DNA from: Bacteriovoracia bacterium
GTDB lineage: Bacteria > Bdellovibrionota > UBA1018 > JBFWNL01
Length of the DNA: 64,000 bases
Reading direction: 5' to 3'
Assembly (NCBI GenBank): GCA_050251055.1
Contig: JBFWNL010000002.1
Location: 96,001 to 160,000 of the forward strand
Shown: piece after piece, positions 1-64,000 of the stretch
Layout: each line of letters begins with the position of its first letter
Numbering within the stretch: position 1 is the first letter of the stretch
The notes under the pieces: generated by a model
Seen by the model: the letters and a program-made list of their open reading frames with translations, nothing else
Told to the model about the DNA's origin: nothing
Database searches by the model: none
Position numbers and translations under genes: made by a program

Positions 1-486
1 TTCGAAGGCGATTACTTTGGCGCCACGACCGCCGCCGCTCGCTCGCTCGGTGGCAAGGGGGGCGACGCATTCTTTCCCTGGCCAAAGCTCAAGTGGGGTG
101 ACCTCGCCACGATCGAAAAGCAACTGGATGGCTTTAAGTCCGAAGAAGTCTTCGGACTGATGGTCGAGCCGCTGCGCGAAAAAACGGGCGAACGCAAGTC
201 CGAACGCGAGCTAGCCGCGCTCATCGCTGCCTGCCGTAAGCGGGATATCCCGATCTTTTTCCAAGAAACCGGGAGCCACTTCCGCAAGTATGACCCTTCC
301 CGGCTGTTCTGCGCGGGCGCGGACCTGCAACCCGATGGCATCGTCTTTTACCCGGGCCACCAGCTGGGCGTGCTCGCGGTGAACGACAAGTATTTCCTGG
401 AGAAAGGTCTGATGATGATCTCGACCTGGGACGGCGACGAGCATAGCTTCCAAATGCTACGCGAGAAGGTGTTGAAAAATGCATAA
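1..486 (+). CDS. 3' end of a class-III aminotransferase-fold protein (degenerate domain; 5'-partial)
   Basis: Frame is open from base 1: FEGDYFGATTAAARSL resembles FEGxYHGRT; LMVEP is present. IFFQET replaces LIxDEV and PDGIVFYPG lacks the PLP lysine. Confidence 0.6.
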   Translation, partial: FEGDYFGATTAAARSLGGKGGDAFFPWPKLKWGDLATIEKQLDGFKSEEVFGLMVEPLREKTGERKSERELAALIAACRKRDIPIFFQETGSHFRKYDPSRLFCAGADLQPDGIVFYPGHQLGVLAVNDKYFLEKGLMMISTWDGDEHSFQMLREKVLKNA

Positions 487-1516
487 ACTCGCATTATCGG
501 GCGGTCCCCGCGAAAGAGGGCAACAACACGGCGAAACCTATCGCGAAAGCATTCGCGAGCTCGCCGATATCCGCCGGGGGCTCGCGGAAGGCTATTTCAA
601 AACCCAACCGCCCGCCAAGCTGCGGGAGCTGATTGACGGCCAATACCAGACGTTGCAGCGCTACCCGGATCTCTGCGCCGAGTTCGATGCGATTGGCGCC
701 GCGGCCAATGTTTCGCGCGAAGACCTCATCATTTTGAACAACTATACCGACATGCGCGATTTCGCGACGGCGGGAGGTTGCAGCACCATCAGCGTGCGCT
801 CGCGGCAAGGCGCGTTCTGCGGGCAAACCTGGGACATGCATACGAGCGCGCACCGCTTCATGGTGCATCTCTCGATTCCGGGACCGGAAGCGCGTGAACG
901 CGCGGAAGTGCTCACGGTCATGGGGTGTCTCGCGCTCGCCGGCGTGAACCACGCGGGCGTTTCGGTCATGATCAACAATATGCATTGCACCGAGAATAGC
1001 TTGGGCCTCATCTGGCCAGCCCTGGTGCGCGGCATGATCTTACAACCGACGGCGGCGGGGGCTTTTGATTACATTTCGCGCCACCTGCCCTGCTCTGGAC
1101 ACAATTATATGATCAGCGATCCGAACGAGATCATCAACGTCGAGGCCTCGGGTAAGCGCGTGGAAGCGACTTACCAATCACGCGCTAACGGCGTCGTTTT
1201 TCACACCAACCACTACGTGGGGAAGCTGAAAGAGACCGAAAATCTGCGTATGCAGAGCAAAACCACCCACGAGCGCTTTGCCAGCCTCGATCGCTATTTC
1301 AAATCCTTGGATGCATCCAACTACGGGTACGAGCAGCTCGTGCGCGAGGTGTTTTTGGAAGAGCGAGTGCCCAATGTTTGCATTCCGATCCCTAAACCAG
1401 GTGCCGACGACACCTACACCTGCGGCGGAATCCTGATCGATACCTCGAATCGCCGCGGCGAGATGTTCCATGGCCTCTACAAAGACGGCGACAAGCATGA
1501 GTTTCGCTGGGGTTAG
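479..1516 (+). CDS. Peptidase family C45 / acyl-CoA:6-APA acyltransferase-like Ntn hydrolase
   Basis: N-terminal GxPRERGxQHG, autocleavage site GG|CSTIS, GQTWD, GVNHAG and HTNH motifs. Overlaps the upstream gene by 8 bp. Confidence 0.85.
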   Translation: MHKLALSGGPRERGQQHGETYRESIRELADIRRGLAEGYFKTQPPAKLRELIDGQYQTLQRYPDLCAEFDAIGAAANVSREDLIILNNYTDMRDFATAGGCSTISVRSRQGAFCGQTWDMHTSAHRFMVHLSIPGPEARERAEVLTVMGCLALAGVNHAGVSVMINNMHCTENSLGLIWPALVRGMILQPTAAGAFDYISRHLPCSGHNYMISDPNEIINVEASGKRVEATYQSRANGVVFHTNHYVGKLKETENLRMQSKTTHERFASLDRYFKSLDASNYGYEQLVREVFLEERVPNVCIPIPKPGADDTYTCGGILIDTSNRRGEMFHGLYKDGDKHEFRWG

Positions 1517-4500
1517 CTCGTCAAGGTCAGGAAGCCGTCTTCATCGACGTAGCCTTTAGCGCCCGTATTGAACCAGCCCGTGCCGATGGCCGCGGACGTC
1601 CCACGAGGATCATTTAGGTACTCCTTCATCACGTTCGGCCCTTTTACCCACAAAAACCCTTCCTCGTTCGGCGGAAGCGCCCGTCCGTCCGTTCCACCCA
1701 CGATTTTTACGCAGACGCCAGGAAGCGGATGACCGAGGGTACCGGGACGACTACCGGCCTGGTGAGTTCGCTCGCTTTTATAATCCGGAATATTCAAGGA
1801 TATGATCGGCGAGCATTCGGCACAGCCAAAACCCTCGAGCGGGCTCTTACCGAAACGCGCTTGGAACCTAGTGAGGAAATCGGGCGAAAGCCGGCCGCCG
1901 CCGACTACCCATTTCCCGACCGTTCCGAATGCTTCAGGATCGAGCGCAAGCCCGTACTTCTCGAAAGAAGGCCCCATCCAAGCCATAATGGTGGGCCGGA
2001 AACGGCGGGCCAAATCCGCCAGGATCGCGGTATTCTCGGAATTCGGGTGAAAAATCGAAGCGCACCCATAGATCGCCGGCAATAAAATCCCGCCCGTGAA
2101 AGACATCGAATAGGAAGACGGGATCGTACTGAACACCCGGTCCTCCCCGTCGATCTGAAAGACCTGACGCAGGCCACTCAGGTTAGACAAGAGATTGAGA
2201 TGACTGAGTACGATTCCCTTTGGCCGGCGCGCCCCATCGAACTTAAAAAGAATTGCCGCCGGCGCGCGAAGATCCGGCGACACGCGGTCTCTTACTTGCC
2301 GAAGCATCGCCGAAAACGAGTACGCCGGCGCCAGCTTGGGCGTGACCTCGTCGATCAGCACCCGCTTCTCGCCGGGGATCTTAGCCAAGCCCGGGTATTT
2401 TTGCAGCATCGCGCTCGAGGTGAGCCAAGTCCGAATTTCCGCGGCCTTCGCCTCCGCCTCCACGAACTCTCCGCTCTCGAAGTAATCGAAATTCACCGGT
2501 ACCCGACCGGCGAGCATCACGGATAGATTCGCCACGACGTTATCCACGCCAGGCTCGAGCGCGATTCCGATCGGCGGTCCCGCGTGCACGTCGTGTTCGG
2601 GTAGGAAATAACGACTGAGCCAGAAGGCCCGATTCGCCGCCTGCCGAAAAGTCAATTCCTGCTGGCTATCCGCCACAAAGAGTCGCGCGGAATTCCTGCG
2701 AGCAGTCTCTAAAAATTGAAGAGGAATCGGCGCCTGGCTAGCGACCTGCTCGACAAAGCTCTCTGCGAGCAGCTCCTGCATCGCGTGCCGCACTTCGTGG
2801 GCCTTGGCGGTTGGGACCAGGGGCTTTCCGTAGATCACGTCCACTGGGTAAGGGATACGTTTTGGCCACTTGAAAAGAAGCTTACCGCCCTCAAAGCTGA
2901 AGATGCTGCCCCACAATCCAGAAAGCACCACCGGCACGATCGGTTTGTTCGCCTCGGTCGCGATGGCTTCCAAGCCGCGGCGAAAGCGAAGCAGATTACC
3001 GGTGCGGGTAATCGCCCCTTCCGCGAAGATGCAGACCAGATCTCCATCCAAAATCTTGTCCCGCGCCATCGCTAAGGACTCCTGCTTCTTTTCTCGCGGA
3101 TCCTTCGACGACACAGGAATCACGCCCATCTTTCTAAAAAACCAGTGGAGGCCGGGAGTTTCATAGAAAGGGCGATACATCATGAAGCGGACTGGTCGAT
3201 CACAGGAAGCCCCAATGAGCAGGGCGTCCACCCACGACACGTGATTAGCTACGAGCAGAGCTCCCGAGGCAGGAATGTTCTCCGCGCCCCGGACGCGGAC
3301 GCGGTATATAGTATTGCTCAGGATCCAAAGCACTAACCGTACGAACGCTTCCGGCAGCAGGCTCAAGATGTAGATCGTAGCCGCGAAGGTCAGCAGCGAA
3401 ACCGTGATCACGACCTGCTGGATCTGTAGATGCAGAAAGTCGGTGAGAAACCACGACAAGCCGGCGGCGATGAGTACGCCGACGAAACTCAACACATTGG
3501 AGAAGGCGATAAATCGCCCCTTCATTCCGGCCGGGCTGCGCTGCTGCAAAAGGGCCTGTAAGGGCACGATGAAGAATCCCGCGCCAATGCCCAAAACTCC
3601 CAAATCCAAGATCGTCCGCAGGGGCAGGCCCAAGAAAAGCCTGATGCCGCCGTTTCCAAAGAGCGCCAAATCCATCGAAACCAGGGAAAGGACGATGCTG
3701 CCCAAGGGGACGAGCCCGAGCTCGACCCTTCCCCGCGAAAGCTTACCCGCCAATATGGATCCGCCGGCGATGCCGACCGAGAGTACCGCGAGCAAAAGTC
3801 CGGCACTTTCCTCCGCCAGGCCCAAGACGTTCTTGCCAAAGATCGGAATGACATTGAGGAAGATCGCCCCCAGAAAATAGAAATAACCGATGCCAAGCAA
3901 CGTCTGTAGCAAGACGTTCGTTTTGCGCACCTCCTGCAAGTCATCCCAAGCCGAACTCAAGATGTTCCATACAAAGCGGGCCTGGGGATTGAACTGCTCG
4001 GATCGCGGAACGAAAAGTACCGCGACCGTACCGAGGGCGGCCACCGCCGTGAGCGTCCATCCGATGTACTGGGGCTCGGTCTTGAACTTGGAATACACTA
4101 GCACTCCCCCGATGGAGCCAACAAGAATCGCTACGTTCGTAGTCATCTGAAGGATGCCGTTGGCTAGCGATAAATCCCTTTCGGCGAAAACCTCGGGAAA
4201 CAGCCCGTACTTGGCGGGGCTGAAGAAGGCGCTGTGCACGCAAAGAAAAAAGAAAACCGCAATCAAAAGCGGAAGGCTTCCCGCGCCCAGCACCCAGGTG
4301 GCCAGCAGCATCGCCAGCACTTCGGGGAGCTTTGTCCAAAACAAGACGTGAAGCTTGCGGTAACGATCGGCGACGTAACCCGCGAGCGGCGAAAAAAGCA
4401 AAAAAGCCGCCGGCATCACGGCGGTGGCGAGGCTCGAAAAACGCACTTGTTCGGCAGGCTCGGCGACCGTGGCGAGCACGAGGAGCACGATCGTCGTCTT

Positions 4501-4587
4501 AAAGGCATTGTCGTTGGCCGCGCCTAGAAACTGCGCGAGCAGGAAGGCGTAAAACCGAGGCGACTTCAGCGTGATCTTGGCCGACAT
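1513..4587 (-). CDS. aas: LplT-Aas-type fusion: MFS lysophospholipid transporter + PlsC-type acyltransferase + degenerate AMP-binding domain
   Basis: AQFLGAANDNAFK and FFSPAKYG (LplT-like MFS); NHVSWVD and FAEGAITRTG (acyltransferase); PKGIVLSHLNL and EGFGCAECSP (adenylation domain). Confidence 0.85.
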   Translation of the reverse strand: MSAKITLKSPRFYAFLLAQFLGAANDNAFKTTIVLLVLATVAEPAEQVRFSSLATAVMPAAFLLFSPLAGYVADRYRKLHVLFWTKLPEVLAMLLATWVLGAGSLPLLIAVFFFLCVHSAFFSPAKYGLFPEVFAERDLSLANGILQMTTNVAILVGSIGGVLVYSKFKTEPQYIGWTLTAVAALGTVAVLFVPRSEQFNPQARFVWNILSSAWDDLQEVRKTNVLLQTLLGIGYFYFLGAIFLNVIPIFGKNVLGLAEESAGLLLAVLSVGIAGGSILAGKLSRGRVELGLVPLGSIVLSLVSMDLALFGNGGIRLFLGLPLRTILDLGVLGIGAGFFIVPLQALLQQRSPAGMKGRFIAFSNVLSFVGVLIAAGLSWFLTDFLHLQIQQVVITVSLLTFAATIYILSLLPEAFVRLVLWILSNTIYRVRVRGAENIPASGALLVANHVSWVDALLIGASCDRPVRFMMYRPFYETPGLHWFFRKMGVIPVSSKDPREKKQESLAMARDKILDGDLVCIFAEGAITRTGNLLRFRRGLEAIATEANKPIVPVVLSGLWGSIFSFEGGKLLFKWPKRIPYPVDVIYGKPLVPTAKAHEVRHAMQELLAESFVEQVASQAPIPLQFLETARRNSARLFVADSQQELTFRQAANRAFWLSRYFLPEHDVHAGPPIGIALEPGVDNVVANLSVMLAGRVPVNFDYFESGEFVEAEAKAAEIRTWLTSSAMLQKYPGLAKIPGEKRVLIDEVTPKLAPAYSFSAMLRQVRDRVSPDLRAPAAILFKFDGARRPKGIVLSHLNLLSNLSGLRQVFQIDGEDRVFSTIPSSYSMSFTGGILLPAIYGCASIFHPNSENTAILADLARRFRPTIMAWMGPSFEKYGLALDPEAFGTVGKWVVGGGRLSPDFLTRFQARFGKSPLEGFGCAECSPIISLNIPDYKSERTHQAGSRPGTLGHPLPGVCVKIVGGTDGRALPPNEEGFLWVKGPNVMKEYLNDPRGTSAAIGTGWFNTGAKGYVDEDGFLTLTS

Positions 4588-4602
4588 GGGTTCCCCTCCG
4601 GG

Positions 4603-5979
4603 CTACTTCTTAAAGAAAGACGCGATGACTTTCGCCAGCGTATCCACGAGCTCGTCAATCTCGGCGGCGGAGCTGTTAAGCGGCGGTCCCAACATGACCA
4701 GGTCCCCATTTACCCCGTCCGCCTGCCCGATGTTGGGCCAAACGATTAGTCCACGATCAAACGCGTGAGCGACGAAATTCTCGGCCACCTTCTTCGCCCG
4801 CTCGAACGGACGCTTGGTCGCCTTGTCCTCTACGAACTCCACGCCGGCAAAAGGCCCTCGGCCGGTGACGAAGCCGACGTTCGGATGACTGGCGACCTGA
4901 GTGGCCAAAAGCTCATGCAGGCGCGCTCCGATCTGCCGACCATTGGCGAGCACTTGATGACGATCGTAGTAGGCGAGCGTAGCGACGCCGGCGGCCGCGA
5001 TCGACGGCGACTGTAAAAAAGTCTGGGCGTGCATGAAATAGCCCGATCCACGTTTCATTTCGTCCAAGTGAGAAGACTTCACCATCACGGCGCTGAGCGG
5101 AATGTACCCCCCACTGACCCCTTTTCCCAACAACAGGATGTCGGGTTGGAAGCCGAAGTGCTCGCTCGCGAAAAAAGGGCCACTGCGGCCGGATCCGCAC
5201 ATGACCTCGTCGGCGATCATGAGCACGTCGTATTTGCGGCAGATCGTCATTACGCGATCGAAATAACCGGGCGGCGGCACGCTCGCCCCGGCGGACGATC
5301 CGATGATAGGCTCGACGAAGAACGCGGCCACGGTCTCCGGCCCCTCCTCCAAAATCGCTTGCTCCAGCAAATTCGCATAATGCTCACCACCGTCGCGCGC
5401 GTAGTCGGTGACCGCGGATCGATATTCATAAGTAGAGGGGATCAACCGCACAGCCGTAAGCAATGGACCGTAGTATTTTTGATAGTGGGGCCGGCCCGAA
5501 GCCGAGAGCGCGAACAAGGTATTGCCGTGGTAACCAGGCGTGCGTGCGATGACCTTGGCACGTCCGGGCTTTCCACGTTCAACCCAAAGTTGTCGTGCGA
5601 ACTTGACCGCGGCTTCCACCGCCTCGGAACCCGAACCTAAGAAAGCCGCGCGATTCAACGCGCCCGCGGAACCGCCGGTCAACGGCTTCGCATACTCGAC
5701 CAACCGCGCGGCCAGCTGCTCAGCCGGCTCATTTGTGAATTGAGTCCCGTTGACGTAGGCGACCTTGGTCATCTGCTGGGAAATCGCTTCGACGACCTCG
5801 CGACAGCCATGACCGAGGCTAGTCACCAGAGCGCCGCCGGAGGCATCGATGTACCGCTTGCCGGAGTGATCAAAGAGGAACATGCGTTCCCCATGAGAAA
5901 CCACGGGAAGACGCTTTTGCAGATTCCGGAGCAGGACGTTTCCCTCCGGGTATTGCACGCCTTTCTTAAGATCGACCAT
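4603..5979 (-). CDS. Class-III PLP-dependent aminotransferase
   Basis: GSGSEAVEAAVK, GYHGNT, FFVEPIIG, IADEVMCGSGRSG and PDILLLGKG (PLP Lys). Start moved to ATG 5979 to avoid overlapping the thiolase. Confidence 0.9.
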   Translation of the reverse strand: MVDLKKGVQYPEGNVLLRNLQKRLPVVSHGERMFLFDHSGKRYIDASGGALVTSLGHGCREVVEAISQQMTKVAYVNGTQFTNEPAEQLAARLVEYAKPLTGGSAGALNRAAFLGSGSEAVEAAVKFARQLWVERGKPGRAKVIARTPGYHGNTLFALSASGRPHYQKYYGPLLTAVRLIPSTYEYRSAVTDYARDGGEHYANLLEQAILEEGPETVAAFFVEPIIGSSAGASVPPPGYFDRVMTICRKYDVLMIADEVMCGSGRSGPFFASEHFGFQPDILLLGKGVSGGYIPLSAVMVKSSHLDEMKRGSGYFMHAQTFLQSPSIAAAGVATLAYYDRHQVLANGRQIGARLHELLATQVASHPNVGFVTGRGPFAGVEFVEDKATKRPFERAKKVAENFVAHAFDRGLIVWPNIGQADGVNGDLVMLGPPLNSSAAEIDELVDTLAKVIASFFKK

Positions 5980-6014
5980 ATGTTTCAAGCATACTCGATG
6001 GAGATGTGTTAGGA

Positions 6015-7223
6015 ATGTTTTTTGTGAAAACCAACGCCCTTTCCAGCCCCTTTTCTCGACCCATTTACTTGGGTGCCGCGACGCGCACCCCGATTGGAAA
6101 ATTTGGGGGCAGCTTGAGCCGCATTCCCGCGCCAAAGCTCGCCGCGCTCTGTTTGCAAGCGGCGTTATCACGCGCTCCCGATGTCCCGGCCGCCGACTTT
6201 GTCTTGCTCGGGCACGCCCGCCAAGCCGGCGCCGGCCCGAATCCTGCTCGCCAGGCGGCAGTTTTTGCCGGCCTTCCGGAATCCACTCCCGCCTTCACGA
6301 TCAATCAAGCCTGCGCCTCTGGGATGACGGCTATCATTTCGGCCGTGGAAAAAATCGCCATTGGCCGCGCTCATTCTATTTGGGCCGGCGGCGTGGAGAG
6401 CATGTCGAATACCCCTTACCTCCTGATGAACGCGCGCTTCGGCATGCGCCTGGGCCACGGCGAAGCGGTGGACGGCATGCACAAGGACGGGTTTCACTGC
6501 GCGCTCGCGGACATGGTCATGGGGAAGACGGTCGAAGAATTCATCGCGAAAGAACGCGGGATCTCCCGGCGGGCCCAAGACGAATATGCCTTGCTCTCGC
6601 AGCAACGCGCGGAAGCCGCCTGGCAATCAGGAGCGTTCCGCCCCGAAACCTTCGCGATCGCGCCCGATCCCAAAGATCGCGGGCAACCGGGCCTGGCCCA
6701 AGACGAACACCGGCGGCCCCAGACCTCGCTCGAGGAGCTGGCGAAACTTCCGGCGGTCTTCGATCCTAAGCAGGGCAGCGTGACCGCCGGGAATTCCAGC
6801 GGCATCACGGATGGCGCCGCTTTTCTGCACGTGAGCGATCGGAAAGACGTCCACGCGCAGGCCGAGATCCTCGACTACGAAACCGTGGCTCTGGATCCCA
6901 AGCGCATGGGACTAGGTCCCATCGGGGCCATCGGCAAAATCCTCGCGCGCCAGCGCGTGCAAATCGACGACCTGCACGCGATTGAAATTAACGAAGCTTT
7001 CGCCGCCCAGATCCTCGCGTGCCAAACCGAGCTAAAAATTCCCACCGAGAAGCTCAACCCACGCGGCGGCGCCATCGCCCTGGGTCACCCCATCGGTGCC
7101 AGCGGCGCGCGCGTCACCACGACTCTAATCCATCAACTCGCAGGCAACTCGGGATCCCTGGGGATCGCCTCGCTTTGCGTGAGTGGTGGCCAAGGGATCG
7201 CGCTGCTACTGCGCGGACTCTAA
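6015..7223 (+). CDS. Acetyl-CoA C-acyltransferase (thiolase)
   Basis: RTPIGKFGG, INQACASG (catalytic Cys), NEAFA, GGAIALGHPIGASG and LCVSGGQG motifs. Start is ATG 6015 or GTG 6024. Confidence 0.95.
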   Translation: MFFVKTNALSSPFSRPIYLGAATRTPIGKFGGSLSRIPAPKLAALCLQAALSRAPDVPAADFVLLGHARQAGAGPNPARQAAVFAGLPESTPAFTINQACASGMTAIISAVEKIAIGRAHSIWAGGVESMSNTPYLLMNARFGMRLGHGEAVDGMHKDGFHCALADMVMGKTVEEFIAKERGISRRAQDEYALLSQQRAEAAWQSGAFRPETFAIAPDPKDRGQPGLAQDEHRRPQTSLEELAKLPAVFDPKQGSVTAGNSSGITDGAAFLHVSDRKDVHAQAEILDYETVALDPKRMGLGPIGAIGKILARQRVQIDDLHAIEINEAFAAQILACQTELKIPTEKLNPRGGAIALGHPIGASGARVTTTLIHQLAGNSGSLGIASLCVSGGQGIALLLRGL

Positions 7224-7565
7224 GCTACGAATAATCGCCGATTTGATTTTGTCCGGCACGCGCACGGCTTTGCAATCGGACACCGTGCCCGTATCATTTC
7301 CGCAGCGATGCTTGCCGTCGTTATAAGAATCACAGGTGAAGTATTCTTTTTCAGGATCCGTAGGATCCGGCAGGATTTCTCGTTTGATGGGATATCCGGT
7401 TTCTCGCCCGTCCGTTGTGCAAGTACAGGAACAATACCACCCACCATGCAACGGAACATCGGCGGCGATGATCGCAAAGGTAGAATCCTCTGCGGTCACG
7501 GCACCGGCGTTAAAAACAATTAGAGTAGAAAATAAGAAAAAGAGACTCCGCGAAAAGCGAATCAT
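7206..7565 (-). CDS. Small secreted cysteine-rich hypothetical protein
   Basis: Signal-peptide-like N-terminus and 6 Cys in the mature part. Fills an otherwise empty gap, with an AT-rich upstream region. Confidence 0.65.
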   Translation of the reverse strand: MIRFSRSLFFLFSTLIVFNAGAVTAEDSTFAIIAADVPLHGGWYCSCTCTTDGRETGYPIKREILPDPTDPEKEYFTCDSYNDGKHRCGNDTGTVSDCKAVRVPDKIKSAIIRSLESAQ

Positions 7566-7730
7566 GTGGCGATACCCCCAAAAAAACCCATTTTCCCCAA
7601 AGCTATCTAGACCAATATAATACAGAGCGTTAAGTATTTGAAATGTGTCTGATTTGATTCACTCAAAAAAACGCCTGGGACCGCGCCAAACGGTTTTCAT
7701 CCCCTCGTTATCCCGGTAAAGACAACTAGA

Positions 7731-9626
7731 ATGCAAAGGATTCAACTCCTCCCCCCCACGGTAGCCGAGCGCATCGCCGCCGGCGAAGTGATCGAAAGAC
7801 CCGCGAGCGTCGTCAAGGAGCTCGTAGAAAATGCCCTCGATGCCGGGGCGACGGAGATCGCCGTCATCCTGAAAGACGGCGGGCGGGAGCTCATCGAGAT
7901 CATCGATAACGGGTCGGGGATGGGCAGGGAAGACCTTGCCATCAGCGTGCTCCGGCACGCCACGAGCAAAATCCGATCGCTCGACGACCTAGAGCAAATC
8001 CGCACGCTCGGTTTCCGAGGCGAGGCATTGCCGAGCGTGGCCGCGGTTTCCCAGATGAAGATCGTTTCCCGCGCAAAGGGCTCGGATACCGCATACGAAC
8101 TCGATGCTTCGGCGCCGACTTCGTCCCAAAATCCCGTCGCGGTCACCTTCGGTCACTTCCTGGGATCCGAGCACGGTAGCGCGATCAAGGTCGAGTCGAT
8201 TTTTTCGCAAATCCCGGCCCGGCTGAAATTCCTCAAGGCGCCCGGCGCCGAAGTCTCCTTCGTGCGCGACTGGCTGGAACGCTTGGCCCTCACGCGCCCA
8301 GACGTGGGCTTTCATTTTTCCCATAACGACAAGAGCCTATTCCGCCTGCGCCCCCAGACCCCCGAAGAACGCATCCAACAAACGCTTTCGGAAGGCGACG
8401 ACTTGCCCGTGGTTTCCGCAGATTCCGCGAGCTTGGGCTCGGCGGTAGACATCCAGATCCGCGTGCGCGCCTACTGGCTGCACGGGTTCAGCGCGCCCCA
8501 CACGCGGCGACTGTACCAAGTCGTGAACGGACGCGTGCTAAAAGACCGCATGCTCCAACACGCGATGCTCACGCCGTTCCGCCAGGCGTTACTCCCCGGG
8601 CAGTTTCCCGCGCTTTATCTCAACATCGAGATCGACCCGAGCGAGCTCGATGTGAACGTGCACCCCACCAAGACGGAAGTGCGCTTTCTCCACAATTCCA
8701 AGGTTTATCACCTCGTCCAATCGACGCTGCAATCGTTGGTCATGAATCATGGGGCGCCCTCGATCGTCGCGGGGCCGCGCGCCTGGGTAAATGCGCCGGC
8801 GCCAAACCCCGCTCTCTCCGGACCTTCACCGCGCGTCCCGACGGGCTTCGCCGGTAAGGCTTCTAACTTTGGTGACGCCGGATATTCCGGGGCGCTTAGC
8901 CCAGTGCTTCGCGCGAGTGAATGGCGGCCCGCCTCGATGGAAAGCGCCCAGGAAACGATTTCATTTACTGCGGAGCCGCCCGCTACCGCCCTCGGCGCGC
9001 CCCCGAATCCGCTGCGAGAATTCTTCCGCCATGCCCACTACCAAGGCGTGATTTTTCGCACTTACCTGCTTTTTGAAAACGAAGCAGAACTGGGAATCAT
9101 TGATCAGCACGCGGCGCACGAGCGGATCCGCTTTGAACGCCTAAAGCGCGGCGCGTTCGGCAATACAGGAGAAGGCGTGGAACGCCAGGCCCTGCTCATG
9201 CCGGAGACCGTGAGTTTACGTACGGAGGACCGGGAAAAGCTGGAAACCCGCCTTCCCTGGCTGGAAAGCCTTGGGTTCGAGGCGGAAATTTTCGGCGAAG
9301 GCGCCGTACTTTTCCGTTCGGTACCCGCCGCTTGGGGCGCCGACGCCCTCAAGGCTCGCTTAAAGGCGCTGGTAGAGCGCGTGCTGGAAACCGAAACCAC
9401 CGAAGCGGGACCGCTGGCACTCGACGAGCGGCTGTTCGAAAAACTGGCGAGCGAAGCCTGTCATTCAGCCATTCGCGCGGGCGACCGGGTAGAGCCCGTG
9501 CAAGCCCGCGCGCTCGTTGACGAACTTTTCGCTTGCGAGCATCCCTGGAATTGCCCGCACGGTCGCCCTACGATCGTGAAAATCTCCGAAGCTCGGATCG
9601 AGGAATGGTTTCACCGCCGCGTCTAG
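7731..9626 (+). CDS. mutL: DNA mismatch repair endonuclease MutL
   Basis: IAAGEVIERPASVVKELVENALDA, GFRGEAL, DVNVHPTK, DQHAAHER and CPHGRP motifs. Confidence 0.98.
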   Translation: MQRIQLLPPTVAERIAAGEVIERPASVVKELVENALDAGATEIAVILKDGGRELIEIIDNGSGMGREDLAISVLRHATSKIRSLDDLEQIRTLGFRGEALPSVAAVSQMKIVSRAKGSDTAYELDASAPTSSQNPVAVTFGHFLGSEHGSAIKVESIFSQIPARLKFLKAPGAEVSFVRDWLERLALTRPDVGFHFSHNDKSLFRLRPQTPEERIQQTLSEGDDLPVVSADSASLGSAVDIQIRVRAYWLHGFSAPHTRRLYQVVNGRVLKDRMLQHAMLTPFRQALLPGQFPALYLNIEIDPSELDVNVHPTKTEVRFLHNSKVYHLVQSTLQSLVMNHGAPSIVAGPRAWVNAPAPNPALSGPSPRVPTGFAGKASNFGDAGYSGALSPVLRASEWRPASMESAQETISFTAEPPATALGAPPNPLREFFRHAHYQGVIFRTYLLFENEAELGIIDQHAAHERIRFERLKRGAFGNTGEGVERQALLMPETVSLRTEDREKLETRLPWLESLGFEAEIFGEGAVLFRSVPAAWGADALKARLKALVERVLETETTEAGPLALDERLFEKLASEACHSAIRAGDRVEPVQARALVDELFACEHPWNCPHGRPTIVKISEARIEEWFHRRV

Positions 9627-10579
9627 AACAGCGGGAAACGCTAGGGCCCGTCCCGTCCGCTCCCATCGTCATCCTTACCGGCCCCACTGCCGCGGGCAAG
9701 TCTCAGCTGGCGGCCGACTTGGCCGCCGAACACGGCCAAATCGAGATCGTGAATGCGGACAGCATCTTGGTCTACCGCGGCTTCAACATCGGGTCGGCTA
9801 AACCGGACGCGACCGAGCGCCGAGGGGTCCCTCACCATCTCATCGACGTGCGTGATCCGAGCGAAGCGTTCACGGCCGGAGATTTCGTTCGCGACTGCGA
9901 GCGTCTGTTGAGCGAGATCGCGACGCGTGGGAAACGAGTTCTCATCGTAGGCGGCACGGGATTTTACCTGAAGGCGCTGTTATTCGGCCTCTGGGAAGTG
10001 GCGAAGGCCGATCCGGAGCTCCGCAAACGCGTGGAAGCGCGCACCACCCGCGAGCTATACGATCAGCTTTACGCCGTCGACCAGGAGGCGGCGCTCCGCA
10101 TCTCCCTCGGCGACCGCTATCGGTTGGTACGGGCGGTGGAGATTTGGGAGTCTACGGGCAAGACGCCCTCCTCGCTCGAAGCCGAAGCGGAGCGACGAGG
10201 TCCCGACCCACGTTACCAAATCTGGCTGGTCGACCGGCCAGCGGCCGAGCTCAAAAACCGCATTCGGACGCGCACTCGCCAGATGCTTCAAAACGGATTT
10301 ATCGAAGAAGTTCGCTCCCTCAGCCAAAACTTTCCCGGCGCGCGCTCGTTGGGAGCAGTCGGCTACGCGCAGGTACTCGAGCACCTCGCCGGTCGAACGC
10401 CCGCCGGGCGGAAGGTCCAGCCGGGCCTACCAGGACTGGAGGACGAAATCGTGCTCGCCACCCAGCAGCTCATCAAGCGCCAGCGTACCTGGTTCCGCTC
10501 CCAGACCCAGGCACGTCGATACGAACTACCGGCCGACGAAGCCCGCTTGCGCGAAGACTTCTGGAAGGTCTACAAATGA
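9605..10579 (+). CDS. miaA: tRNA dimethylallyltransferase
   Basis: GPTAAGKS, NADSILVYRG, IGSAKP, GGTGFY and KRQRTW motifs; follows mutL. Probable start is ATG 9605. Confidence 0.96.
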   Translation: MVSPPRLEQRETLGPVPSAPIVILTGPTAAGKSQLAADLAAEHGQIEIVNADSILVYRGFNIGSAKPDATERRGVPHHLIDVRDPSEAFTAGDFVRDCERLLSEIATRGKRVLIVGGTGFYLKALLFGLWEVAKADPELRKRVEARTTRELYDQLYAVDQEAALRISLGDRYRLVRAVEIWESTGKTPSSLEAEAERRGPDPRYQIWLVDRPAAELKNRIRTRTRQMLQNGFIEEVRSLSQNFPGARSLGAVGYAQVLEHLAGRTPAGRKVQPGLPGLEDEIVLATQQLIKRQRTWFRSQTQARRYELPADEARLREDFWKVYK

Positions 10580-11505
10580 AAAAAACGGTCCGCCGTTATC
10601 GTGTCGCCCTTACCTATCCCCTCCCCCGAAGGGTGATCGACGATGTGGTTAAGCCGTGGGCGGACGTGACGCTCGTCCGTACCCGCGCGGAACTGATACG
10701 AGCGCTCCCTCGGATGGACGGCGTGCTCACATTGTTGACCGATCGCGTGGATGAACCTCTTCTCCAACGTGCGGCCCGCCTGCGGGCCGTGGGTAACGTC
10801 GCCGTCGGCTACGACAATATCGATCTCAACGCGTGCCAAAGGCGCGGGATAGCGGTGCTGAATACCCCGGATGTCCTTACCCGCGCCACCGCCGAACTCA
10901 CGCTTGCCCTGCTATTCGCGACGGCGCGGAGGATATCCGAAGGAAATGCCCTCTGCCGATCCGGCCGCTGGCGCGGCTGGGATCCCGGCCAGCTTATTGG
11001 CCAACAGCTACAAGGGCGCCGGGCGGTGATCTTGGGACGCGGACGCATCGGTCGTGAGACCGCCAAACTTCTCCGCGCGCTGGGCATTCGCGCGGAGTTC
11101 ATCACGCGCACCGATCGTCCCTCCGCGATCGCGAACAAGCTGAACCGCGCCCAGATCCTTTCCATCCACGCGCCGCTCACTCCCAAAACCCGCCATTGGC
11201 TCAACGCCTATCGACTTGGCCTACTTCCGCCGGACGCCATCGTGCTAAATACTTCGCGAGGGCCCCTCATTGACGAAGCCGCGCTCGCGGCGGCGCTCGC
11301 GCGAAAACAGATTTTCGCGGCGGGACTCGATGTCTATGAGCATGAGCCGAGAATCAATCCTCGGCTCCGAAAGCTACCGAATGTTGTGTTGCTACCGCAT
11401 ATAGGAAGCGCCACCGCGCAGACGCGCGAGGCGATGGCCAGGCTAGCCGCCCAAGGAGTAATCAACGTGCTGCGCGGAAAACGCGCGAAGAACCGAGTCG
11501 TTTAG
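10576..11505 (+). CDS. D-2-hydroxyacid dehydrogenase (glyoxylate reductase / D-glycerate dehydrogenase-like)
   Basis: AVGYDNID, NTPDVLT, GRGRIG, NTSRG, GLDVYEHEP and PHIGSAT motifs. ATGA overlap with the miaA stop. Confidence 0.93.
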   Translation: MKKTVRRYRVALTYPLPRRVIDDVVKPWADVTLVRTRAELIRALPRMDGVLTLLTDRVDEPLLQRAARLRAVGNVAVGYDNIDLNACQRRGIAVLNTPDVLTRATAELTLALLFATARRISEGNALCRSGRWRGWDPGQLIGQQLQGRRAVILGRGRIGRETAKLLRALGIRAEFITRTDRPSAIANKLNRAQILSIHAPLTPKTRHWLNAYRLGLLPPDAIVLNTSRGPLIDEAALAAALARKQIFAAGLDVYEHEPRINPRLRKLPNVVLLPHIGSATAQTREAMARLAAQGVINVLRGKRAKNRVV

Positions 11506-11723
11506 AGCTCGTCTTCTTCTAAGCATTCACACCCGACGGGAAGCCACGCCTCCATCTCACATCGGTCGTCTTCAAGCGTATAACGTGCCCAGGGCGTATG
11601 GAGAACATGCCGACACAGAAGCACGCATTCGCCTGGACTGCGCTCACAATAAAAGTGACCTGCCAGGGCCGGAAACGCGCTGAAACCCACGATCAGGGCC
11701 ACTAAACTAAGAAATTTCTTCAT
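11502..11723 (-). CDS. Small secreted cysteine-rich peptide
   Basis: MKKFLSLVALIVGFSAFPALA signal peptide, GGAGG RBS, and 6 Cys in about 52 mature residues. Confidence 0.7.
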   Translation of the reverse strand: MKKFLSLVALIVGFSAFPALAGHFYCERSPGECVLLCRHVLHTPWARYTLEDDRCEMEAWLPVGCECLEEDEL

Positions 11724-11773
11724 GCTATCCCTCCGCACTATTTACAAACCGGCTAACCCAACCAGTTCAATCA

Positions 11774-11793
11774 CCTTTAGACCCCTCTAAAGG
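11774..11793. promoter_or_regulatory. 8-bp inverted repeat (operator or hairpin) between the porin gene and the small peptide gene
   Basis: CCTTTAGA-cccc-TCTAAAGG. Confidence 0.3.
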
Positions 11794-11917
11794 ATTAATT
11801 TTATAGACATTTTCGATACCAACCGGAAGTGTCCGAAAGGTTATCCAAAGACGCCTTCAATCGGTGAGAGATTAGCAAATTCCGTGCTGCATCGCAGCGG
11901 CAATGCCCGCACTTGCC

Positions 11918-13027
11918 TTAAATAGCCATCTGGGCGGTCAAAATAATGAGGCGGCCAGGTTCCGCCAGGGCCGTCGTCGCCATCCGCGGCGTGCCGCTCG
12001 AGGTCGTCATATCGTAGAGGTGGGCGTACGCCAGCTGCAGCTTCACATTGTGTTTGCTCAAGAAGCAATTCACCCCGAACCATAGCGCGGTTCCGGAAAG
12101 CCCGCCGTCGGCGTTCGGCGTATAGCGCTCATAGCGAAACACCGGTTGCATGAGACCCGACACCGTGTATCCAGCCTCGCCGGCGTACCCGTAGGAAGAT
12201 ACCTTCACGTCATTGGTCGTGTCGTCAGCCGCGGAAAACTCGAAACGGATCATCTCGGCATCTCCATTCCAGCGAACGTTGGCCCCATACCGCGCGTCTT
12301 GGCCGAAACGAAAATCCTTCGCCGCCAGAAAACCGCCCACATTCAACTTATCTAAGAAGGTGACGTCGGCGCGAAAGCTCACATCCTTCGCCGTATTGGT
12401 GTCTTCGGTATTGGGACGGCCACCGTTGGAGAGCATCCAGCCAAACCGCCACGGCTTAGGCTTATAAAAAACCTGCAATCCCATTTGTCGTTGGTCTCCC
12501 AACGTGCGCGAAATCAGCGATCGTTCGGGCAGCGTCAGTTCGGAAGAGGAATCGAGGGATTCTTGCACCGTCAGGATCTTCATCTGGCCGATTACGAGCT
12601 CGACTTCGTCGGACAGAAGAAAGCCCAAGTTTAGATCCTGCAAGACTTTGTTGTCGTTCGTCGACGAAACGGGCCCCGACGACAAGGACTTCGCCGGGTC
12701 GATCATTACCGTCCACCGCGTGCTCTCGGTGATCGCACCGCTCAGTTTGAGTTCCGCGCGGCGTATCCGAAAGTTATTGCTAACGGCCGGTGTCGTGGAG
12801 TCACTATAAAACCAGCTCTGTAACAGTCCATTGAACTTCATCTTTCCCTTCCCCACCTCGACAAATGCGGGGGAAGCGGGAGCGGCCGCCGAAACGGATG
12901 TCGCCGTAGGCGAAGGGGTAGCCGCAGGAGCCGGTTCTGCCGCCCGGGCCGCCCCGGAGTAAACCAGCAAGGCCATACTCATTTTGATGAGGGTAAACGT
13001 CTTGAAGGAAGTGAGCGTCCGTTTCAT
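11918..13027 (-). CDS. Phosphate-selective porin OprO/OprP family
   Basis: Signal peptide, Pro/Ala linker, KFNGLLQ, FRIRRAELKLSG, GQMK...ERS, RQMG, amphipathic beta-strands. Confidence 0.8.
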   Translation of the reverse strand: MKRTLTSFKTFTLIKMSMALLVYSGAARAAEPAPAATPSPTATSVSAAAPASPAFVEVGKGKMKFNGLLQSWFYSDSTTPAVSNNFRIRRAELKLSGAITESTRWTVMIDPAKSLSSGPVSSTNDNKVLQDLNLGFLLSDEVELVIGQMKILTVQESLDSSSELTLPERSLISRTLGDQRQMGLQVFYKPKPWRFGWMLSNGGRPNTEDTNTAKDVSFRADVTFLDKLNVGGFLAAKDFRFGQDARYGANVRWNGDAEMIRFEFSAADDTTNDVKVSSYGYAGEAGYTVSGLMQPVFRYERYTPNADGGLSGTALWFGVNCFLSKHNVKLQLAYAHLYDMTTSSGTPRMATTALAEPGRLIILTAQMAI

Positions 13028-13039
13028 GCGTCAGGTCTC

Positions 13040-14296
13040 CTAGAGGTAATAGTGCAAAGTGAACCATAGGACGTTGGCGAAGTCAGCCGAAACGGCATGA
13101 CTTCTTTCGCGACGACCGATAGCCGAAAATTCCCAGTGGGGCCGCGGAAAGTATTGCAGACCCAACCCGTAGTTGTCGCGAGAATAGCTGCGGGGCGAGC
13201 CCGCCACCCTCGCGTACTCTTGGGTGACGAATGCTTGTACGCCGCGCGAAAACTCCCACCCGGTCTTCGTCATTTGCGTACCACCGCTGCCTAACGCATC
13301 CGCATACGTCGCATTCAACTCAAATAGCGTGTAAACCGTGCGGCTCCAGCTAAAAATCGCGTAAGGTCCGACGAGCCAGCGCCGCGTGTTGCTCGCGGCA
13401 TTAGTCGCCTTCCCAGTATAGATGTTCCCCCCAAGCTTGACTCGGTCACTCACCGCATGACCGGCTTGCAAGGAAAATCCTTGCTCCACGCCTAACTGCG
13501 GATTGTCCGGCCGCCCCATCACCACGGTCGCGTGCACTTGGGTGTCGGTCGTAAAATAAGTGAACTCAACGTTATAGGTTTCTTGTTCCTCAGCGAAGCC
13601 CATCAAACCACGCGTGAGCATCGTCGGTTCGTCGATCTGCAATCCGTAAGCATAATAGAATCGGCCGACCCGCAGCTGGTATCGATCGAGTTCTCCCTGG
13701 CCGCCCTCGGGCCCCATCTTCACCGAAAGCCAGTGACGACGGCTGATCAAATAGCTCAAAGGACTATCTGCGGCGGCGTTGCCGTTGGGCTCGGAGCGGC
13801 CCAAGGTGCCCACCAAGGTAAAGCGCTTCCCATCCGTAATGGCGGCCTCCAGATCCAATCGCATCACCAGGAAACGTCCCGTCACCGCGGAAGGCGTGTC
13901 TTCGATCAACTGCCGGAAGCGCAGATTTCCTCCCAGTTGCAGCCAAGCGGGGGTCGAAACTGCTCCGTAAAGAAAACTTTCCTCGCGGGACTCCTCCGAA
14001 GCGACAAGGGGGGCCGGAGAACCTCCCGTATCAAGGGTCTCGGGCCCTTTTTCGAAGAAGAAACGTCCGTGAGAGATGATCTCCTTAGAGAGCACACGGC
14101 CATGCTCGGACAAAAGGCCGCCTCCCGTGACGCTGACGTGGCAGCTCGAACAGTTTCCGTACCCGTACCGGGTCATTTCCGGATAGGCTCTCGCCTCGCG
14201 AGACACGCCTAAAAGGGCGAGCCCCACCGCGGCACCCACAAACCAGCGTAGGGAAAAGCGCGTCGATCCCACTATTTCATCCCTTGGAGAATCCAC
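13040..14296 (-). CDS. Outer-membrane beta-barrel with N-terminal c-type heme motif (cytochrome-porin fusion)
   Basis: Signal peptide ending ARA|YPEMTRYGYGNCSSCH...LSEHGR, then about 330 aa of beta-strands and a C-terminal FTLHYYL. The real start may be GTG 14272, overlapping the upstream stop. Confidence 0.8.
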   Translation of the reverse strand: MDSPRDEIVGSTRFSLRWFVGAAVGLALLGVSREARAYPEMTRYGYGNCSSCHVSVTGGGLLSEHGRVLSKEIISHGRFFFEKGPETLDTGGSPAPLVASEESREESFLYGAVSTPAWLQLGGNLRFRQLIEDTPSAVTGRFLVMRLDLEAAITDGKRFTLVGTLGRSEPNGNAAADSPLSYLISRRHWLSVKMGPEGGQGELDRYQLRVGRFYYAYGLQIDEPTMLTRGLMGFAEEQETYNVEFTYFTTDTQVHATVVMGRPDNPQLGVEQGFSLQAGHAVSDRVKLGGNIYTGKATNAASNTRRWLVGPYAIFSWSRTVYTLFELNATYADALGSGGTQMTKTGWEFSRGVQAFVTQEYARVAGSPRSYSRDNYGLGLQYFPRPHWEFSAIGRRERSHAVSADFANVLWFTLHYYL

Positions 14297-14913
14297 TCCG
14301 AGAGCGCACGGCGTTCGTCATCCAATAGCCGCGGCAGCGGTAACGCCGGCATGTCCGCGCGGACCACGGTACGGTCGAAAATCAGCGCGGCCTTCGCGCG
14401 AACTTCATCGACGTTACCGAGATCCAATTTCGCCTCTGGATTGGGTTGAGAATGACATTCAAGACAACGCCTTTCGATGATCTGGGTACGCACCAGCTCC
14501 CAGGTATAAGGCCCCGTCTTCAAGACCGGGTCAAGCGGCGTGGTCGTACCCGCCGAGGCCTCGCGGGGAGCGCCTTGGGCGATCCACGCCACCAGCACTT
14601 GGGCTTCCTCCGTCGAAAGCGGTCCCAGGGGTGAGGGCCCGGCAGGCGGCATCGTCCTTTGCTCCAATGCCCGGGTCTCGATGCGGCCCAGGTTTTTTAA
14701 CACGGAGGGGTAGGTTTCTAGGTTCAACGAGCCTTGATCGCCACCGGCTCCACTATGACAGCTCAGGCATTTCGGAACCAGGACTCGCTCCCACACCTGG
14801 TTAAATCCCACGGGCGTGGTCTGCGCCGCTCCTCCGGAAACCCTCGGTGTCTTGTCATAGTGAAATCCACATCCACAAAACAAAGCCACGGCTATCAAAA
14901 TAAAATTTTTCAT
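14272..14913 (-). CDS. Diheme c-type cytochrome lipoprotein (two tandem small cytochrome domains)
   Basis: Lipobox LFCGC; CLSCH...MPP and CLECH...MPA; each repeat ends L..EE/DE...L..WI.QG. Confidence 0.85.
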   Translation of the reverse strand: MKNFILIAVALFCGCGFHYDKTPRVSGGAAQTTPVGFNQVWERVLVPKCLSCHSGAGGDQGSLNLETYPSVLKNLGRIETRALEQRTMPPAGPSPLGPLSTEEAQVLVAWIAQGAPREASAGTTTPLDPVLKTGPYTWELVRTQIIERRCLECHSQPNPEAKLDLGNVDEVRAKAALIFDRTVVRADMPALPLPRLLDDERRALSEWILQGMK

Positions 14914-15491
14914 GGCTTTAACACCGTTTCCACTTCGACATCAACTTGCTTGGCCACCGTAATCCCGGCAAAGCTCGGCACGCCGATTTCGAAATCATCT
15001 AATTGAACCGAAAACCTCGCCTGCACTCGCCAGGAAGGCGCGGTAGCGCTCACCTTCAGTTTTCCACTCACCGGCTTAGTCACTCCATGCAGCTGCATGA
15101 ATCCCTTGAAATCGCCTTCGGTGCCTAGCTTCAGCTCGCTCTTCATGATCCAAACTTCCGCGGTGGGATACTTCGCTAAAAGCAGGTACTTCTCTTGTAA
15201 ATGCCGATTGCGTAACGCCAGCCCCGTATCGAGACTCGCCAGCATGAACTTAAAGCCGCCTTGCACGGTCAGCTGATCGCTCCCCTGAGGGCCAGACGGC
15301 TCAATGCCTAGCTGACCTTCGGGGCCCTTGCCGCGGCCAACGATCTTCATGGCGCTCGGATTACCAATCGCGAGAAATCGCACTTCTCCTTGTTCTGAAT
15401 TCGCTACGAATTGGGGGACGGCCGAGTAACCCGCCGGTCCGAAGCACGCAGCGAAGAGCGTCCCCACTAACCAAGAAAAACCAATTCTCAT
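14910..15491 (-). CDS. YceI family lipid/polyisoprenoid-binding protein
   Basis: LDTGLALRNRHL, KYPTA and LHGVTKPV motifs; signal peptide; 4-bp overlaps on both sides. Confidence 0.9.
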   Translation of the reverse strand: MRIGFSWLVGTLFAACFGPAGYSAVPQFVANSEQGEVRFLAIGNPSAMKIVGRGKGPEGQLGIEPSGPQGSDQLTVQGGFKFMLASLDTGLALRNRHLQEKYLLLAKYPTAEVWIMKSELKLGTEGDFKGFMQLHGVTKPVSGKLKVSATAPSWRVQARFSVQLDDFEIGVPSFAGITVAKQVDVEVETVLKP

Positions 15492-18193
15492 GCCGCACCT
15501 TCCTTCGGAGTCTCGGCGGAATTTTCCGGAGGCACCGACGGCTGGGGTTCGTTAGGAAAGATGCGCTCACATTCGTCGTTACCGGGCTGCCATCGCCCTT
15601 CGCCGGCCTCCCGCAGATACTGGAAGATCGCCCAGCCCGCATTGTAAGCTGCCCGGTCGGCCCACTCTTCCACGATTTCGGGATAAAGCGGCTGGAGCGT
15701 TTCGGGGTCGAACTTTAACTTCGGGTCATCCACGCTGCGGTTATCGATGAAGCAAACATCCCGGAAAATTTCGTGATCCGGAAAATTCGTCGACGAGGCT
15801 TTCTCCGGGGAAATCTGGCGCAGGCACTTCTCCCGAACCTGGTTCAACATCTGGGCACCATGCTTGCCGACGAAGTTCGAGGCTTCCGCCGGGAACTGCA
15901 CACGTGTCCCTTCCATCGCCATCCAAATGAGATAATTACCACCGAGGTTACGCACGGCACCGCCCGCACCCCGCGAGTCAAAAGTCTTGAGATTCCGACC
16001 TTGGTTGCCGAACAACCCATCGATGAAGTTAGCCACGCGTACGCTGCCCCCCGACCAGTTCAACAGCCCCCGCGCGAGCGCCGTGTTCCCGTCCGCCCCA
16101 CTCCCGTGGCACTTCACGCAAGTGGTGCGATAATACCAGGATCCGGGCGTGGTCGAATAAACCTCCCCAAAGGGACGCTTCGGTCGGCCCTGGGCATTGA
16201 TCATCCAGGGACGCTGCTGCTCCTTCGGCAGATCGACCGTAGGAAATCGGCAGTCTTTTTTCTTGTTCCAATAACCCACGGGATAGGTCTTGGTGACCGC
16301 CTTTTGCAGGGTAGGCGTGAATTCCAGCTTACGATACTTCGGGGTCATGCCTTCGTCGCGATCTTTCCAATCCGCGCGCCGGGGCACGTAACGATCGCTC
16401 TTGGGCCAAGTGAAATCCTGGTCTACCCAGTCGAAGTCATCGTTCGACTTACATTCCGGCGCGAACCCTTCGGCCGCCGCGATGCTGCCGTACGAAAGCA
16501 CCCATTGACCGATGATCTTGAGCACCTTGCAATCGGGCGAGCCCGGCGTGTGCATCGGCATGCGGCTGGTGAGCCCCTGCGCCGACGGTGGGTCCGAAAC
16601 CTTGAGGTAAACGTGGCTCTGCGTGAGGTCGCCTTCGTGGTGTACGAACCGGCGCGTGGGGATCTGGGTCGAGCGGGTGTGAGTATTGAACTCGTAAATT
16701 TCTCCCGCACGCAGATCCAACGTCACCCCGTTTTCCTTCGTGAACGCGAATCCATTGGGGTTGTGGCAGTGGGCGCAGTTTCCCGTCATATAGGCCTGCG
16801 CCTTCACTTCGTAGATATTACGCGGATTCTTGGTCCCGACCCACTCTAGGCGCGGAAGCTCTTCGGCTCGCTGGTATCCCGAGATCAATCCGTACGCAAC
16901 GAAGCGCTCCGCCTGGCTCAACTCGGATTTTCCAACCGGATCTTCGCGACCCGCCTCGCCTTTTTGCCGACGATTCAGCTGCAGGGGCGTGAAGCCCAAC
17001 ACGAAGTTCTGGGTTTCCGATCCCATGTGACACTCCACGCAGCGGTGGCGTCCGGGCAGGGCATACTTGCGTTGTTTTCCGGATTTTTCATCGACCGTGA
17101 GTTTAAAAATCGTGTCTTTGAAGGAGGTGCCGTCCCGATACGGAATTTCCACCAGGGTCGCGAACTGCTCTGATTCATCCCAGCGGTAGCTACCGAATAA
17201 GCTCTTGGACCAATCCTTGCGCGCAACGATGATTCGGGTCTCGACCCGACGGTAGCGTGGCTTGCCGTTTTTCATCTTCACCAGCTTGTAAAACGTCTTA
17301 TAGAAGCGGGTGAAGTCGGGAATATCGAACTGCTTTTTAAGGGGATCGTAAGTAATGGTTTGGCGGACGAGCTGGCCGTCTTCGATCTTCATCGGGACGT
17401 GAATCCAACGGCCCTTCTCCGCGTTGTCCGCCCAGAGCGGATACTCGACGTTATAAGCGAGCGTGCCTTTCTTCGCGAGTTCGTATGCATCCAGTGTGAA
17501 CATATCCGTGTCGGTCAAATTCGGTGGAAGCTTCTCGGCCTGCGCGAAGAATCGGTCTTTTCGATAGTCGAAACCTACGCTTTCAGGCGCAGGAATGCAG
17601 TCACCGAGCTCGCTCGTCTGCAGCAGCTGGCTGGGATCCGGTAGTGGGGGCGCCCCCGCGGAGCCGGGCATCGGAAACGAGCCGTCGGGCCTACCGGCGG
17701 CTACCCAGGCTTTTAGGTTTTCCGCAATCCGCAAAAAAGCTTCCGAGTTTCCGCCTCGCCGATCTTCCGGTGGCATCCGGTTGTCGGAGTTTTCATCCAC
17801 CATGGCGGCGATGATCTGCTCGACCGTTTCGGAAAGCCCTGGATAAAACTGGGTCGTGCCCCCCACCGTCAGCTCCTGGCCGACGTGGGAGTCGGTGTAG
17901 GTAAAACCGCCGGTTTTGCTGGGCACGCGGTGACAGCTCGCGCAGGCTGAATTGACCGCGTCGCGGACGTCATTAAATGACATCATTCCGCCTTGCTTCA
18001 AACCCAAGTAGGGTGTCTCGGGAATGCGCCCCGCGGTCTCCACGGGGGCGCAGAAACGTTGCTTCTCGGTCGCGCCAACGATCAGCTTGGGTTTATTCGT
18101 GCAACCCGTGGAAATGCCGAGGGCGGCGGCCAGCCCAAAGCTGACCACCGCCCCGCTATCCATAAATTTATGGAATAAGCCTCGGCGTTTCAT
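15488..18193 (-). CDS. Large tetraheme c-type cytochrome lipoprotein with an SO2930-like diheme core
   Basis: Start MKRRGLF at 18193; lipobox ISTGC; CASCH, CVECH, CAHCH and CVKCH; YNVEYPLWADNAEKGRW, VETRI, YRWD and NCAHCHNPNG motifs. Confidence 0.85.
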   Translation of the reverse strand: MKRRGLFHKFMDSGAVVSFGLAAALGISTGCTNKPKLIVGATEKQRFCAPVETAGRIPETPYLGLKQGGMMSFNDVRDAVNSACASCHRVPSKTGGFTYTDSHVGQELTVGGTTQFYPGLSETVEQIIAAMVDENSDNRMPPEDRRGGNSEAFLRIAENLKAWVAAGRPDGSFPMPGSAGAPPLPDPSQLLQTSELGDCIPAPESVGFDYRKDRFFAQAEKLPPNLTDTDMFTLDAYELAKKGTLAYNVEYPLWADNAEKGRWIHVPMKIEDGQLVRQTITYDPLKKQFDIPDFTRFYKTFYKLVKMKNGKPRYRRVETRIIVARKDWSKSLFGSYRWDESEQFATLVEIPYRDGTSFKDTIFKLTVDEKSGKQRKYALPGRHRCVECHMGSETQNFVLGFTPLQLNRRQKGEAGREDPVGKSELSQAERFVAYGLISGYQRAEELPRLEWVGTKNPRNIYEVKAQAYMTGNCAHCHNPNGFAFTKENGVTLDLRAGEIYEFNTHTRSTQIPTRRFVHHEGDLTQSHVYLKVSDPPSAQGLTSRMPMHTPGSPDCKVLKIIGQWVLSYGSIAAAEGFAPECKSNDDFDWVDQDFTWPKSDRYVPRRADWKDRDEGMTPKYRKLEFTPTLQKAVTKTYPVGYWNKKKDCRFPTVDLPKEQQRPWMINAQGRPKRPFGEVYSTTPGSWYYRTTCVKCHGSGADGNTALARGLLNWSGGSVRVANFIDGLFGNQGRNLKTFDSRGAGGAVRNLGGNYLIWMAMEGTRVQFPAEASNFVGKHGAQMLNQVREKCLRQISPEKASSTNFPDHEIFRDVCFIDNRSVDDPKLKFDPETLQPLYPEIVEEWADRAAYNAGWAIFQYLREAGEGRWQPGNDECERIFPNEPQPSVPPENSAETPKEGAA

Positions 18194-18203
18194 ATCGGCG
18201 ACC

Positions 18204-19049
18204 TTAGTCGATCGTGTAGAACTCGTGGTCTTGCACGATCGGATCCAAGAAGGAGCGATCCAGCAGGTTCTGCAGGAGCTTTTCTTCCACTTCCTTGGTC
18301 TTGGTCTTGGTCTTGTCGGTCTTCGCGTCGACCGCTTCGTAAACGTAGAGCTTACGAGCCATCGGGTAGCTAAAGTCACGAACCGTCTTCACGTTCGCTT
18401 CCACGGCCTTGGCTTCGGCGGTGGCGGCCAAAGGCACGGCGCGATTGCCATCACGCTTACCGGAAGCGCCCGAGTAACCGATCGCATCGGCGTCCTTCGA
18501 GGTTTTTTCGGCGATGTCGGCGGTCTCCGCGAGCACGGTGACGCAGTTGCCGAACTTCTTGATGGCGGTGAAGTGCTTAAATGCGTCGGTCGTGCCGGAC
18601 GCGTCGTTACGGCGGTAAACCGTGATCGTACCCGCCTTGCCGGAACCGGCGACCTGCTCCCACTTCGTGATCGTGCACTCGAAGATGGCCTTCACCGTCG
18701 GCAGATCCATGCGGGCGATCTTATTGCTGCCGTTGACGAAGATCGAAAGCGCATCCAGGGCTACGACGTGACCCACGAGCTTGATGCCTTTCTTCGCGGC
18801 CTGATCGGCCACTTCGGGCTTCGCTTCGCGCGACATCGGGGCGATACCTTGTTCTTCGTTAGCGAGGGCAAGCTCGCCCTTGCCGCTGCCGCCGCCCAGG
18901 TAAACAATTTCTTTTTCCATACCGGCCGCGTTGATGGCGTCGGTCATGACGCCGGCCAGGGTGTCCGAGCCTTGGAACGGCACGGGAGCCGCTTGCGCCG
19001 TACCCACGGCGACCACGAGGCTTGCCACTAAGAGATTCAGTTGGTTCAT
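18204..19049 (-). CDS. pstS: PstS-family phosphate-binding protein
   Basis: QGSDT, GGGSGKG, MSR, VALDAL, RRNDASGT, DAIGY and YPMARKLYVY motifs; signal peptide; GGAG RBS before ATG 19049. Confidence 0.9.
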   Translation of the reverse strand: MNQLNLLVASLVVAVGTAQAAPVPFQGSDTLAGVMTDAINAAGMEKEIVYLGGGSGKGELALANEEQGIAPMSREAKPEVADQAAKKGIKLVGHVVALDALSIFVNGSNKIARMDLPTVKAIFECTITKWEQVAGSGKAGTITVYRRNDASGTTDAFKHFTAIKKFGNCVTVLAETADIAEKTSKDADAIGYSGASGKRDGNRAVPLAATAEAKAVEANVKTVRDFSYPMARKLYVYEAVDAKTDKTKTKTKEVEEKLLQNLLDRSFLDPIVQDHEFYTID

Positions 19050-19141
19050 TTTTCTTCTCCTCAAATCAAGATTGGTTTCTCACTACCGCGCCTTTGTACG
19101 GCGGATTCCCGCGACGTTGTTTTAGGTTTCCGTTATGCGCT

Positions 19142-19168
19142 CTTGTGGGTTTGGTGAGCTTGGTAAGC
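19142..19168 (-). promoter_or_regulatory. Tandem 9-bp direct repeats upstream of the pstS-cytochrome operon (possible regulator site)
   Basis: Minus strand GCTTACCAA GCTCACCAA ACCCACAAG. Confidence 0.3.
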
Positions 19169-19271
19169 GACCGTAATGCATGGCATTATCCCTCGGCAAG
19201 GTCTTCACCGCCGCGAAAAATGGGCGCTATTCAGTGGAAAATCCCGGCCGCTCCCGCTACACCTGAACGAC

Positions 19272-20174
19272 ATGGCCGATACCTCCAAGATCGAAGAACC
19301 CCGCCGCGTCGTCATCGTTTCCGACGGCACCGGCGAAACCGCCACCCAGATGCTGAAAGCCGTGATGGTGCAGTTTCCCGATCGCAAGGTGACTTATACG
19401 CGGTACAAAAACGTCCGCACCGAAGCCCAGCTCGAGGCCATCTGCGATGCGGCCGCGAAAAGCGAAGACCTACTGCTCTTCACCATCGTTTCTCCCGAGT
19501 TAAAGAAATTTCTCACCGCTAAAGCGGCCGAACAAAAAGTCGATTGCATCGATCTCTTGGGTCCCCTGCTGATGGGTCTAGCCAAGCATTTCGGCTACGA
19601 GCCCAAGCTGGTCGCCGGTATCCTGCACGGGGTGAACGAAAGCTATTACCGCCGCATTGAAGCCATGGAATACACCATTGCCCACGACGATGGGCGCGAT
19701 CTCACGGGCCTCGAAAAAGCGGACCTTGTGATCCTCGGAATCTCGCGTACCTCGAAAACGCCGCTGTCGATGTACCTCTCGCACCAAGGTTGGCGCGTCG
19801 CGAACATCCCCCTCATTCGCGGATTTTCGCTTCCCGAAGAGTTAAAAGACGTCGACCAGCGCAAGATCGTGGCACTCACCATCGATCCCGACGAGCTCTC
19901 CCAAATCCGGCGCGCTCGTTTGGAGCGCCTGGGCCAAGACAAGGGCGGAGACTATGCCGATCTGGAGCGCGTGATCCAGGAAGTCGATTACGCCAACGAG
20001 CTCTTCAAAAAGAACCGGAAATGGCCAGTGTTCAATGTCACGGGCAAGGCCTTGGAAGAAACCGCCAGCGAAATCATAAAAACCATGTCATCTCGCAGGC
20101 TTGTACCGCCCCACACCTTAGAAAATATGATGCAAACGGGCTTGTCTTCTCCCGTCAGTGATGTAAAGACCTAA
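19272..20174 (+). CDS. PEP synthase / pyruvate phosphate dikinase regulatory protein (kinase-pyrophosphorylase, DUF299)
   Basis: VSDGTGETA, RIEAMEYTIAHDDG and GISRTSKTPLSMYL motifs. Confidence 0.95.
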   Translation: MADTSKIEEPRRVVIVSDGTGETATQMLKAVMVQFPDRKVTYTRYKNVRTEAQLEAICDAAAKSEDLLLFTIVSPELKKFLTAKAAEQKVDCIDLLGPLLMGLAKHFGYEPKLVAGILHGVNESYYRRIEAMEYTIAHDDGRDLTGLEKADLVILGISRTSKTPLSMYLSHQGWRVANIPLIRGFSLPEELKDVDQRKIVALTIDPDELSQIRRARLERLGQDKGGDYADLERVIQEVDYANELFKKNRKWPVFNVTGKALEETASEIIKTMSSRRLVPPHTLENMMQTGLSSPVSDVKT

Positions 20175-20210
20175 AGTTCCAGGGGAAAAGCAGAGAGAAA
20201 GGACAGCTTC

Positions 20211-21146
20211 ATGGCACGCGGCTCTCAAGTATGGCTCAACGGAAAAATCCTTCCGGCGGAGAATGCAAAAATCAGTCTTTTCACTCACGGCCTGCATTAC
20301 GGCACGGGCGCCTTTGAAGGCATCCGCGCGTACAAGCAGGCGCGTGGCGGCGGAGCGATCTTCCGCTTGCACGAACACATGGTTCGTCTCTACGAATCGA
20401 TGAAAATCCTCGGGCTTGAGCTCCCCTACACGCCCGAAACGCTTTGCGATGCCGCCGTGGCCATCTGCAAAGCCAATAACTTCGAAGAATGTTACCTGCG
20501 TCCAATCACTTTCACCGGCGACGGCCCGCTGGGAGTAGACTGCGGTCCCACGCCGCCGATCGACGTCGCGATCGTTACCTGGGAGTGGGGAAAATACTTG
20601 GGTGACCAAGGCGTGCAGAAGGGCGCCAAGCTCATGATCTCGAGCTTCATCCGCCCGCATGTGAACTCCATCATGACCAAAGGCAAAATCACCGGCAGCT
20701 ACGTCACCGGCGTGATGGCCCGCCGCGAAGCCGTAGCTAAGGGCTACGATGAGGCGCTTCTGCTCGACCCGTCGGGTTTCCTTTCCGAGGGCAGCGGTGA
20801 GAACATTTTCATGATCAAGAATGGTGTAATCAAGACCACGCCGCTCACCTCGATCCTGGGCGGCATTACCCGCGCAACCGTGATCGACCACCTCAGTGAA
20901 CAGGGCCACACCGTGATCGAAGGTCGCTTCTCGCGCGACGAACTCTGGTGTGCCGACGAAGTGTTCCTGACCGGCACCGCCGCCGAGATCACGCCCGTAC
21001 GCGAGATCGACGACCGCCTGATCGGCCGCGGCCCCGACGCCGGCAAGCCGGGCCCGATCACGACGAAGCTCCAGCGTGACTACATGAGCATCGTGCGCGG
21101 CGACTTGCCCCCTTACGGCAAGAACTGGCTGACTCCCATTAGATAA
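20211..21146 (+). CDS. ilvE: Branched-chain amino acid aminotransferase
   Basis: HGLHYGTGAFEGIRAY, EGSGENIF, ILGGITR and EVFLTGTAAEITP motifs. Confidence 0.96.
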   Translation: MARGSQVWLNGKILPAENAKISLFTHGLHYGTGAFEGIRAYKQARGGGAIFRLHEHMVRLYESMKILGLELPYTPETLCDAAVAICKANNFEECYLRPITFTGDGPLGVDCGPTPPIDVAIVTWEWGKYLGDQGVQKGAKLMISSFIRPHVNSIMTKGKITGSYVTGVMARREAVAKGYDEALLLDPSGFLSEGSGENIFMIKNGVIKTTPLTSILGGITRATVIDHLSEQGHTVIEGRFSRDELWCADEVFLTGTAAEITPVREIDDRLIGRGPDAGKPGPITTKLQRDYMSIVRGDLPPYGKNWLTPIR

Positions 21147-21149
21147 CCC

Positions 21150-21452
21150 GTGTGGGTCGGCGTCGGACGGATCGTCCTCGACTTCTACAATAACGATAAC
21201 GTCGCGCTCAAGCGTCGCAAGCTCGAGGAGCTTTGCAAGGACTTACGCCGCGAGTTCAATCTCTCCGCCATGGAAGTCGACGAGCTCGATGATCCCGAAA
21301 AGTGCGTCTTTGGATTTGCCGCCGTCATGCCCGCGGGATGGAAAGAACAAAGCGCCCGTAGCTTCGTACAGAAAATTTGCGAGAAAATCGATCAGACTGC
21401 GTTCGGTCGCGTGATGGTGGACGACTGGGATGTTTGGAGCTACGGGGAATAG
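21150..21452 (+). CDS. DUF503-like small protein
   Basis: MWVGV..., LKRRKL...LRREFNLSAMEV pattern resembling YlxP/DUF503. Confidence 0.65.
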   Translation: MWVGVGRIVLDFYNNDNVALKRRKLEELCKDLRREFNLSAMEVDELDDPEKCVFGFAAVMPAGWKEQSARSFVQKICEKIDQTAFGRVMVDDWDVWSYGE

Positions 21453-21467
21453 AGACCCTAAATGGGA

Positions 21468-22487
21468 CTAAAACTGCTCCATCGCCTGCAGGATCTCGGC
21501 CGGGGTAACGGTCGCGGTTCCGCGCTTGCTCACCTCGACGCCCGCCGCGAGATTTGCCAGCACCGCCGCATCTTCCAGTGACGCCTTCGTGGCCAGGGCC
21601 AGCGCCAGCACCGAAACCACCGTGTCGCCCGCCCCCGATACGTCGAAGACTTCCCGCGCGTAGGTAGGAATCTTGGTCATCGCACCCAAGGCTCCCGCCG
21701 AAAAAACCGCCATCCCGTCTTTGCCGAGCGTAATGAACACGTGTTGCCCGCCGGTCGCCCCCAAAATTTTTTCGCCGGCGTTCAGCAGGGTCTTTTCATC
21801 TTCAATGCGTACGCCCGCCAGGGCTTCCGCCTCGCGCCGGTTCGGCGTGAGCACGTTCGCGCCGCGGTACCGCGAAAGGGGCGTACTCTCATGTGGATCC
21901 ACGAGGACCAGACGTTGGGACTTCTTTGCCTCCGTAAATACGTGCGCCGCCAAGCGCTCCGAGATCAAACCTTTCGCGTAGTCCTGCAAGATCACCACGT
22001 CCACGCGGGCGAGCAACTCCGAGATCTTCCGCAATAGCTTTTCTTCCGTCGCCGCATCCGTCGGCGTCGTGTTCTCGTAGTCCACCCGCAGGAGCTGCTG
22101 ACGTTCGCTGACCACGCGCTCCTTGAGGATCGTGCGGCGTTTGGCATCGACGACCAGGTCGGAGGCGTCAATCCCCGTTGCCGTCAACACCGCCCGGAAG
22201 TCGTCGGCCACACGATCGGTCCCCACTAGGCCCGTCAAGCGCGGCTTACCCGCGAGCGCCGCGACATTGTCGGCGACGTTTGCAGCTAGGCCGAGCTTGT
22301 GTTGCTCTTCGGTCACGCGCACGATCGGCACGGGGGCCTCCGGCGAAATGCGCTCAACCGCGCCCACGGTATAGCGATCCAGGCCTACGTCACCGATCAC
22401 GAGCACCGAAGTGCCTTGAAATGCCTTGAGCGCCGTCGTCAGATGGGCGCGGTTCCAGTCAGCGGGGGGAAGGGTTTTCGTTTTCAT
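21468..22487 (-). CDS. hldA: D-glycero-beta-D-manno-heptose-7-phosphate kinase (RfaE domain I)
   Basis: GDVGLD, RISPEAPVP, DYAKG, TPNRRE and EVFDVSGAGDT motifs. Confidence 0.95.
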   Translation of the reverse strand: MKTKTLPPADWNRAHLTTALKAFQGTSVLVIGDVGLDRYTVGAVERISPEAPVPIVRVTEEQHKLGLAANVADNVAALAGKPRLTGLVGTDRVADDFRAVLTATGIDASDLVVDAKRRTILKERVVSERQQLLRVDYENTTPTDAATEEKLLRKISELLARVDVVILQDYAKGLISERLAAHVFTEAKKSQRLVLVDPHESTPLSRYRGANVLTPNRREAEALAGVRIEDEKTLLNAGEKILGATGGQHVFITLGKDGMAVFSAGALGAMTKIPTYAREVFDVSGAGDTVVSVLALALATKASLEDAAVLANLAAGVEVSKRGTATVTPAEILQAMEQF

Positions 22488-23520
22488 ATTTCATTTGCGC
22501 CATGACTTGATCCAGCACCGCGGGCACACCGAGGGTACTCATATCCCCGCCCCGCGCGCCCGGCGTGAGCACAGCCGCGCGTTCGCCCGCGACTCCGTAG
22601 GGTCCCCAACGCCGCGGACTCTCCTGGATCGGATTTTCCGGATAAAGGCCAACCACGCGTTTCCCTAAGGCCACCGCGATATGGAGCGGCCCCGTGCTCG
22701 GCGCGACTACCACTTTGGCAAAACACAAAAGGCCCACCAGATTTTGGATCGGATCATTCGGTCCGGCTAGATAGGCAAAATTCTTACCCAAGCCCAACTC
22801 GTCGGCCAGAGCATGCTCGGCCGGCCCAAACGTACCCAGCACAATATAGCCAGAACCAATCAAGCGATGCACGAGCTCGCGATAGCTTGCCATCGGCCAG
22901 TTTTGGGCGGAGCCCCCCATGCCCGGATGCACGGCCACGAGCTTACCCATCGCCGAAGCGTCCAAACCACGCTTCTCAAGCCAATCCCGGGCCCAGTCAC
23001 GCGCTTCCTCCTTCACCACGATGCGAGTGGGGAACTTCTCCGGAGAAAACTCACCGACCGGCAACCCCAGCGCAGAAAGCAGGTCCAAATTGTACTGGGC
23101 TTCGTGTTTCTCCACCTGGGAGCGGCGCTGCCGAATACCGGCGTTGAACAAAACAAAGGAATACGGCTTACTCAGAGGCCCTACCCGCACGGGAATGCCC
23201 GCTAGACGCGCGGCCAACGCAAGCTTCGGGTGGGGGTGCAAGAAGACCACGGCATCGAAACGCCGCTCTTGAAACAGGCTCACCCAGCCCATGAAACCGC
23301 GGCGCCGATCCAAAGGCAGCACTTCAGAAACCCCGGGTAACCCCTCGATCAACGGCGCCACCTCCCACGCCACGAGCGCGGTCACGCGCGCGCGCGGTAA
23401 GCGCTCCGAAAGGGCCTGGAAAACCGGTGTGGAAAGAATCACATCGCCGATCCGATCGGGTCGTATCACGAGGATGTTCTTGAATTTCGCGCCGAGCGCG
23501 GCCGTTCTTCCGCTTTCCAT
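22459..23520 (-). CDS. Glycosyltransferase family 9 (LPS heptosyltransferase-like)
   Basis: ILVIRPDRIGDVILSTP, HPG...NWP and STGPLHIAVALG motifs. Confidence 0.92.
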   Translation of the reverse strand: MESGRTAALGAKFKNILVIRPDRIGDVILSTPVFQALSERLPRARVTALVAWEVAPLIEGLPGVSEVLPLDRRRGFMGWVSLFQERRFDAVVFLHPHPKLALAARLAGIPVRVGPLSKPYSFVLFNAGIRQRRSQVEKHEAQYNLDLLSALGLPVGEFSPEKFPTRIVVKEEARDWARDWLEKRGLDASAMGKLVAVHPGMGGSAQNWPMASYRELVHRLIGSGYIVLGTFGPAEHALADELGLGKNFAYLAGPNDPIQNLVGLLCFAKVVVAPSTGPLHIAVALGKRVVGLYPENPIQESPRRWGPYGVAGERAAVLTPGARGGDMSTLGVPAVLDQVMAQMKYENENPSPR

Positions 23521-23522
23521 CT

Positions 23523-24293
23523 TTAATTTCCTGTTCCGGTATACTTCTCGGTGATTCTCAAAAGCGCCCGGATGATCGAAACCATCAACTGGACGACCTC
23601 GTTTAAAGTCATGTGCGTGGTATCAAACTGAATGGCCTCGTCCGCCTTTTTTAATGGGGCCTGCTTGCGCGTGGAATCAGCGTGATCGCGCTTGGCGATC
23701 TGCTCCTTGAGCTCGTCGTAGCTTGGCGCGACTCCGCCGGAAGCCATGAGTTCGGCTAAGCGGCGATCGGCCCGCGCCTCGAGCGAGGCCGTAAGGAAAA
23801 ACTTCACGTCGGCGTCCGGAAAAATCACGGTACCGATATCCCGTCCCTCCAGCACGGCCTGCCCGGAAGACCCCAGGCGTCGCTGCAGATCCACGAGCGC
23901 GTTGCGCACGCCGGGGACGCCCGACACAAGCGAAGCGCCCATGCTCACTTCCGGCGTACGAATCCGGGCCGTTACGTCCTGACCATTCACCAAAATCCGA
24001 TTCGCCGGCTTCAACTTAGGGCTACGCTGAAACTCGAGCTTAGCGCTTTGCGCGACGCCCGTCACCGCCGCGGCGGCGGAGTCGTCTAGCTCCGTTTGTT
24101 CGCCGCCAATAATGCCTTTTTCCAAGCACACGAGCGCGATGGCGCGATAAAGCGCACCCGTATCCACGTGCACGAATCCAAGTGCATCGGAAATCATTTT
24201 AGTAGCCGAGCTCTTTCCCGTGCCCGCTGGGCCATCGATGGCTACGACGAAATTCCGCTTAGTCACGATTGAGTCCGAGGTGGTGGCCGTCAT
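23523..24293 (-). CDS. cmk: Cytidylate kinase
   Basis: AIDGPAGTGKS, DTGALYR, EGRDIGTVIFPDA and RDHADSTR motifs. Confidence 0.97.
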   Translation of the reverse strand: MTATTSDSIVTKRNFVVAIDGPAGTGKSSATKMISDALGFVHVDTGALYRAIALVCLEKGIIGGEQTELDDSAAAAVTGVAQSAKLEFQRSPKLKPANRILVNGQDVTARIRTPEVSMGASLVSGVPGVRNALVDLQRRLGSSGQAVLEGRDIGTVIFPDADVKFFLTASLEARADRRLAELMASGGVAPSYDELKEQIAKRDHADSTRKQAPLKKADEAIQFDTTHMTLNEVVQLMVSIIRALLRITEKYTGTGN

Positions 24294-24298
24294 GATGC

Positions 24299-25501
24299 TT
24301 ACCCCTTGCCTCTCTTCGTGCGCCGAACGCCACCGCTCGACGTCCGCCCATTTGCTTTCGCCTTACGTGCCACCCGGCCCCCTGGCATCTCATCCCGCAA
24401 GGCTTCGATGGCCACGCGATTTTCATCCGGGGTGCCGACCGTGATTCTCAGCGCATTCATCAGGCCGTAATTCGCGACCGGGCGGAAAATCACGCCCTTA
24501 CGGAGGCAAGCCAGATAGACGTCTCCGCCCCGCTTGCCCAAGCCCTTGCCCACATCGGCCAAGAGAAAATTTCCCTGGCTGGGCCAGTATGGGATTCCCA
24601 TCTCGTCCAGGCTTTTTTCCCAGAGCCGCATACCCACTTGATTACTCTTCACCGAGCTGCGCACGAACGCCACGTCCTTGAGCGCGTGCTCCGCCGCGAG
24701 AAGCCCCGGCGCATTGCAGTTGAAGGGCTGGCGGATTTTTTCCAGGTCCGCGACGATTTCCGCAGAACTTACACCGTAACCCACGCGCAGGCCCGCCAGG
24801 CCATAGATCTTAGAAAAGGTGCGGAGGATAACCAGATTTGGAAACTCTTGCAAAAGTGGGAGCGCGTCCGGCAGATCGCTCGCCGTAACGTATTCCCAGT
24901 ACGCGTAGTCGAGTACCGTCAGCACCGATCCGCCCCGCACGCGGCTTACCTTGCGCAAAAAGTCCCGCAGCTCATCGCCATTCACGTAGGTACCCGTGGG
25001 ATTGTTGGGATTGGCGATGAAAACCACACGCGCGTTTTCATATTCCTCGGCGATCTTCAAAATTCCCGGCAGATCGAAACGCAAATCCTCCGTGTAGGGA
25101 ACCTCTAGCGTCGCAACTCCGTGAATCTGCGCGCAGATACGGTAGGCGACAAATGCCGCCTTCGAAGTCACAATCGCCGTCCCCGGCACGCAATAGGTGC
25201 GGATCACCATGTCGATCACTTCGTTCGAGCCGTTACCGATAAGCAATGACTCAGTCGGAACTTTTAAATGCGCGGAAAGCGCTTTTTTTAAATGGTAGGC
25301 GCTGGCATCTGGATAGCGATGAAGATCCCGTAAGCTTTCTTTCACGGCTTTCATCGCGCGCGGACTGGGACCCCAGGGATTTTCATTCGAGGCGAGCTTC
25401 ACCACGCGCTTGATCCCAAATTCGCGCTGGGTCTCCTCGATGGGTTTTCCCGGAACGTAGGGACTTAAGTTCCGAATGTACTCAGGTGCTTCAAGAGCCA
25501 T
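24299..25501 (-). CDS. hisC: Histidinol-phosphate aminotransferase
   Basis: YVPGKP, KLASNENP, GNGSNE, NPNNPTG and RTFSKIYGLAGLRVGY motifs. Confidence 0.95.
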   Translation of the reverse strand: MALEAPEYIRNLSPYVPGKPIEETQREFGIKRVVKLASNENPWGPSPRAMKAVKESLRDLHRYPDASAYHLKKALSAHLKVPTESLLIGNGSNEVIDMVIRTYCVPGTAIVTSKAAFVAYRICAQIHGVATLEVPYTEDLRFDLPGILKIAEEYENARVVFIANPNNPTGTYVNGDELRDFLRKVSRVRGGSVLTVLDYAYWEYVTASDLPDALPLLQEFPNLVILRTFSKIYGLAGLRVGYGVSSAEIVADLEKIRQPFNCNAPGLLAAEHALKDVAFVRSSVKSNQVGMRLWEKSLDEMGIPYWPSQGNFLLADVGKGLGKRGGDVYLACLRKGVIFRPVANYGLMNALRITVGTPDENRVAIEALRDEMPGGRVARKAKANGRTSSGGVRRTKRGKG

Positions 25502-25507
25502 GGTGTC

Positions 25508-26212
25508 TTACTTGAGTCGGGTAATGCGTTCAACGACTGCATCAATATAGACTCTGGCGGGCGTGGGCTCCAGCTTCTTTTGCGGAATATGCCGGGCCCG
25601 GCGAAATTTCGGGGCAGGCTTCTGCTTACTGAGACGATCAAACTTTCCTGGTCCCATCAGGTAGGCGGCAAAGACGGAAGAGGACTTCCCCTTATATCGG
25701 CCCCGAAGATAAGCCAGATAACCCACCCCCAGCGACAGGTTAATGAAGGGATCTCGTAGTTTTTCCCTAACTTCGGCTTCGCTGCCCAGGTCGATGCCCT
25801 TGCGGGCCGCAATGAAGAGGGCGGTCTTCGGCATGAGCTGCATCAGCCCAATGGCACCCTTGCTGGAAACCGCATCCGTCCGAAAACTGCTCTCGATATG
25901 GATCAGGGCCAAGATCACACCGGGATCTACGGAGTAGCGGACACAGAGTTTTTCGAGGTGTCTCGCCAGGTGAAGACGAGTGCGCGCGTTCATCCGCGGC
26001 AAGGCGGCTTCCAACGCCAAAGGCACCCGGTCAAATGGTACCGTGGGCTTTTCCAGGTAGGTCCATTGACGATTCGGTGCGGGGGCGTAGCCCCAATGTA
26101 TCGCTTCACGTCGGGGGCTGGGCGTGGAGTTCGCCAAAGACATTGCCACCAACTGAAAGCCCACCACCCACGGCAGTTTCGAGCCAAGGAGGCGTTGATT
26201 CAAAAGTTTCAA
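25508..26212 (-). CDS. SLT-family lytic transglycosylase
   Basis: IESSF, AVSSKGAIGLMQLMP and AAY motifs. Start uncertain. Confidence 0.88.
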   Translation of the reverse strand: MKLLNQRLLGSKLPWVVGFQLVAMSLANSTPSPRREAIHWGYAPAPNRQWTYLEKPTVPFDRVPLALEAALPRMNARTRLHLARHLEKLCVRYSVDPGVILALIHIESSFRTDAVSSKGAIGLMQLMPKTALFIAARKGIDLGSEAEVREKLRDPFINLSLGVGYLAYLRGRYKGKSSSVFAAYLMGPGKFDRLSKQKPAPKFRRARHIPQKKLEPTPARVYIDAVVERITRLK

Positions 26213-26266
26213 GCCCTGGCCGTGTACCCAAGCGTCCCATCCCTGTAAAGAAATAGGCCTACTGCG

Positions 26267-26752
26267 TCAGAAAGAATCCCGCGCACCCGAAAGCGGGAGC
26301 GTCATAACGTAAGCGTCTTCTCCGTCCGAGTAAAACGCTTTGCGGACGTGAGTAACTGTAAACTGGGACTTTTGATACAGCTGCAAAGCGGCTGCGTTAG
26401 ACTTCCTCACCTCGAGTTGGATCTGCTTTAAATCCGCTCGGAGTGCTTCATTTATGACGCTTCGTATTAGTTTAATGCCGTACCCGAGCCCCCGATGCGC
26501 TAGATCCACGGCCACGGTAAGAATTTCGGCTCCCTCCGGAAGCAGCCAAAAAACGACATAACCCAATATCCGGGAGTCGGTTTCATCATCCGTAAGCACC
26601 CAAGCCCTCGCATAGGGCTTGGAGAGTTCCCCTCGAAACCCTTCCACCGTCCATGGCGCCTTTTGCACGCGCGCGTCGATCTCGGCCATCTGCGTGAGAT
26701 CGTCGTCCGTCGCGGGACGAATGCTTTGGGAGTCGTTTTGGGTTTCGGACAT
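26267..26752 (-). CDS. rimI: Ribosomal protein S18 alanine N-acetyltransferase
   Basis: PWT, AV...RGLGYG, LEVRKSN and RKAFYSDGEDA motifs. Confidence 0.92.
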   Translation of the reverse strand: MSETQNDSQSIRPATDDDLTQMAEIDARVQKAPWTVEGFRGELSKPYARAWVLTDDETDSRILGYVVFWLLPEGAEILTVAVDLAHRGLGYGIKLIRSVINEALRADLKQIQLEVRKSNAAALQLYQKSQFTVTHVRKAFYSDGEDAYVMTLPLSGARDSF

Positions 26753-26787
26753 ACCGGGTCTGTACCCTCAATCCGACCCCACGGCAA

Positions 26788-28173
26788 TCAGGGTAAAAAG
26801 CCGTCGCAGGTAGATTCGTCGTACTTCGTGGGCTGGGTACCCATATCCTTTCGAAACCGATAGGTGCCTCGCGCATACTCCTGGACTCTCTCGGTGGGAT
26901 AATCCGCCTGGGTAGCGATTTCAAAGGGCGTGAAAGAATCCGTCACCCGCAACGACTCTTGTACGGAACCGGCGACCGTGAGGCCGCTAAATTCGTACCA
27001 GTGACGATAGGCGCGCGATACCATGACCGGCTGATCGTCGCCCTCCCCGCCCCGGCCTACGCGGCGGTATTCAATCCAACTGTGAGTGACGTCCATAGGG
27101 GGAGAAATATTGCACATCCCAGTGCCGCGCGGTCCTTTTAAGATCCATTGGATTCTGGCCGTGGCCCCCATCGGCAGTTCAAACCGAAGCCATCCCTGCC
27201 CGACGTCCCGCAAGGGAATCGCCTCCCCGGTTGGCTCCTGACGAACTGCCAGCTGGAATCGGGACGTACGATAGGCCCGCCGATGATACAGGGTTTCCGG
27301 GTCCGGCGGAGCGTGCGTATGACCCCGATACGAATGAATGGTGGTCACATAGCCGAGTTCAAAATCGGCGGAACTCCTTACCCAAACCGCCGCCGGTGAA
27401 TACGAGCGGTTTGAAATAGTCTGTTCAGCGCCGACGCCGGCCTGGTCCGCGAGAGCCGACCGGAAAGCATCGAGCGAACCATATTGCACCCATTCACGGG
27501 GCGCGGTCAGGGAGACATAGGGCGCCGATCGCACGGCTTGAAACTGGAGGCGCACCCTCACTTTTCTCTCCCCAGGCAAAGAGAGATCCAAACCGACAAA
27601 ATACTTTGCCGTAGGGTCCACTTGGGCGGGATTCAAGGCGCCGCCCATGCCAACAATATCGAGCAAATTCAGGTAGAACCGATCTCCTTCCCGGCTGGCC
27701 ACGTGAGTCCAATCACTACGAACCAACTGCCGGCGCACATCTTCCCTCTCGGCAAAGTAAGTTGCCGACGAGATTGTTTGTCCGTCGATCACATCCGGCC
27801 AAGCCAAGAAAATGGGGACGGCCGTCTCCTTCCCCGTCGGCGCCACTCCCTTCAAGACGATCGGCACGTAAACTGGCCGCTTGAAGTGGATTTCATCCCG
27901 CTGCACCACGAAGTTTTCTTCTTCGGGTTCAACCAAGATTTTCCCGAAGTCCGGCTGAGCTTGATCTTTCTGACTTGCCGCCACGACCATCGGCCGCAAA
28001 GTCAAGGCGATCTGCTCCGCCCCCGCCGGAGGAGGTGCTGGCGCCAGCGCCTCGGCCTGTCGGCGGGGGGTACCGCCGCACGCACTCAGGATTAAAAGAC
28101 CAATCCCAATCTCCAGCCCATACCCCAGCTGGCTTTGGTGAATTCTACGAAACGCGTTTTTGACTTTGTACAT
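26788..28173 (-). CDS. Hypothetical lipoprotein
   Basis: 461-aa ORF with a hydrophobic stretch and lipobox ILSAC; beta-rich; no family recognised. Confidence 0.7.
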   Translation of the reverse strand: MYKVKNAFRRIHQSQLGYGLEIGIGLLILSACGGTPRRQAEALAPAPPPAGAEQIALTLRPMVVAASQKDQAQPDFGKILVEPEEENFVVQRDEIHFKRPVYVPIVLKGVAPTGKETAVPIFLAWPDVIDGQTISSATYFAEREDVRRQLVRSDWTHVASREGDRFYLNLLDIVGMGGALNPAQVDPTAKYFVGLDLSLPGERKVRVRLQFQAVRSAPYVSLTAPREWVQYGSLDAFRSALADQAGVGAEQTISNRSYSPAAVWVRSSADFELGYVTTIHSYRGHTHAPPDPETLYHRRAYRTSRFQLAVRQEPTGEAIPLRDVGQGWLRFELPMGATARIQWILKGPRGTGMCNISPPMDVTHSWIEYRRVGRGGEGDDQPVMVSRAYRHWYEFSGLTVAGSVQESLRVTDSFTPFEIATQADYPTERVQEYARGTYRFRKDMGTQPTKYDESTCDGFLP

Positions 28174-28211
28174 TTTGAGTGATTCCTCCTACGCATTGAA
28201 TCCTCAGCTTG

Positions 28212-28228
28212 AGCAAATCCGGGACCAG
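28212..28228 (-). promoter_or_regulatory. Putative sigma-54 (-24/-12) promoter
   Basis: Minus strand CTGGTCCCGGATTTGCT (GG-N10-GC), about 40 bp upstream of the lipoprotein start. Confidence 0.55.
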
Positions 28229-28335
28229 GACGAAGCGGCGAAATCACCCATATTTTGGCCCTTTCTGGCGGGGTTTAGCGGCAAACTTGAAAAACTCGGT
28301 TCGAATTCGAACCCGGAGTGTGCTAGGTTCGCCAA

Positions 28336-30180
28336 ATGGCTGCCTCGAACCTAACCCCCGGTAAATCCGCTCCCACTTCGGTAAAAGACTTCGACGAACC
28401 GGAGATCCACTCCGACGTCGACCGTATGCGCCACTCCTGCGCGCATATCATGGCCCACGCGATTCAAAAGCTCTGGCCGAAGGCAAAGTTCGGCATCGGC
28501 CCCACCGTCGAAAATGGCTTCTATTATGATGTCGACTTCAGCGGCACGGCGGCCGGCGGGGGCCCCGACGGAGGAGTCAAGCTGACTCCGGAAGACCTGC
28601 CCAAAATTGAGGCTGAGATGAAAAAGATCATCAAGGCCAACCAGAAGTTTATCCGCCAGGAGCACGCGGTTGCCGACGCGATCACGATGTTCAAGAAGCT
28701 GGACCAACCGTTCAAGGTTGAAATCATCGAAAACCTGCGCGACCAAACCGGTGCGGCCAGTGTGAGCACTTACCAGGAAGGCGATTTCGTCGATCTTTGT
28801 CGCGGACCGCACGTGGACAAGACGGGCGACATGGGAGCGTACAAGCTCACATCGATCGCCGGCGCTTACTGGCGTGGCAACGAGAAAAATCCGCAGCTCC
28901 AGCGCATCTATGGAGTAGCGTTTGCGACGCAGGCAGAACTGGACGAATACCTACGCTTGCTCGAAGAAGCCAAGAAGCGCGACCACCGGAAGCTCGGCAA
29001 AGAGATGGATCTCTTTAGTTTCATCCCCGAGGCCCCTGCGAGCCCGTTTTTCCACCCGAAGGGAACGATCGTCTATAACGGTCTCACGAACTTGATGCGC
29101 ATGCAGTACGGGCCCTACGGCTACGACGAAGTTATCACGCCGCAGATCATGGATGTGAAGTTCTGGCACCAAAGCGGCCACTACGAGAATTATCGCGACG
29201 CCATGTACTTCACGGAAGTGGACGAACGCGAATTCGCGATGAAGCCGATGAACTGCCCGGGTCACACCTTTATTTTCGGATCCCAGAAACGCTCGTACCG
29301 CGATCTGCCGATTCGCTACGCTGATTTCGGCCGCTTGCACCGCTACGAGAAGTCAGGCGTAACGGCGGGCCTCACGCGCGTGCGCACGTTCTGTCAAGAC
29401 GACGCCCACATCTTTTGCACGGCGGACCAGATCGAGACCGAGATCGACAAGGTCGTGCAGATGATCCTGAAAACCTACGCGCTCTTTGACTTCAATGACG
29501 TAAAGATCTACCTCTCCACCCGACCAGAAAAGCGGGTCGGCGGCGATGCGCTTTGGGACACGGCCGAAGGCGCGCTGAAGAAAGTGCTCGACAAGCTTGG
29601 GCGCCCCTATGAAATCAACGCCGGCGACGGCGCCTTTTACGGCCCGAAAATCGACTTCAACGTGCGCGACGCGCTCAAGCGCTACCACCAGCTGGGCACC
29701 ATCCAGCTCGACTTCAACATGCCGGATCGTTTTGATCTCAACTATACGGGGCAAGACAACGCCCCCCATCGCCCCGTGATGGTTCATCGTGCGGTGCTGG
29801 GCTCGATCGAGCGCTTTATGGGAATTTTGATCGAGCACCTTGCCGGCGCATTCCCTTTCTGGCTCACGCCCGTGCAGGCACGCCTGATTCCGATCAAAGA
29901 CACCCACGTTGGCTACTGCAAGACCTTTCTCGAGCAGCTCAAGGCTGCGGGTTTCCGCGTCGAGAGCGATGAGCGCAACGAGTCCATGGGGCTGAAAACG
30001 CGTGAAGCGCAGATGGCGAAAATCCCTTATTCGCTCGTGGCTGGCGATCGCGAAGCGGCCGAGGGTAAGTTCTCCGTGCGCAAGTATGGCGAGAAGGAAT
30101 CGAAAGTCATGAGTCAGGATGAGCTCATGGCACTCTTCAAAGACCTCGCACGCGAGCCGCTTAAAGTTTTGCAAAACTAA
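28336..30180 (+). CDS. thrS: Threonine-tRNA ligase (no N-terminal TGS domain)
   Basis: RHSCAH, DLCRGPH, RDHRKLG, KPMNCPGH, QDDAH and GAFYGPKID motifs. Confidence 0.98.
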   Translation: MAASNLTPGKSAPTSVKDFDEPEIHSDVDRMRHSCAHIMAHAIQKLWPKAKFGIGPTVENGFYYDVDFSGTAAGGGPDGGVKLTPEDLPKIEAEMKKIIKANQKFIRQEHAVADAITMFKKLDQPFKVEIIENLRDQTGAASVSTYQEGDFVDLCRGPHVDKTGDMGAYKLTSIAGAYWRGNEKNPQLQRIYGVAFATQAELDEYLRLLEEAKKRDHRKLGKEMDLFSFIPEAPASPFFHPKGTIVYNGLTNLMRMQYGPYGYDEVITPQIMDVKFWHQSGHYENYRDAMYFTEVDEREFAMKPMNCPGHTFIFGSQKRSYRDLPIRYADFGRLHRYEKSGVTAGLTRVRTFCQDDAHIFCTADQIETEIDKVVQMILKTYALFDFNDVKIYLSTRPEKRVGGDALWDTAEGALKKVLDKLGRPYEINAGDGAFYGPKIDFNVRDALKRYHQLGTIQLDFNMPDRFDLNYTGQDNAPHRPVMVHRAVLGSIERFMGILIEHLAGAFPFWLTPVQARLIPIKDTHVGYCKTFLEQLKAAGFRVESDERNESMGLKTREAQMAKIPYSLVAGDREAAEGKFSVRKYGEKESKVMSQDELMALFKDLAREPLKVLQN

Positions 30181-30207
30181 GCGGAATCAAACTTAGAGGA
30201 TCTCCTT

Positions 30208-30226
30208 ACTGAGTAATTCACTCAGT
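30208..30226. promoter_or_regulatory. 7-bp inverted repeat downstream of thrS
   Basis: ACTGAGT-aattc-ACTCAGT. Confidence 0.25.
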
Positions 30227-30353
30227 GACTTTGCAAATTTCGCAACAATTATGGCCTTAGACAGCGTGATGCCATAACGCAGGCGGCCATTTTCGCGCAA
30301 TTACGCCGCTTGCTGCAACGCGAGGTTTAGCTTATGACTCGGCCCGGGGATTT

Positions 30354-31520
30354 ATGAAACGGGATTGGGGCTCCACTATCATCTTTAAAATCATCATTAA
30401 CAGCGTGCTCATGTCGCTGCTCTTGATCGTCGCGCTGGTGAACGGAGCGTTCAGCGGAAACGCACGCGATCTCGTGGCCCACGAAAACGAGTTTCTTCCC
30501 ACCGATCGCCGACTCGGTGAACCCACTACCGCCGAACTCGAGGCCCTCGGTCTCCACTACCCGCCCCTTCCCGAAGTCCTCGGTGAGTATCGGATGGGAG
30601 ATTCCGGTGAACGCGCCTGGCTACTGCGTCGAGGCGACGAGGTGACTTTGATCGACGAGCAGCGTATCGCCGATGAAACGGGATTCCTTACGGTTAGCCT
30701 GCCCAGCGGTTTTTCCCCGGATTGCGAAGTTAAAGTCGGGATCGCGCAGGCACGCCGTGGAATCTTCGATGATCGACTCTGCCGCTTCTTTCGGCAGCCC
30801 GAACGGGATCTCCCCGCACTCGTCGCCTATCGATTGGAAAATGCGACGCTTTGGCTGTCCGCAGGGGAGAAACTCCCCAGCGACGGAGCCTTGGCAATCG
30901 ACGGTGAACCCAGCGTAATGCTTCGACGTGCGGAAGACGCCACTTACCTGCGGGAAGTTCTCGAGGAAGCCGAGCCCATTGCGCCTTTGACTCTGCGTCG
31001 GCTCGAAGCCCTGCTTCGACAGGTCATCCAAGAGTCCTACCCAGAGCTCGTCCCGCTGCGAATCTCTCTGAAACCCATGAGGTCCAAGGAGGATTTTTTC
31101 AAGAGCGACGTGGAGGCCATCACCCTGGTTCGCTCCAAGGAAAACCGCCATTATCGCGTGTTCTTCAACGAAAAACTTTTCCAAGACTCGCCCAGCGAAG
31201 CCGCCATCCGCGCGATCCTAGCGCACGAGCTGAGCCATATCCAAGACTACTACCAGAAATACGCAGGCCGGATGATTCGGTTCGCGCTTTGGTACCTCAC
31301 TTCTGACGCATCTCAATACGAACACGCCACCGACCGCACGGCTATCGATCTGGGTTACGCCCGCGGACTCAAAGCCTATCGTGCGTGGCTTTACAAGCAG
31401 CTGACGCCAAAGATCGAAGCCAAAAAACGACGTGTTTACTATACTCCCGAAGAAATCGACGAGCTGATCGGAACCCGGCAGCGCTCACTCGACACAATCA
31501 ACGCACTGAATCAATACTAA
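30354..31520 (+). CDS. Exported protein with C-terminal HExxH zinc metallopeptidase domain (M48-like)
   Basis: N-terminal TM/signal; AILAHELSH followed by YEHATD..A (third-ligand-like Glu). Confidence 0.7.
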   Translation: MKRDWGSTIIFKIIINSVLMSLLLIVALVNGAFSGNARDLVAHENEFLPTDRRLGEPTTAELEALGLHYPPLPEVLGEYRMGDSGERAWLLRRGDEVTLIDEQRIADETGFLTVSLPSGFSPDCEVKVGIAQARRGIFDDRLCRFFRQPERDLPALVAYRLENATLWLSAGEKLPSDGALAIDGEPSVMLRRAEDATYLREVLEEAEPIAPLTLRRLEALLRQVIQESYPELVPLRISLKPMRSKEDFFKSDVEAITLVRSKENRHYRVFFNEKLFQDSPSEAAIRAILAHELSHIQDYYQKYAGRMIRFALWYLTSDASQYEHATDRTAIDLGYARGLKAYRAWLYKQLTPKIEAKKRRVYYTPEEIDELIGTRQRSLDTINALNQY

Positions 31521-31612
31521 TCGCCCCTGCTTAATCCCCGAGGGTTGCGTAATCACGGGCTCTAGGGGTAGAACACGCGCAACTGAATACGGGGAAGCAA
31601 ATGGAGGGAAGA

Positions 31613-33904
31613 ATGAACCGATCGCTTTCGAAGCAGCTCGCACTGACCGCGTTGACCTTATTTTTGGGGAATGGCCTTACGCACGACATGCGCGCCCACG
31701 CGGATGACCCGGTGAATCCACCGGATTTTCGCACGCTGCAGGTTTCGGCCTATCTCATGGGCCCCGGAAACGCCAACAATCCGGTCTACCGCGGCTGGAA
31801 AGACACGACGGAGTTCATGAAGGACGTAACGATCTTCGACAAACTCGTAGATCGCGTCCAGAACGTGGTTTGCAGCTCCGAACAGAATAAAGGCGTGCTC
31901 CTCATCGGCGACCCTTCGGAAGCCTACCGTTATCTTTTCGCCCGGATGGCTTCGAACCCGCAAGTCGGCACGGCCTCCAAGAAATGCGCCAACATGTGGC
32001 ACGCCGACGTGGACATCGCGAAGATCGAAGCTGGCCATAAGTACGTCGGCGAAGTCGACCAGTATTGGCAGGACAACGTCCTGCGCCCATCCGACGGCAA
32101 GGACGTCGTGATGTATTTCAATCGCTTGGGTTCGCTCGTGGGCGTGGGCTCCCACTCGAACGACTCCACCGGGATCGAGCGCGAATACGCCGCTAACATC
32201 ACCGCCGGACGCATGCGCACCGTCGCGTTCATGGATAAGTACGAATACAACGACCTGATGCGCTCGGGGAATGCCTATGTCGTGGAAGCGTTCGCCGAAA
32301 AAATCGTGCTCCCGCCGCTGGATGCCGCCCAGACCGATCAGCTCATACAAGCCTATCTGAAAAAAATTCATCCCAACTTTTCGTTGGGCGCGAAGGAAGC
32401 GACCTACCTTTACAAATCTCTGAAGTACTTTCAGCCGAACCGGGCGGAACCCGACCGTTCGATGGCGGCCATTAACATGATGATCCGCTATGCCGGCCCC
32501 AAGGTCGGTACTGAACCGTTTACCGCAAAGCCGGCCATTGAGTCCAAGCACCCGTACGACCCGAACTCGAACCTCGAGCACCCGATCCACTTTCCCGACG
32601 CGATCTCACTGCAGCTCGTTTTTGATAAGATCGAACTCGAAGATTTTTCCGACCACCTCACGGTCGTGGACGGAAGATCGGGCCAGAATCTGCATAATAT
32701 ACCGAATTCCGCGGGCGAATACTCCACCCCGACGTTCAACACCAATAAATTGGTCCTGCGATTTTATTCCGACTCCTCCAAAGAGTTCTACGGATACAAA
32801 CTCAAGCAGGTAAATGGGGTGAAGGCCGTGAAGTATGCCTTCACGATGGAAGAAGTTCGCCGCGTGATCATGGAAATCGCCCAGGTTCCGCGCTGGATCA
32901 TGGACCGTGACTACCAAATCATCCGCGATCTGCCCGGCAAGCTCGACGGCGACGTCGTGGGCGTGAAGGAAGGAAAAGCCGATCTGGTCCGCATGGCCAA
33001 GATCGGATACGTGGCTGGCCGCACCGACGACAAACCGGTGGCCAGCGTGCTGCTCACGGGCCCGACCGGGACCGGCAAGTCGTACATCGCCAAGCGCATG
33101 GCCGAGTACATGGAAATGCGCCTGGTGACGCTCGATATGACGGCGTACAAGGACCGTACGAAAACCGCCGACTTCATCGAAATCATGTCGAAGAACCTGG
33201 CGAACAATCCCTACGCGATTTACCTGTTCGAAGAAATCGACAAGGCCGACCTGGGTGTCCTCGACTTGCTGTACTTCATGATGGACGAAGGGATTTTTTA
33301 CGACGGATACCAGCGCCCGCTATTCGCGCGTGGCGCCTTCATGATCTTCACGAGCAACGCGGCCTCCGATGTGATTATCCAGAACCGCAACAGCCCGGAG
33401 CTCCGTAAGCTCGTGTTCAACGAACTCTCGAAAAACTTTCGCATGAGCTTTCTGAATCGATTCGACTCGATCAGCATCTTCATGCCGTTCACGAACGAGG
33501 AGTTCCTACAGCTCGCGAACGTGATGGCGGTGAAAAAAGCCAAGAACGTGAAGGAAAACTTCGATTGGACCATGACGGTCGACGCAGAAACCGTGCGCTA
33601 CATCGCGACCCAGGGCCGCAGCGACGTGCTAGGCGCCCGCCCCATGGAACGGCTGGTGGAGAATGTCATGAGTGGCGGGTTAGCGGAGTATCAGCTCCAA
33701 AAGGGCATGATTCCGGATCAAGCCAAGATCAAGATCACCAAAGAGCGGGAAGCGAATCAGTTCGCCATCCAAGTAAACGAGGGCGCCAAGCTTCCGTACA
33801 CGATCGTGCCGAACCACGACGGCTCGCTCCTGCCGGATCCCGAGTGGATGGCACACTCCCCACTCTACAACTTTTGGGCAAAAGATCGGATGTATAACGA
33901 CTAA
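31613..33904 (+). CDS. Signal-peptide-bearing ClpB/Hsp100-like AAA+ ATPase with CUB-like insertion
   Basis: GGAGG RBS; signal ending AHA; degenerate NBD1 (LLIGDP, AGHKYVGE); NBD2 with GPTGTGKS, LFEEIDKA, FTSN, FLNRFD and GARP; CUB-like IESKHPY...LRFYSDSS..FYGY. Confidence 0.85.
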   Translation: MNRSLSKQLALTALTLFLGNGLTHDMRAHADDPVNPPDFRTLQVSAYLMGPGNANNPVYRGWKDTTEFMKDVTIFDKLVDRVQNVVCSSEQNKGVLLIGDPSEAYRYLFARMASNPQVGTASKKCANMWHADVDIAKIEAGHKYVGEVDQYWQDNVLRPSDGKDVVMYFNRLGSLVGVGSHSNDSTGIEREYAANITAGRMRTVAFMDKYEYNDLMRSGNAYVVEAFAEKIVLPPLDAAQTDQLIQAYLKKIHPNFSLGAKEATYLYKSLKYFQPNRAEPDRSMAAINMMIRYAGPKVGTEPFTAKPAIESKHPYDPNSNLEHPIHFPDAISLQLVFDKIELEDFSDHLTVVDGRSGQNLHNIPNSAGEYSTPTFNTNKLVLRFYSDSSKEFYGYKLKQVNGVKAVKYAFTMEEVRRVIMEIAQVPRWIMDRDYQIIRDLPGKLDGDVVGVKEGKADLVRMAKIGYVAGRTDDKPVASVLLTGPTGTGKSYIAKRMAEYMEMRLVTLDMTAYKDRTKTADFIEIMSKNLANNPYAIYLFEEIDKADLGVLDLLYFMMDEGIFYDGYQRPLFARGAFMIFTSNAASDVIIQNRNSPELRKLVFNELSKNFRMSFLNRFDSISIFMPFTNEEFLQLANVMAVKKAKNVKENFDWTMTVDAETVRYIATQGRSDVLGARPMERLVENVMSGGLAEYQLQKGMIPDQAKIKITKEREANQFAIQVNEGAKLPYTIVPNHDGSLLPDPEWMAHSPLYNFWAKDRMYND

Positions 33905-33915
33905 TATCCCATTGA

Positions 33916-33928
33916 TATCAAACACTTA
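33916..33928 (+). promoter_or_regulatory. IHF-consensus-like site
   Basis: TATCAAACACTTA matches WATCAANNNNTTR exactly. Confidence 0.35.
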
Positions 33929-33967
33929 AAAACGCGCTCGGGCCTCGGTCCGGGCGCGTTTTTTTTT
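33928..33967 (+). terminator. Intrinsic terminator after the ClpB-like gene
   Basis: AAAAACGCGCTCGGGCC-TC-GGTCCGGGCGCG followed by T9. Confidence 0.9.
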
Positions 33968-33988
33968 GCCCGAAGCGGGCTCCCGTCA

Positions 33989-34016
33989 TCAAGCCGCCAG
34001 ACCGAAAAACCGAAGA
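33989..34016 (+). promoter_or_regulatory. Possible sigma-28 (FliA)-type promoter
   Basis: TCAAG-N15-ACCGAAGA just upstream of ATG 34028. Confidence 0.3.
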
Positions 34017-34027
34017 GTATTCGGAGC

Positions 34028-37000
34028 ATGGCAAGGAGATCCCCTTATTCTCGGCACGACCACGGCAGTTCGGCATTCGCCGGCTTCTGTGCTTTCACGC
34101 TCGCCGTGATCCTAGCCGTCGTCTTCCACCCGGCAGGCGATGGCTCCTCCTCTGCCTACGTTCACTATCGCCGTGCCACCGCCGCGGGTCCCACCGGCAT
34201 CAACCGCACGATCGCTCGGAGAATGGACGAGCTCGAGCCCGCCTTTGTCTTTAATCCCCCCGAAGCGATCGCCACGTCGATGCTGCGCAAACTCCTCGGG
34301 CCGGACTCTAGCGTGCTAAAGACTTTTAGCGGGATCAAGTTTTCCCCCATCAATGGACTGATCACCGTGACGGGAAGGATCCAGGTGCCGCCGGCATTCT
34401 TCCTTGCCATCCAAGACCCCCGCAATCCCGAAAACCTCGAAGCGGAGCTCGACTTCCGCATCTCGTTCCTGCCGGAGGTGCTGCCGCTGGAGAACAACTC
34501 CTATCTGCGCGTGCGCTTCACGAGCTTTGAGCTAAAAAATACCCGGGACCAGGGCTACCTCGACTATCTGCACGCGTTTCCGATCGTAAGTGGCATCGCC
34601 AGCTCCCTACTTGCCAACGAAGGGCTCGCAAAATTCGTGGAAGACCGCCCCTCCGACCCGACGGACCCCGCTCCCCGCGGAAGGCCGGGCGACGCGCACG
34701 GAAAAATTTCCGACTTCTTAGCGCGGAAAAATATCCGCTTCATGCCGGGTACGAATTCCGTGATTCTGAAGCTTTCGATTCGCGACCTGGTGGATCTTGA
34801 GGAGATGCAAAGAGAAGATCCCGAGATCGCAAAATATGTCGATCAGCTTCGCCTTTGGCAGTTCGGGCCGGTGGCCGAAAAGGCCGCGGCGCAGACGGGG
34901 CAACCCGTCACGCGGTTCAGTTTGATTGTCGGCCAGGGCCGTCCCTCGGACGAGTGGGTACGCAGCTGGAATCAGCGAAATGAAAACGTCGCCGTAGCGC
35001 TGCTCGCCGGGAAGGATGCGATTTACTCCAGCCTGGACGCTCACCGCGCGCTTGAAAAGGAGCTTCGCGAAGAGTTCTCGCGCCTGCACCAGAACTTCGG
35101 CGGGTTTCCGCTGAGCAAGCAATTCGAGCTCGAAATCAGCCAGTTTTTCTCCGAGGCGCGTGATCGCATTCACATAGAGCTCGACGCCGGCAACCCCACT
35201 TTCCGGGCCGATCCGCTAGGCAAGTACGAGGACCTGGGCCGGATTTGGCGAAGCCACCTCGTTACCCTGCTTGAGGATTTTTCGCGCCGCCATCGCATCG
35301 CCCAAGCCCAAGCGAACGCACGTAACCCGCGGGCGATCGACGCCGCCCCTTTTTTACAAGCCCGTGTCAGCCAGAAGACCATCACGTCCGTCGTCCGCTA
35401 CTTTCGGGATTTTCGCCAGGACGGTGTGCGCGTCTTCCGCGATCTCCACGTTTACTTGCAACCTAAACTTCCGGGATTCGTCGTACGGGGAAGCCTCGCC
35501 ATCGACTTAGCAAAAGGCGCGAAGGTGCCAGCGACCCAGGAAGCAATCATCCAGGCGTACCGCGGACTTTACGGGGATTTTATCCCGTTCCAGCTCGCGG
35601 TCCGTGTTTATGACCACGTCAACGGCCAAGGGGAGCCAACCGGCCGTTACGGTTTGGACCTGAAGAGCCTCCAGCTCTTCCCCGGCCAATCGGACGGCAC
35701 GCTCTTGTTTGAGCGCAACCGAGGTACCGGTGATCTCGTCATCACCGTGCTCAATCGCCTCCTCACGAGCACTCTGACCGCGGTCGCGCTCGAGCTCGAG
35801 GCCACGCTGAACTCCGAACAACTTAAAGTAGAGGGCCAGCAGATCGACGCCCAATGGCGACAATTCACGACCCAGCTAGGCGCGAACTACTCCCGTCTCT
35901 ACCAAAATTACTTAAGTCATTTTCGTGCCAGCACGCCCGGTGCCCCGTCCGCGCCGACCGTACGTTTGGACACTTCGCAGGGGGCCTCTACCATCAGCCT
36001 CGGGCAAATCAACGGGTTCTTCCAGATGGTTTCGGGCGCGATCGACCTCGACATTTCCCAAAACCCCTTCTTGCTTTCCGGCAAGCAGAAACTCGACATC
36101 AAGATGCCGCTGCTGCTGGACGAGTACGCCAAGATCGATCCGCAGACCAATTCCGTGCTGATGGCGATCAATCCCGGCACCTTCAGCCGCCTGCTCTTAG
36201 GCAGCAACCTCCCCACCTCGGTCTGGAACCTCGAAGCGATTTTCGACAAGCCCCGGGGGCGCGCCTACCTGGACGTAGCCATCGGAAACGGCGTACGTTC
36301 GGATGCCTACACGCAACACAAACAATCCCGTCCGGAAAAGGCTGACTCGGATGATTTCGCCGGCGAGGACGAAAGCTCTCCGGACTTGCTTGATTTGGGC
36401 CTGAAGTTTCGGGCCGATAAGTTCACCGAACTGGCCAACCAGATCTTGGCCGACGTGAAAGCCGAACTCGACGCCGAGCTGGCGCAGAACCTCGCCCGCA
36501 ACGAAAAAGGAACCTACTACCAGTTCAACTACGTCGGCTTCCGCGCCGCCGGCGCCAATGTCCTCGAAATGACCATCACCGCCTCGCAGGTCAAGAAGCT
36601 CGACAACCGGGGATTCTTCGCCCGGCTCCGGGGCAAACCCGAGCAGTGGGATATCGAGCGCAAGCCCATCACGATCAAGGGCCTGGCAAACATCGAGAGC
36701 ATAGCGCTCGATACGGTTTTGCCCAAGCTAAAGGTCGACAACCCCTATCCGTTCCGGGGCTCGCAGATCATGAGGTTCGATGTCACTTCCGCTTCGATCG
36801 ACACGAAGGCCATGCCGCTCTACCGGGCAATTCTGGGCCTGATTGGGATCAATCTTAAGGATCTGGATTTCAAGGGGGACTGGCTAGAGCGGCAAATCAA
36901 GCTGATCCTGATGAAGGTATTCGCGCCCAAGCTCGACAACCCGCGCACACCGGGCAGCACCAAGGTTCGTCAGTTCGCCTTGAACAAATATGTGCGCGTG

Positions 37001-37903
37001 TTTCTTTCGGGCGAAGATATCTTCCTGCAGGTCAACCCCCGCGCGATTACGCCCGCTTTCGAGTTCCAAATCGTGCCTCAGCAGGCTTACGTGAATCTAA
37101 CTACGGGCGGCCGCGCCGTGCGCAACTACGGCTTAAGCATTGACCCAATGCGCTCCGAGATCGCGGTAAATTTACGCACAGCCGGAGCGATCGCCAATTC
37201 GGACAAACTTGAAATTCAACAAATCATCAACCAAGCGGACCAGCTTTTCCGTCCGTATCTGGAGGCCCGAACGGCCGCAGAGCTGCGCAAGCTACTGGAC
37301 GACAACTCGCTCTGGCACGCGATATTCGAGGACCGCAACCCCCTGCAGCCGGGTCTCTGGTCTCGGCTTTCCGCCGTGCTCTATCAGTACCCTGAGGTCC
37401 TCCAGCTCACGCAAACGGATCGGAGCGCCTTGAAGCGGACGATCAACGAGCTTTTGCGCATCAAGGAACAGCCGGGCTCCCCCACCCCTACTCTAAACCT
37501 CACCGAGTGCGGCGCCGAACTCGCCTACGCGCTTTCGGGCGTGCTTTCCGTCTACATCCGCGCGCATCTCTTGGTGGAAAACATCCAGGCGTTGGGCATC
37601 GCCGACGAGCTCACGAAATCGCACCATTATAACGAACTCGTGGCCCGCAAGACCGAACTCTACGATCGCTACTTCCTCCCCCTTTGGGACGCGTACAAGA
37701 CCCGGTTTTCCCAGAAGAACCGCGCGATTGTCGACCAAGGCGCGACCGACTGGAATCAGCATTTTTATCCCGATGCGATGTTCGCCAACAACGTCTATCG
37801 CGCCATTCAAGCCGCGCTCAACAATGGCCGCGTGCCCCAATCGGTTTCGTTAGAAGCCAATCCCGAGGAAAACCCAGTTATCCATGTCTCAGAAAAAAAC
37901 TAA
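34028..37903 (+). CDS. Large (1291 aa) membrane-anchored hypothetical protein with an apparent threefold internal repeat
   Basis: N-terminal hydrophobic helix; repeated beta-rich units (TNSVILKL / TNSVLMAI / GEDIFLQV) separated by helical segments. Confidence 0.8.
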   Translation: MARRSPYSRHDHGSSAFAGFCAFTLAVILAVVFHPAGDGSSSAYVHYRRATAAGPTGINRTIARRMDELEPAFVFNPPEAIATSMLRKLLGPDSSVLKTFSGIKFSPINGLITVTGRIQVPPAFFLAIQDPRNPENLEAELDFRISFLPEVLPLENNSYLRVRFTSFELKNTRDQGYLDYLHAFPIVSGIASSLLANEGLAKFVEDRPSDPTDPAPRGRPGDAHGKISDFLARKNIRFMPGTNSVILKLSIRDLVDLEEMQREDPEIAKYVDQLRLWQFGPVAEKAAAQTGQPVTRFSLIVGQGRPSDEWVRSWNQRNENVAVALLAGKDAIYSSLDAHRALEKELREEFSRLHQNFGGFPLSKQFELEISQFFSEARDRIHIELDAGNPTFRADPLGKYEDLGRIWRSHLVTLLEDFSRRHRIAQAQANARNPRAIDAAPFLQARVSQKTITSVVRYFRDFRQDGVRVFRDLHVYLQPKLPGFVVRGSLAIDLAKGAKVPATQEAIIQAYRGLYGDFIPFQLAVRVYDHVNGQGEPTGRYGLDLKSLQLFPGQSDGTLLFERNRGTGDLVITVLNRLLTSTLTAVALELEATLNSEQLKVEGQQIDAQWRQFTTQLGANYSRLYQNYLSHFRASTPGAPSAPTVRLDTSQGASTISLGQINGFFQMVSGAIDLDISQNPFLLSGKQKLDIKMPLLLDEYAKIDPQTNSVLMAINPGTFSRLLLGSNLPTSVWNLEAIFDKPRGRAYLDVAIGNGVRSDAYTQHKQSRPEKADSDDFAGEDESSPDLLDLGLKFRADKFTELANQILADVKAELDAELAQNLARNEKGTYYQFNYVGFRAAGANVLEMTITASQVKKLDNRGFFARLRGKPEQWDIERKPITIKGLANIESIALDTVLPKLKVDNPYPFRGSQIMRFDVTSASIDTKAMPLYRAILGLIGINLKDLDFKGDWLERQIKLILMKVFAPKLDNPRTPGSTKVRQFALNKYVRVFLSGEDIFLQVNPRAITPAFEFQIVPQQAYVNLTTGGRAVRNYGLSIDPMRSEIAVNLRTAGAIANSDKLEIQQIINQADQLFRPYLEARTAAELRKLLDDNSLWHAIFEDRNPLQPGLWSRLSAVLYQYPEVLQLTQTDRSALKRTINELLRIKEQPGSPTPTLNLTECGAELAYALSGVLSVYIRAHLLVENIQALGIADELTKSHHYNELVARKTELYDRYFLPLWDAYKTRFSQKNRAIVDQGATDWNQHFYPDAMFANNVYRAIQAALNNGRVPQSVSLEANPEENPVIHVSEKN

Positions 37904-39332
37904 GGCCTATCACGCAGAAGTCATCTACGACGTGCTTTACGGGTTCATCCGCCTCACCGAATGGGAGGCCCGCATCGTCAATTCGCCGTTTTTCCAGCGC
38001 CTGCGCTGGATCAAGCAGCTAGGTTTCTCAAACTACATCTTCCCCGGCGCCGAACACAGCCGCTTCGCGCACGTGATTGGGGTCATGCATTCCATGGAGC
38101 AAATGTTGCGCGCCTTGGGCCTGGCGGTTCCCGAAAGCGAGCTCTTTGACCCGCGCCGCCGCTCGCCTGCCGCGCTCCTGCACCGCAGCCTTCGCATCGC
38201 CGCGCTCTTGCACGACATCGGTACTTTCCCGTTCAGCCACGCCATTGAGCACTCCTACATTCGGCACGGCACCCACCACCGGCCCCGGCCTAAGGGACGA
38301 GGCGCGCGGACACCCAAGGATCTCCCCAACTCGCACGAACATCTGGGCTCGTTCATCATCAAGAACACCGACTACGAAGGCGGCATCACCCGCGTGCTGA
38401 ACGATTTCGGCCTAGATACGGGGCTCATCTCTAAAATCATCAAGGGCGACTCCCCTGACTTTATCGCCAACCAGCTCATGCACTCGGACCTGGACGCCGA
38501 CCGCATGGACTATCTGATTCGGGACGCCCACTACACCGGGATTAAATACGGCCAGTTCGACCGTGACTACATCCTGGCAAACCTTACTACCTATCCCGTG
38601 GGCAAAGGCCAGCGGGGCTTTGGCGTACGCGAAAATGCCACTCACGCGGTGGAGGACTTCCTCATTGCCCGCTTCGGCTGGTACAGCCAGATCATCCGCA
38701 ACCCCGACTCCGCCAAGTTCGACATCATCGCCTCGCATATCGCCCAGCACCTGCTCGAAATCGACGCCATCCACCAATTCCAGGATCTGCTCGAAATGGT
38801 CGCCACCGGCGATGAACGTTTTTTCTGGTGGAATGACACCTATTTCATCACGCGCTGCCAGGAGGTTCGCTATCGCCAACGCATCAAATCGCCCGCCGTC
38901 TCCGAGCTGATCGAGATGCTACTCTTTCGTCGTCCACCCAAGACCATCCAGCACCCCGTTTTCGCCCATCGGCTGATGCAAATGAAGACCGAGGCCGAAG
39001 CGCGCCGCCGGTGGTTAGCCGAGATCAAAGACGTCATCGGCCACTTCAACCGCACCCTCGCCAAGCATGGCACCGGCCAGGAATGGATCCTGGACGACGT
39101 CCAGCACAATCAGGTGGGTTTTTCGAGCCGCCTGCCTACGGAATCCGCGCCGGGCACGCAAGCCTGGGGACGAGATCCCATCAAGGTCGTGGACAAACAG
39201 GGTAAGGCCCGCCTGCTGGTACAATCCGAAAACAGCCTGATGAAATACCTGTATGGCGTGGAAAACTTCTTCCCCAGTGTCTACGCCAACGATGCGGCGA
39301 TTACGCTACTGAAGAAACGTCGCCTCATTTAG
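37884..39332 (+). CDS. HD-domain phosphohydrolase, SAMHD1/YdhJ-like dNTP triphosphohydrolase family
   Basis: FQRLRWIKQLG, PGAEHSRFAH, LLHDIG.FPFSH, HE and DLDADRMDYL.RD motifs. Confidence 0.92.
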   Translation: MSQKKTKAYHAEVIYDVLYGFIRLTEWEARIVNSPFFQRLRWIKQLGFSNYIFPGAEHSRFAHVIGVMHSMEQMLRALGLAVPESELFDPRRRSPAALLHRSLRIAALLHDIGTFPFSHAIEHSYIRHGTHHRPRPKGRGARTPKDLPNSHEHLGSFIIKNTDYEGGITRVLNDFGLDTGLISKIIKGDSPDFIANQLMHSDLDADRMDYLIRDAHYTGIKYGQFDRDYILANLTTYPVGKGQRGFGVRENATHAVEDFLIARFGWYSQIIRNPDSAKFDIIASHIAQHLLEIDAIHQFQDLLEMVATGDERFFWWNDTYFITRCQEVRYRQRIKSPAVSELIEMLLFRRPPKTIQHPVFAHRLMQMKTEAEARRRWLAEIKDVIGHFNRTLAKHGTGQEWILDDVQHNQVGFSSRLPTESAPGTQAWGRDPIKVVDKQGKARLLVQSENSLMKYLYGVENFFPSVYANDAAITLLKKRRLI

Positions 39333-39344
39333 AGGAAATCCGAC

Positions 39345-40103
39345 CTAATAGAGACAGTTCGCGCGACCCTGGTCATTCGACTTTAACGTGCGCTTGATCT
39401 CGCCGTCGCGACCATTTGGAAAGCTCACCTGCGGGTACATCACGGCATCGAAGTAGGCGGAATTCAAACCAGCGGCATTACAGCTCGGCACCCCATTGCC
39501 CGCCGTGCCTTCGCAGCTGTGGTTCAGCCCTAGCAAGTGACCCATCTCATGGAGGGCGATCGATTGCAGATCCGGAACCTGGGGACTGCCCGCCACGAAA
39601 AAATTGTCATAATTGAGTTCCATCACCGCCGTGTAAAGGTCCTTGAGCGGTTCGGAATCCACGGTACAAAAGCTCGTAAGGGCCACGATCTGCGCTTGGT
39701 GATTCCAAGTGCTACGCTTATAGATCACGACCTGTCCCGTGAAGCCCGTCGTGGTTAAAATATGGTTCGTGCAAATCGAACCCGGAAATGGCTGGGAACT
39801 GATTCGAGGCGAACCCGTGCTACCGTAATCCAGCACGGTGAGATTTTTACTGCCCGTATAGAACTGGTTCCAGGTATCGGCGGCAGCGGCAAATGCGTTA
39901 ATCTCGGCGCTCGTGAAATTGGATCCCTGAAAGAACGCAATGGGGACCGAGAGCAGAGGCCAGTGACCCGAGAGCGTACCGGCCTGTTCGTCTGGCAACG
40001 CGCAGTTCTTCTGGAATTCCGTACTTTTGGAACACGAACCCACGAGCAGTACTACTGCCAGGCAGAAAATCGCTTTGAAGGAACTGCGTCGGCTAAAACG
40101 CAA
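39345..40103 (-). CDS. Matrixin (M10) metalloprotease lipoprotein
   Basis: Lipobox VGSC, HEMGHLLGLNH and Met-turn AVMYP. Confidence 0.88.
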   Translation of the reverse strand: MRFSRRSSFKAIFCLAVVLLVGSCSKSTEFQKNCALPDEQAGTLSGHWPLLSVPIAFFQGSNFTSAEINAFAAAADTWNQFYTGSKNLTVLDYGSTGSPRISSQPFPGSICTNHILTTTGFTGQVVIYKRSTWNHQAQIVALTSFCTVDSEPLKDLYTAVMELNYDNFFVAGSPQVPDLQSIALHEMGHLLGLNHSCEGTAGNGVPSCNAAGLNSAYFDAVMYPQVSFPNGRDGEIKRTLKSNDQGRANCLY

Positions 40104-40152
40104 CTATCTATCCCCTTAAAATCATTAATTTATTCAAACATAATCAACTAAA

Positions 40153-40179
40153 TCAGTTGAACTCAACAACGTCCGATGT
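40153..40179 (+). promoter_or_regulatory. Possible sigma-28-type promoter
   Basis: TCAG-N15-TCCGATGT in an AT-rich intergenic region. Confidence 0.3.
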
Positions 40180-40251
40180 TATTAGTATAGTATTAATCGG
40201 CAGAAGCCGCAAGTTTTTGAAATGGTTTTAGAATCTGGTATGCTGCGCGAC

Positions 40252-41028
40252 ATGCCACAGGAAAAACAACAGCTTAAGACCGTCGTAATCACCGGCGGGG
40301 CCACCGGAATTGGGTTTGAAACCGCTCGACTGCTCCTCGACACCAAAAAGTATCGCCTGGCCCTCGTGGGACGAAACCGCGATCACCTGGAAACGGCGGC
40401 CACGAAGCTGGGTGGATCTTCAGATATCCTAAGTGTGCACGTTTGCGATCTGAGCGATTCCTCGCAGATCAAAAAGACGGCGGAAAAAATCATCGGCAGC
40501 TACAAAGGCATTTACGGACTCGTCAATAACGCTGGCATCTATCCTTTCGGAGATCTCAAAACCACGACCGAAAAAGCGTGGGATGAGACGATGAACGTGA
40601 ATTTGAAGTCCGTTTATCTGCTCACCCAAGCGCTACTCCCGACGATGTCGAAAAACCCGGGCGGCGGGCGAATCGTCAATGTCTCCTCCACGGCCGGAAT
40701 ATTGCCGAATCACCATGCATTGGCGTACTCCGTTTCCAAGGCCGCGCTGATCAATTTATCGCGGTCGCTCGCGAAGGAACTGGGCAAGGACAACATTACC
40801 GTAAATTGCATTTGCCCCGGTATCGTGCGCTCGCCGCTGCACGAGGCGTATCACCAGTCGCGCTGGGAGGTGGAGCAGTTCTACGCCAAGCGTGGCGCCG
40901 CCTACCCGCTCGGGCGCGTGGGCGATCCAGTGGATATCGCCGGCGCCATCCGCTACTTCCTCAGCGAAGAAGCCGCATGGGTGACCGGCGACGTTATGAT
41001 CATCGACGGTGGTCGACTGCTGACGTAG
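40252..41028 (+). CDS. SDR family oxidoreductase
   Basis: TGGATGIG, VNNAG, YSVSK, ICPG and TGDVMIIDGG motifs. Confidence 0.95.
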   Translation: MPQEKQQLKTVVITGGATGIGFETARLLLDTKKYRLALVGRNRDHLETAATKLGGSSDILSVHVCDLSDSSQIKKTAEKIIGSYKGIYGLVNNAGIYPFGDLKTTTEKAWDETMNVNLKSVYLLTQALLPTMSKNPGGGRIVNVSSTAGILPNHHALAYSVSKAALINLSRSLAKELGKDNITVNCICPGIVRSPLHEAYHQSRWEVEQFYAKRGAAYPLGRVGDPVDIAGAIRYFLSEEAAWVTGDVMIIDGGRLLT

Positions 41029-41064
41029 ACCGTAAAGACTGCGAAAGATTCGGAAAAAATAGGC

Positions 41065-41104
41065 AAAAAAAATGGCGGCCGATCTCGGGGAAGGGCCGCC
41101 ATTT
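41065..41104 (-). terminator. Intrinsic terminator oriented on the minus strand (may also stop the SDR transcript)
   Basis: AAATGGCGGCC-loop-GGCCGCCATTT, with a U8 tract on the minus strand. Confidence 0.85.
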
Positions 41105-41158
41105 ACTTCATTTGGACCCTCACACGTGCTCTCGGGGGAAGATCCAACTTTAAGGCTA
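41065..41158 (-). ncRNA. Candidate ~95-nt small regulatory RNA divergent from the LysR gene
   Basis: -35 TTCAGC / 17 bp / -10 TATTCC; two hairpins, both with CCCCGAGA in the loop; own terminator; no meaningful ORF. Confidence 0.6.
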
Positions 41159-41213
41159 GGCCTAGGAATAGTCGGTCCGGCCTAAAAGCTGAAATACATT
41201 AATCAAATGCTCG

Positions 41214-41232
41214 TTATAGAATTTTTCTATAA
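41214..41232. promoter_or_regulatory. LysR-type binding site (T-N11-A palindrome)
   Basis: TTATAGAA-ttt-TTCTATAA, 20 bp upstream of the LysR ATG. Confidence 0.75.
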
Positions 41233-41251
41233 TAGGCGCTATAAGCCCGGC

Positions 41252-42133
41252 ATGGCCCTGAATTACCTCGACTGCTTCGTCTCCCTTGCCAAACACCTGA
41301 GCTTCACCGCGACGGCCAAGGAGATGGGGATCACTCAACCTAGCGTGTCGCGTCAAATTCGCCTCCTAGAAGAACAACTGGGCGTGCAGCTCTTTCGGCG
41401 CGACCGCCAGGCCGTCCAACTCACTCCCGCCGGTAAAGAACTACGTGCCGAGATCACTCCGATGCTCGAGGGGATCCGCGCCACTCTCGAAACCTCACGG
41501 GAAAAATCGCGCAAGATCGAAGGCTCGCTCGCATTCTCGTGCCTGCCCGAAATCGGGCAATACTATTTCATGCATCACTTACTGGAATTCCAGGCCCAGC
41601 ATCCGCAGATCGACCTGCACGTGAGGTATTGCTTGGAACCCGAGATCATCGCCGGGTTAAAAAACGGAGAAATCGACCTAGGTGTCATCACCCAACCACT
41701 CATTAGCGAAAGCATTCGCTCTTACCGCTTGATCGACGAACATCCCGTGCTCGTCACCCGCACGCAAAACCAAAGGCCCTTCACCGATCCGGCCGAAGCC
41801 CATTTCGTAGGATACGAGCGGACCGACGCGCTACTGGCCGACTTCCTCAAAAAAACGTTCAAGCCATCCCAGGTCTCTAAAATTCGCCGGCTTTCCACCG
41901 TCAATTCCTATAAATCGATCCTCGAAACCCTGCTGGCCCGCGACTGCTACGCCGTATTGCCGTTTTTCGGCGTCCGTGAGCTGGTTGAGACTAAACGCTT
42001 GAAAATCGTCTCCCAGAGGGATGTCCGGCACCCGCTCTACCTCATCTATCTCGAGAGCAACCACGCCTCGCTTAAAAACGAGGCATTTCGCAAATTCCTG
42101 ATCCAGAAGTGCAAATCCGAGCAGTTGGAGTAA
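41252..42133 (+). CDS. LysR family transcriptional regulator
   Basis: SFTATAKEMGITQPSVSRQIRLLEEQLGVQLF.R HTH plus substrate-binding domain. Confidence 0.96.
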   Translation: MALNYLDCFVSLAKHLSFTATAKEMGITQPSVSRQIRLLEEQLGVQLFRRDRQAVQLTPAGKELRAEITPMLEGIRATLETSREKSRKIEGSLAFSCLPEIGQYYFMHHLLEFQAQHPQIDLHVRYCLEPEIIAGLKNGEIDLGVITQPLISESIRSYRLIDEHPVLVTRTQNQRPFTDPAEAHFVGYERTDALLADFLKKTFKPSQVSKIRRLSTVNSYKSILETLLARDCYAVLPFFGVRELVETKRLKIVSQRDVRHPLYLIYLESNHASLKNEAFRKFLIQKCKSEQLE

Positions 42134-42210
42134 AAAAGCATCCAATTTAGACGCATTGCGTTATTTTTTAAGCCATGGTATTTACCCCGGAAAGGAGAAC
42201 TTCGGTGAAA

Positions 42211-42936
42211 ATGCATCCTCTGGTTACCTTTGTTATCTTCTCCCTGCTCGGCGCCGCTCCGGCATCGGCAAACCCCACGCCCGGTCCGGTGGAAAAAGGC
42301 GCGGTCTACGCCGCCTATTACAATATCTATGTCGAGTCCCTTTCGATCCTGAAATTTCAACTGCCCGCGGAAGGCGCGACGACGTTGAAGGTGGAAAAAG
42401 TGGACGGCCAATTCTCGCCCGCTCAGAAGAAACTGCTCGTCGACCACTGGGACGCGATCACTTCGGCGATCCTGAAGGACTCGACGAAATCAGCGGAATC
42501 GATCGAGCTTTCCACGCAGAGCTTGGTCCCCGAACGCCGATACACGACGCATTTCCTGATGAGCTGGATTCGCTCAGAGCTCACCGAGGAAGAAGCCGAA
42601 CGACTGGCGCTTCCCGCCGCGGCAGAGGCTAAAGTCCAGACCCCGCATCTTCCCGCGCGTCGACTGAAGCATAATTTGAAGTGGTTTAACTTCACCGCCT
42701 TCGATGAAATCGAATCCGGATCCGGGAATTTCCGGATCAAGTTCTTGGACTCCTCGTATTACGGTGGAAACTACCGTAGTTCGTATACGGTGAGCCAGAC
42801 GTTCTTCCGGAATCTATTGAAACTGCGGCAAATGCCGGATGAGTCTGAAGAAACCCTGGCCGTCCCGAGCGACCTGTTCCCCAAGTACGACGGCGACGAG
42901 GACCATGACGACCGCTCAGGGAGCACCTACCCCTAA
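42211..42936 (+). CDS. Secreted hypothetical protein
   Basis: Signal peptide ending ASA; AGGAG upstream. Confidence 0.65.
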   Translation: MHPLVTFVIFSLLGAAPASANPTPGPVEKGAVYAAYYNIYVESLSILKFQLPAEGATTLKVEKVDGQFSPAQKKLLVDHWDAITSAILKDSTKSAESIELSTQSLVPERRYTTHFLMSWIRSELTEEEAERLALPAAAEAKVQTPHLPARRLKHNLKWFNFTAFDEIESGSGNFRIKFLDSSYYGGNYRSSYTVSQTFFRNLLKLRQMPDESEETLAVPSDLFPKYDGDEDHDDRSGSTYP

Positions 42937-42954
42937 CGATCTCGCCTCGTGGGA

Positions 42955-44849
<1,895 letters not shown>

Positions 44850-44853
<4 letters not shown>

Positions 44854-46943
44854 TCTCTGGAAGTCTCAATATTTCCCGTGAAAATCAACTCTCCTTCCTG
44901 ATCGGTGCGATGTAGTGGGATTTTAAAACGGTTGATTCTATCGATCACCTCGGCATGCGGATGTCCGTAACGATTGCCTCGCCCACAAGAAATCCATGCC
45001 TGCTGGGGCCGAAGCCGCTTCAGATACGTGGACTCCGTGGAAAACCTGGATCCGTGATGATTAATCTTGAGTATCCAGGGTCGGCGAAGGCCTAGGCCTT
45101 GGAACCATGCGGCGATCTCGGGCTCCGCTTCCGAGCCCGCGTCTCCTCCCGAGAGATAAGCCCCGCCCTTTGCAAGCGGCACGGCGACCGCGCCCATATA
45201 AGAGTTGCCCCGGGACCTTCGGTCACGCTTTTCACTCTCGAAGCTCGCAAAAGGAAAACACCCTGAAGACCAGTCCACGGTGCGAATGCCCAACGAAGTG
45301 AGCCACGCCCTCAACTCGCGACCCCGAAGCGTCTCCCACTGGCGAATTCCCGTAACCACGCAGCCGATGGGAACAAACCGCGCCAAATGCTTGAGTCCCC
45401 CCGCATGATCTTCGTCCAAATGGGTGAGCGCCACGAAATCAATCCGATCCAATCCGCGCTTCATCAGCCAGTGCCCCCACTGGATAGAGCTCCGGGCCCA
45501 AGCGGACCCAACATCAATCGCACCTCCCTGCCCATTGCCTGTCTCAACCCAGGCGGAGTCGCCTTGACCTACGTCGAGCTGGGTCACCGCCAGCGCCGTG
45601 ACTTGAGTATCGGCCCGCGTCGCTAGCTCGCGCCAAAAAAACAAAACCCCGCGCCCCGCCCAGAGCAGCAAAAGCACGGACAACCCCGTGCGCAGACGGC
45701 GCGCACGCGAAGTCATCTGAAGCAGTCCCGCACCAAACAAGCCAACCCATAGCGCCCAAGCCGGAACCACCCAGACGTTGGCGCATTTAGCGCCCCAATC
45801 AAAGAGCTGAGCCAACACGAAGGAAGTGAGTCGAACGGCACTGGCAACGACCCCGACGATCGCCTCGTCGCCACCCAAGATCCAAGCCCCGCAAGCAAGC
45901 ATGATTGCTGGATAAAGCAAACCCACACCGATCGATATCGTGACCAAGCTCAAGACAGGCGTCAGGAGGGCAACTGAACCGCACTCCAAGATTCCGATAA
46001 ATGCGGTAGGCAACCAGGAGCCCACGGCCATCGCCGCATGTTGTAAAAACACGGATCGACGTCGACCCAATGCCTCCCGCGCGAGCAGACCGCCTCCCAC
46101 CGCCAGCGCATAATGCAAACTTCCCCAAAGCGCATACCCCAGAGTCCAACGCCCCGCGAACTCCAGCCCCCAACTCACCGCGAGCGCGAGCAAAAGCGGG
46201 GACAGTACCCGAAAGCGCAATCCCCAGGGCTTTAAGGACGCCCGTATCAAGACCACCAAGGCCGGGCGGAGCAATCCCCATCTCGCGCCGCTCAAAAGCC
46301 ACGCTCCCAGCCAAAAGAGAAAACTGAACACGCGCGCTACCCTCAGCGCGGCCTCCGGACGCAGGATTCCCGAAGTGATAAAACGTACGTTTCGATACAC
46401 GAGGTCCGCCAGCGCATAAAGGTGAATTCCACTGGCCGTCAGCAAGTGCACGAAACCTAACTGCCGAAACCACTCCAGTCCCGCCGATGCTCCCTCGTCT
46501 AAAATCAGTTTGGCCACAATTCCGAGCGAATCGTCGGGATGAATTCTCTGGGAAAGACGCTCGCGAATCACTTCGACTTGCTCACGCCCACGATCTAGCC
46601 AGTTTCCTGAGTAGCTTGGCGTCTTTTCCCCCGACGTTTCCGGTTCCCTCTTCCAGGATCGCGCACGGAAGGTCCGGCCTCGCGCATTGACCTTCCAGGT
46701 ACCCAGGGGACGTACACATTCTCGCCAAAGCAGGCCGCTTTGCAGAGCATGTCTCCATGCGGATGGCTCCACGCATACGGTTGCATCCGGCGTGACATAG
46801 CTCACCCAGCAGCCCGGCCTTGCCCAACGACGAACGAACTGCTCGATGCCGCAGCTCCGCGGACCCTCCACCCAGGAACTCGCTTTCGAACTCGGCGGGA
46901 ATAGGCAGGTCAGAAAAAACAGGAACAAAACGAACCGAGGCAT
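44850..46943 (-). CDS. comEC: ComEC/Rec2 competence protein
   Basis: HLLTASGIH membrane domain plus MBL domain ([35 protein letters not shown]). Confidence 0.88.
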
Positions 46944-46989
46944 GTCGGCGGGGTTGCAGACCCCGTACCAGCCTTGGCATAATTACCCC

Positions 46990-47436
46990 ATGGCCACACC
47001 GCCCGAGCTTCCGGGAAATTTAGTGAAAGTGCTGCTGACTTCGGTCGGAATCGCCGCGATCGCGGCCTGGCTGTTGGTAAACCTAAGCCGCCATCCGAAG
47101 TCCCGGTTCAAACTCCGGGAAGCCGATCGACCGAAGCGCCCCGGTCGTCTAAAAGAGGGTACGGATTTTTTCCAACGTCGAAATTCACGCCCCGCAACCC
47201 CCGATCGTCCTCGCGCGCTTCCGGGCATCCGAATCAACGTGCCGCCCCATGAATTGCTCGGGGTTCCCTTGGATGCGACCCAGGCTGAAATCAAACGGGC
47301 CTATAAGCGCCTGATGAAACAGTACCATCCCGATAGCGTCGCCGCTCCCGGAACCTCCCAATGGCAGGAGGCGCAAAAGATCGCAGCGGCGTTAAACGAG
47401 GCAAAGGAAACGCTACTCAAAACCGCGAAGCGGTAA
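46990..47436 (+). CDS. Membrane-anchored J-domain protein
   Basis: N-terminal TM; HELLGV...EIKRAYKRLMKQYHPD...LNEA. Confidence 0.85.
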   Translation: MATPPELPGNLVKVLLTSVGIAAIAAWLLVNLSRHPKSRFKLREADRPKRPGRLKEGTDFFQRRNSRPATPDRPRALPGIRINVPPHELLGVPLDATQAEIKRAYKRLMKQYHPDSVAAPGTSQWQEAQKIAAALNEAKETLLKTAKR

Positions 47437-47473
47437 TTCCTCCGCGGCATGGGGCTTGAAGCTTGATAGTCCC

Positions 47474-49072
47474 ATGAAGATCGCCGCACCTCTCAATAGT
47501 GGCTTAAGGCCAAAGCTCCAGCGGCTTGAACTCGCCGCTTTTTTTCAAATCCCTGGATTCCAGATCGTGGGCCTTCCTTCGCGCGAAATCGCCGAGGCCC
47601 GCGAGCGAGTCCGTGCTGCCATCGAGGCGTCCGGCCTCGAGTTTCCAAAAAAACGACTGGTGCTCAACCTATCTCCGGCCGACGTGCAGAAACGAGGCAC
47701 GGGAGTGGATCTCGCGATCGCGCTTGAAATCTGCAAATGCGCGCTGAATGACGCACCAAAATTGTCGAAGAAATCCCCGGACAACCTGCTTGCGGTGGCC
47801 TGGGGAGAGCTGGGGCTAGATGGCCGCGTAAAACCCGTGGGTCAAATCACGCGCGCACTGTACGCAGCATGGATGGAGAGAGCGCATCTCCTGATTCTTC
47901 CCCAGGCCACCGCCGGAGAGGCGCTCGCCGCGTGCGAGCTCATTAAAAAATCCGGCCGCTTCGGCCATCGTGCCCCCCGATTGGCATTCGTCGAAAATCT
48001 ATCGGAAGCTGTAGCCGCGCTTCAAATCGAGTCTACCGACTCGGTCGACAAAACCATTGCCTCCCCCGCCCTCGAATGCCCAAAATCAACGGAGCTCCCT
48101 CCTCCGCCCTTACTCCCCCTGAGCCCAAGCTTGGAACGGGCCATGCTGGTATCGACTACCGGCCGCCATCATCTATTGCTTTTGGGTCCACGGGGGGTGG
48201 GCAAGAGCCAAGCGATCGAGTGGGTGGCCCAGCTTCAAGCGATACTCCCGAACTCTCCTTCCCAAGCGTTGGATCGAATGCTACTCGCCGAACTCTCTCC
48301 TTCTCCGGGTAATCCCGGTTTGCCGACTTTTCGGCGGGTTGGGCCACATGTGCGTCCACCCGCGCTACTAGGATCGATCTCTTCGGCCGGCGTGCTTCCC
48401 GGCGAATTCACCCTGGCCCATGGAGGCTTCCTCGTGGCCGATGAGTTTCCGGAGTGGGCGCGTGATTCCCGTGAATGCTTACGCGAACCGCTCGAGCGCG
48501 GAAAAGTAATGGTCACGCGGGTTCGCCAAAGCGAGGAGCTACCCGCCCGTTTCACTTTCATCGGCACGGGAAATTATTGCCCTTGCGGAGGACTTCCTCG
48601 AGAAATTCCCATGCCCGAGGGAAAACGAACCTCCGCCTGCGAGTGTACGGCCGGGGTACGACAGGCCTATTGGAACCGCTTGTCCGGGCCCGTGATGGAC
48701 CGTATCGATGTTCTAGCGCAACTCACGCATTGGCATCAGCCTCCGGCGAATAGGCTCCCGGACGGCGCGGCAACCTGGGCTCGCCTAAGCGATCACATCC
48801 GAGGCGCGCAAGCGCGACTGCTAGAACGGTACGGAAAACTCCCCGGTGAGATGGATGGGATTGAGACCGAAATCATAATCCGCGAGCACGCCACGTTGGG
48901 GACGGCGCTAGAAACCGGCACGGAAAACCCGCGCAGCCGACACAAACTGGCACGCATCGCGCTCACGCTCGCGGCGCTTTCCCCGCGCGAGGAATTGCCG
49001 GGCCCCGCGCATGTCGCGGAGGCACGCTACCATCGGATGCGTCCCCTGTCAGAGCGGCGAGACCTACGTTAA
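47474..49072 (+). CDS. comM: ComM/YifB Mg-chelatase-like AAA+ ATPase (divergent)
   Basis: IVGLP..EARERVRAA, NLSPAD, GELGLDG, GPRGVGKS, PGEFTLAHGG.L.ADEFPE, CPCG and LSGPVMDRID motifs. Confidence 0.85.
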   Translation: MKIAAPLNSGLRPKLQRLELAAFFQIPGFQIVGLPSREIAEARERVRAAIEASGLEFPKKRLVLNLSPADVQKRGTGVDLAIALEICKCALNDAPKLSKKSPDNLLAVAWGELGLDGRVKPVGQITRALYAAWMERAHLLILPQATAGEALAACELIKKSGRFGHRAPRLAFVENLSEAVAALQIESTDSVDKTIASPALECPKSTELPPPPLLPLSPSLERAMLVSTTGRHHLLLLGPRGVGKSQAIEWVAQLQAILPNSPSQALDRMLLAELSPSPGNPGLPTFRRVGPHVRPPALLGSISSAGVLPGEFTLAHGGFLVADEFPEWARDSRECLREPLERGKVMVTRVRQSEELPARFTFIGTGNYCPCGGLPREIPMPEGKRTSACECTAGVRQAYWNRLSGPVMDRIDVLAQLTHWHQPPANRLPDGAATWARLSDHIRGAQARLLERYGKLPGEMDGIETEIIIREHATLGTALETGTENPRSRHKLARIALTLAALSPREELPGPAHVAEARYHRMRPLSERRDLR

Positions 49073-52027
49073 TTTCTCGAGAATCTCCCGCACGAGCTTG
49101 TGCGAGCCGATGGAGCGAAGGGCTTGCCCCACGTCACGGATCAGCTCCTTAGAGTCATGCTCGAGATCGATATTGTCTATGATGGGAAGGACCGCCGACT
49201 TGTCCTTGATCTTCCCCAACGCAACGATTGCCTGACGCTTCACCATAGGTTCGCGGTCCTTCAGGAGTGAAACAAGCATCGGCACGCATTCCTGAAGCTC
49301 TCCCAAGAAGACCTTCACCTGATCGCCCTTGGCTTTCCATTCCTCCAGGAGCTGTTGTCGTTGCGCTAGCAGGGTCAACTCGCCGATGGCGAACGCCGCG
49401 CTGGACCGCATGAGGGGGTCCGAGTGCATCAGCATGGGCTTCAAGGAGTCAATCACCCCTACGTGGCCAGCGGCGAAAAGCGCCATCGCCGCGTTGGCTT
49501 TCACGCGATTGTTGCGGCTCCCTAACCTGGGCAGGATCAGATCTGAACAACGAGGATCGCGAACCTGCCCCATGGCCTCGATGGCGTTCGCTACGATTCG
49601 TTCGGCCCGGGACTCCAAGAAGCCCGCCAGCTCGAGAACCCGCTCGGTCGAGCAAAGCCTTCCTACCGCACTAATCATGGCGGACTGAACTTTTTCAGAT
49701 TTTTCAATCCGTAACCGGGCAAAAACCGCATCCAGTGCCACCGGATCATTCATGGGCGCCAGCCGCACTAGCGATGAAACCGCCTCCTGTCGCACCCGCT
49801 CTTCCGGATCATCCAATAGCTTCACCAGGTGCGGGATCGCCTCGAAGTTCTTCGAATGCCCCAAAAGCCCGATGCTGCGAATCTTCAGGTCGATATCGGG
49901 AGCTTGGATGTTGCGTAGGATGATCGCTAGATCTCGGATGCGGATCAGCTCGAACACCGTCACTTCCTCCTCCTTGCCCCGTACTTTCTCTTTGGAAAGA
50001 TTCGCGTACTCCAGCAAACCTCTGACCTTATCTTCGACATGATTGGAAAAAACGATGCGCGTGTGCTGCCCCAGCTTGGAAAGCTTCTCGATACGATTGG
50101 CTAGATTCACCACGTCGCCAATCACCGTGAAGTCCATGCGATCCTTGGAGCCTATTGGCCCCGAGATAATCTCTCCGTGGGTGATTCCGACGCCGATCTC
50201 GATCGTGCGCTTCTGATCGGCCAATCGCTTCTGATTGAAGTCGGCCAGGCGCTCACGCATCTCAAGCGCGCAGTAAATGGCGTTCAGGGCGGTGGTCTGT
50301 GCGTTCGGTCCCGGGACGTAGTCATCGCCCCGAATCGTACGTACCTCATCGGAAGCGTAAAACACCGCGAGAATTGCGTCCCCGATGAACTTGTCCACTT
50401 CTCCGCCATACTTATAGACGATTTCCACCATTTCCGAAAAGTACTCGCTCAACATCGAGGTCACCTCTTCGGCATCCATCGATTCGCAGTGGTTCACGAA
50501 ATTACGAATGTCACTGAAGAGCACCGTCGCCGGAACGCGCGTTCCCTTTAGGCGGGCTCCGGGAGCATCGGGAGCCGCCATAATCTGCCGATAGGTGGAA
50601 TCCGAAAGGTATTTGCGCAGCTCCTTCTTCTTGCGCAGCTCGAATGTCATGCTATTGAAAGCGGTCAGCAGATCCCCGATCTCATCCGATCGATTCATCT
50701 GCACGGTCACGTCATAATCCCCCTCGGACACCGCGCGCAAAGCGCCCGAAAGCCGGCGGATCGGGGAGATCAAGAGTTGCGAGAACAAAACCGCAATCAA
50801 CAGCCCGATCGCCATCGAGGGCACGAGGTCGATCAAGATCTGCAGGCGTATCGCCGCAATACTACGCTTAAGCGTATGAAAGCTAAATAAGTACTCAACG
50901 AAGAAAAGCGCTTCGTGATTTTCGTTGTGATAAGTATTGATCACCGAAAGCAGCTTCTCGCCGCCCCTATCCACGAGCGTGTTGTAAAACCCCGCGTTCT
51001 TTAGCTGTTTCTCCGCCTCTTCCGGAAATTTCGCCTTATCCCCTCCCCCGGCGGCACGCGCTTCCATGGGCGCCGATCCCGCCGAGGCGACCGTGTCCGT
51101 CTCACTGTCGAAGAGTACCGCGCGGGTCCGAGTCGAGATGATTCGGATTCCCACAAGATTCTCGTCGGTGGCGATAATATTGCGGATTGCCGGCACGAAT
51201 TTGTCCTGATAATAGAAATAAAAAAAACTCGAGAAATCCGAGATGACTTTGTTAGTGGAGAATTGGGCAAAGAGCACGGAGTTGCGCGTGATCTTGTCCA
51301 TTTGCTCGTTCGTCTGGAGCCGCGACAGACTAAAGAAAACGATGGCTCCCGTGATCACGTTGACGGCCACGATCGTCACCAGGAACTTGGCGCGCAAGCC
51401 CACCAGGCGGCGCGTCCAGCGCGAGTACATGGCCCAGTAGACAGGCGACTGCAGGCGACGCACCGCCCACATCGCGAACCCAAAGGCGGCCAGCACGCCT
51501 AAGAAAATCAACAAAATCTGAATGCGTATGTAAGCCCCGCCGTAGGTGTAGAGCACGCCGAACTGACCGGAAGGAATCAGGATCTGAACGTCATAGTTGC
51601 GCCGGAACATGCTGGGCGCGTCCTCATTCAGCTTGCTCACGACTTCCGGAGGGGCCAGCCGTTCCGAGCCGGGCTGACTGGGAGCCGCCGCGGTCTTTGG
51701 AGGATGGGCTGAATCAAAAAGCACCGCCCCGGAGTTCGAAATGACTTCAATCCTGTCCAAGCGGGAATCGGAGTCGAGCTCGGCCTTGATGCCAGGAATG
51801 AATTGATCTTCGTAAAAGAAATAGAAATTCGCCTGAAAGAGGTTACGCACCTTGGCGTGCTTTTCCGTGACCGACCCCAAACAATCACGGGCGAAGGCTT
51901 CGAGCTTGTGGGATTTGTAGAACGAAAGACCCGTGACAAACGCCACGCCCACCAGCAGCCAAAGGGTCGCCAGGCGCAACGGAGTTGATTGACCGAGAGT
52001 GAGGGTACGGCCTCGCTTCGTAACCAT
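49064..52027 (-). CDS. Class III adenylate cyclase with duplicated periplasmic sensor, HAMP and C-terminal HEAT repeats
   Basis: Four TM segments; HAMP (PIRRL...DEIGDL..AFNSM); LFSDIRNF, KFIGDA and DFTVIGDVVNLANRIE; HEAT-like L..LL.D....VR..A repeats. Confidence 0.9.
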   Translation of the reverse strand: MVTKRGRTLTLGQSTPLRLATLWLLVGVAFVTGLSFYKSHKLEAFARDCLGSVTEKHAKVRNLFQANFYFFYEDQFIPGIKAELDSDSRLDRIEVISNSGAVLFDSAHPPKTAAAPSQPGSERLAPPEVVSKLNEDAPSMFRRNYDVQILIPSGQFGVLYTYGGAYIRIQILLIFLGVLAAFGFAMWAVRRLQSPVYWAMYSRWTRRLVGLRAKFLVTIVAVNVITGAIVFFSLSRLQTNEQMDKITRNSVLFAQFSTNKVISDFSSFFYFYYQDKFVPAIRNIIATDENLVGIRIISTRTRAVLFDSETDTVASAGSAPMEARAAGGGDKAKFPEEAEKQLKNAGFYNTLVDRGGEKLLSVINTYHNENHEALFFVEYLFSFHTLKRSIAAIRLQILIDLVPSMAIGLLIAVLFSQLLISPIRRLSGALRAVSEGDYDVTVQMNRSDEIGDLLTAFNSMTFELRKKKELRKYLSDSTYRQIMAAPDAPGARLKGTRVPATVLFSDIRNFVNHCESMDAEEVTSMLSEYFSEMVEIVYKYGGEVDKFIGDAILAVFYASDEVRTIRGDDYVPGPNAQTTALNAIYCALEMRERLADFNQKRLADQKRTIEIGVGITHGEIISGPIGSKDRMDFTVIGDVVNLANRIEKLSKLGQHTRIVFSNHVEDKVRGLLEYANLSKEKVRGKEEEVTVFELIRIRDLAIILRNIQAPDIDLKIRSIGLLGHSKNFEAIPHLVKLLDDPEERVRQEAVSSLVRLAPMNDPVALDAVFARLRIEKSEKVQSAMISAVGRLCSTERVLELAGFLESRAERIVANAIEAMGQVRDPRCSDLILPRLGSRNNRVKANAAMALFAAGHVGVIDSLKPMLMHSDPLMRSSAAFAIGELTLLAQRQQLLEEWKAKGDQVKVFLGELQECVPMLVSLLKDREPMVKRQAIVALGKIKDKSAVLPIIDNIDLEHDSKELIRDVGQALRSIGSHKLVREILEKLT

Positions 52028-52054
52028 TTGTTTTTAGGATAACTTGGCCCTCGC

Positions 52055-52801
52055 ATGCGGTCCACGAAACTCACGCTTTTCTCGACAAAATCACGGGTTT
52101 CACCTAAAACAGAGCTCGTGAAACCGGAAAAAAATGCCGGGCGTCCAGCCCCTCGAATTTTATTCGAAGACACTCACTTGGTGGTGCTAAGCAAACCCGC
52201 GGGTTTACTCAGCCAAGGCGAGCACACGGGTGACGAGAATCTAGTCGATTGGCTGCGTGGGCACTTCGGACGAAACTACGTTGGGCTCGTACACCGGTTG
52301 GATCGCAATACTTCGGGCTTGATGGTGGTGGCTAAGCGCACGAAATCCGCGCAAAGGCTGACGCAAGCCCTACAGACCGGCAAAATCTGCCGCTCCTACC
52401 TGGCATGGCTCTCCGGCTCGCTTCCACGCCCCGTGTGCTGGACACATTGGTTGAGCAAGGACGGGGACTCCAACACCGTACGGGTGGTCGCTCCCCATTC
52501 CCCGGGCGCGAAGGCAGCCCTCCTCAACGCCCGCCCCCGCCGGCCGGGCACCTGGGAAGGCAGCCCCATCACTCTGATGGAGATCGAACTCGACACGGGA
52601 CGCTCGCACCAGATTCGCGTGCAAGCCGCCAGCGAAGGGCACCCATTGGTAGGCGACGCCAAGTACGGATCGGCACTACGATTCCACCGTCCCGCGCTCC
52701 ATTCCTTTCGGATTCGCTTTTCCCACCCTATGTCGGGAGAGGAGCTGGAGTTCGTCGAGGAATTTCCCGGCGACTGGCCCACGGAGCTCAAAGAGGTTTG
52801 A
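52055..52801 (+). CDS. RluA-family pseudouridine synthase
   Basis: KPAGL, VHRLDRNTSG, TGRSHQIR and HPLVGD.KYG motifs. Confidence 0.93.
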   Translation: MRSTKLTLFSTKSRVSPKTELVKPEKNAGRPAPRILFEDTHLVVLSKPAGLLSQGEHTGDENLVDWLRGHFGRNYVGLVHRLDRNTSGLMVVAKRTKSAQRLTQALQTGKICRSYLAWLSGSLPRPVCWTHWLSKDGDSNTVRVVAPHSPGAKAALLNARPRRPGTWEGSPITLMEIELDTGRSHQIRVQAASEGHPLVGDAKYGSALRFHRPALHSFRIRFSHPMSGEELEFVEEFPGDWPTELKEV

Positions 52802-54401
52802 GGGCGGCTCCCGGCTTGAGCGGAAACTGCGCCGCAAAGCGCTCCGCGAGCGCGGAGATCGTAAGGCTTGGATTGACGCCCAAGTTCGCCGGCACCACAC
52901 TCCCGTCGCATACGTACAAACCGGGATGCCCGTAGACCTCTTGGCGTGGGCTCACCACGCCGTGGGCGGAATCTAAACCCATCCGGCAGCCGCCTAGGAT
53001 GTGCGCCGTCGCCGGGGTCCGTAACAAAACCTCGGAGAATGCGTTTTGGGGCTCGCCACCGATCTCGCGGGCGATTCGCTGAGCGGCGTCCTGGGCGACC
53101 GGAAAATAGCTGGGAATCGGCCGGCCGGAGTTTTCACCGCGTAGCTTTCCGCGTCGGAAGCGGAGTCGCAGGCTTTGATCGATGGACTGCATGACGAGTA
53201 GAATCGCGGTGGAGCGGGCCCAATCACGTACGAGCAATAATCGCAGAAGATTCGGGAATCGGGTGATGACTTTACCGAGCATCTTCAAAGGACGGCCGAT
53301 CGCCCCCCCGCCCGAAGTCAGCGGCACGGTGAGTAGCCGAAGCGCTCCGCTACCGGAAGGGTAGCGCACCATCTCCACCTTCGTATGTGAATCGAGCTGG
53401 ATGCTGGCACCGATGGCGAGACCTTTGGAGAAATCGCGATGCGCCTCGAAACTCGTCGCCCCCAGCAGACTCTCGCCGTTGGTGCGCACCGACTCGCCTA
53501 GACAGGGCGAAATTCCTGGCAAGGTCCGATACAGATCGCGATTTCGAAACAGGAGAGACGTTGTACCCAATACTCCCGCCGCCAAAACAACCCTGCGTGC
53601 GCGATAGACGCGACGGCGCGGGCGCCACCACGGCGCGGTCGAACTTTCGGCCTCGATCTCGTACTCACCCGAGGAAGGGGTGATGCGGGTCACGCGCGTC
53701 TCCGGTACTACTTCGGCGCCCCACTTTTCAGCGAAATAAAGGTAATTATAATCGAGGCTGTTCTTGGCGCCATGTCGGCAACCCACCATGCAGCCACCAC
53801 AAGCCAGGCACCCCGTACGACGAGGTCCCTGACCGCCAAAGTAAGGATCGTCGACTTCCACCCCGGGCTCTCGCTTCCCGCCCCTCCCGAAGAACACGCC
53901 TACGTCCGCTGGTTCAAAGCTTGCTCCCACGCCCAAGCCTTGGCCAAGTTTGCGGAGAAGTTCGTCCCCCTCGCTTAGGAGCGGGTTACGAACCACGCCC
54001 AGCATGCGCCGGGCGGACTCGAAATGAGGTGCCAGCTCCGCCTCCCAGTCCGGAAAATCGGGCGATATCGGCCACGCAGGGTCGCGAAAAATCTCGCGAC
54101 CGGGCTTCAGTAGGGTATTGGCGTAAACTAAGCTACCTCCCCCGACCCCCACCCCGTGCAAGAGCATCACCCCACGCAGCAGGGAAATTTTTTGAAATCC
54201 GAACCACCTTAAGGCAGGCAGCCAGAAATACTTTCGGGCGTGCCAATTCGTCTTGGGAAAATCATTGGCGCGAAAACGCTTACCCATCTCGAGTACCACC
54301 ACGCGATAGCCTTTTTGCGCGAGCCGCATCGCCGCGGTGCTGCCGCCGAAACCGCTGCCCACAATCAAGAAGTCAATTCGATCAGCTTCGCTTGAGCTCA
54401 T
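52788..54401 (-). CDS. GMC oxidoreductase, cholesterol oxidase (ChoD)-like
   Basis: GSGFGG, GVGGGSLVYANT, CLACGGCMVGC, TAHILGGC and NLGVNPSLTI motifs. Confidence 0.9.
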   Translation of the reverse strand: MSSSEADRIDFLIVGSGFGGSTAAMRLAQKGYRVVVLEMGKRFRANDFPKTNWHARKYFWLPALRWFGFQKISLLRGVMLLHGVGVGGGSLVYANTLLKPGREIFRDPAWPISPDFPDWEAELAPHFESARRMLGVVRNPLLSEGDELLRKLGQGLGVGASFEPADVGVFFGRGGKREPGVEVDDPYFGGQGPRRTGCLACGGCMVGCRHGAKNSLDYNYLYFAEKWGAEVVPETRVTRITPSSGEYEIEAESSTAPWWRPRRRVYRARRVVLAAGVLGTTSLLFRNRDLYRTLPGISPCLGESVRTNGESLLGATSFEAHRDFSKGLAIGASIQLDSHTKVEMVRYPSGSGALRLLTVPLTSGGGAIGRPLKMLGKVITRFPNLLRLLLVRDWARSTAILLVMQSIDQSLRLRFRRGKLRGENSGRPIPSYFPVAQDAAQRIAREIGGEPQNAFSEVLLRTPATAHILGGCRMGLDSAHGVVSPRQEVYGHPGLYVCDGSVVPANLGVNPSLTISALAERFAAQFPLKPGAALKPL

Positions 54402-55236
54402 GCTTCAGTTCTTGGTGTACCATCGGGTCTTCCAAATAGACGTCGGTGAGTAATCGTCGGCGCCGAAAACGGGCGCGTACCTTGTGAAACGGGATGGCGA
54501 GCACAAGCACCGCTTTCGTGAGGGGGGAAAGCTCCGCCATGGGCCGGGGTGAGATTCCGAGAAGCTCCACCCGACGTTCGAACATGCGCACGGTGTGATC
54601 GTAGAACTCACTAAATTGCCGGAGCACCCCATGATCTTCACGTCCGGTCTTACGCAACGTACGCAGAACGAACCGCTTCAGGAAACGTAAGGCCACCGAT
54701 TGCAAAACCGCCTGGGCCAAAAGGAAGCTCCGATCGCCGGGATGCTGCTCCAGCCAAGCGCGCGTCTCACGCTCGCCAAATCGCACGTGGGATTCCTCTT
54801 CCGCGAGCGCCGAATCCAGAAGTTTCGAGATCTCGGGATGGGAAATGGTGTCGGCCAAGGCGTAAAATACCGTGAGGACCAACCCTTCGCCTAAGGCCAT
54901 CTCCAGCGCTACGTGCTCACCCCAGCTCCCACCCATCATGCCTGTGGAGAGAAAACGAATAGCGGGATGGGGCGCGGCGGGAGACTCCCCGAGCAGGTGG
55001 AGGATTCGCAAAATTTTGCGCACATGCGAGAGCTCCTCCCCCGCCTGCTTGGCGAGGAAGGTTGCCGCGTTCAAGTGCGGGGCCCGATACAACCAGTAAC
55101 CGCACTGAATACCGGTAACCTCGCCGTAGAGAAACTGGTTGAAGACCCACCCCAGAAACTGCCGATCGCGCGTGTCCGTTAAATCGTAGCGCGCGCCTTG
55201 GAAATTAAAACTCAGCTGTGAACGATCGATGAGCAT
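54382..55236 (-). CDS. Ferritin-like di-iron protein
   Basis: YGE...EELSH...GEG...EEESH: two E/ExxH ligand sets. Confidence 0.8.
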   Translation of the reverse strand: MLIDRSQLSFNFQGARYDLTDTRDRQFLGWVFNQFLYGEVTGIQCGYWLYRAPHLNAATFLAKQAGEELSHVRKILRILHLLGESPAAPHPAIRFLSTGMMGGSWGEHVALEMALGEGLVLTVFYALADTISHPEISKLLDSALAEEESHVRFGERETRAWLEQHPGDRSFLLAQAVLQSVALRFLKRFVLRTLRKTGREDHGVLRQFSEFYDHTVRMFERRVELLGISPRPMAELSPLTKAVLVLAIPFHKVRARFRRRRLLTDVYLEDPMVHQELKHELKRS

Positions 55237-55300
55237 GCGAAACCTGGGATAGAGTGTAACCCGATTTGACCCCGATCGGGGGATGATTTAGGGTGGGTCG

Positions 55301-55969
55301 ATGCCCCCCACCCCGTCCGCGATCAACCAGGACTTGATCCGCTGCACGCGCTGCGCGCGACTGCGCCGGTATTGTGGGGAAATCGCGACCACGAAGAAGA
55401 AAGCCTATCAAACCGATACTTACTGGGGAAAACCCGTGCCCAGCTTCGGTGACCCGAAGGCTCGGCTATTGATCGTGGGGCTGGCCCCCGCCGCCCACGG
55501 CGCCAACCGCACGGGTCGGATGTTCACGGGTGACCGTTCCGGCGAGTGGCTGTATCGAGCCCTTCACAAGGCTGGCTTCGCCAACCAGCCACACTCTCCC
55601 GACCCCCGCGACGGGTTGACCCTCCAAGACTGTTACATCACCGCCGTGGTCCACTGCGCGCCCCCGGACAATCGGCCGTTGCCCACCGAAATCGCCGCCT
55701 GCAAGACCTACTTGGATCAAGAGCTTCAAGCCATGCCCCAGCTCCGGGCGATTCTCTGCCTCGGTCAAATCGCGCTGCAGGGCGCCTGGCCGCATATCGG
55801 TCAGGGGACCCGCCCCCGCTTTGGCCACGGGCAATCAGCGGATCTCCCCCGTGAACGCCGGCTCTTTTTGTCCTACCACCCCAGCCAACAAAATACGTTT
55901 ACGGGCAGGCTCACGGAGCCCATGTTCGATACGGTCTTTAAGCAAATTCGCGGTTTTTTAAAGACATAA
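55301..55969 (+). CDS. Uracil-DNA glycosylase family 5 (UdgB-like, Fe-S)
   Basis: CTRCARL, GLAPAAHGANRTGRMFTGDRSG, CAPP.N.P and YHPSQQNT motifs. Confidence 0.93.
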   Translation: MPPTPSAINQDLIRCTRCARLRRYCGEIATTKKKAYQTDTYWGKPVPSFGDPKARLLIVGLAPAAHGANRTGRMFTGDRSGEWLYRALHKAGFANQPHSPDPRDGLTLQDCYITAVVHCAPPDNRPLPTEIAACKTYLDQELQAMPQLRAILCLGQIALQGAWPHIGQGTRPRFGHGQSADLPRERRLFLSYHPSQQNTFTGRLTEPMFDTVFKQIRGFLKT

Positions 55970-56006
55970 CTTGGATTCGGCACGGTCGAGGGAGCGAGGA
56001 CTTACC

Positions 56007-58403
56007 TCATCTGCCCGAGGGTCCGCTCGGGATCAAGGCCTCCTGGGAAACCAGCCCGTCTTCCCAGGTGAAGCCCTTGCCGACTTCATCCGGATCCCCG
56101 CCGATCTTCTTGAAGAAGCTAAACAGCTCGAAAATTCGGCTCCGGTCGGCGCGGATATCCCAGCCTCCCGGGTGATTCTTCCACCACCAGAACTCCGCGT
56201 ACTGCCACAAATTATCCGGTGTGTAGCCCTTCGCGAGTAGGTAAGTGAACAAGCCTCGGTAGTCGACATCGTTCTTCAACTTCCCGCCCGGCAAATCCGC
56301 GATGGTTTGCCGATAGGTCGGAAACGCGGCCACCACTTCGCCCGTATCGAGCGCGCCGGAGCGGTCGGCGTCGAACCGGGTGAAAAGCGACTCGGTATAA
56401 TGCAATATCCCGGCTAACCCGTCGCTATCGGCCACGTCGATCGTACCGCGCTTCACGGACTGGGTCCGCAGGGCCGCCGCGATCAGATACCGCTTGAAAT
56501 TCGTCTTGGCCTCGGCGCTTAGCTCCCGATAATACTTTTGCAATCCCGGCATCCGCGCGGTGAACCGCTGGAGTTGGGAAAAGTAATACCCGGTGAAACA
56601 ACCGATTTGATATTGAGGCCGACCGAACATGGGTGGATCGAGCGGCTGGCAAACTGCACGCGCGCCGTCGTGAATGCGATCCGAGAGCCGTCGGATAGAA
56701 ACAAGATAGGAAATCAGCTCCGTGCACTCATTGAGGTCGATCGCATGATCTCCGTTGGCGTGATAAACGAAGAGATTTCCCTCACGGAAACGCAGGTTCG
56801 GCGCATCGCTATAACGTGGGTCGACCTGATTGAGTTCAATGCCCAACTCCCGGAAATCCGCGTAAAAGGTCTGGAACTCGGCCAAGCTTAAGCCCGGCGC
56901 GACGCCGGTCTTCATATCCCCATGGGCGTAACCCTGCGCTACGAAGCGGCAAGCCGCGTGAATCCAGTTCATCTGCGAAAGATTGTGGTACGAATGGCGA
57001 AGTCCCGCGGGATCATCCGAACTGAGCGTGATCTCGAGGTCATTGCCGTGAAAGAGCGGACGAAACTCCCGGATCAACGTGACTACATCTCCGCGATCAC
57101 CACGCTCCGCGCTTTCTCGCGTGCGCGCTTCTTCGGCCAAGAGCTCGCGGGAGGTGAAGGAAAGATCATCCCAAATCTCGTGCTTATCTGGCGTCTGAGA
57201 GCTCAACCGGCGAAACAAGGCCTCGAACCCGCCTTGCGTGCTTGCCCACTGCCGGAAGGCCACACGCGCGCGCTGAATGGCGCCCGCGCTAAAGCCCGGC
57301 GCTTGCCTACCCTGCGCATCGTCGCTCTCCCCGCCTAGTACGCGTTGAAAAAACGGTCGCAGGACAGATTTCAACATCGGCGTCGGCACGGACACCGGAA
57401 CGATCTTGAACTTTTCGTTGGCATCCAGCAAGCGTTCCAGCTCGCGGAATCCAATTACCGCTTCGGGGTGCCGGTGGATCGAGTTCTCAAGCGCGTCGAG
57501 TAAGAGTTCGGTCGCTTCCGTGAAGAGACGAAAACCGGGGCCGGAGAGCACTCTTTCTTCGCGCTCGAAGATAAAGCGCATGTGCAGCCACCATGCGTGG
57601 AGCTGGGTGCCCACCTTGAAGAGTTGGTTCCAGTCGCCTTGGCCCATACCCCGAATTTCCGGAGAAACGAAGATCGCCTTAAGCGCTTGCAGAAACTCGA
57701 ACTGCTCACGAATCCGACGCGGACCGATCCCGTCGCCGTCCTTTTCAAAGATGTACTCGAGCTCACGCAACAGCGCTTTGAAGTCTTCGAAGTCGTAGAA
57801 ATTGGATAACCGCTCAATTTCCGAGCCCAGGCGTCCGCCCGCCTGCATCACGTGCGACACCGCGGTCCGGAGCTGAACCTCGGAAAAGTCCGTCATTTTC
57901 CCGTAGATCAGGGGCATGTCGGGCAACAACAACAGGGCGTTCTCCCGAAGAATCTGCAGGAAGGCCCGGATCTTTTGGATTTCGTCGCGGGTAAAGGCCA
58001 CTTCCGTGCCGCCCACGAGCGCCCGCTTCAGCTTCATGAATTGTTCGAGCAGGCCGTTGGAAATCCGCTGACGACCCAGGAAGTATTTATGCAGGAAATC
58101 CTGAAGCTCCCGCGGCGTGTAGATTCCCGGCTTCTCGCCGCGCGTGTTGTCCAAAAAGAGCGCCAAGGCTTCCGTCGTGCAATCAAAGAGGTGGTTGACC
58201 TTCTGAGGCGACGAGCGGCCGTTGTAGTATTCGCGAATCTTCGCGTCGTAACCCTCGAGGCAGCCCGCTAAGGATTGGCCAATAGCCATGTTCGGTCCCT
58301 TGCCCGGGGCTTCCCGCAGGGCACAGGCGATCACGCCTCCGGTGGCCATGCCGATCCCGAGCAATCCGACCACGAGGGCGCGCATTCCCAGTTTAGAAAA
58401 CAT
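56007..58403 (-). CDS. Large helical hypothetical lipoprotein with EF-hand-like loops
   Basis: Lipobox VIAC; DADRSGALDTGE and ANGDHAIDLNE loops. Confidence 0.75.
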   Translation of the reverse strand: MFSKLGMRALVVGLLGIGMATGGVIACALREAPGKGPNMAIGQSLAGCLEGYDAKIREYYNGRSSPQKVNHLFDCTTEALALFLDNTRGEKPGIYTPRELQDFLHKYFLGRQRISNGLLEQFMKLKRALVGGTEVAFTRDEIQKIRAFLQILRENALLLLPDMPLIYGKMTDFSEVQLRTAVSHVMQAGGRLGSEIERLSNFYDFEDFKALLRELEYIFEKDGDGIGPRRIREQFEFLQALKAIFVSPEIRGMGQGDWNQLFKVGTQLHAWWLHMRFIFEREERVLSGPGFRLFTEATELLLDALENSIHRHPEAVIGFRELERLLDANEKFKIVPVSVPTPMLKSVLRPFFQRVLGGESDDAQGRQAPGFSAGAIQRARVAFRQWASTQGGFEALFRRLSSQTPDKHEIWDDLSFTSRELLAEEARTRESAERGDRGDVVTLIREFRPLFHGNDLEITLSSDDPAGLRHSYHNLSQMNWIHAACRFVAQGYAHGDMKTGVAPGLSLAEFQTFYADFRELGIELNQVDPRYSDAPNLRFREGNLFVYHANGDHAIDLNECTELISYLVSIRRLSDRIHDGARAVCQPLDPPMFGRPQYQIGCFTGYYFSQLQRFTARMPGLQKYYRELSAEAKTNFKRYLIAAALRTQSVKRGTIDVADSDGLAGILHYTESLFTRFDADRSGALDTGEVVAAFPTYRQTIADLPGGKLKNDVDYRGLFTYLLAKGYTPDNLWQYAEFWWWKNHPGGWDIRADRSRIFELFSFFKKIGGDPDEVGKGFTWEDGLVSQEALIPSGPSGR

Positions 58404-59781
58404 AGCTCAACCCCCAGTACACCCGATCGTTCTGCCGATACTTCGCGATGTAGTTCGACTGGCCATCCCCCGAAAGCACGTCCGCGCCCAGATAGGCGCG
58501 CCAGTTGGTCGGCGTTTCATACACGAAACTTCCCGAAAGCTGTGACGTCGCCGTGGCCGGCTCGTAAAGACCGCGCCAGCGGAACCGTAGACGATCACCC
58601 AACACCCATGGCACCGGCGTTTCCACGACGCCCGACACCAAGTCGGTGAACGGATAGGCCTCGTCAAAGAGCGAGCGCCCCGAGAAGCTCAATGATGAGA
58701 GAAGATTGGCGGGCGCCAGATCCGTGGAAGGTTCCGCGAACTTATGCAGATAGCCTAACGCTACTTTGAGATGGCCGTTGCGCACGCGCATGAGTTTGAA
58801 ATCCGTGCCCAGACTAGCGAGCGTCGCGGGTGCGATACGCTGGTGGGCGAGCTCGGGATCGAGGTTTTCTTCGACCGGCTGATCTCGCGTGAGGGAAACC
58901 CATAGCTGTCCTTGAGCATGCAGTAACCCAGACTCCAACGTGGCGAGATGGTGGTAGGCAGCTCGCGGGTAAAGCGTTACGTCGGCACGGCCCCGATCCA
59001 GCCGCAACGGACGGGAATACGACAGGAGGATCGCGCTGCGCGGTTTATAACCATAAGACGCCCGCACCCACGCGCCGGTCTCCTCCCGTAGCGCGCCCTG
59101 CCCAGCTCCCCACGCGCCCGTCACTCCCACGCTGGGATTGAAGACGATTTGGCTAAGCGGGGGCAGCTGCAAGCGGTAGTCGACCGGAGTATCGACGCCT
59201 AAGATGGGCACCTGCGACGCCGGACAGGAGATCCATGCGTTCAACGAGGCGTTCGCGCAGCTGCCGTCGACGAATTCGAGCGACCCACCCTGCTCTGGAA
59301 AATACAAAGGGGAACCAAAGAGCGTGACCTCGCCCGTGTCCGATCGGTTGGTGAGAAAAAGCCCGCTGAGGCCGGTCTCCAGCGGTTCGAGATAATCCCA
59401 GCGGAAGCGCGGCTGCCAAGCACCGGCTCCCCAGAAGCGATCGGCCACACTCCAAGTTTCGAGCTTGCGACCAAAGCTCAGCTTGGTTTCACCCGACAAA
59501 AAAGACTTACTCAGATACGCTTCGCTCACGTACCAGTAGTACGCGCGCGGCTTGCCCACGTTGATGCCGCCCCCAAGGGCGAGCGTTCCTTGAAGAAAAC
59601 CCCCGGTGCTTTCGCCTCGCCAGTCCCCCACGAGCTGGGGAGTCAACGGCGCCGAAGCGTCAGAAAGATAATAATTGGAGCGCAGGCCCAGGCTGGCGGA
59701 ATTGCCCGCGGACGGGCCGCCGTCTTCGGCCTCCGCAAATAGGGAGACCAGCAGGCCCAAAACCACCATAAGCCGAGTCAT
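58393..59781 (-). CDS. Putative outer-membrane beta-barrel protein
   Basis: Signal peptide from ATG 59781, alternating beta-strands, C-terminal YWGLSYVF. Overlaps the next gene by 11 bp. Confidence 0.75.
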   Translation of the reverse strand: MTRLMVVLGLLVSLFAEAEDGGPSAGNSASLGLRSNYYLSDASAPLTPQLVGDWRGESTGGFLQGTLALGGGINVGKPRAYYWYVSEAYLSKSFLSGETKLSFGRKLETWSVADRFWGAGAWQPRFRWDYLEPLETGLSGLFLTNRSDTGEVTLFGSPLYFPEQGGSLEFVDGSCANASLNAWISCPASQVPILGVDTPVDYRLQLPPLSQIVFNPSVGVTGAWGAGQGALREETGAWVRASYGYKPRSAILLSYSRPLRLDRGRADVTLYPRAAYHHLATLESGLLHAQGQLWVSLTRDQPVEENLDPELAHQRIAPATLASLGTDFKLMRVRNGHLKVALGYLHKFAEPSTDLAPANLLSSLSFSGRSLFDEAYPFTDLVSGVVETPVPWVLGDRLRFRWRGLYEPATATSQLSGSFVYETPTNWRAYLGADVLSGDGQSNYIAKYRQNDRVYWGLSYVF

Positions 59782-59961
59782 GCGACCCCAGCGGCGTGCC
59801 ACAACCATTTGATTAAAAAATTCCCTCTCTACCCTCAGGAAGCCCAAAAGCGGCAACCCTAACTTGACGCAGAGCTACCACGCTGAAGGCCCCATTGCAA
59901 TGCGGCGGGCGCGAATTATTCACAAATAATAACAAGATGTTAAACGCGAAAAACCGGGGAT

Positions 59962-60468
59962 TTACCGCCGTTTAAGGGACAGCCCAAGCTTAAATGTCGC
60001 TACGGGTTCATTTCCACTCAACCGAGGAACCGTCGCGATGACCTGAACTCCTTCGGTTACCCGCTCGCCGGTGCGGAGAGTTTCTTCCAGCATCCGGGAA
60101 ATGAGCTCTCCATCTTCGCAAGTGAAGTGCACTTCACCCTCTGCGCGTTTATGGAATTCGGCCTGGAAATCCTTGAACACGAGGGCGACTTTCTTCATGC
60201 CGCCGCGGCCGAATTTTTTCTGGATCTGCTCGACGGCGATCATCCCGCCGGCGCAGTCCGCGCCGATCGAGAGCGCGCCGAAATACATCGAGCCGAGATG
60301 ATTTTTCGTCATTCGGCGCAACGGAATCGAGACCACGCAGCGGCGTTCGTTCAGCTCGCGTACCCGCGGCGAACAAAGACCCAAAAGCGGAATCTTGGCG
60401 AACCCAATCGCACGCAAGACCACCGTCTGCTTGAAGGCTTGGCTAAATGGAGCGGAAAAGAGGCTCAA
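59962..60468 (-). CDS. Hotdog-fold thioesterase-like protein (DUF4442/PaaI-like)
   Basis: IPL...TKNHLGSMYFGAL..GAD and F.KRAEG.V.F motifs. Confidence 0.8.
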   Translation of the reverse strand: MSLFSAPFSQAFKQTVVLRAIGFAKIPLLGLCSPRVRELNERRCVVSIPLRRMTKNHLGSMYFGALSIGADCAGGMIAVEQIQKKFGRGGMKKVALVFKDFQAEFHKRAEGEVHFTCEDGELISRMLEETLRTGERVTEGVQVIATVPRLSGNEPVATFKLGLSLKRR

Positions 60469-60497
60469 AATCAGCGAAAAAACGAATCAACGTTAGT

Positions 60498-60761
60498 TTA
60501 GGCCGACGCCGCGCCGCCCGCCGAGTGGCGCTTACGATAAGCGACCTTCTTGTCGTTCGAACGCTTGGACTTGCCAGCGAAATAGGTCTTCGCGAATTCC
60601 TTGTCTTCGCGGATTTTCTTGGCGCGCTTATCGCGGGCCATCTTGCGCAGGGTCTTGCGCGAGTAGTTCGGCTTCGGCTTGGCCGGCGTCTTCGGCGTCT
60701 TCGGCTTGGCCGCCTTGGGAGCTTCCGCCGTGGTTTCTGGAGTAGTCGTATCTTCAGACAT
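60498..60761 (-). CDS. Small very basic hypothetical protein
   Basis: 87 aa, Lys/Arg-rich; GAAGAGG RBS; AAG-biased codons suggest a real, well-expressed gene. Confidence 0.75.
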   Translation of the reverse strand: MSEDTTTPETTAEAPKAAKPKTPKTPAKPKPNYSRKTLRKMARDKRAKKIREDKEFAKTYFAGKSKRSNDKKVAYRKRHSAGGAASA

Positions 60762-60956
60762 GCGTCGTTCTACCTCTTCACTAAGAATTTTCTAATAGAG
60801 GGGTATTACCGGGTACCCGACGGAAATGCACCAAAAAAACAAACAAAACAAGGCGTTAAGGTATTTGCTATTTAATACGCGATGCGTTATAAGATGACCG
60901 ACTTTTTTAGGAAAGTATCGAGACCGGCTAACTTATTGGAACAACAGGTGAGATGC

Positions 60957-63900
60957 GTGTTTAAAAAAGCCCTCTGTGCGATCCTGATCTTGGAAATGGG
61001 GTTTCTCTCCCCCGTTTTTCGCGCACATGCTGACGCGAGCGAAAATCCCTTTAACCCCATTCTCCAGAGCCACCCCGACGCCTTGATCCCGGGTCTCGAA
61101 CTCTTTACGGAAGCACGCACGCTTCTACGTCGGCAACAGCATCCCGGCTCGATTCCCACCTGGGGAGCCGCCAATAGCGTTCCCGAAGAATTTGAGGTCG
61201 AAGCATTCGAACTGCGGCTGCAGGCCTATCGCGCTCATGCGGAAAACTGGCTGGGTACGCACGCGGACGCACTTCCGCTCGAGGCCAAGGTCGAGCTCAT
61301 TAACCAATACTTCAACCTGCTTTCCACCGACGCGTCTCTGCGGCTCGCCCGCCAGGCGTCGGTGAATCCCGCGTGGAGCGAGCGCAACGGGCTAACCATT
61401 AGCCAAGCCCTCTATGCCGAACTCCCGAACTTAACCCGGGATAACGCCTCTCAACCCATTTCCGTGACCCGGGCGGGGGACGAAGTGCACCTGAGCTTGA
61501 GCGCACGGTACGTGCACCAGCTCAGTCTCGGCGCGCTTTCCCGCGACCCCACCGACGAAAACTACCTCACCTTGCTCCAAGCCCTAGCCACGAAGCAGCT
61601 TCAAGATAACCTCGCGGCGTTACACCTCGTACGCGACCCCGCGCTCCCGCCGGTGCGGGCCGAAGCCCCCCCTTCCTTGCGCCGGAAACTGCCAGCGCTA
61701 GAAGCGGACACCTTCGAGGCCGTCTTGGCCGAAGAGACCCGAAGCCGACGCGACCAGGCTTACCGGGCCGCTACGATCGAAGCGGTTTCCTCCCGTCTGG
61801 CCGACCTGCCGCTGCTGGTGACTGACGAATTCTTGGCCGACTTGGCCGAGCTGACGACCCAGGACCTCATCGACGAGCCTGGTCCGGGCGACGATTTGGC
61901 CACGAATTGGGGTAATTCCTTGCGGGAAGCACAGCGCTCTCGCTGGGCGGAACTCTTTGGGTTGGAAATTCAGGAAACCAACGAAGAGCTTGAAGCCGGG
62001 TCCGCGGGCGAGCGCGCGCAACGGCTCGCGGAGATCTTAAGTAACGCGGCGGCGAACGCCGTCCTTCAGAAAATTTTCGATATCGCTGAAAATTCCGAAG
62101 CCGGCTGGGAGATCAACGAAGAAAACCAAATGGCTCTGCTTCGCCTGGTGGAGAACCGACGCCGAGCCTATCAGCAAGCCCTCGGCGCCGAGCCCCGATT
62201 GGGCGCGGAACTTCTATCGACGATTCAAAGTAAGACCGATCACCGCACCGTGGGCACGACGGATCGGCAGGCGGAGTTCCTCCGCACCTTGCTGACCAAC
62301 GTCGAGAAACAATCCCAGTACCTCGAGGGCGTCCTCAAGGGCGAGAAGCTCGATTTGTATATTATGACCGAGGCGCTGGCCGCCCAAATCGAAATGCCTG
62401 GCCTGCCGCAGAACTGGATCGGCCGCATCTGGTACGCCTACGTCACGTCCGACGGCAACGACGCGATCTCGCCGCTCGTGCAGGATTGGATCGGCGAAAT
62501 CATCGCCAGCCCGACTTATGCCGCCGCTAAGCTTCGGTTTCATGATCTCGTCGCCAGCCTCGCCGGCCCCGCGGCGATTTTGAATCCCAAGACCCCGCAA
62601 GCCGCGCTCGACCTGACCTATTTGAATCGTTACCTGTCCACCCATGATTTCCGCCCCTCGGGGAACTGGGTCTTCGCTGATCCGGCTTGGGCCGAATCCC
62701 GCTACCTCACCGAAGAGCTCGCCAAGGCGGGCAAGAAAGACGTGGCCGACCTGATTAAGCTGGGCAAGCTATTCAAATTTGACCAGGCGCTGGCCGCGAC
62801 CGAACCCTCCGTGGCCGATGTTCTATCGGAAAGTCATCGGAAGAAATATTTCGAACATGCTGCCCAGTCGGTGCTGAACCGTTACCCGATCTTGACCGTG
62901 CCCGTGAATGTTTCCGGGCCAGGCGAGAAGCCGAAGCTACGCCCCCTGCACGTCATGCTCAAACGCCTTCTGAACGGAGCGGCGCCCGATCAGATGCGGG
63001 GCGAAGCCCGCGCGCTGGCGCAAGCCTACCTCGCGCAAGCGATCGAAACCACCGCCGCCAACGTACAGAGCGACATCCTAAAGATCGGAGAAGCCAAAAC
63101 GATTCAGGCGCTCGAACCTATCTTGACCCGCTCCACCTTTCTACAGCTCGTGCTTCGCGGATACCCCGAGTTCAACAAAGCCCAGCGCAGAATCTTAGAG
63201 GATTTATTCCATCCGTCGGTCTACGAGCAGCTGTCGCATCAGTACCTGACGGCCAACCTAGTGGGTCTAGGCGCAATGCTCCTGATTTGGGTCGGCCGGG
63301 TCGCCCTGGCCAAGCGAATCCCCGCGCTCTATAGCGTATTTCGCGTGCTTTCGGTGGGCACGGCGCCATATCAAAATCTACTGCTCAAATCGCTCTGGTT
63401 CTCACTGGTAGGCGATCTCATTGTTGCTTACCGACACCTGAAGAAAGAAGAAGAGGCCTTGGATCTCATGGAGGAGCTCTACCACTCCTCCGTGGCCGGA
63501 AGCCCCTTTTTCAATCTCGGTACCCTGAGCTCCGCGCAAGACACCTACGCTTCTTCGCGCCGCTTTTTTTACATGCAGGCTGCCTTCGGCGGCTTGATGC
63601 TCTACATTCCGATCTTTAAGGCGCGGGCGATTCTCAAAACTCGCGGGTTCATGGGCGACGTACGGGCGTTTCAAACCTTGAAAATCAGACCGGGCGAATG
63701 GCTAGAAATCCGAACCGCGCTCGAGCGGGTGGAAGCCGCCTCCGCCGCAGGCCTAGTTTCCAAGGCCGAACTCACGGCCGCCCAAGCCGCGTTCCGCCGA
63801 CTGGCCGGAAAGCTGAAATCTGGCCGAAACTGGAATTTGCGGGCTATGCGCGAGCACAAGCCCACCACCCCCGTCGACCGTTCACTGGTACGCGCCATTA

Positions 63901-64000
63901 AAAATGCCCGCGGCCGGCCAATCGGCCCCGCCCGCCCCGTCGTCCCGCCGCCGACGAACGCCACTCCGCCAGCACCCATCGATTTCGTCGGGCCCTTGCC
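60957..64000 (+). CDS. Large secreted hypothetical protein, 3'-partial (>1000 aa; missing from the ORF track)
   Basis: GTG start gives MFKKALCAILILEMGFLSPVFRAHA|DASENPF. The frame is open in the segments I translated and at the window end; the track lists no closed ORF in this frame. Confidence 0.8.
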   Translation, partial: MFKKALCAILILEMGFLSPVFRAHADASENPFNPILQSHPDALIPGLELFTEARTLLRRQQHPGSIPTWGAANSVPEEFEVEAFELRLQAYRAHAENWLGTHADALPLEAKVELINQYFNLLSTDASLRLARQASVNPAWSERNGLTISQALYAELPNLTRDNASQPISVTRAGDEVHLSLSARYVHQLSLGALSRDPTDENYLTLLQALATKQLQDNLAALHLVRDPALPPVRAEAPPSLRRKLPALEADTFEAVLAEETRSRRDQAYRAATIEAVSSRLADLPLLVTDEFLADLAELTTQDLIDEPGPGDDLATNWGNSLREAQRSRWAELFGLEIQETNEELEAGSAGERAQRLAEILSNAAANAVLQKIFDIAENSEAGWEINEENQMALLRLVENRRRAYQQALGAEPRLGAELLSTIQSKTDHRTVGTTDRQAEFLRTLLTNVEKQSQYLEGVLKGEKLDLYIMTEALAAQIEMPGLPQNWIGRIWYAYVTSDGNDAISPLVQDWIGEIIASPTYAAAKLRFHDLVASLAGPAAILNPKTPQAALDLTYLNRYLSTHDFRPSGNWVFADPAWAESRYLTEELAKAGKKDVADLIKLGKLFKFDQALAATEPSVADVLSESHRKKYFEHAAQSVLNRYPILTVPVNVSGPGEKPKLRPLHVMLKRLLNGAAPDQMRGEARALAQAYLAQAIETTAANVQSDILKIGEAKTIQALEPILTRSTFLQLVLRGYPEFNKAQRRILEDLFHPSVYEQLSHQYLTANLVGLGAMLLIWVGRVALAKRIPALYSVFRVLSVGTAPYQNLLLKSLWFSLVGDLIVAYRHLKKEEEALDLMEELYHSSVAGSPFFNLGTLSSAQDTYASSRRFFYMQAAFGGLMLYIPIFKARAILKTRGFMGDVRAFQTLKIRPGEWLEIRTALERVEAASAAGLVSKAELTAAQAAFRRLAGKLKSGRNWNLRAMREHKPTTPVDRSLVRAIKNARGRPIGPARPVVPPPTNATPPAPIDFVGPL

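Follow-up and report, generated by a model that had tools for sequence, protein, structure and literature searches.

The closest described system is Cyc2, one of the fused cytochrome-porins that serve as marker genes for microbial iron oxidation. In the study that sets out its features, Cyc2 has a signal peptide and a single N-terminal CXXCH, an [A]XPXFAR[Q/K][T/Y] motif upstream of the CXXCH, PXL 4 residues downstream, and a chain of 365 aa or more that includes a 16-strand OprO/OprP-like barrel (Keffer et al. 2021, PMC8406198). A 2026 review states that the structure of Cyc2 is still unsolved (PMC13741234). Here we describe a locus in a 64,000-nucleotide stretch of a Bacteriovoracia bacterium genome (contig JBFWNL010000002.1; "the window") that very probably encodes a protein of the same architecture, comprising a signal peptide, a monohaem module, and a 16-strand porin. 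On balance, we favor reading this haem porin as an outer-membrane fused monohaem c-type cytochrome and OprP-type porin that has the Cyc2 design, belongs to a separate family, and forms part of a three-protein redox module.

An earlier note, made from the letters of the window, had described a Cyc2-like gene; the ORF is present on the reverse strand, and its translation, ...SREARA|YPEMTRYGYGNCSSCH-VSVTGGGL-LSEHGR, agrees with the sequence then given (Table 1). The start codon is likelier to be GTG 14272 than the listed GTG 14296, judging from its sequence context. In particular, GTG 14272 (residue 9 of the listed ORF) overlaps the TAG of the upstream dihaem cytochrome gene by 1 base and has AAGGGA on its 5′ side, and the Atlas record of the protein begins at the same residue. 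Initiation at this codon yields a 410-aa precursor, whose mature chain is 381 aa long after removal of a 29-aa signal peptide. Across 141 relatives, A or S usually precedes the conserved [FY]-P, and G or C does so in a few. The linker between the haem module and the barrel is longer than in most relatives. Promoter and terminator scans at the locus returned signals at the level of shuffled sequence.

Table 1. Features of the haem-porin gene and of its neighbors in the window
Feature	Coordinates	Strand	Details
Haem-porin gene as listed	13040..14296	(-)	418-aa ORF from GTG 14296; stop codon 13040-13042
Signal peptide MGSTRFSLRWFVGAAVGLALLGVSREARA	14186..14272	(-)	cut placed at A|Y by eye from sequence
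Predicted monohaem module, mature residues 1-40 (YPEMTRYGYGNCSSCHVSVTGGGLLSEHGR...)	14066..14185	(-)	CxxCH at 14138-14152; pLDDT 88-94
Linker, mature residues 41-81	13943..14065	(-)	lower model confidence, block means 60-83
Predicted 16-strand OprP-like beta-barrel, mature residues 82-381	13043..13942	(-)	DSSP strands, fold searches; C-terminal LHYYL
Dihaem c-type cytochrome, 213 aa (CLSCH, CLECH)	14272..14913	(-)	Pfam Cytochrome_CBB3 / PSCyt1; stop overlaps haem-porin start
YceI-like lipocalin, 193 aa	14910..15491	(-)	Pfam YceI E 4.9e-15
Large cytochrome, four CxxCH, partial SO2930-family dihaem domain	15488..18379	(-)	in only 2/80 related loci
PstS-family periplasmic binding protein	18204..19064	(-)	PBP_like_2 and TIGR02136, both below cut-off; in 1/80 related loci
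Porin_O_P family porin, haem-less	11918..13027	(-)	Pfam PF07396 E 3.4e-17; 12 nt downstream of haem-porin gene; in 2/80 related loci

Comparison with the Cyc2 features reveals agreement in architecture and divergence in motif. The protein has a signal peptide (cleavage read by eye) and one N-terminal CxxCH, and its mature chain of 381 aa contains 16 DSSP strands in an OprO/OprP-like barrel; the same-architecture claim of the earlier note thus agrees with the Cyc2 description in the Keffer 2021 excerpts. The [A]XPXFAR[Q/K][T/Y] motif is absent. Specifically, the window protein reads A-Y-P-E-M-T-R-Y-G and the family reads PE[ML][VI]RHG, with M in 59% and L in 22% of members at position 4, V in 47% and I in 37% at position 5, H in 80% at position 7, and G in 87% at position 8, so that only P2 and R6 of the Cyc2 upstream motif are kept, with their spacing to C12 unchanged. 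PXL is likewise absent: the family has P (86%) as the third residue after the CxxCH His, followed by x-G-G-G-h-L, and the window protein has V in place of the P.

Within the family, the haem module is strongly conserved. Residues C12, C15, and H16 are invariant in all 144 aligned full-length relatives (CSSCH in the window protein), and conservation is 90% or higher at each of P2, R6, Y9, G21-23, Y28, G29, and R30. The sole CxxCH starts at mature residue 12, and a second CxxCH occurs in 0 of 162 retrieved family proteins. The family signature, [FY]-P-E-h-h-R-H-G-Y-x-N-C-x-x-C-H-V-S-P-x-G-G-G-h-L-T-x-Y-G-R followed by a barrel with M108-Q109, H187, FPRPH, and HYYL, includes a haem-module motif that, from its conservation, is far beyond chance expectation. 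The family HMM matches the window protein at E 2.7e-114, placing it within the Bdellovibrionota haem-porin family as defined in this analysis. At four near-invariant sites, the window copy carries V19, H28, R109, and P187 in place of the family's P, Y, Q, and H; since H187, present in 141 of the 144 relatives, and three other such residues are altered, this copy may behave unlike a typical member. The host genome encodes a cytochrome c assembly gene (PF01578, E 7.1e-34, above cut-off) and a haem-copper oxidase (PF00115). With a CxxCH in the protein and a maturation system in the genome, the protein qualifies as a predicted c-type cytochrome, to which haem would be attached.

The barrel that the earlier note had proposed, naming structure prediction as a check, is present in both of two AlphaFold2 models: a model from a 144-sequence alignment (pLDDT 93.3, pTM 0.89) and a model from a 14-sequence alignment (pLDDT 68.9) each contain 16 strands. 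A Foldseek search returned 16-strand porins, and the top structural match among 48,161 chains was OprP (2o4v_A; Z 24.4, rmsd 2.9, 287 residues aligned, 15% identity), followed by a match with Z 22.2. Keffer et al. (2021, PMC8406198) likewise list 2O4V as a structural homologue of the Cyc2 porin. At the sequence level, Pfam Porin_O_P (PF07396) is matched weakly by 4 of 14 members (best E 0.0083), and the window protein does not reach its gathering cut-off; Pfam and NCBIfam scans of the window protein assigned no family, with no Pfam match at E ≤ 0.1; and a search of PDB sequences with the family profile gave non-significant matches only, to cytochrome c551 peroxidase at E 0.25 and to cytochrome f at E 2.3. 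The proposed aromatic C-terminus is borne out at positions −2 and −3, but the final residue is Leu; among 144 family proteins, 98 end in L, 23 in F, and 11 in P. We infer an outer-membrane location for the protein.

The motif-level likeness to Cyc2 is accompanied by similarity between profiles. The comparison set comprised 56-57 Cyc2-motif proteins taken from metagenome loci. Alignment of the family with this set using hhalign gave Prob 94.9, E 4.6e-8, over 49 columns with signal peptides included, and Prob 87.2, E 3.9e-6, over 20 columns for mature proteins (second run: 84.4, 7e-6, 21 columns); the similarity lies over the haem module and in the best case falls partly on the signal peptide. 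The two groups have in common the P2...R6...C12 spacing and an L-T-x-[YF]-G-R element. A search of 31,503 genome ORFs and 56 Cyc2-motif proteins with the family N-terminal HMM ranked Cyc2-motif proteins in the next four places after the target and its paralogue (best E 0.011), with Cyc2-motif proteins alternating with unrelated genome ORFs at lower ranks (E 0.2-4). In the opposite direction, HMMs built from 56 Cyc2-motif proteins as a proxy for the FeGenie Cyc2 HMMs left the target unmatched at E ≤ 10 in a search of the genome ORFs. Scans of 57 Cyc2-motif proteins against Pfam and NCBIfam gave no consistent match; neither library has a Cyc2 model, so a miss there is uninformative on Cyc2 membership. 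Barrel-only hhalign detected no sequence similarity to the Cyc2-motif set (P 0.035 versus 0.2-0.33 in reversed controls). The spacer from CxxCH to L-T-x-[YF]-G-R is 8 residues long in 118 of 141 family members versus 5, 6, and 7 residues in 38, 4, and 12 of 56 Cyc2-motif proteins.

Failure of the PxFAR[Q/K][T/Y] motif and of the proxy Cyc2 HMM bears out the earlier view that the protein is divergent, and we file the haem porin as a putative separate Cyc2-like family, distinct from Cyc2 by defining motif and by proxy HMM. Its haem module and that of Cyc2 are probably distantly related. The likeness could instead be convergent, an unrelated OprP-type porin having gained a short N-terminal haem peptide, which is a question of ancestry compatible with any function. 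Barrels that do not align, a Cyc2 HMM that misses the target, a shared region of few columns (20-49), and the difference in spacer length would all fit such an origin; we nevertheless consider it somewhat unlikely in view of the matched spacing from cleavage site to P2, R6, and C12, followed by L-T-x-aromatic-G-R on the same barrel type, the hhalign probability of 84-95%, and the ranking of Cyc2-motif proteins as the best non-family matches of the N-terminal HMM.

The haem-porin family is large, unnamed, and common in Bdellovibrionota. The cluster representatives retrieved by phmmer with the haem porin number 960 at E ≤ 1e-3, 471 at E ≤ 1e-10, and 126 at E ≤ 1e-30. Of 301 genomes sampled from the phylum, 184 (61%) contain a family match, as do 169 of the 258 high-quality ones. 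Eight family proteins whose annotation was retrieved carry "hypothetical protein" or no name. The earlier note had placed the protein in a lineage not associated with iron oxidation, and this holds insofar as the records of related loci are titled nearly all Bdellovibrionota or one of its orders or families; to our knowledge, this phylum is not known for iron lithotrophy. Literature searches on Cyc2 in Bdellovibrionota and on cytochrome-porins or YceI with cytochromes in Bdellovibrio found no description of the family, the mentions of Cyc2 in Bdellovibrionota being incidental in the excerpts seen. The single-haem porin design is thus more widespread than thought, and its occurrence here points to an outer-membrane redox module, so far unstudied in Bdellovibrio biology, in about six in ten sampled genomes. 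Because a large sister family of the same design occurs in a mostly predatory phylum, architecture alone is not readable as iron oxidation.

The partners of the haem porin are new information beyond the earlier reading: the conserved gene module is cytochrome c - YceI - haem porin. By tblastn, YceI adjoins the haem porin in 58 of 80 related loci and cytochrome c does so in 43; by clustering, YceI is present in 52 and a homologous cytochrome c cluster in 54. In 47 of 54 cases, a same-strand YceI ORF ends at most 130 nt upstream of the haem-porin gene, and the haem-porin paralogue in the same genome is likewise preceded by YceI, with cytochromes on its flanks. Outside this three-gene core, the context varies across loci and offers no consistent clue to a substrate. 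In the window, the core lies in a tightly packed gene run of which the PstS-family gene is the first, and the large cytochrome probably starts with MKRRGLF at about 18193, a lipoprotein-like ...STGC coming next. YceI was found beside Cyc2-motif genes in 0 of 120 loci (flanks up to 1.7 kb); the partner set therefore differs from that of Cyc2.

This context bears on whether the protein could be a true functional Cyc2, that is, an Fe(II) oxidase that passes electrons from dissolved Fe2+ in the pore to the adjoining dihaem cytochrome as Cyc2 does to Cyc1. The Cyc2-like architecture, with its OprP-like barrel and haem module, is consistent with that role, as is the cytochrome c gene within the module in 54 of 80 loci. 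Such a gene parallels the cyc2-cyc1 order described for Acidithiobacillus in the excerpts of one paper (PMC10654088), and in those of another a Bdellovibrionota MAG is tabulated, gene unspecified, among MAGs with iron-oxidation marker genes (PMC12501874). We nonetheless regard a Cyc2 function as unlikely given that both the defining motif and the proxy HMM fail, that YceI was found in 0 of the 120 Cyc2-motif loci within flanks of up to 1.7 kb, and that the iron-related neighbors seen (Peripla_BP_2, 6 loci) are confined to a single close clade. The family is moreover present in 61% of sampled genomes of a phylum that, as far as we know, is not associated with iron lithotrophy.

Other neighbors suggest copper. 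CsoR-family repressors with C...H-x3-C, a pattern that we take to be of the Cu(I)-sensing type, stand beside the module in 5 of 80 loci (L001, L006, L018, L048, and L057), and single loci carry a P-type ATPase with an HMA domain (L004), a multicopper oxidase (L001), or cbb3 oxidase FixP/FixG genes (L075). A haem porin that serves copper homeostasis at the outer membrane, through Cu(I) oxidation or Cu(II) reduction, would account for them, but these are a small minority of loci in which chance neighbors are possible, the genomes being compact, and the window's own operon has no copper gene. We consider a copper-handling role very unlikely. We place equally low the idea that the protein is mainly a solute porin, with the haem module gating the pore as a plug or redox sensor rather than conducting electrons. 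The similarity of the barrel to the substrate-specific OprP, the PstS-like binding protein and second Porin_O_P porin alongside it in the window, and a haem module predicted at the periplasmic mouth are in keeping with gating; these two neighbors, however, recur in few of the 80 loci (Table 1), and the conserved neighbors, cytochrome c and YceI, fit electron transfer better. The family profile has no similarity to the adjoining Porin_O_P gene (Prob 4%).

A complex model of haem porin, haem, and YceI scored 0.61, versus 0.00 for the best of 3 controls. Of 157 solved complexes, 116 reach this mark, as do 2 of 215 mismatched pairs, a calibration that holds only roughly here because custom alignments and co-modelled haem were used. 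At least 81% of contacts agree between runs, and the partner pLDDT is at least 86. The modelled interface comprises haem-module residues 8-14 and 26-36, together with turns 162-168 and 211-213, which we take to be periplasmic under the usual porin topology. The prediction accordingly puts YceI against the haem module, at the barrel's periplasmic mouth.

In the reading we favor, the haem porin would be the outer-membrane part of a redox module with periplasmic cytochrome c and YceI. A small redox-active solute would enter by the pore and reach the haem; that it is a metal cation, for instance Fe2+ or Cu+, is a guess. The haem, held at the periplasmic mouth, would exchange electrons with the neighboring periplasmic cytochrome and onward with the respiratory chain, in either direction, while YceI, a lipocalin-like lipid binder, would dock on the haem module. 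YceI is a lipocalin that holds polyisoprenoid lipids. Docked on the haem, it could present an isoprenoid quinone or another lipid-soluble redox carrier, making haem porin, YceI, and periplasmic cytochrome a new outer-membrane redox machine; we hold this to be an improbable conjecture, which, if true, would link an outer-membrane haem, across the periplasm, with the quinone pool and need no multihaem chain. Through the YceI pairing, a protein family that is very common but of unknown function gains a first molecular role that can be tested; a literature search combining YceI, outer membrane, and cytochrome c returned nothing relevant among the matches listed. In E. coli, yceI adjoins the cytochrome b561 gene yceJ. 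The pairing of a YceI lipocalin gene with a cytochrome gene is thus alike in both, whereas the partner here is an outer-membrane c-type haem porin, with YceI modelled directly on the haem module.

Cytochrome f offers a possible parallel for the haem ligation. In cytochrome f, Tyr1 provides the sixth haem ligand through its alpha-amino group. In cytochrome f and the haem porin alike, the mature chain starts at the cleavage site with aromatic-P-x-hydrophobic-[AV]-[RQ] and continues to a CxxCH, and the conserved motif begins exactly at the signal-peptidase site in both the haem-porin family and Cyc2. By analogy, the free alpha-amino group at the mature N-terminus may serve as the sixth ligand in haem porin and Cyc2. 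Between this start and the CxxCH lie 20 residues in cytochrome f versus 11 in the haem porin, and the remainder is unrelated; we treat the resemblance as a lead only. A literature search on Cyc2 with N-terminal amino group ligation of the cytochrome f type found none, with word-start matching that blurs matches to "cytochrome f".

Among outer-membrane systems, MtrCAB, MtoAB, and PioAB resemble the haem porin in combining a barrel with c-type haem for surface redox chemistry, as described in the Keffer excerpts (Keffer 2021, PMC8406198), but they place a 26-strand barrel around a separate decahaem protein, rather than one haem fused to a 16-strand barrel, and the Mtr complex barrel matches the haem-porin model with a Z of only 10.8. 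The phosphate-specific porin OprP/OprO (PDB 2o4v; Porin_O_P) has the same barrel fold and no haem module. Cyt572 of Leptospirillum, compared by description only from excerpted text, is alike in architecture, being an outer-membrane monohaem cytochrome on a porin-like barrel (PMC13741234). The likeness to Cyc2 (Acidithiobacillus ferrooxidans Cyc2 and Mariprofundus Cyc2 PV-1, as excerpted in PMC8406198) extends from the signal peptide, the single CxxCH a dozen residues past the cleavage site, and the 16-strand OprP/OprO-like barrel to P2, R6, L-T-x-[YF]-G-R, a similar length, and a nearby cytochrome c gene. In contrast, the family has PE[ML][VI]RHGY where Cyc2 has PSFARQTG, has a G-G-G insert after the CxxCH, and has near-invariant M108 and H187, whereas across the 57 Cyc2-motif proteins the CxxCH His is the only invariant His or Met; the barrels cannot be aligned by sequence, YceI is a partner in the family but was found in 0 of 120 Cyc2-motif loci, and the host phylum differs. 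Comparison of the two families may help resolve the second haem ligand in Cyc2.

The translation of the haem-porin gene reads ...SREARA-YPEMTRYGYGNCSSCH-VSVTGGGL-LSEHGR, followed by about 340 further residues and the C-terminus LHYYL. ORF calling finds this reading frame in the window, and the translation confirms what the earlier note had claimed: a CxxCH segment and then LSEHGR, placed just after the signal cleavage site. The second in-frame GTG, at 14272, is taken as the start because it overlaps the TAG stop codon of the upstream gene by 1 base, has AAGGGA just 5′ of it, and coincides with the start of the ESM Atlas record. From this start, the gene is predicted to encode a 410-residue precursor with a 29-residue signal peptide (assigned by eye) and a 381-residue mature chain, the first residue of which, Tyr, is residue 1 in our numbering.

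A word-seeded search yielded 14 relatives, and an exhaustive phmmer search of 1.84 billion cluster representatives yielded 960 at E ≤ 1e-3, 471 at E ≤ 1e-10, and 126 at E ≤ 1e-30. Our family sample comprises 162 retrieved proteins, including 144 of full length that carry CxxCH at the N-terminal end. The motif is absent from 13 (11 fragments 224-333 aa long, one protein of full length that has CxxCR, and one protein without the N-terminal module), and none of the 162 contains a second CxxCH. All 144 rows of the alignment have C12, C15, H16, G21, G29, and G174, and conservation is at least 90% at some 30 further positions. Searches of Pfam and NCBIfam with the haem porin returned no family name, and its relatives are named "hypothetical protein" or not at all in their sources. 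A distribution scan using one genome per species gave 145 relatives and 80 kept loci, nearly all with titles naming Bdellovibrionota, Oligoflexia, Bdellovibrionales, Bacteriovoracaceae, or similar; the exceptions are one Acidobacteriota and a few other labels, and Atlas clusters of the family add Myxococcota and Acidobacteriota labels. Within a sample of the window's phylum, a match at E ≤ 1e-10 is present in 184 of 301 genomes, in 169 of the 258 of high quality, and in 96 of 170 genera, many genomes carrying two or three copies.

The beta-barrel proposed earlier for the region behind the haem segment is borne out by two AlphaFold2 models, each with 16 strands. The model from 14 sequences (pLDDT 68.9) matches 16-strand general porins in Foldseek (E 1e-11 to 1e-9). 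The model of the mature protein with 143 relatives (pLDDT 93.3, pTM 0.89, strands in residues 82-380, pLDDT 88-94 for the N-terminal 40 residues), aligned to 48,161 representative chains, has OprP as its best match (2o4v_A, Z 24.4, rmsd 2.9 Å over 287 residues), followed by matches at Z 22.2 and lower. Weak Pfam Porin_O_P matches are given by 4 of the 14 family members, and the closest Atlas cluster bearing any Pfam family is a Porin_O_P cluster.

The minus-strand genes around the haem porin in the window are packed or overlapping.

Coordinates of the haem-porin gene, its neighbours, and related genes of the same genome (G000, the window's own genome; L201, locus of the second copy)
Feature	Coordinates	Strand	Place in gene order	Details
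PstS-family (PstS-like) binding protein	18204-19064	-	1st	
Large cytochrome	15488-18379	-	2nd	~900 aa; four CxxCH (CASCH, CVECH, CAHCH, CVKCH)
YceI		-	3rd	
Dihaem cytochrome c		-	4th	
Haem porin	13040..14296	-	5th	
Haem-less Porin_O_P porin	11918-13027	-	6th	
78-aa ORF	11502-11738	-		180 nt downstream of the Porin_O_P gene
Second haem-porin copy	G000 contig 15, 44501-45634; L201:7529-8638	+		family HMM E 4.7e-37
Haem-copper oxidase subunit I	G000 contig 2, 168183-169508	-		PF00115, E 9.9e-151; ~8 kb beyond the window's end

The Porin_O_P porin and the PstS-family protein flank the cytochrome genes in one tight run. In the large cytochrome, an SO2930-family dihaem domain is partly matched (TIGR03806 at 112 bits, where the cut-off is 313), and the protein probably starts at MKRRGLF, followed by a lipoprotein-like ...STGC. 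The 78-aa ORF has a signal-peptide-like start and seven cysteines, and has no Pfam or NCBIfam match. A gene for cytochrome c assembly is present in the genome, as is a haem-copper oxidase, whose subunit I is encoded on the operon's own contig and close to it.

Neighbours were counted over the 80 loci by tblastn or by clustering within ±4 kb. Three genes only are recurrent: the haem porin, YceI (58/80 by tblastn, 52/80 by clustering), and a cytochrome c of about 200 aa (43/80 and 54/80, respectively); all remaining clusters occur in at most 9 loci each. By tblastn, the large cytochrome and the Porin_O_P porin are each found in 2/80 loci and the PstS-like protein in 1/80; the two loci closest to the window, L002 and L003, are the only ones to share its large-cytochrome and Porin_O_P genes. 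These two loci, together with the record titles given above, suggest that the organism of the window belongs to Bdellovibrionota. In 47 of 54 same-strand cases, at most 130 nt separate the end of the YceI ORF from the haem-porin gene downstream of it; in five the YceI ORF lies just downstream, and in two a cytochrome c intervenes, as in the window. The second copy, on contig 15, is more typical: it lies directly downstream of YceI, with a weak cytochrome b562-like ORF before and a 374-aa cytochrome c after. Metal-sensing repressors of the CsoR family, with a C...H-x3-C pattern, stand beside the YceI/haem-porin genes in five loci (L001, L006, L018, L048, L057), co-directional and overlapping the haem porin's stop in L001, divergent in L048. 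Other neighbours vary from locus to locus, among them an HMA-domain metal P-type ATPase in L004, a multicopper oxidase in L001, genes for a cbb3 oxidase in L075, and a cytochrome b562 in L051. In one close clade (L008, L009, L014, L016, L017, L061), a Peripla_BP_2 protein (siderophore/haem/B12-type binding protein) and BolA lie beside the module, joined in five of the six by a DsbD_N-like gene.

Because the pairing with YceI is so constant, we modelled a complex of haem porin, haem, and YceI. The complex scored 0.61 (runs 0.58, 0.71, and 0.61), and the best of three controls scored 0.00; among solved complexes 116 of 157 score this high, and among mismatched pairs 2 of 215, a calibration that is only rough, as our own alignments were used and haem was included. 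Contact agreement between the runs is at least 81%, and partner pLDDT is at least 86. The model supports, but does not show, binding of YceI to the haem porin. The confident interface comprises haem-porin residues 8-9 and 11-14 (around CxxCH), 26-32 (the L-T-x-Y-G-R stretch), and 35-36 and turns 162-168 and 211-213, and YceI residues 42, 44-49, 51, 91-93, 174-178, and 180-181, which adjoin the invariant or near-invariant YceI residues F39, A41, P45, G52, G90, R94, H97, and P172. Standard porin topology would make the strand 4-5 and strand 6-7 turns periplasmic, so that in the model YceI and the haem module would sit where the barrel opens to the periplasm.

The haem porin is most likely part of an outer-membrane redox module. 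A small solute with redox activity would enter through the barrel pore and exchange electrons with the single haem at the pore's periplasmic mouth; the haem would also exchange electrons with the neighbouring periplasmic cytochrome, and YceI would be seated on the haem module. Our guesses for the solute are iron, as for Cyc2, and copper, which a minority of the neighbours suggest.

The libraries searched hold no Cyc2 model, so the comparison set was home-made: a degenerate DNA pattern (F-A-R-Q-T, gap, CxxCH) scanned over metagenome contigs gave 120 loci, nearly all with the same three-residue gap, from which 56-57 full-length proteins were kept by the published Cyc2 motif and length criteria, a set biased by construction to one motif version. 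The family consensus is [FY]-P-E-[ML]-[VI]-R-H-G-Y-x-N-C-x-x-C-H-V-S-P-x-G-G-G-h-L-T-x-Y-G-R-x-L-S, and that of the Cyc2 set is [VLI]-P-S-F-A-R-Q-T-G-x-x-C-x-x-C-H-T-x-F-P-E-L-T-P-F-G-R-x-F-K. Both start at the cleavage site and share P2, R6, C12, C15, H16, a hydrophobic residue 4, a small hydrophobic residue 5, a nearby Pro, and L-T-x-aromatic-G-R; a spacer of 8 residues follows CxxCH in 118/141 family members, and one of 5 (38), 6 (4), or 7 (12) residues among 56 Cyc2-motif proteins. When signal peptides were included, comparison of the two profiles reached Prob 94.9 (E 4.6e-8, 49 columns); it reached Prob 87.2 (P 3.9e-6, 20 columns) for the mature proteins and Prob 84.4 (E 7e-6, 21 columns) in a further run. 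As a specificity control, the family N-terminal HMM was run against the 31,503 ORFs from the genome of the window, 83 of them with CxxCH, plus the 56 Cyc2-motif proteins; the target ranked first and the paralogue second, followed by four Cyc2-motif proteins, the best at E 0.011, and further down, at E 0.2-4, Cyc2-motif proteins are interleaved with unrelated ORFs. The haem modules of the two are probably, but not certainly, homologous.

Candidates for a second haem ligand in the family, read from the alignment, are M108 (141/144), H187 (141/144), H350 (135/144), H378 (130/144), and the N-terminal amine. The N-terminal amine is a haem ligand in cytochrome f, itself a non-significant match of the family profile. 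No His or Met other than the CxxCH His is invariant in the Cyc2-motif set, which makes ligation as in cytochrome f conceivable for both the haem porin and Cyc2, though the match behind the idea is non-significant. The window's copy has V19 (P in 125/144), H28 (Y in 140/144), R109 (Q in 139/144), and P187 (H in 141/144), a combination in no other of the 144 rows, and is alone in having H28 together with a missing H187; a histidine may have moved from loop position 187 to haem-module position 28, where it would be a candidate ligand. The contig 15 paralogue keeps M108, Q109, and H187, without H350 and H378. For Cyc2, 2026 work on the Ghiorsea protein describes the haem as low-spin, with two axial ligands, and a 2026 review (PMC13741234) states that no Cyc2 structure had been solved and that the CxxCH histidine is the sole ligand predicted by AlphaFold 3 models.

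HMMs from the Cyc2-motif set found no match to the target at E ≤ 10 among the ORFs of the window's genome, barrel-only profile comparison gave P 0.035 (reversed controls 0.2-0.33), and the haem porin has neither of the Cyc2-defining motifs PxFAR[Q/K][T/Y] and PXL; we therefore rejected filing it as Cyc2. The literature searched holds no description of the family; supplementary Cyc2 phylogenies, outside that search, might include its members as outliers. Around all 120 Cyc2-motif loci, flanking sequence of up to 1.7 kb was examined and yielded no YceI. OprO and OprP (4RJW, 2O4V) are named as structural homologues of the Cyc2 porin in a passage of Keffer et al. 2021 (PMC8406198). The earlier proposal of a divergent family with Cyc2 architecture is supported by the OprP-like barrel, the likeness of the haem modules, the family's own motif, and the miss by the Cyc2 HMMs. 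We regard the haem porin as a member of a distinct family built to the Cyc2 plan: Cyc2-like fused cytochrome-porins with a motif, a host range, and a YceI partner of their own.

Follow-up and report, generated by a model that had tools for sequence, protein, structure and literature searches.

A candidate LysR-linked small RNA with two C-rich loops in a member of the Bacteriovoracia

The 223-bp gap between an SDR oxidoreductase gene (+) and the gene for a LysR-family regulator (+), here called lysR, contains a plausible candidate for a new LysR-linked, RsaE-like anti-Shine-Dalgarno small RNA, a reading in which we place moderate confidence on the basis of sequence analysis. The gap lies in a 64,000-nucleotide stretch of a Bacteriovoracia genome (contig JBFWNL010000002.1, positions 96,001 to 160,000), referred to as the window, whose own numbering is used throughout. 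The RNA would be a stand-alone non-coding transcript of about 93-125 nt, made from the minus strand away from lysR, with a start in the interval from about 41186 to 41158 and a 3' end near 41065-41068 at an intrinsic terminator. The motif CUUCCCC(C)GAGA would be displayed in two places, the loop of a first hairpin and the terminator loop, which is unusually large, and the RNA would most likely act by antisense base-pairing between these loops and G-rich ribosome-binding sites, leading to a block of translation initiation. Transcription of this RNA, its start site, its dependence on LysR and its repression of three genes are what we infer from the features collected in Table 1 and from the complementarity described below.

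Table 1. Features of the gap between the SDR and LysR genes and of the genes that flank it, in window coordinates.
Feature	Position	Strand	Evidence or remark
SDR oxidoreductase gene	40222..41028	+	upstream neighbour, co-directional with lysR
Intrinsic terminator, 11-bp stem AAATGGCGGCC/GGCCGCCATTT	41065..41104	-	direct reading, folding, repeat search
Twin motif copy 2, CUUCCCCGAGA	41083..41093	-	wholly within the terminator loop
Hairpin 1, 10-bp stem UUGGAUCUUC/GAGGGUCCAA, 16-nt loop CCCCGAGAGCACGUGU	41112..41147	-	direct reading, folding
Twin motif copy 1, CUUCCCCCGAGA	41130..41141	-	end of the 5' arm into the start of loop 1
Imperfect third hairpin or palindromic stretch, between hairpin 1 and box	41149..41190	not assigned	folding
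First promoter candidate, TTCAGC (41193-41188), 17-nt spacer, TATTCC (41170-41165)	41165..41193	-	direct reading
Alternative promoter, TTCTAT (41221-41216), 17-nt spacer, TGTATT (41198-41193)	41193..41221	-	inferred, weak match
LysR-type box TTATAGAA-TTT-TTCTATAA, perfect 8-3-8 palindrome	41214..41232	not assigned	repeat search
TATAAT, perfect, likely -10 of the lysR promoter, inside the box	41228..41233	+	direct reading
LysR-family regulator gene, 293 aa	41252..42133	+	Pfam HTH_1 1.9e-22, LysR_substrate 9.3e-27

The ATG at 41207, given as the LysR start in the list of open reading frames, was replaced by the ATG at 41252, because the Pfam HTH_1 domain occupies residues 3-62 when counted from there and the alignment with orthologues begins at residue 1 of the resulting protein. 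The first-pass annotation had described a LysR gene without a divergent protein gene, and this description holds: the upstream SDR gene runs in the same direction, and a divergent protein gene is therefore absent. Among the NCBIfam subfamily models none reached its cut-off on the LysR protein, the best being LysR_Sec_metab (113.7 bits vs a cut-off of 250); the GcvA and OxyR models gave 101.9 bits (cut-off 288) and 66.4 bits (cut-off 329), so that the protein is not an orthologue of either. On its downstream side, lysR may be co-transcribed with a gene of unassigned function at 42175-42936 (orf253). A small-protein reading of the minus strand of the gap was rejected, the sole small ORF being a 14-codon TTG frame through hairpin 1, and the other minus-strand frames are one of 64 codons that starts inside lysR and one of 23 codons that lies wholly inside it.

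Direct reading and folding bore out the two hairpins, the second of them followed by U8, that had been proposed for the minus strand. The arms of the terminator (41104-41094 and 41080-41070) form G-C pairs at 8 of the 11 stem positions and enclose a 13-nt loop (CUUCCCCGAGAUC, 41093-41081), and the U8 corresponds to an A8 run on the plus strand (41065-41072). Hairpin 1, with arms at 41112-41121 and 41138-41147, has an energy of -13.9 kcal/mol on the minus strand versus -9.8 kcal/mol on the plus strand, where two of its ten pairs, G-U on the minus strand, become C-A mismatches. Folding of the minus strand over 41055-41165 yielded -40.7 kcal/mol (z = -4.14), with none of 200 shuffles as good, and the plus strand of the same segment yielded z = -2.64, with one of 200 shuffles as good. 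The third hairpin has no strand preference (-14.9 kcal/mol on the plus strand, -13.5 on the minus strand) and may be either the 5' part of the RNA or promoter or activator-site DNA.

To place the terminator among others in the genome, we used a genome-wide scan for hairpins with dG <= -17.3 and a U-run of at least 6 (n = 50), in which it ranked with the genome's strongest, at a dG of -19.3 kcal/mol and with 8 U in its run. A co-oriented gene lay immediately upstream of 39 of the 50, and such hairpins therefore usually mark real transcript ends; another 5 were inside crude gene calls, and the minus-strand terminator at 41104-41065 was one of the 6 orphans. Its U8 is on the strand opposite both flanking genes, and the terminator is not attributable to an upstream co-oriented gene. 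The SDR transcript probably also stops at this hairpin, less efficiently, with the plus-strand tail AUUUACUUCAUUU. It is even conceivable, if somewhat unlikely, that the hairpin terminates in two directions and belongs to the SDR gene, that the A-tract reads as U8 by chance, that hairpin 1 and the repeated word are incidental, that the palindrome serves lysR or lysR-orf253, and that there is no functional minus-strand RNA. The hairpin does lie 41 nt past the SDR stop codon, the plus-strand tail after the stem (AUUUACUUCA) has 5 U among its first 8 bases, and when the criteria are relaxed the U-tract falls on the non-coding strand in 20 of the 58 terminator-like hairpins that occupy intergenic positions between tandem genes. 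However, the minus strand here has a perfect U-tract and the plus strand an interrupted one, the opposite of the pattern expected had selection acted on SDR termination only, and both the scarcity of orphans among the strong terminators and the better folding of hairpin 1 on the minus strand argue in the same direction. Read-through from the convergent acs gene is a distant candidate for the client of the terminator; a hairpin sought at the end of acs was not found (z = 0.76).

The repeat search also recovered the motif CUUCCCC(C)GAGA twice, one copy per loop, as first described. Within it, TCTCGGGG is an exact 8-nt direct repeat (41083-41090 and 41130-41137), the copies of the longer repeat CTTCCCC(C)GAGA differ by one inserted C, and the word CCCCGAGA is present in both loop 1 and loop 2. 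Among 5000 dinucleotide shuffles of the 143-nt region, 135 (2.7%) contained a repeat as long as this one with no more than one indel, and the twin motif is therefore suggestive but not overwhelming as a non-chance feature, a frequency that lends something to the view of the repeated word as incidental. Sibling RNAs were considered for the three other genomic copies of the 11-mer CTTCCCCGAGA and rejected, as these sit within ORFs of 265-1118 codons.

The hairpin element is present in one copy in the 3.77-Mb genome, with no other match at a meaningful E-value, which disposes of the dispersed REP-like repeat that had been raised as an objection to the RNA. The first-pass annotation took the RNA to be unannotated, in keeping with which the Rfam covariance models, those for GcvB (RF00022) and OxyS (RF00035) included, gave no match in the whole window at gathering scores, and when the E-value limit was set at 10 for 40000-42500, the only result was a chance HIV-1_SD match inside the SDR gene.

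The palindrome at the LysR gene, described at the outset as a perfect T-N11-A box, was recovered both by direct reading and by the repeat search. Its arms (41214-41221 and 41225-41232) are 100% complementary across a 3-nt spacer, and T-N11-A corresponds to 41216-41228. The perfect box occurs once in the genome, where four further sites have 3 mismatches, and an orthologue of lysR that is 41% identical (genome G331) has an 18/19 match to it, TTATAGAAAAATTCTATGA, at -15 of the lysR ATG. We regard the LysR box as credible. The TATAAT inside it, which has no good -35 and was absent from the promoter-scan output, points to autoregulation of lysR, and since the box overlaps this hexamer it may serve autoregulation or the lysR-orf253 unit only, as a hairpin belonging to the SDR gene would have it.

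Of the promoter originally proposed for the minus strand, the hexamers and the 17-nt spacer are present, while the match to consensus is weak: TTCAGC and TATTCC each agree at 3 of 6 positions with the sigma-70 consensus, which may not be that of the host lineage, and TATTCC lacks the final T. A promoter scan of 40500-41800 on both strands returned no promoter-like site, which again favours the reading with no minus-strand RNA. The first candidate predicts a start at about 41158 and an RNA of about 93 nt, and places the box centre (41223) at about -65. The geometry of the alternative promoter was set by analogy with the lysR locus of genome G005, where TTGAAT-18-TATATT overlaps a palindrome; its TTCTAT is the distal half of the box, and it predicts a start at about 41186 and an RNA of about 120 nt. 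A sigma-54 promoter (GG-N10-GC with TTGC) was not seen on by-eye inspection. The LysR protein would bind at 41214-41232 and would most likely control its own promoter and that of the divergent RNA, the latter being suggested by geometry, namely the distance from the box to a guessed start.

We searched for orthologues of lysR in 116 genomes of the order, 127 of the class and 401 sampled from the phylum, a collection with no other member of the same family or genus. Relatives were found only in G082 (51% identity), G076 (48-58%, two contigs), G005 (42%), G331 (41%) and G294 (39%), all five of which are reciprocal best hits, and the gene neighbourhoods differ in every genome. Comparisons of the LysR protein with public genome contigs yielded 5 distant loci (26-60% over fragments) and with metagenome contigs 3 fragments, none of them orthologous. 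A blastn search of the gap against 40 relatives gave one chance match (E 0.004) on the A-tract, and in the upstream regions of the five orthologues the G331 box was the only part that aligned better than shuffled controls. For the two hairpins a covariance model (R1) was made with the one window sequence as both of its entries, and across the 116 genomes of the order it picked up nothing but ordinary gene-end terminators; 11 other genomes gave hits with E up to 1, and in the 7 inspected most were at or near the end of a co-oriented ORF and none was beside a lysR orthologue. With filters off, the five orthologous loci gave at best a weak hit of 16 bits, at G076, and none at G005. These searches found no alignable homologue from which covariation upstream of LysR orthologues could be read, and the lack of detectable conservation of the gap by blastn, alignment and covariance model is consistent with a hairpin that simply ends the SDR gene.

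The G005 locus argues the other way. Its upstream gene is likewise co-directional with lysR, and the anti-lysR strand carries an orphan terminator, a 19-bp hairpin with 4 G-U pairs and the tail GUUUUUCU, which folds at -31.2 kcal/mol on that strand versus -24.3 kcal/mol on the lysR strand and is preceded by the TTGAAT-18-TATATT element. This is the same inverted arrangement as in the window and speaks against a chance A-tract behind the SDR gene. Hairpins with U-rich tails are found on the anti-lysR strand in G082 and G076 too. In G076 there are two GC-rich hairpins, the second followed by UUUCUGCUUUC, and a divergent gene for a DUF2914 membrane protein has its ATG about 25 nt beyond their end; in G331, the box faces a divergent ferredoxin-like gene (2Fe-2S_thioredx, 17.2 vs a Pfam cut-off of 24.8 bits). 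The G076 and G331 loci, along with the variable neighbourhoods of the orthologues, would suit an explanation that we nonetheless hold to be improbable, by which a divergent protein gene under LysR control has been lost and the hairpins are what is left of its 5' leader or attenuator, the terminator now only blocks antisense transcription into the SDR gene, and the RNA, though maybe made, has no role in trans. However, SW scores against the leaders of the relatives were within those of shuffles, the covariance model reached 16 bits only, and no coding remnant is seen, the small minus-strand ORFs being those of 14 and 64 codons. Nor would a leader in decay be expected to preserve a loop word in duplicate, with matches at the ribosome-binding sites of a functionally coherent set of genes.

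The search for targets that had been proposed along with the RNA was run with UCUCGGGG, the complement of the loop, which occurs 122 times in the genome. Start-proximal matches, taken as those up to 40 nt before a called start or up to 60 nt into the gene, were present in four genes, for an Exo_endo_phos_3 nuclease, an S1/P1 nuclease, an NPP phosphodiesterase and an FAD/NAD oxidoreductase. Three of these four encode nucleic-acid or nucleotide hydrolases, and such a concentration in one rare functional class counts against a loop word that is incidental to SDR termination. The genome contains 1, 1 and 4 members of the Exo_endo_phos_3, S1/P1 nuclease and NPP families in Pfam, so the S1/P1 nuclease is its sole one, and the NPP target is its best NPP phosphodiesterase. 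The helices predicted for the three, contiguous over 13, 12 and 11 bp and including one G-U pair each, cover -18 to -5 before the AUG and overlie the ribosome-binding sites of the three hydrolase genes in silico. In counts of contiguous helices, based on genes and start codons from a crude in-house caller, a perfect 10-nt loop complement was present at -30 to +30 of the start in 11 genes, versus a mean of 4.2 for shuffled seeds, of which 0.3% of 300 reached 11; the remaining 8 of the 11 genes are functionally unrelated.

Other measures of pairing gave no such signal. Loop duplex energies against 3215 start regions were no better than those of reversed seeds, duplexfold on the full RNA returned meaningless long-loop duplexes, and UCUC precedes 3 of 276 GGGGG ribosome-binding sites and is not the commonest prefix, the top ones reaching 6. 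UCUCGGGG is missing from the start of all 10 NPP orthologues in the order. In G005, G082 and G076, the S1/P1 query found nothing and the EEP query matched G076 only, at 31%, and the NPP query matched a gene of G082 whose start region does not pair with the candidate RNA of G082 itself. The target evidence is post hoc, and the best candidates for targets of the RNA would be the Exo_endo_phos_3 nuclease, the only S1/P1 nuclease and the best NPP phosphodiesterase, members of a class of hydrolases that are usually secreted. A search of the genome for an Hfq gene gave no match, so the candidate RNA would probably work without Hfq.

The genome does encode CsrA, for which GGA in a hairpin loop is the recognition element, and this brings in the opposite strand. 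The G-rich loops of the plus strand, GAUCUCGGGGAAG and CUCUCGGGGGAAG, situated in the SDR 3' UTR or in read-through RNA, could mimic the ribosome-binding sites of the nuclease genes and act as a decoy for any binder of those sites, such as the CsrA protein or another RNA. Several GGA triplets lie in or beside these loops, plus-strand folding beats shuffles as noted above, and GGGAUC is found in the S1/P1 and NPP start regions. Yet hairpin 1 is downstream of the plus-strand terminator and so would be present only in read-through RNA, where it carries the two C-A mismatches; GGA is absent from the Exo_endo_phos_3 site, GGA triplets are by a rough estimate about as numerous as expected from composition, and the strong U8 is on the opposite strand. 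We consider a decoy on the plus strand very improbable.

The preferred reading, a minus-strand RNA linked to LysR, recalls several known systems. In Escherichia coli and its relatives, gcvA-gcvB and oxyR-oxyS each consist of a gene for a LysR-type activator and a divergently transcribed small RNA gene. The locus resembles gcvA-gcvB in having a LysR gene, an opposite candidate transcript bounded by a terminator and no divergent protein gene, and as in divergent LysR-sRNA modules a dyad T-N11-A box lies in the spacer common to both. Unlike GcvB and OxyS, the candidate matches no Rfam family in sequence or structure, and its partner regulator is not a GcvA or OxyR orthologue by the NCBIfam cut-offs. 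GcvB has a G/U-rich single-stranded seed and uses Hfq, whereas the seeds of the candidate are C-rich loops in a genome where no Hfq gene was found.

The mode of action would be closer to that of RsaE/RoxS, small RNAs of the Firmicutes in which duplicated C-rich motifs pair with G-rich Shine-Dalgarno regions. The candidate likewise has two unpaired copies of a C-rich word of about 10 nt, complements to it in G-rich ribosome-binding sites in silico, and no recognised role for Hfq. It differs from RsaE/RoxS in showing no homology (Rfam holds RsaE, with no match), in belonging to another phylum and in having one copy of the motif in the terminator loop itself. Control of RsaE/RoxS is by two-component systems or Rex, whereas the neighbouring regulator here is a LysR protein, and the candidate targets are nucleic-acid hydrolases rather than genes of central metabolism. 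In the Rhizobiales, the LysR-type regulator VtlR/LsrB is encoded beside the anti-Shine-Dalgarno AbcR small RNAs, which it activates; the C/U-rich loop seeds of AbcR occlude ribosome-binding sites in an Hfq-dependent manner. Here too a LysR-family gene stands beside a candidate RNA with C-rich loop seeds, although the two are unrelated in sequence and come from different lineages. The parts of the literature available to us describe no LysR-linked small RNA in Bdellovibrio-like bacteria.

If real, the candidate would represent a new RNA family and a circuit of one sensor, one RNA with two identical seeds and three predicted targets of a single functional class. A bolder version, in our view unlikely, is that the LysR sensor and the twin-loop RNA form a small-molecule switch on the translation of the S1/P1, EEP and NPP genes, as a lineage-specific regulon in which the seed and the three ribosome-binding sites have co-evolved. 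Were that so, the analogous yet unalignable RNA of G005 would mean that the pairing of LysR with an RNA is old and that the RNA itself is replaced quickly. To our knowledge, hardly any work has been done on small RNAs in this class, most of whose members are uncultured, and the LysR-sRNA pairs that we know of are from Proteobacteria. The candidate, if real, would add such a pair outside that group and would indicate that Hfq-free pairing of C-rich loops with ribosome-binding sites recurs in another phylum. As the kind of system is already familiar, no new principle would follow, and the gain would be a new example and a possible handle on the control of nucleases.

The window is C2:96001-160000 of a 3.77-Mb genome (58% G+C), whose family and genus are represented by this one species in the set compared. 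In the window, a LysR-family gene follows a gene for an SDR oxidoreductase. We took the lysR start to be ATG 41252, rather than the ATG at 41207 of the ORF list, because the former puts the onset of the HTH_1 domain at residue 3 and the alignments with five LysR relatives begin at the residue that this ATG encodes; the choice sets the extent of the intergenic gap. For this gap the first-pass annotation had described a palindrome, two hairpins, a U8 run, promoter hexamers and a word, CUUCCCC(C)GAGA, present in both loops, all of which the sequence bears out; the exact common core of the word is 8 nt. Its interpretation, a LysR-controlled small RNA with C-rich loops, is supported in part, and we hold a functional minus-strand sRNA to be about half probable.

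Features of the locus, orphan terminators and start-proximal target-word matches (C1 to C14, contigs of the same genome; L020, lysR locus of the relative G005; other positions refer to the window)
Feature	Position	Strand	Remarks
SDR oxidoreductase gene	40222-41028	+	
SDR-lysR gap	41029-41251		223 bp
Hairpin 1	41147-41138 / 41121-41112	-	10 pairs, 2 G-U; loop CCCCGAGAGCACGUGU
Hairpin 2	41104-41094 / 41080-41070	-	11 pairs; loop CUUCCCCGAGAUC; continues into U8 (41072-41065)
LysR box	41214-41232		TTATAGAA-TTT-TTCTATAA
TATAAT	41228-41233	+	
LysR-family gene	ATG 41252	+	
253-aa gene	42175-42936	+	no Pfam or NCBIfam match
Box-like site	11801-11819		TTATAGACATTTTCGATAC
G005 hairpin	L020:1696-1749		
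Orphan terminator	C6:189864-189901	+	
Orphan terminator	C2:36765-36798	+	
Orphan terminator	C2:89558-89587	-	
Orphan terminator	C4:100956-100979	-	
CsrA gene	C14:55710-55868		
Exo_endo_phos_3 nuclease	C1:288231-289373		UCUCGGGGG(G) at C1:289374-289392
S1/P1 nuclease	C7:109723-110754		UCUCGGGGG(G) at C7:110755-110773
NPP lipoprotein	C7:99984-101285		type I phosphodiesterase/nucleotide pyrophosphatase; UCUCGGGGG(G) at C7:101286-101306
FAD/NAD oxidoreductase			fourth start-proximal match

The genome has a single perfect copy of the palindrome and four further sites with 3 mismatches; the nearest such match in the window is flanked by convergent genes and probably arose by chance. The box overlaps a perfect TATAAT located 19 nt ahead of the lysR ATG, an arrangement that would fit autoregulation. 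Relatives of lysR were rare: a search covering the order (116 genomes), the class (127) and a sample of the phylum (401) yielded five, in G082 (51% identity), G076 (48-58%, split over two contigs), G005 (42%), G331 (41%) and G294 (39%), each a reciprocal best hit with a large margin. Since the G331 orthologue carries an 18/19 match, TTATAGAAAAATTCTATGA, directly at the lysR start, the box is very probably the site of this LysR regulator. From the box centre (41223) to the RNA start predicted in the first-pass annotation the distance is 65 nt, which corresponds to the classical LysR geometry. Both hexamers of the promoter proposed for that start are present, with only 3/6 consensus positions matched in each, and a promoter scan returned zero promoter-like sites on either strand.

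The minus-strand fold of a 111-nt stretch reached -40.7 kcal/mol (z = -4.14), which was equalled by 0 of 200 shuffles, versus -38.0 kcal/mol (z = -2.64) for the plus strand. Hairpin 1 by itself folded to -13.9 kcal/mol on the minus strand and -9.8 kcal/mol on the plus strand. Folding thus favours the minus strand. We regard a plus-strand decoy as highly improbable. The twin word alone is only suggestive, because 135 of 5000 dinucleotide shuffles contained a similar repeat.

A genome scan for hairpins followed by U-tracts, set against crude gene calls (3225 ORFs, 87% coverage), identified 275 sites. Under loose criteria the signal was noisy, since 146 sites were intragenic, 93 stood in proper position after a co-oriented gene and 35 were orphans; between tandem gene pairs, 38 proper sites compared with 20 orphans. 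With criteria matching the quality of hairpin 2 (dG <= -17.3, U-run >= 6), 39 sites were proper, 5 lay within crude gene calls and 6, hairpin 2 included, were orphans, one of them the opposite side of a two-way terminator. This places hairpin 2 among the roughly five strong terminators of the genome that have no gene to end. The four others listed in the table (dG <= -17.6, U-run >= 6, no co-oriented gene upstream) may likewise mark unannotated small RNAs or small genes. The U-tract of hairpin 2 is perfect on the minus strand and interrupted on the plus strand (AUUUACUUCA), the reverse of what is expected under selection for ending the SDR transcript alone. Hairpin 2 can probably serve both directions. 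A two-way terminator with incidental structure, and nothing more, is a reading that we consider possible but rather unlikely.

The element matched no Rfam family. A dispersed, REP-like repeat was ruled out, as a genome search returned the locus itself only; three further copies of the 11-mer twin word all lie within long ORFs. A protein gene is unlikely, the sole small ORF proper being a 14-codon TTG frame, with two minus-strand frames set aside (64 codons, beginning within lysR, and 23 codons, entirely within it). No alignable relatives of the candidate RNA were found, and searches of the order with a covariance model trained on the window sequence retrieved only ordinary terminators and one weak match at G076.

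Gene neighbourhoods differed at every orthologous lysR locus. In G331 the box faces a divergent ferredoxin-like gene (2Fe-2S_thioredx match under the Pfam cut-off) and in G076 two GC-rich hairpins precede a divergent DUF2914 gene; that our element is the orphaned leader of a lost divergent gene is nevertheless improbable. In G005 the upstream gene is co-directional with lysR, as at the window locus, and a 19-bp hairpin with 4 G-U pairs forms an orphan terminator on the anti-lysR strand (-31.2 kcal/mol, versus -24.3 on the lysR strand; tail GUUUUUCU). A good promoter-like TTGAAT-18-TATATT, overlapping the palindrome GATTCAATTTTGAATC, lies about 145 nt upstream of it, so that the candidate RNA of this locus would measure about 145 nt and contain the C-rich stretches CCCCCUUCCC and ACCCCA. 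G082 has a hairpin with UUUUU on the anti-lysR strand and a promoter-like TTTACG-17-TATAAA next to lysR; ORFs of 90-216 aa about 1.4 kb upstream of lysR at this locus (L019) lack Pfam matches and look non-coding. These loci would agree with LysR proteins of this subfamily having long driven a structured divergent transcript, although four loci that cannot be aligned make no statistical test.

Downstream of the lysR stop, only a weak 4-bp hairpin with UAUUUUUU (about 42150-42169) precedes the 253-aa gene. This gene may share a transcript with lysR and is a possible protein-coding target of the regulator. It converges with a minus-strand acetyl-CoA synthetase gene across an 18-nt gap (42936-42955) that contains no terminator-like fold (z = 0.76).

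The target word proposed in the first-pass annotation, UCUCGGGG, has 122 genomic copies, and a search near called starts (<=40 nt upstream or <=60 nt inside) returned four genes, three of them for hydrolases of nucleic acids or nucleotides. The two nucleases are each the single member of their Pfam family in the genome, and the NPP gene is the best of the four members of its family. In these three genes the site ends 5-8 nt ahead of the AUG and forms contiguous helices of 13, 12 and 11 bp with loop 1 or loop 2, one G-U each. Whatever recognises the UCUCGGGGG(G) common to them, the three genes may form a post-transcriptional regulon. The probability that 3 of 4 random genes belong to a class made up of the six genes of these families is about 3e-8 (4 x (6/3225)^3), and it stays <1e-3 when the class is enlarged to 30 genes and a hundred classes are allowed for, figures that reflect a post hoc grouping and crude start calls.

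The evidence against these targets is substantial. Loop duplex energies against 3215 start regions were no better than those of reversed seeds, and other prefixes are commoner than UCUC ahead of GGGGG ribosome-binding sites. Perfect 10-nt complements occurred in the start regions of 11 genes, where shuffled seeds averaged 4.2. The 8 genes besides the hydrolases are unrelated: they encode creatininase, RecR, SpoVR and an outer-membrane barrel protein, and four lack a Pfam match. Several of the 8 pair with stem bases rather than free ones. The count mostly reflects anti-Shine-Dalgarno-like loops, GGGGG and GGGAAGG being common ribosome-binding sites here. The start motif was present in 0 of 10 NPP orthologues of the order, and the pairing, if real, is lineage-specific like the candidate RNA itself.

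We infer both LysR control and a nuclease regulon: transcription of a minus-strand RNA (about 93-125 nt) would begin under the control of LysR and stop at the terminator, and pairing of both C-rich loops with G-rich ribosome-binding sites in the three hydrolase mRNAs would block initiation. No match to the Hfq family was found in the 93.5%-complete genome, which does encode one CsrA. The closest parallel in mechanism is therefore RsaE/RoxS, where a duplicated C-rich motif base-pairs in both its copies with G-rich Shine-Dalgarno regions (PMC6158497). The closest genetic parallel is gcvA-gcvB (PMC1557403). The Rfam search places the candidate in neither the RsaE/RoxS nor the GcvB family, and the regulator is neither GcvA nor OxyR. 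Systems of this kind are already known, and the locus would add a new, lineage-specific case whose predicted circuit is unusually explicit.
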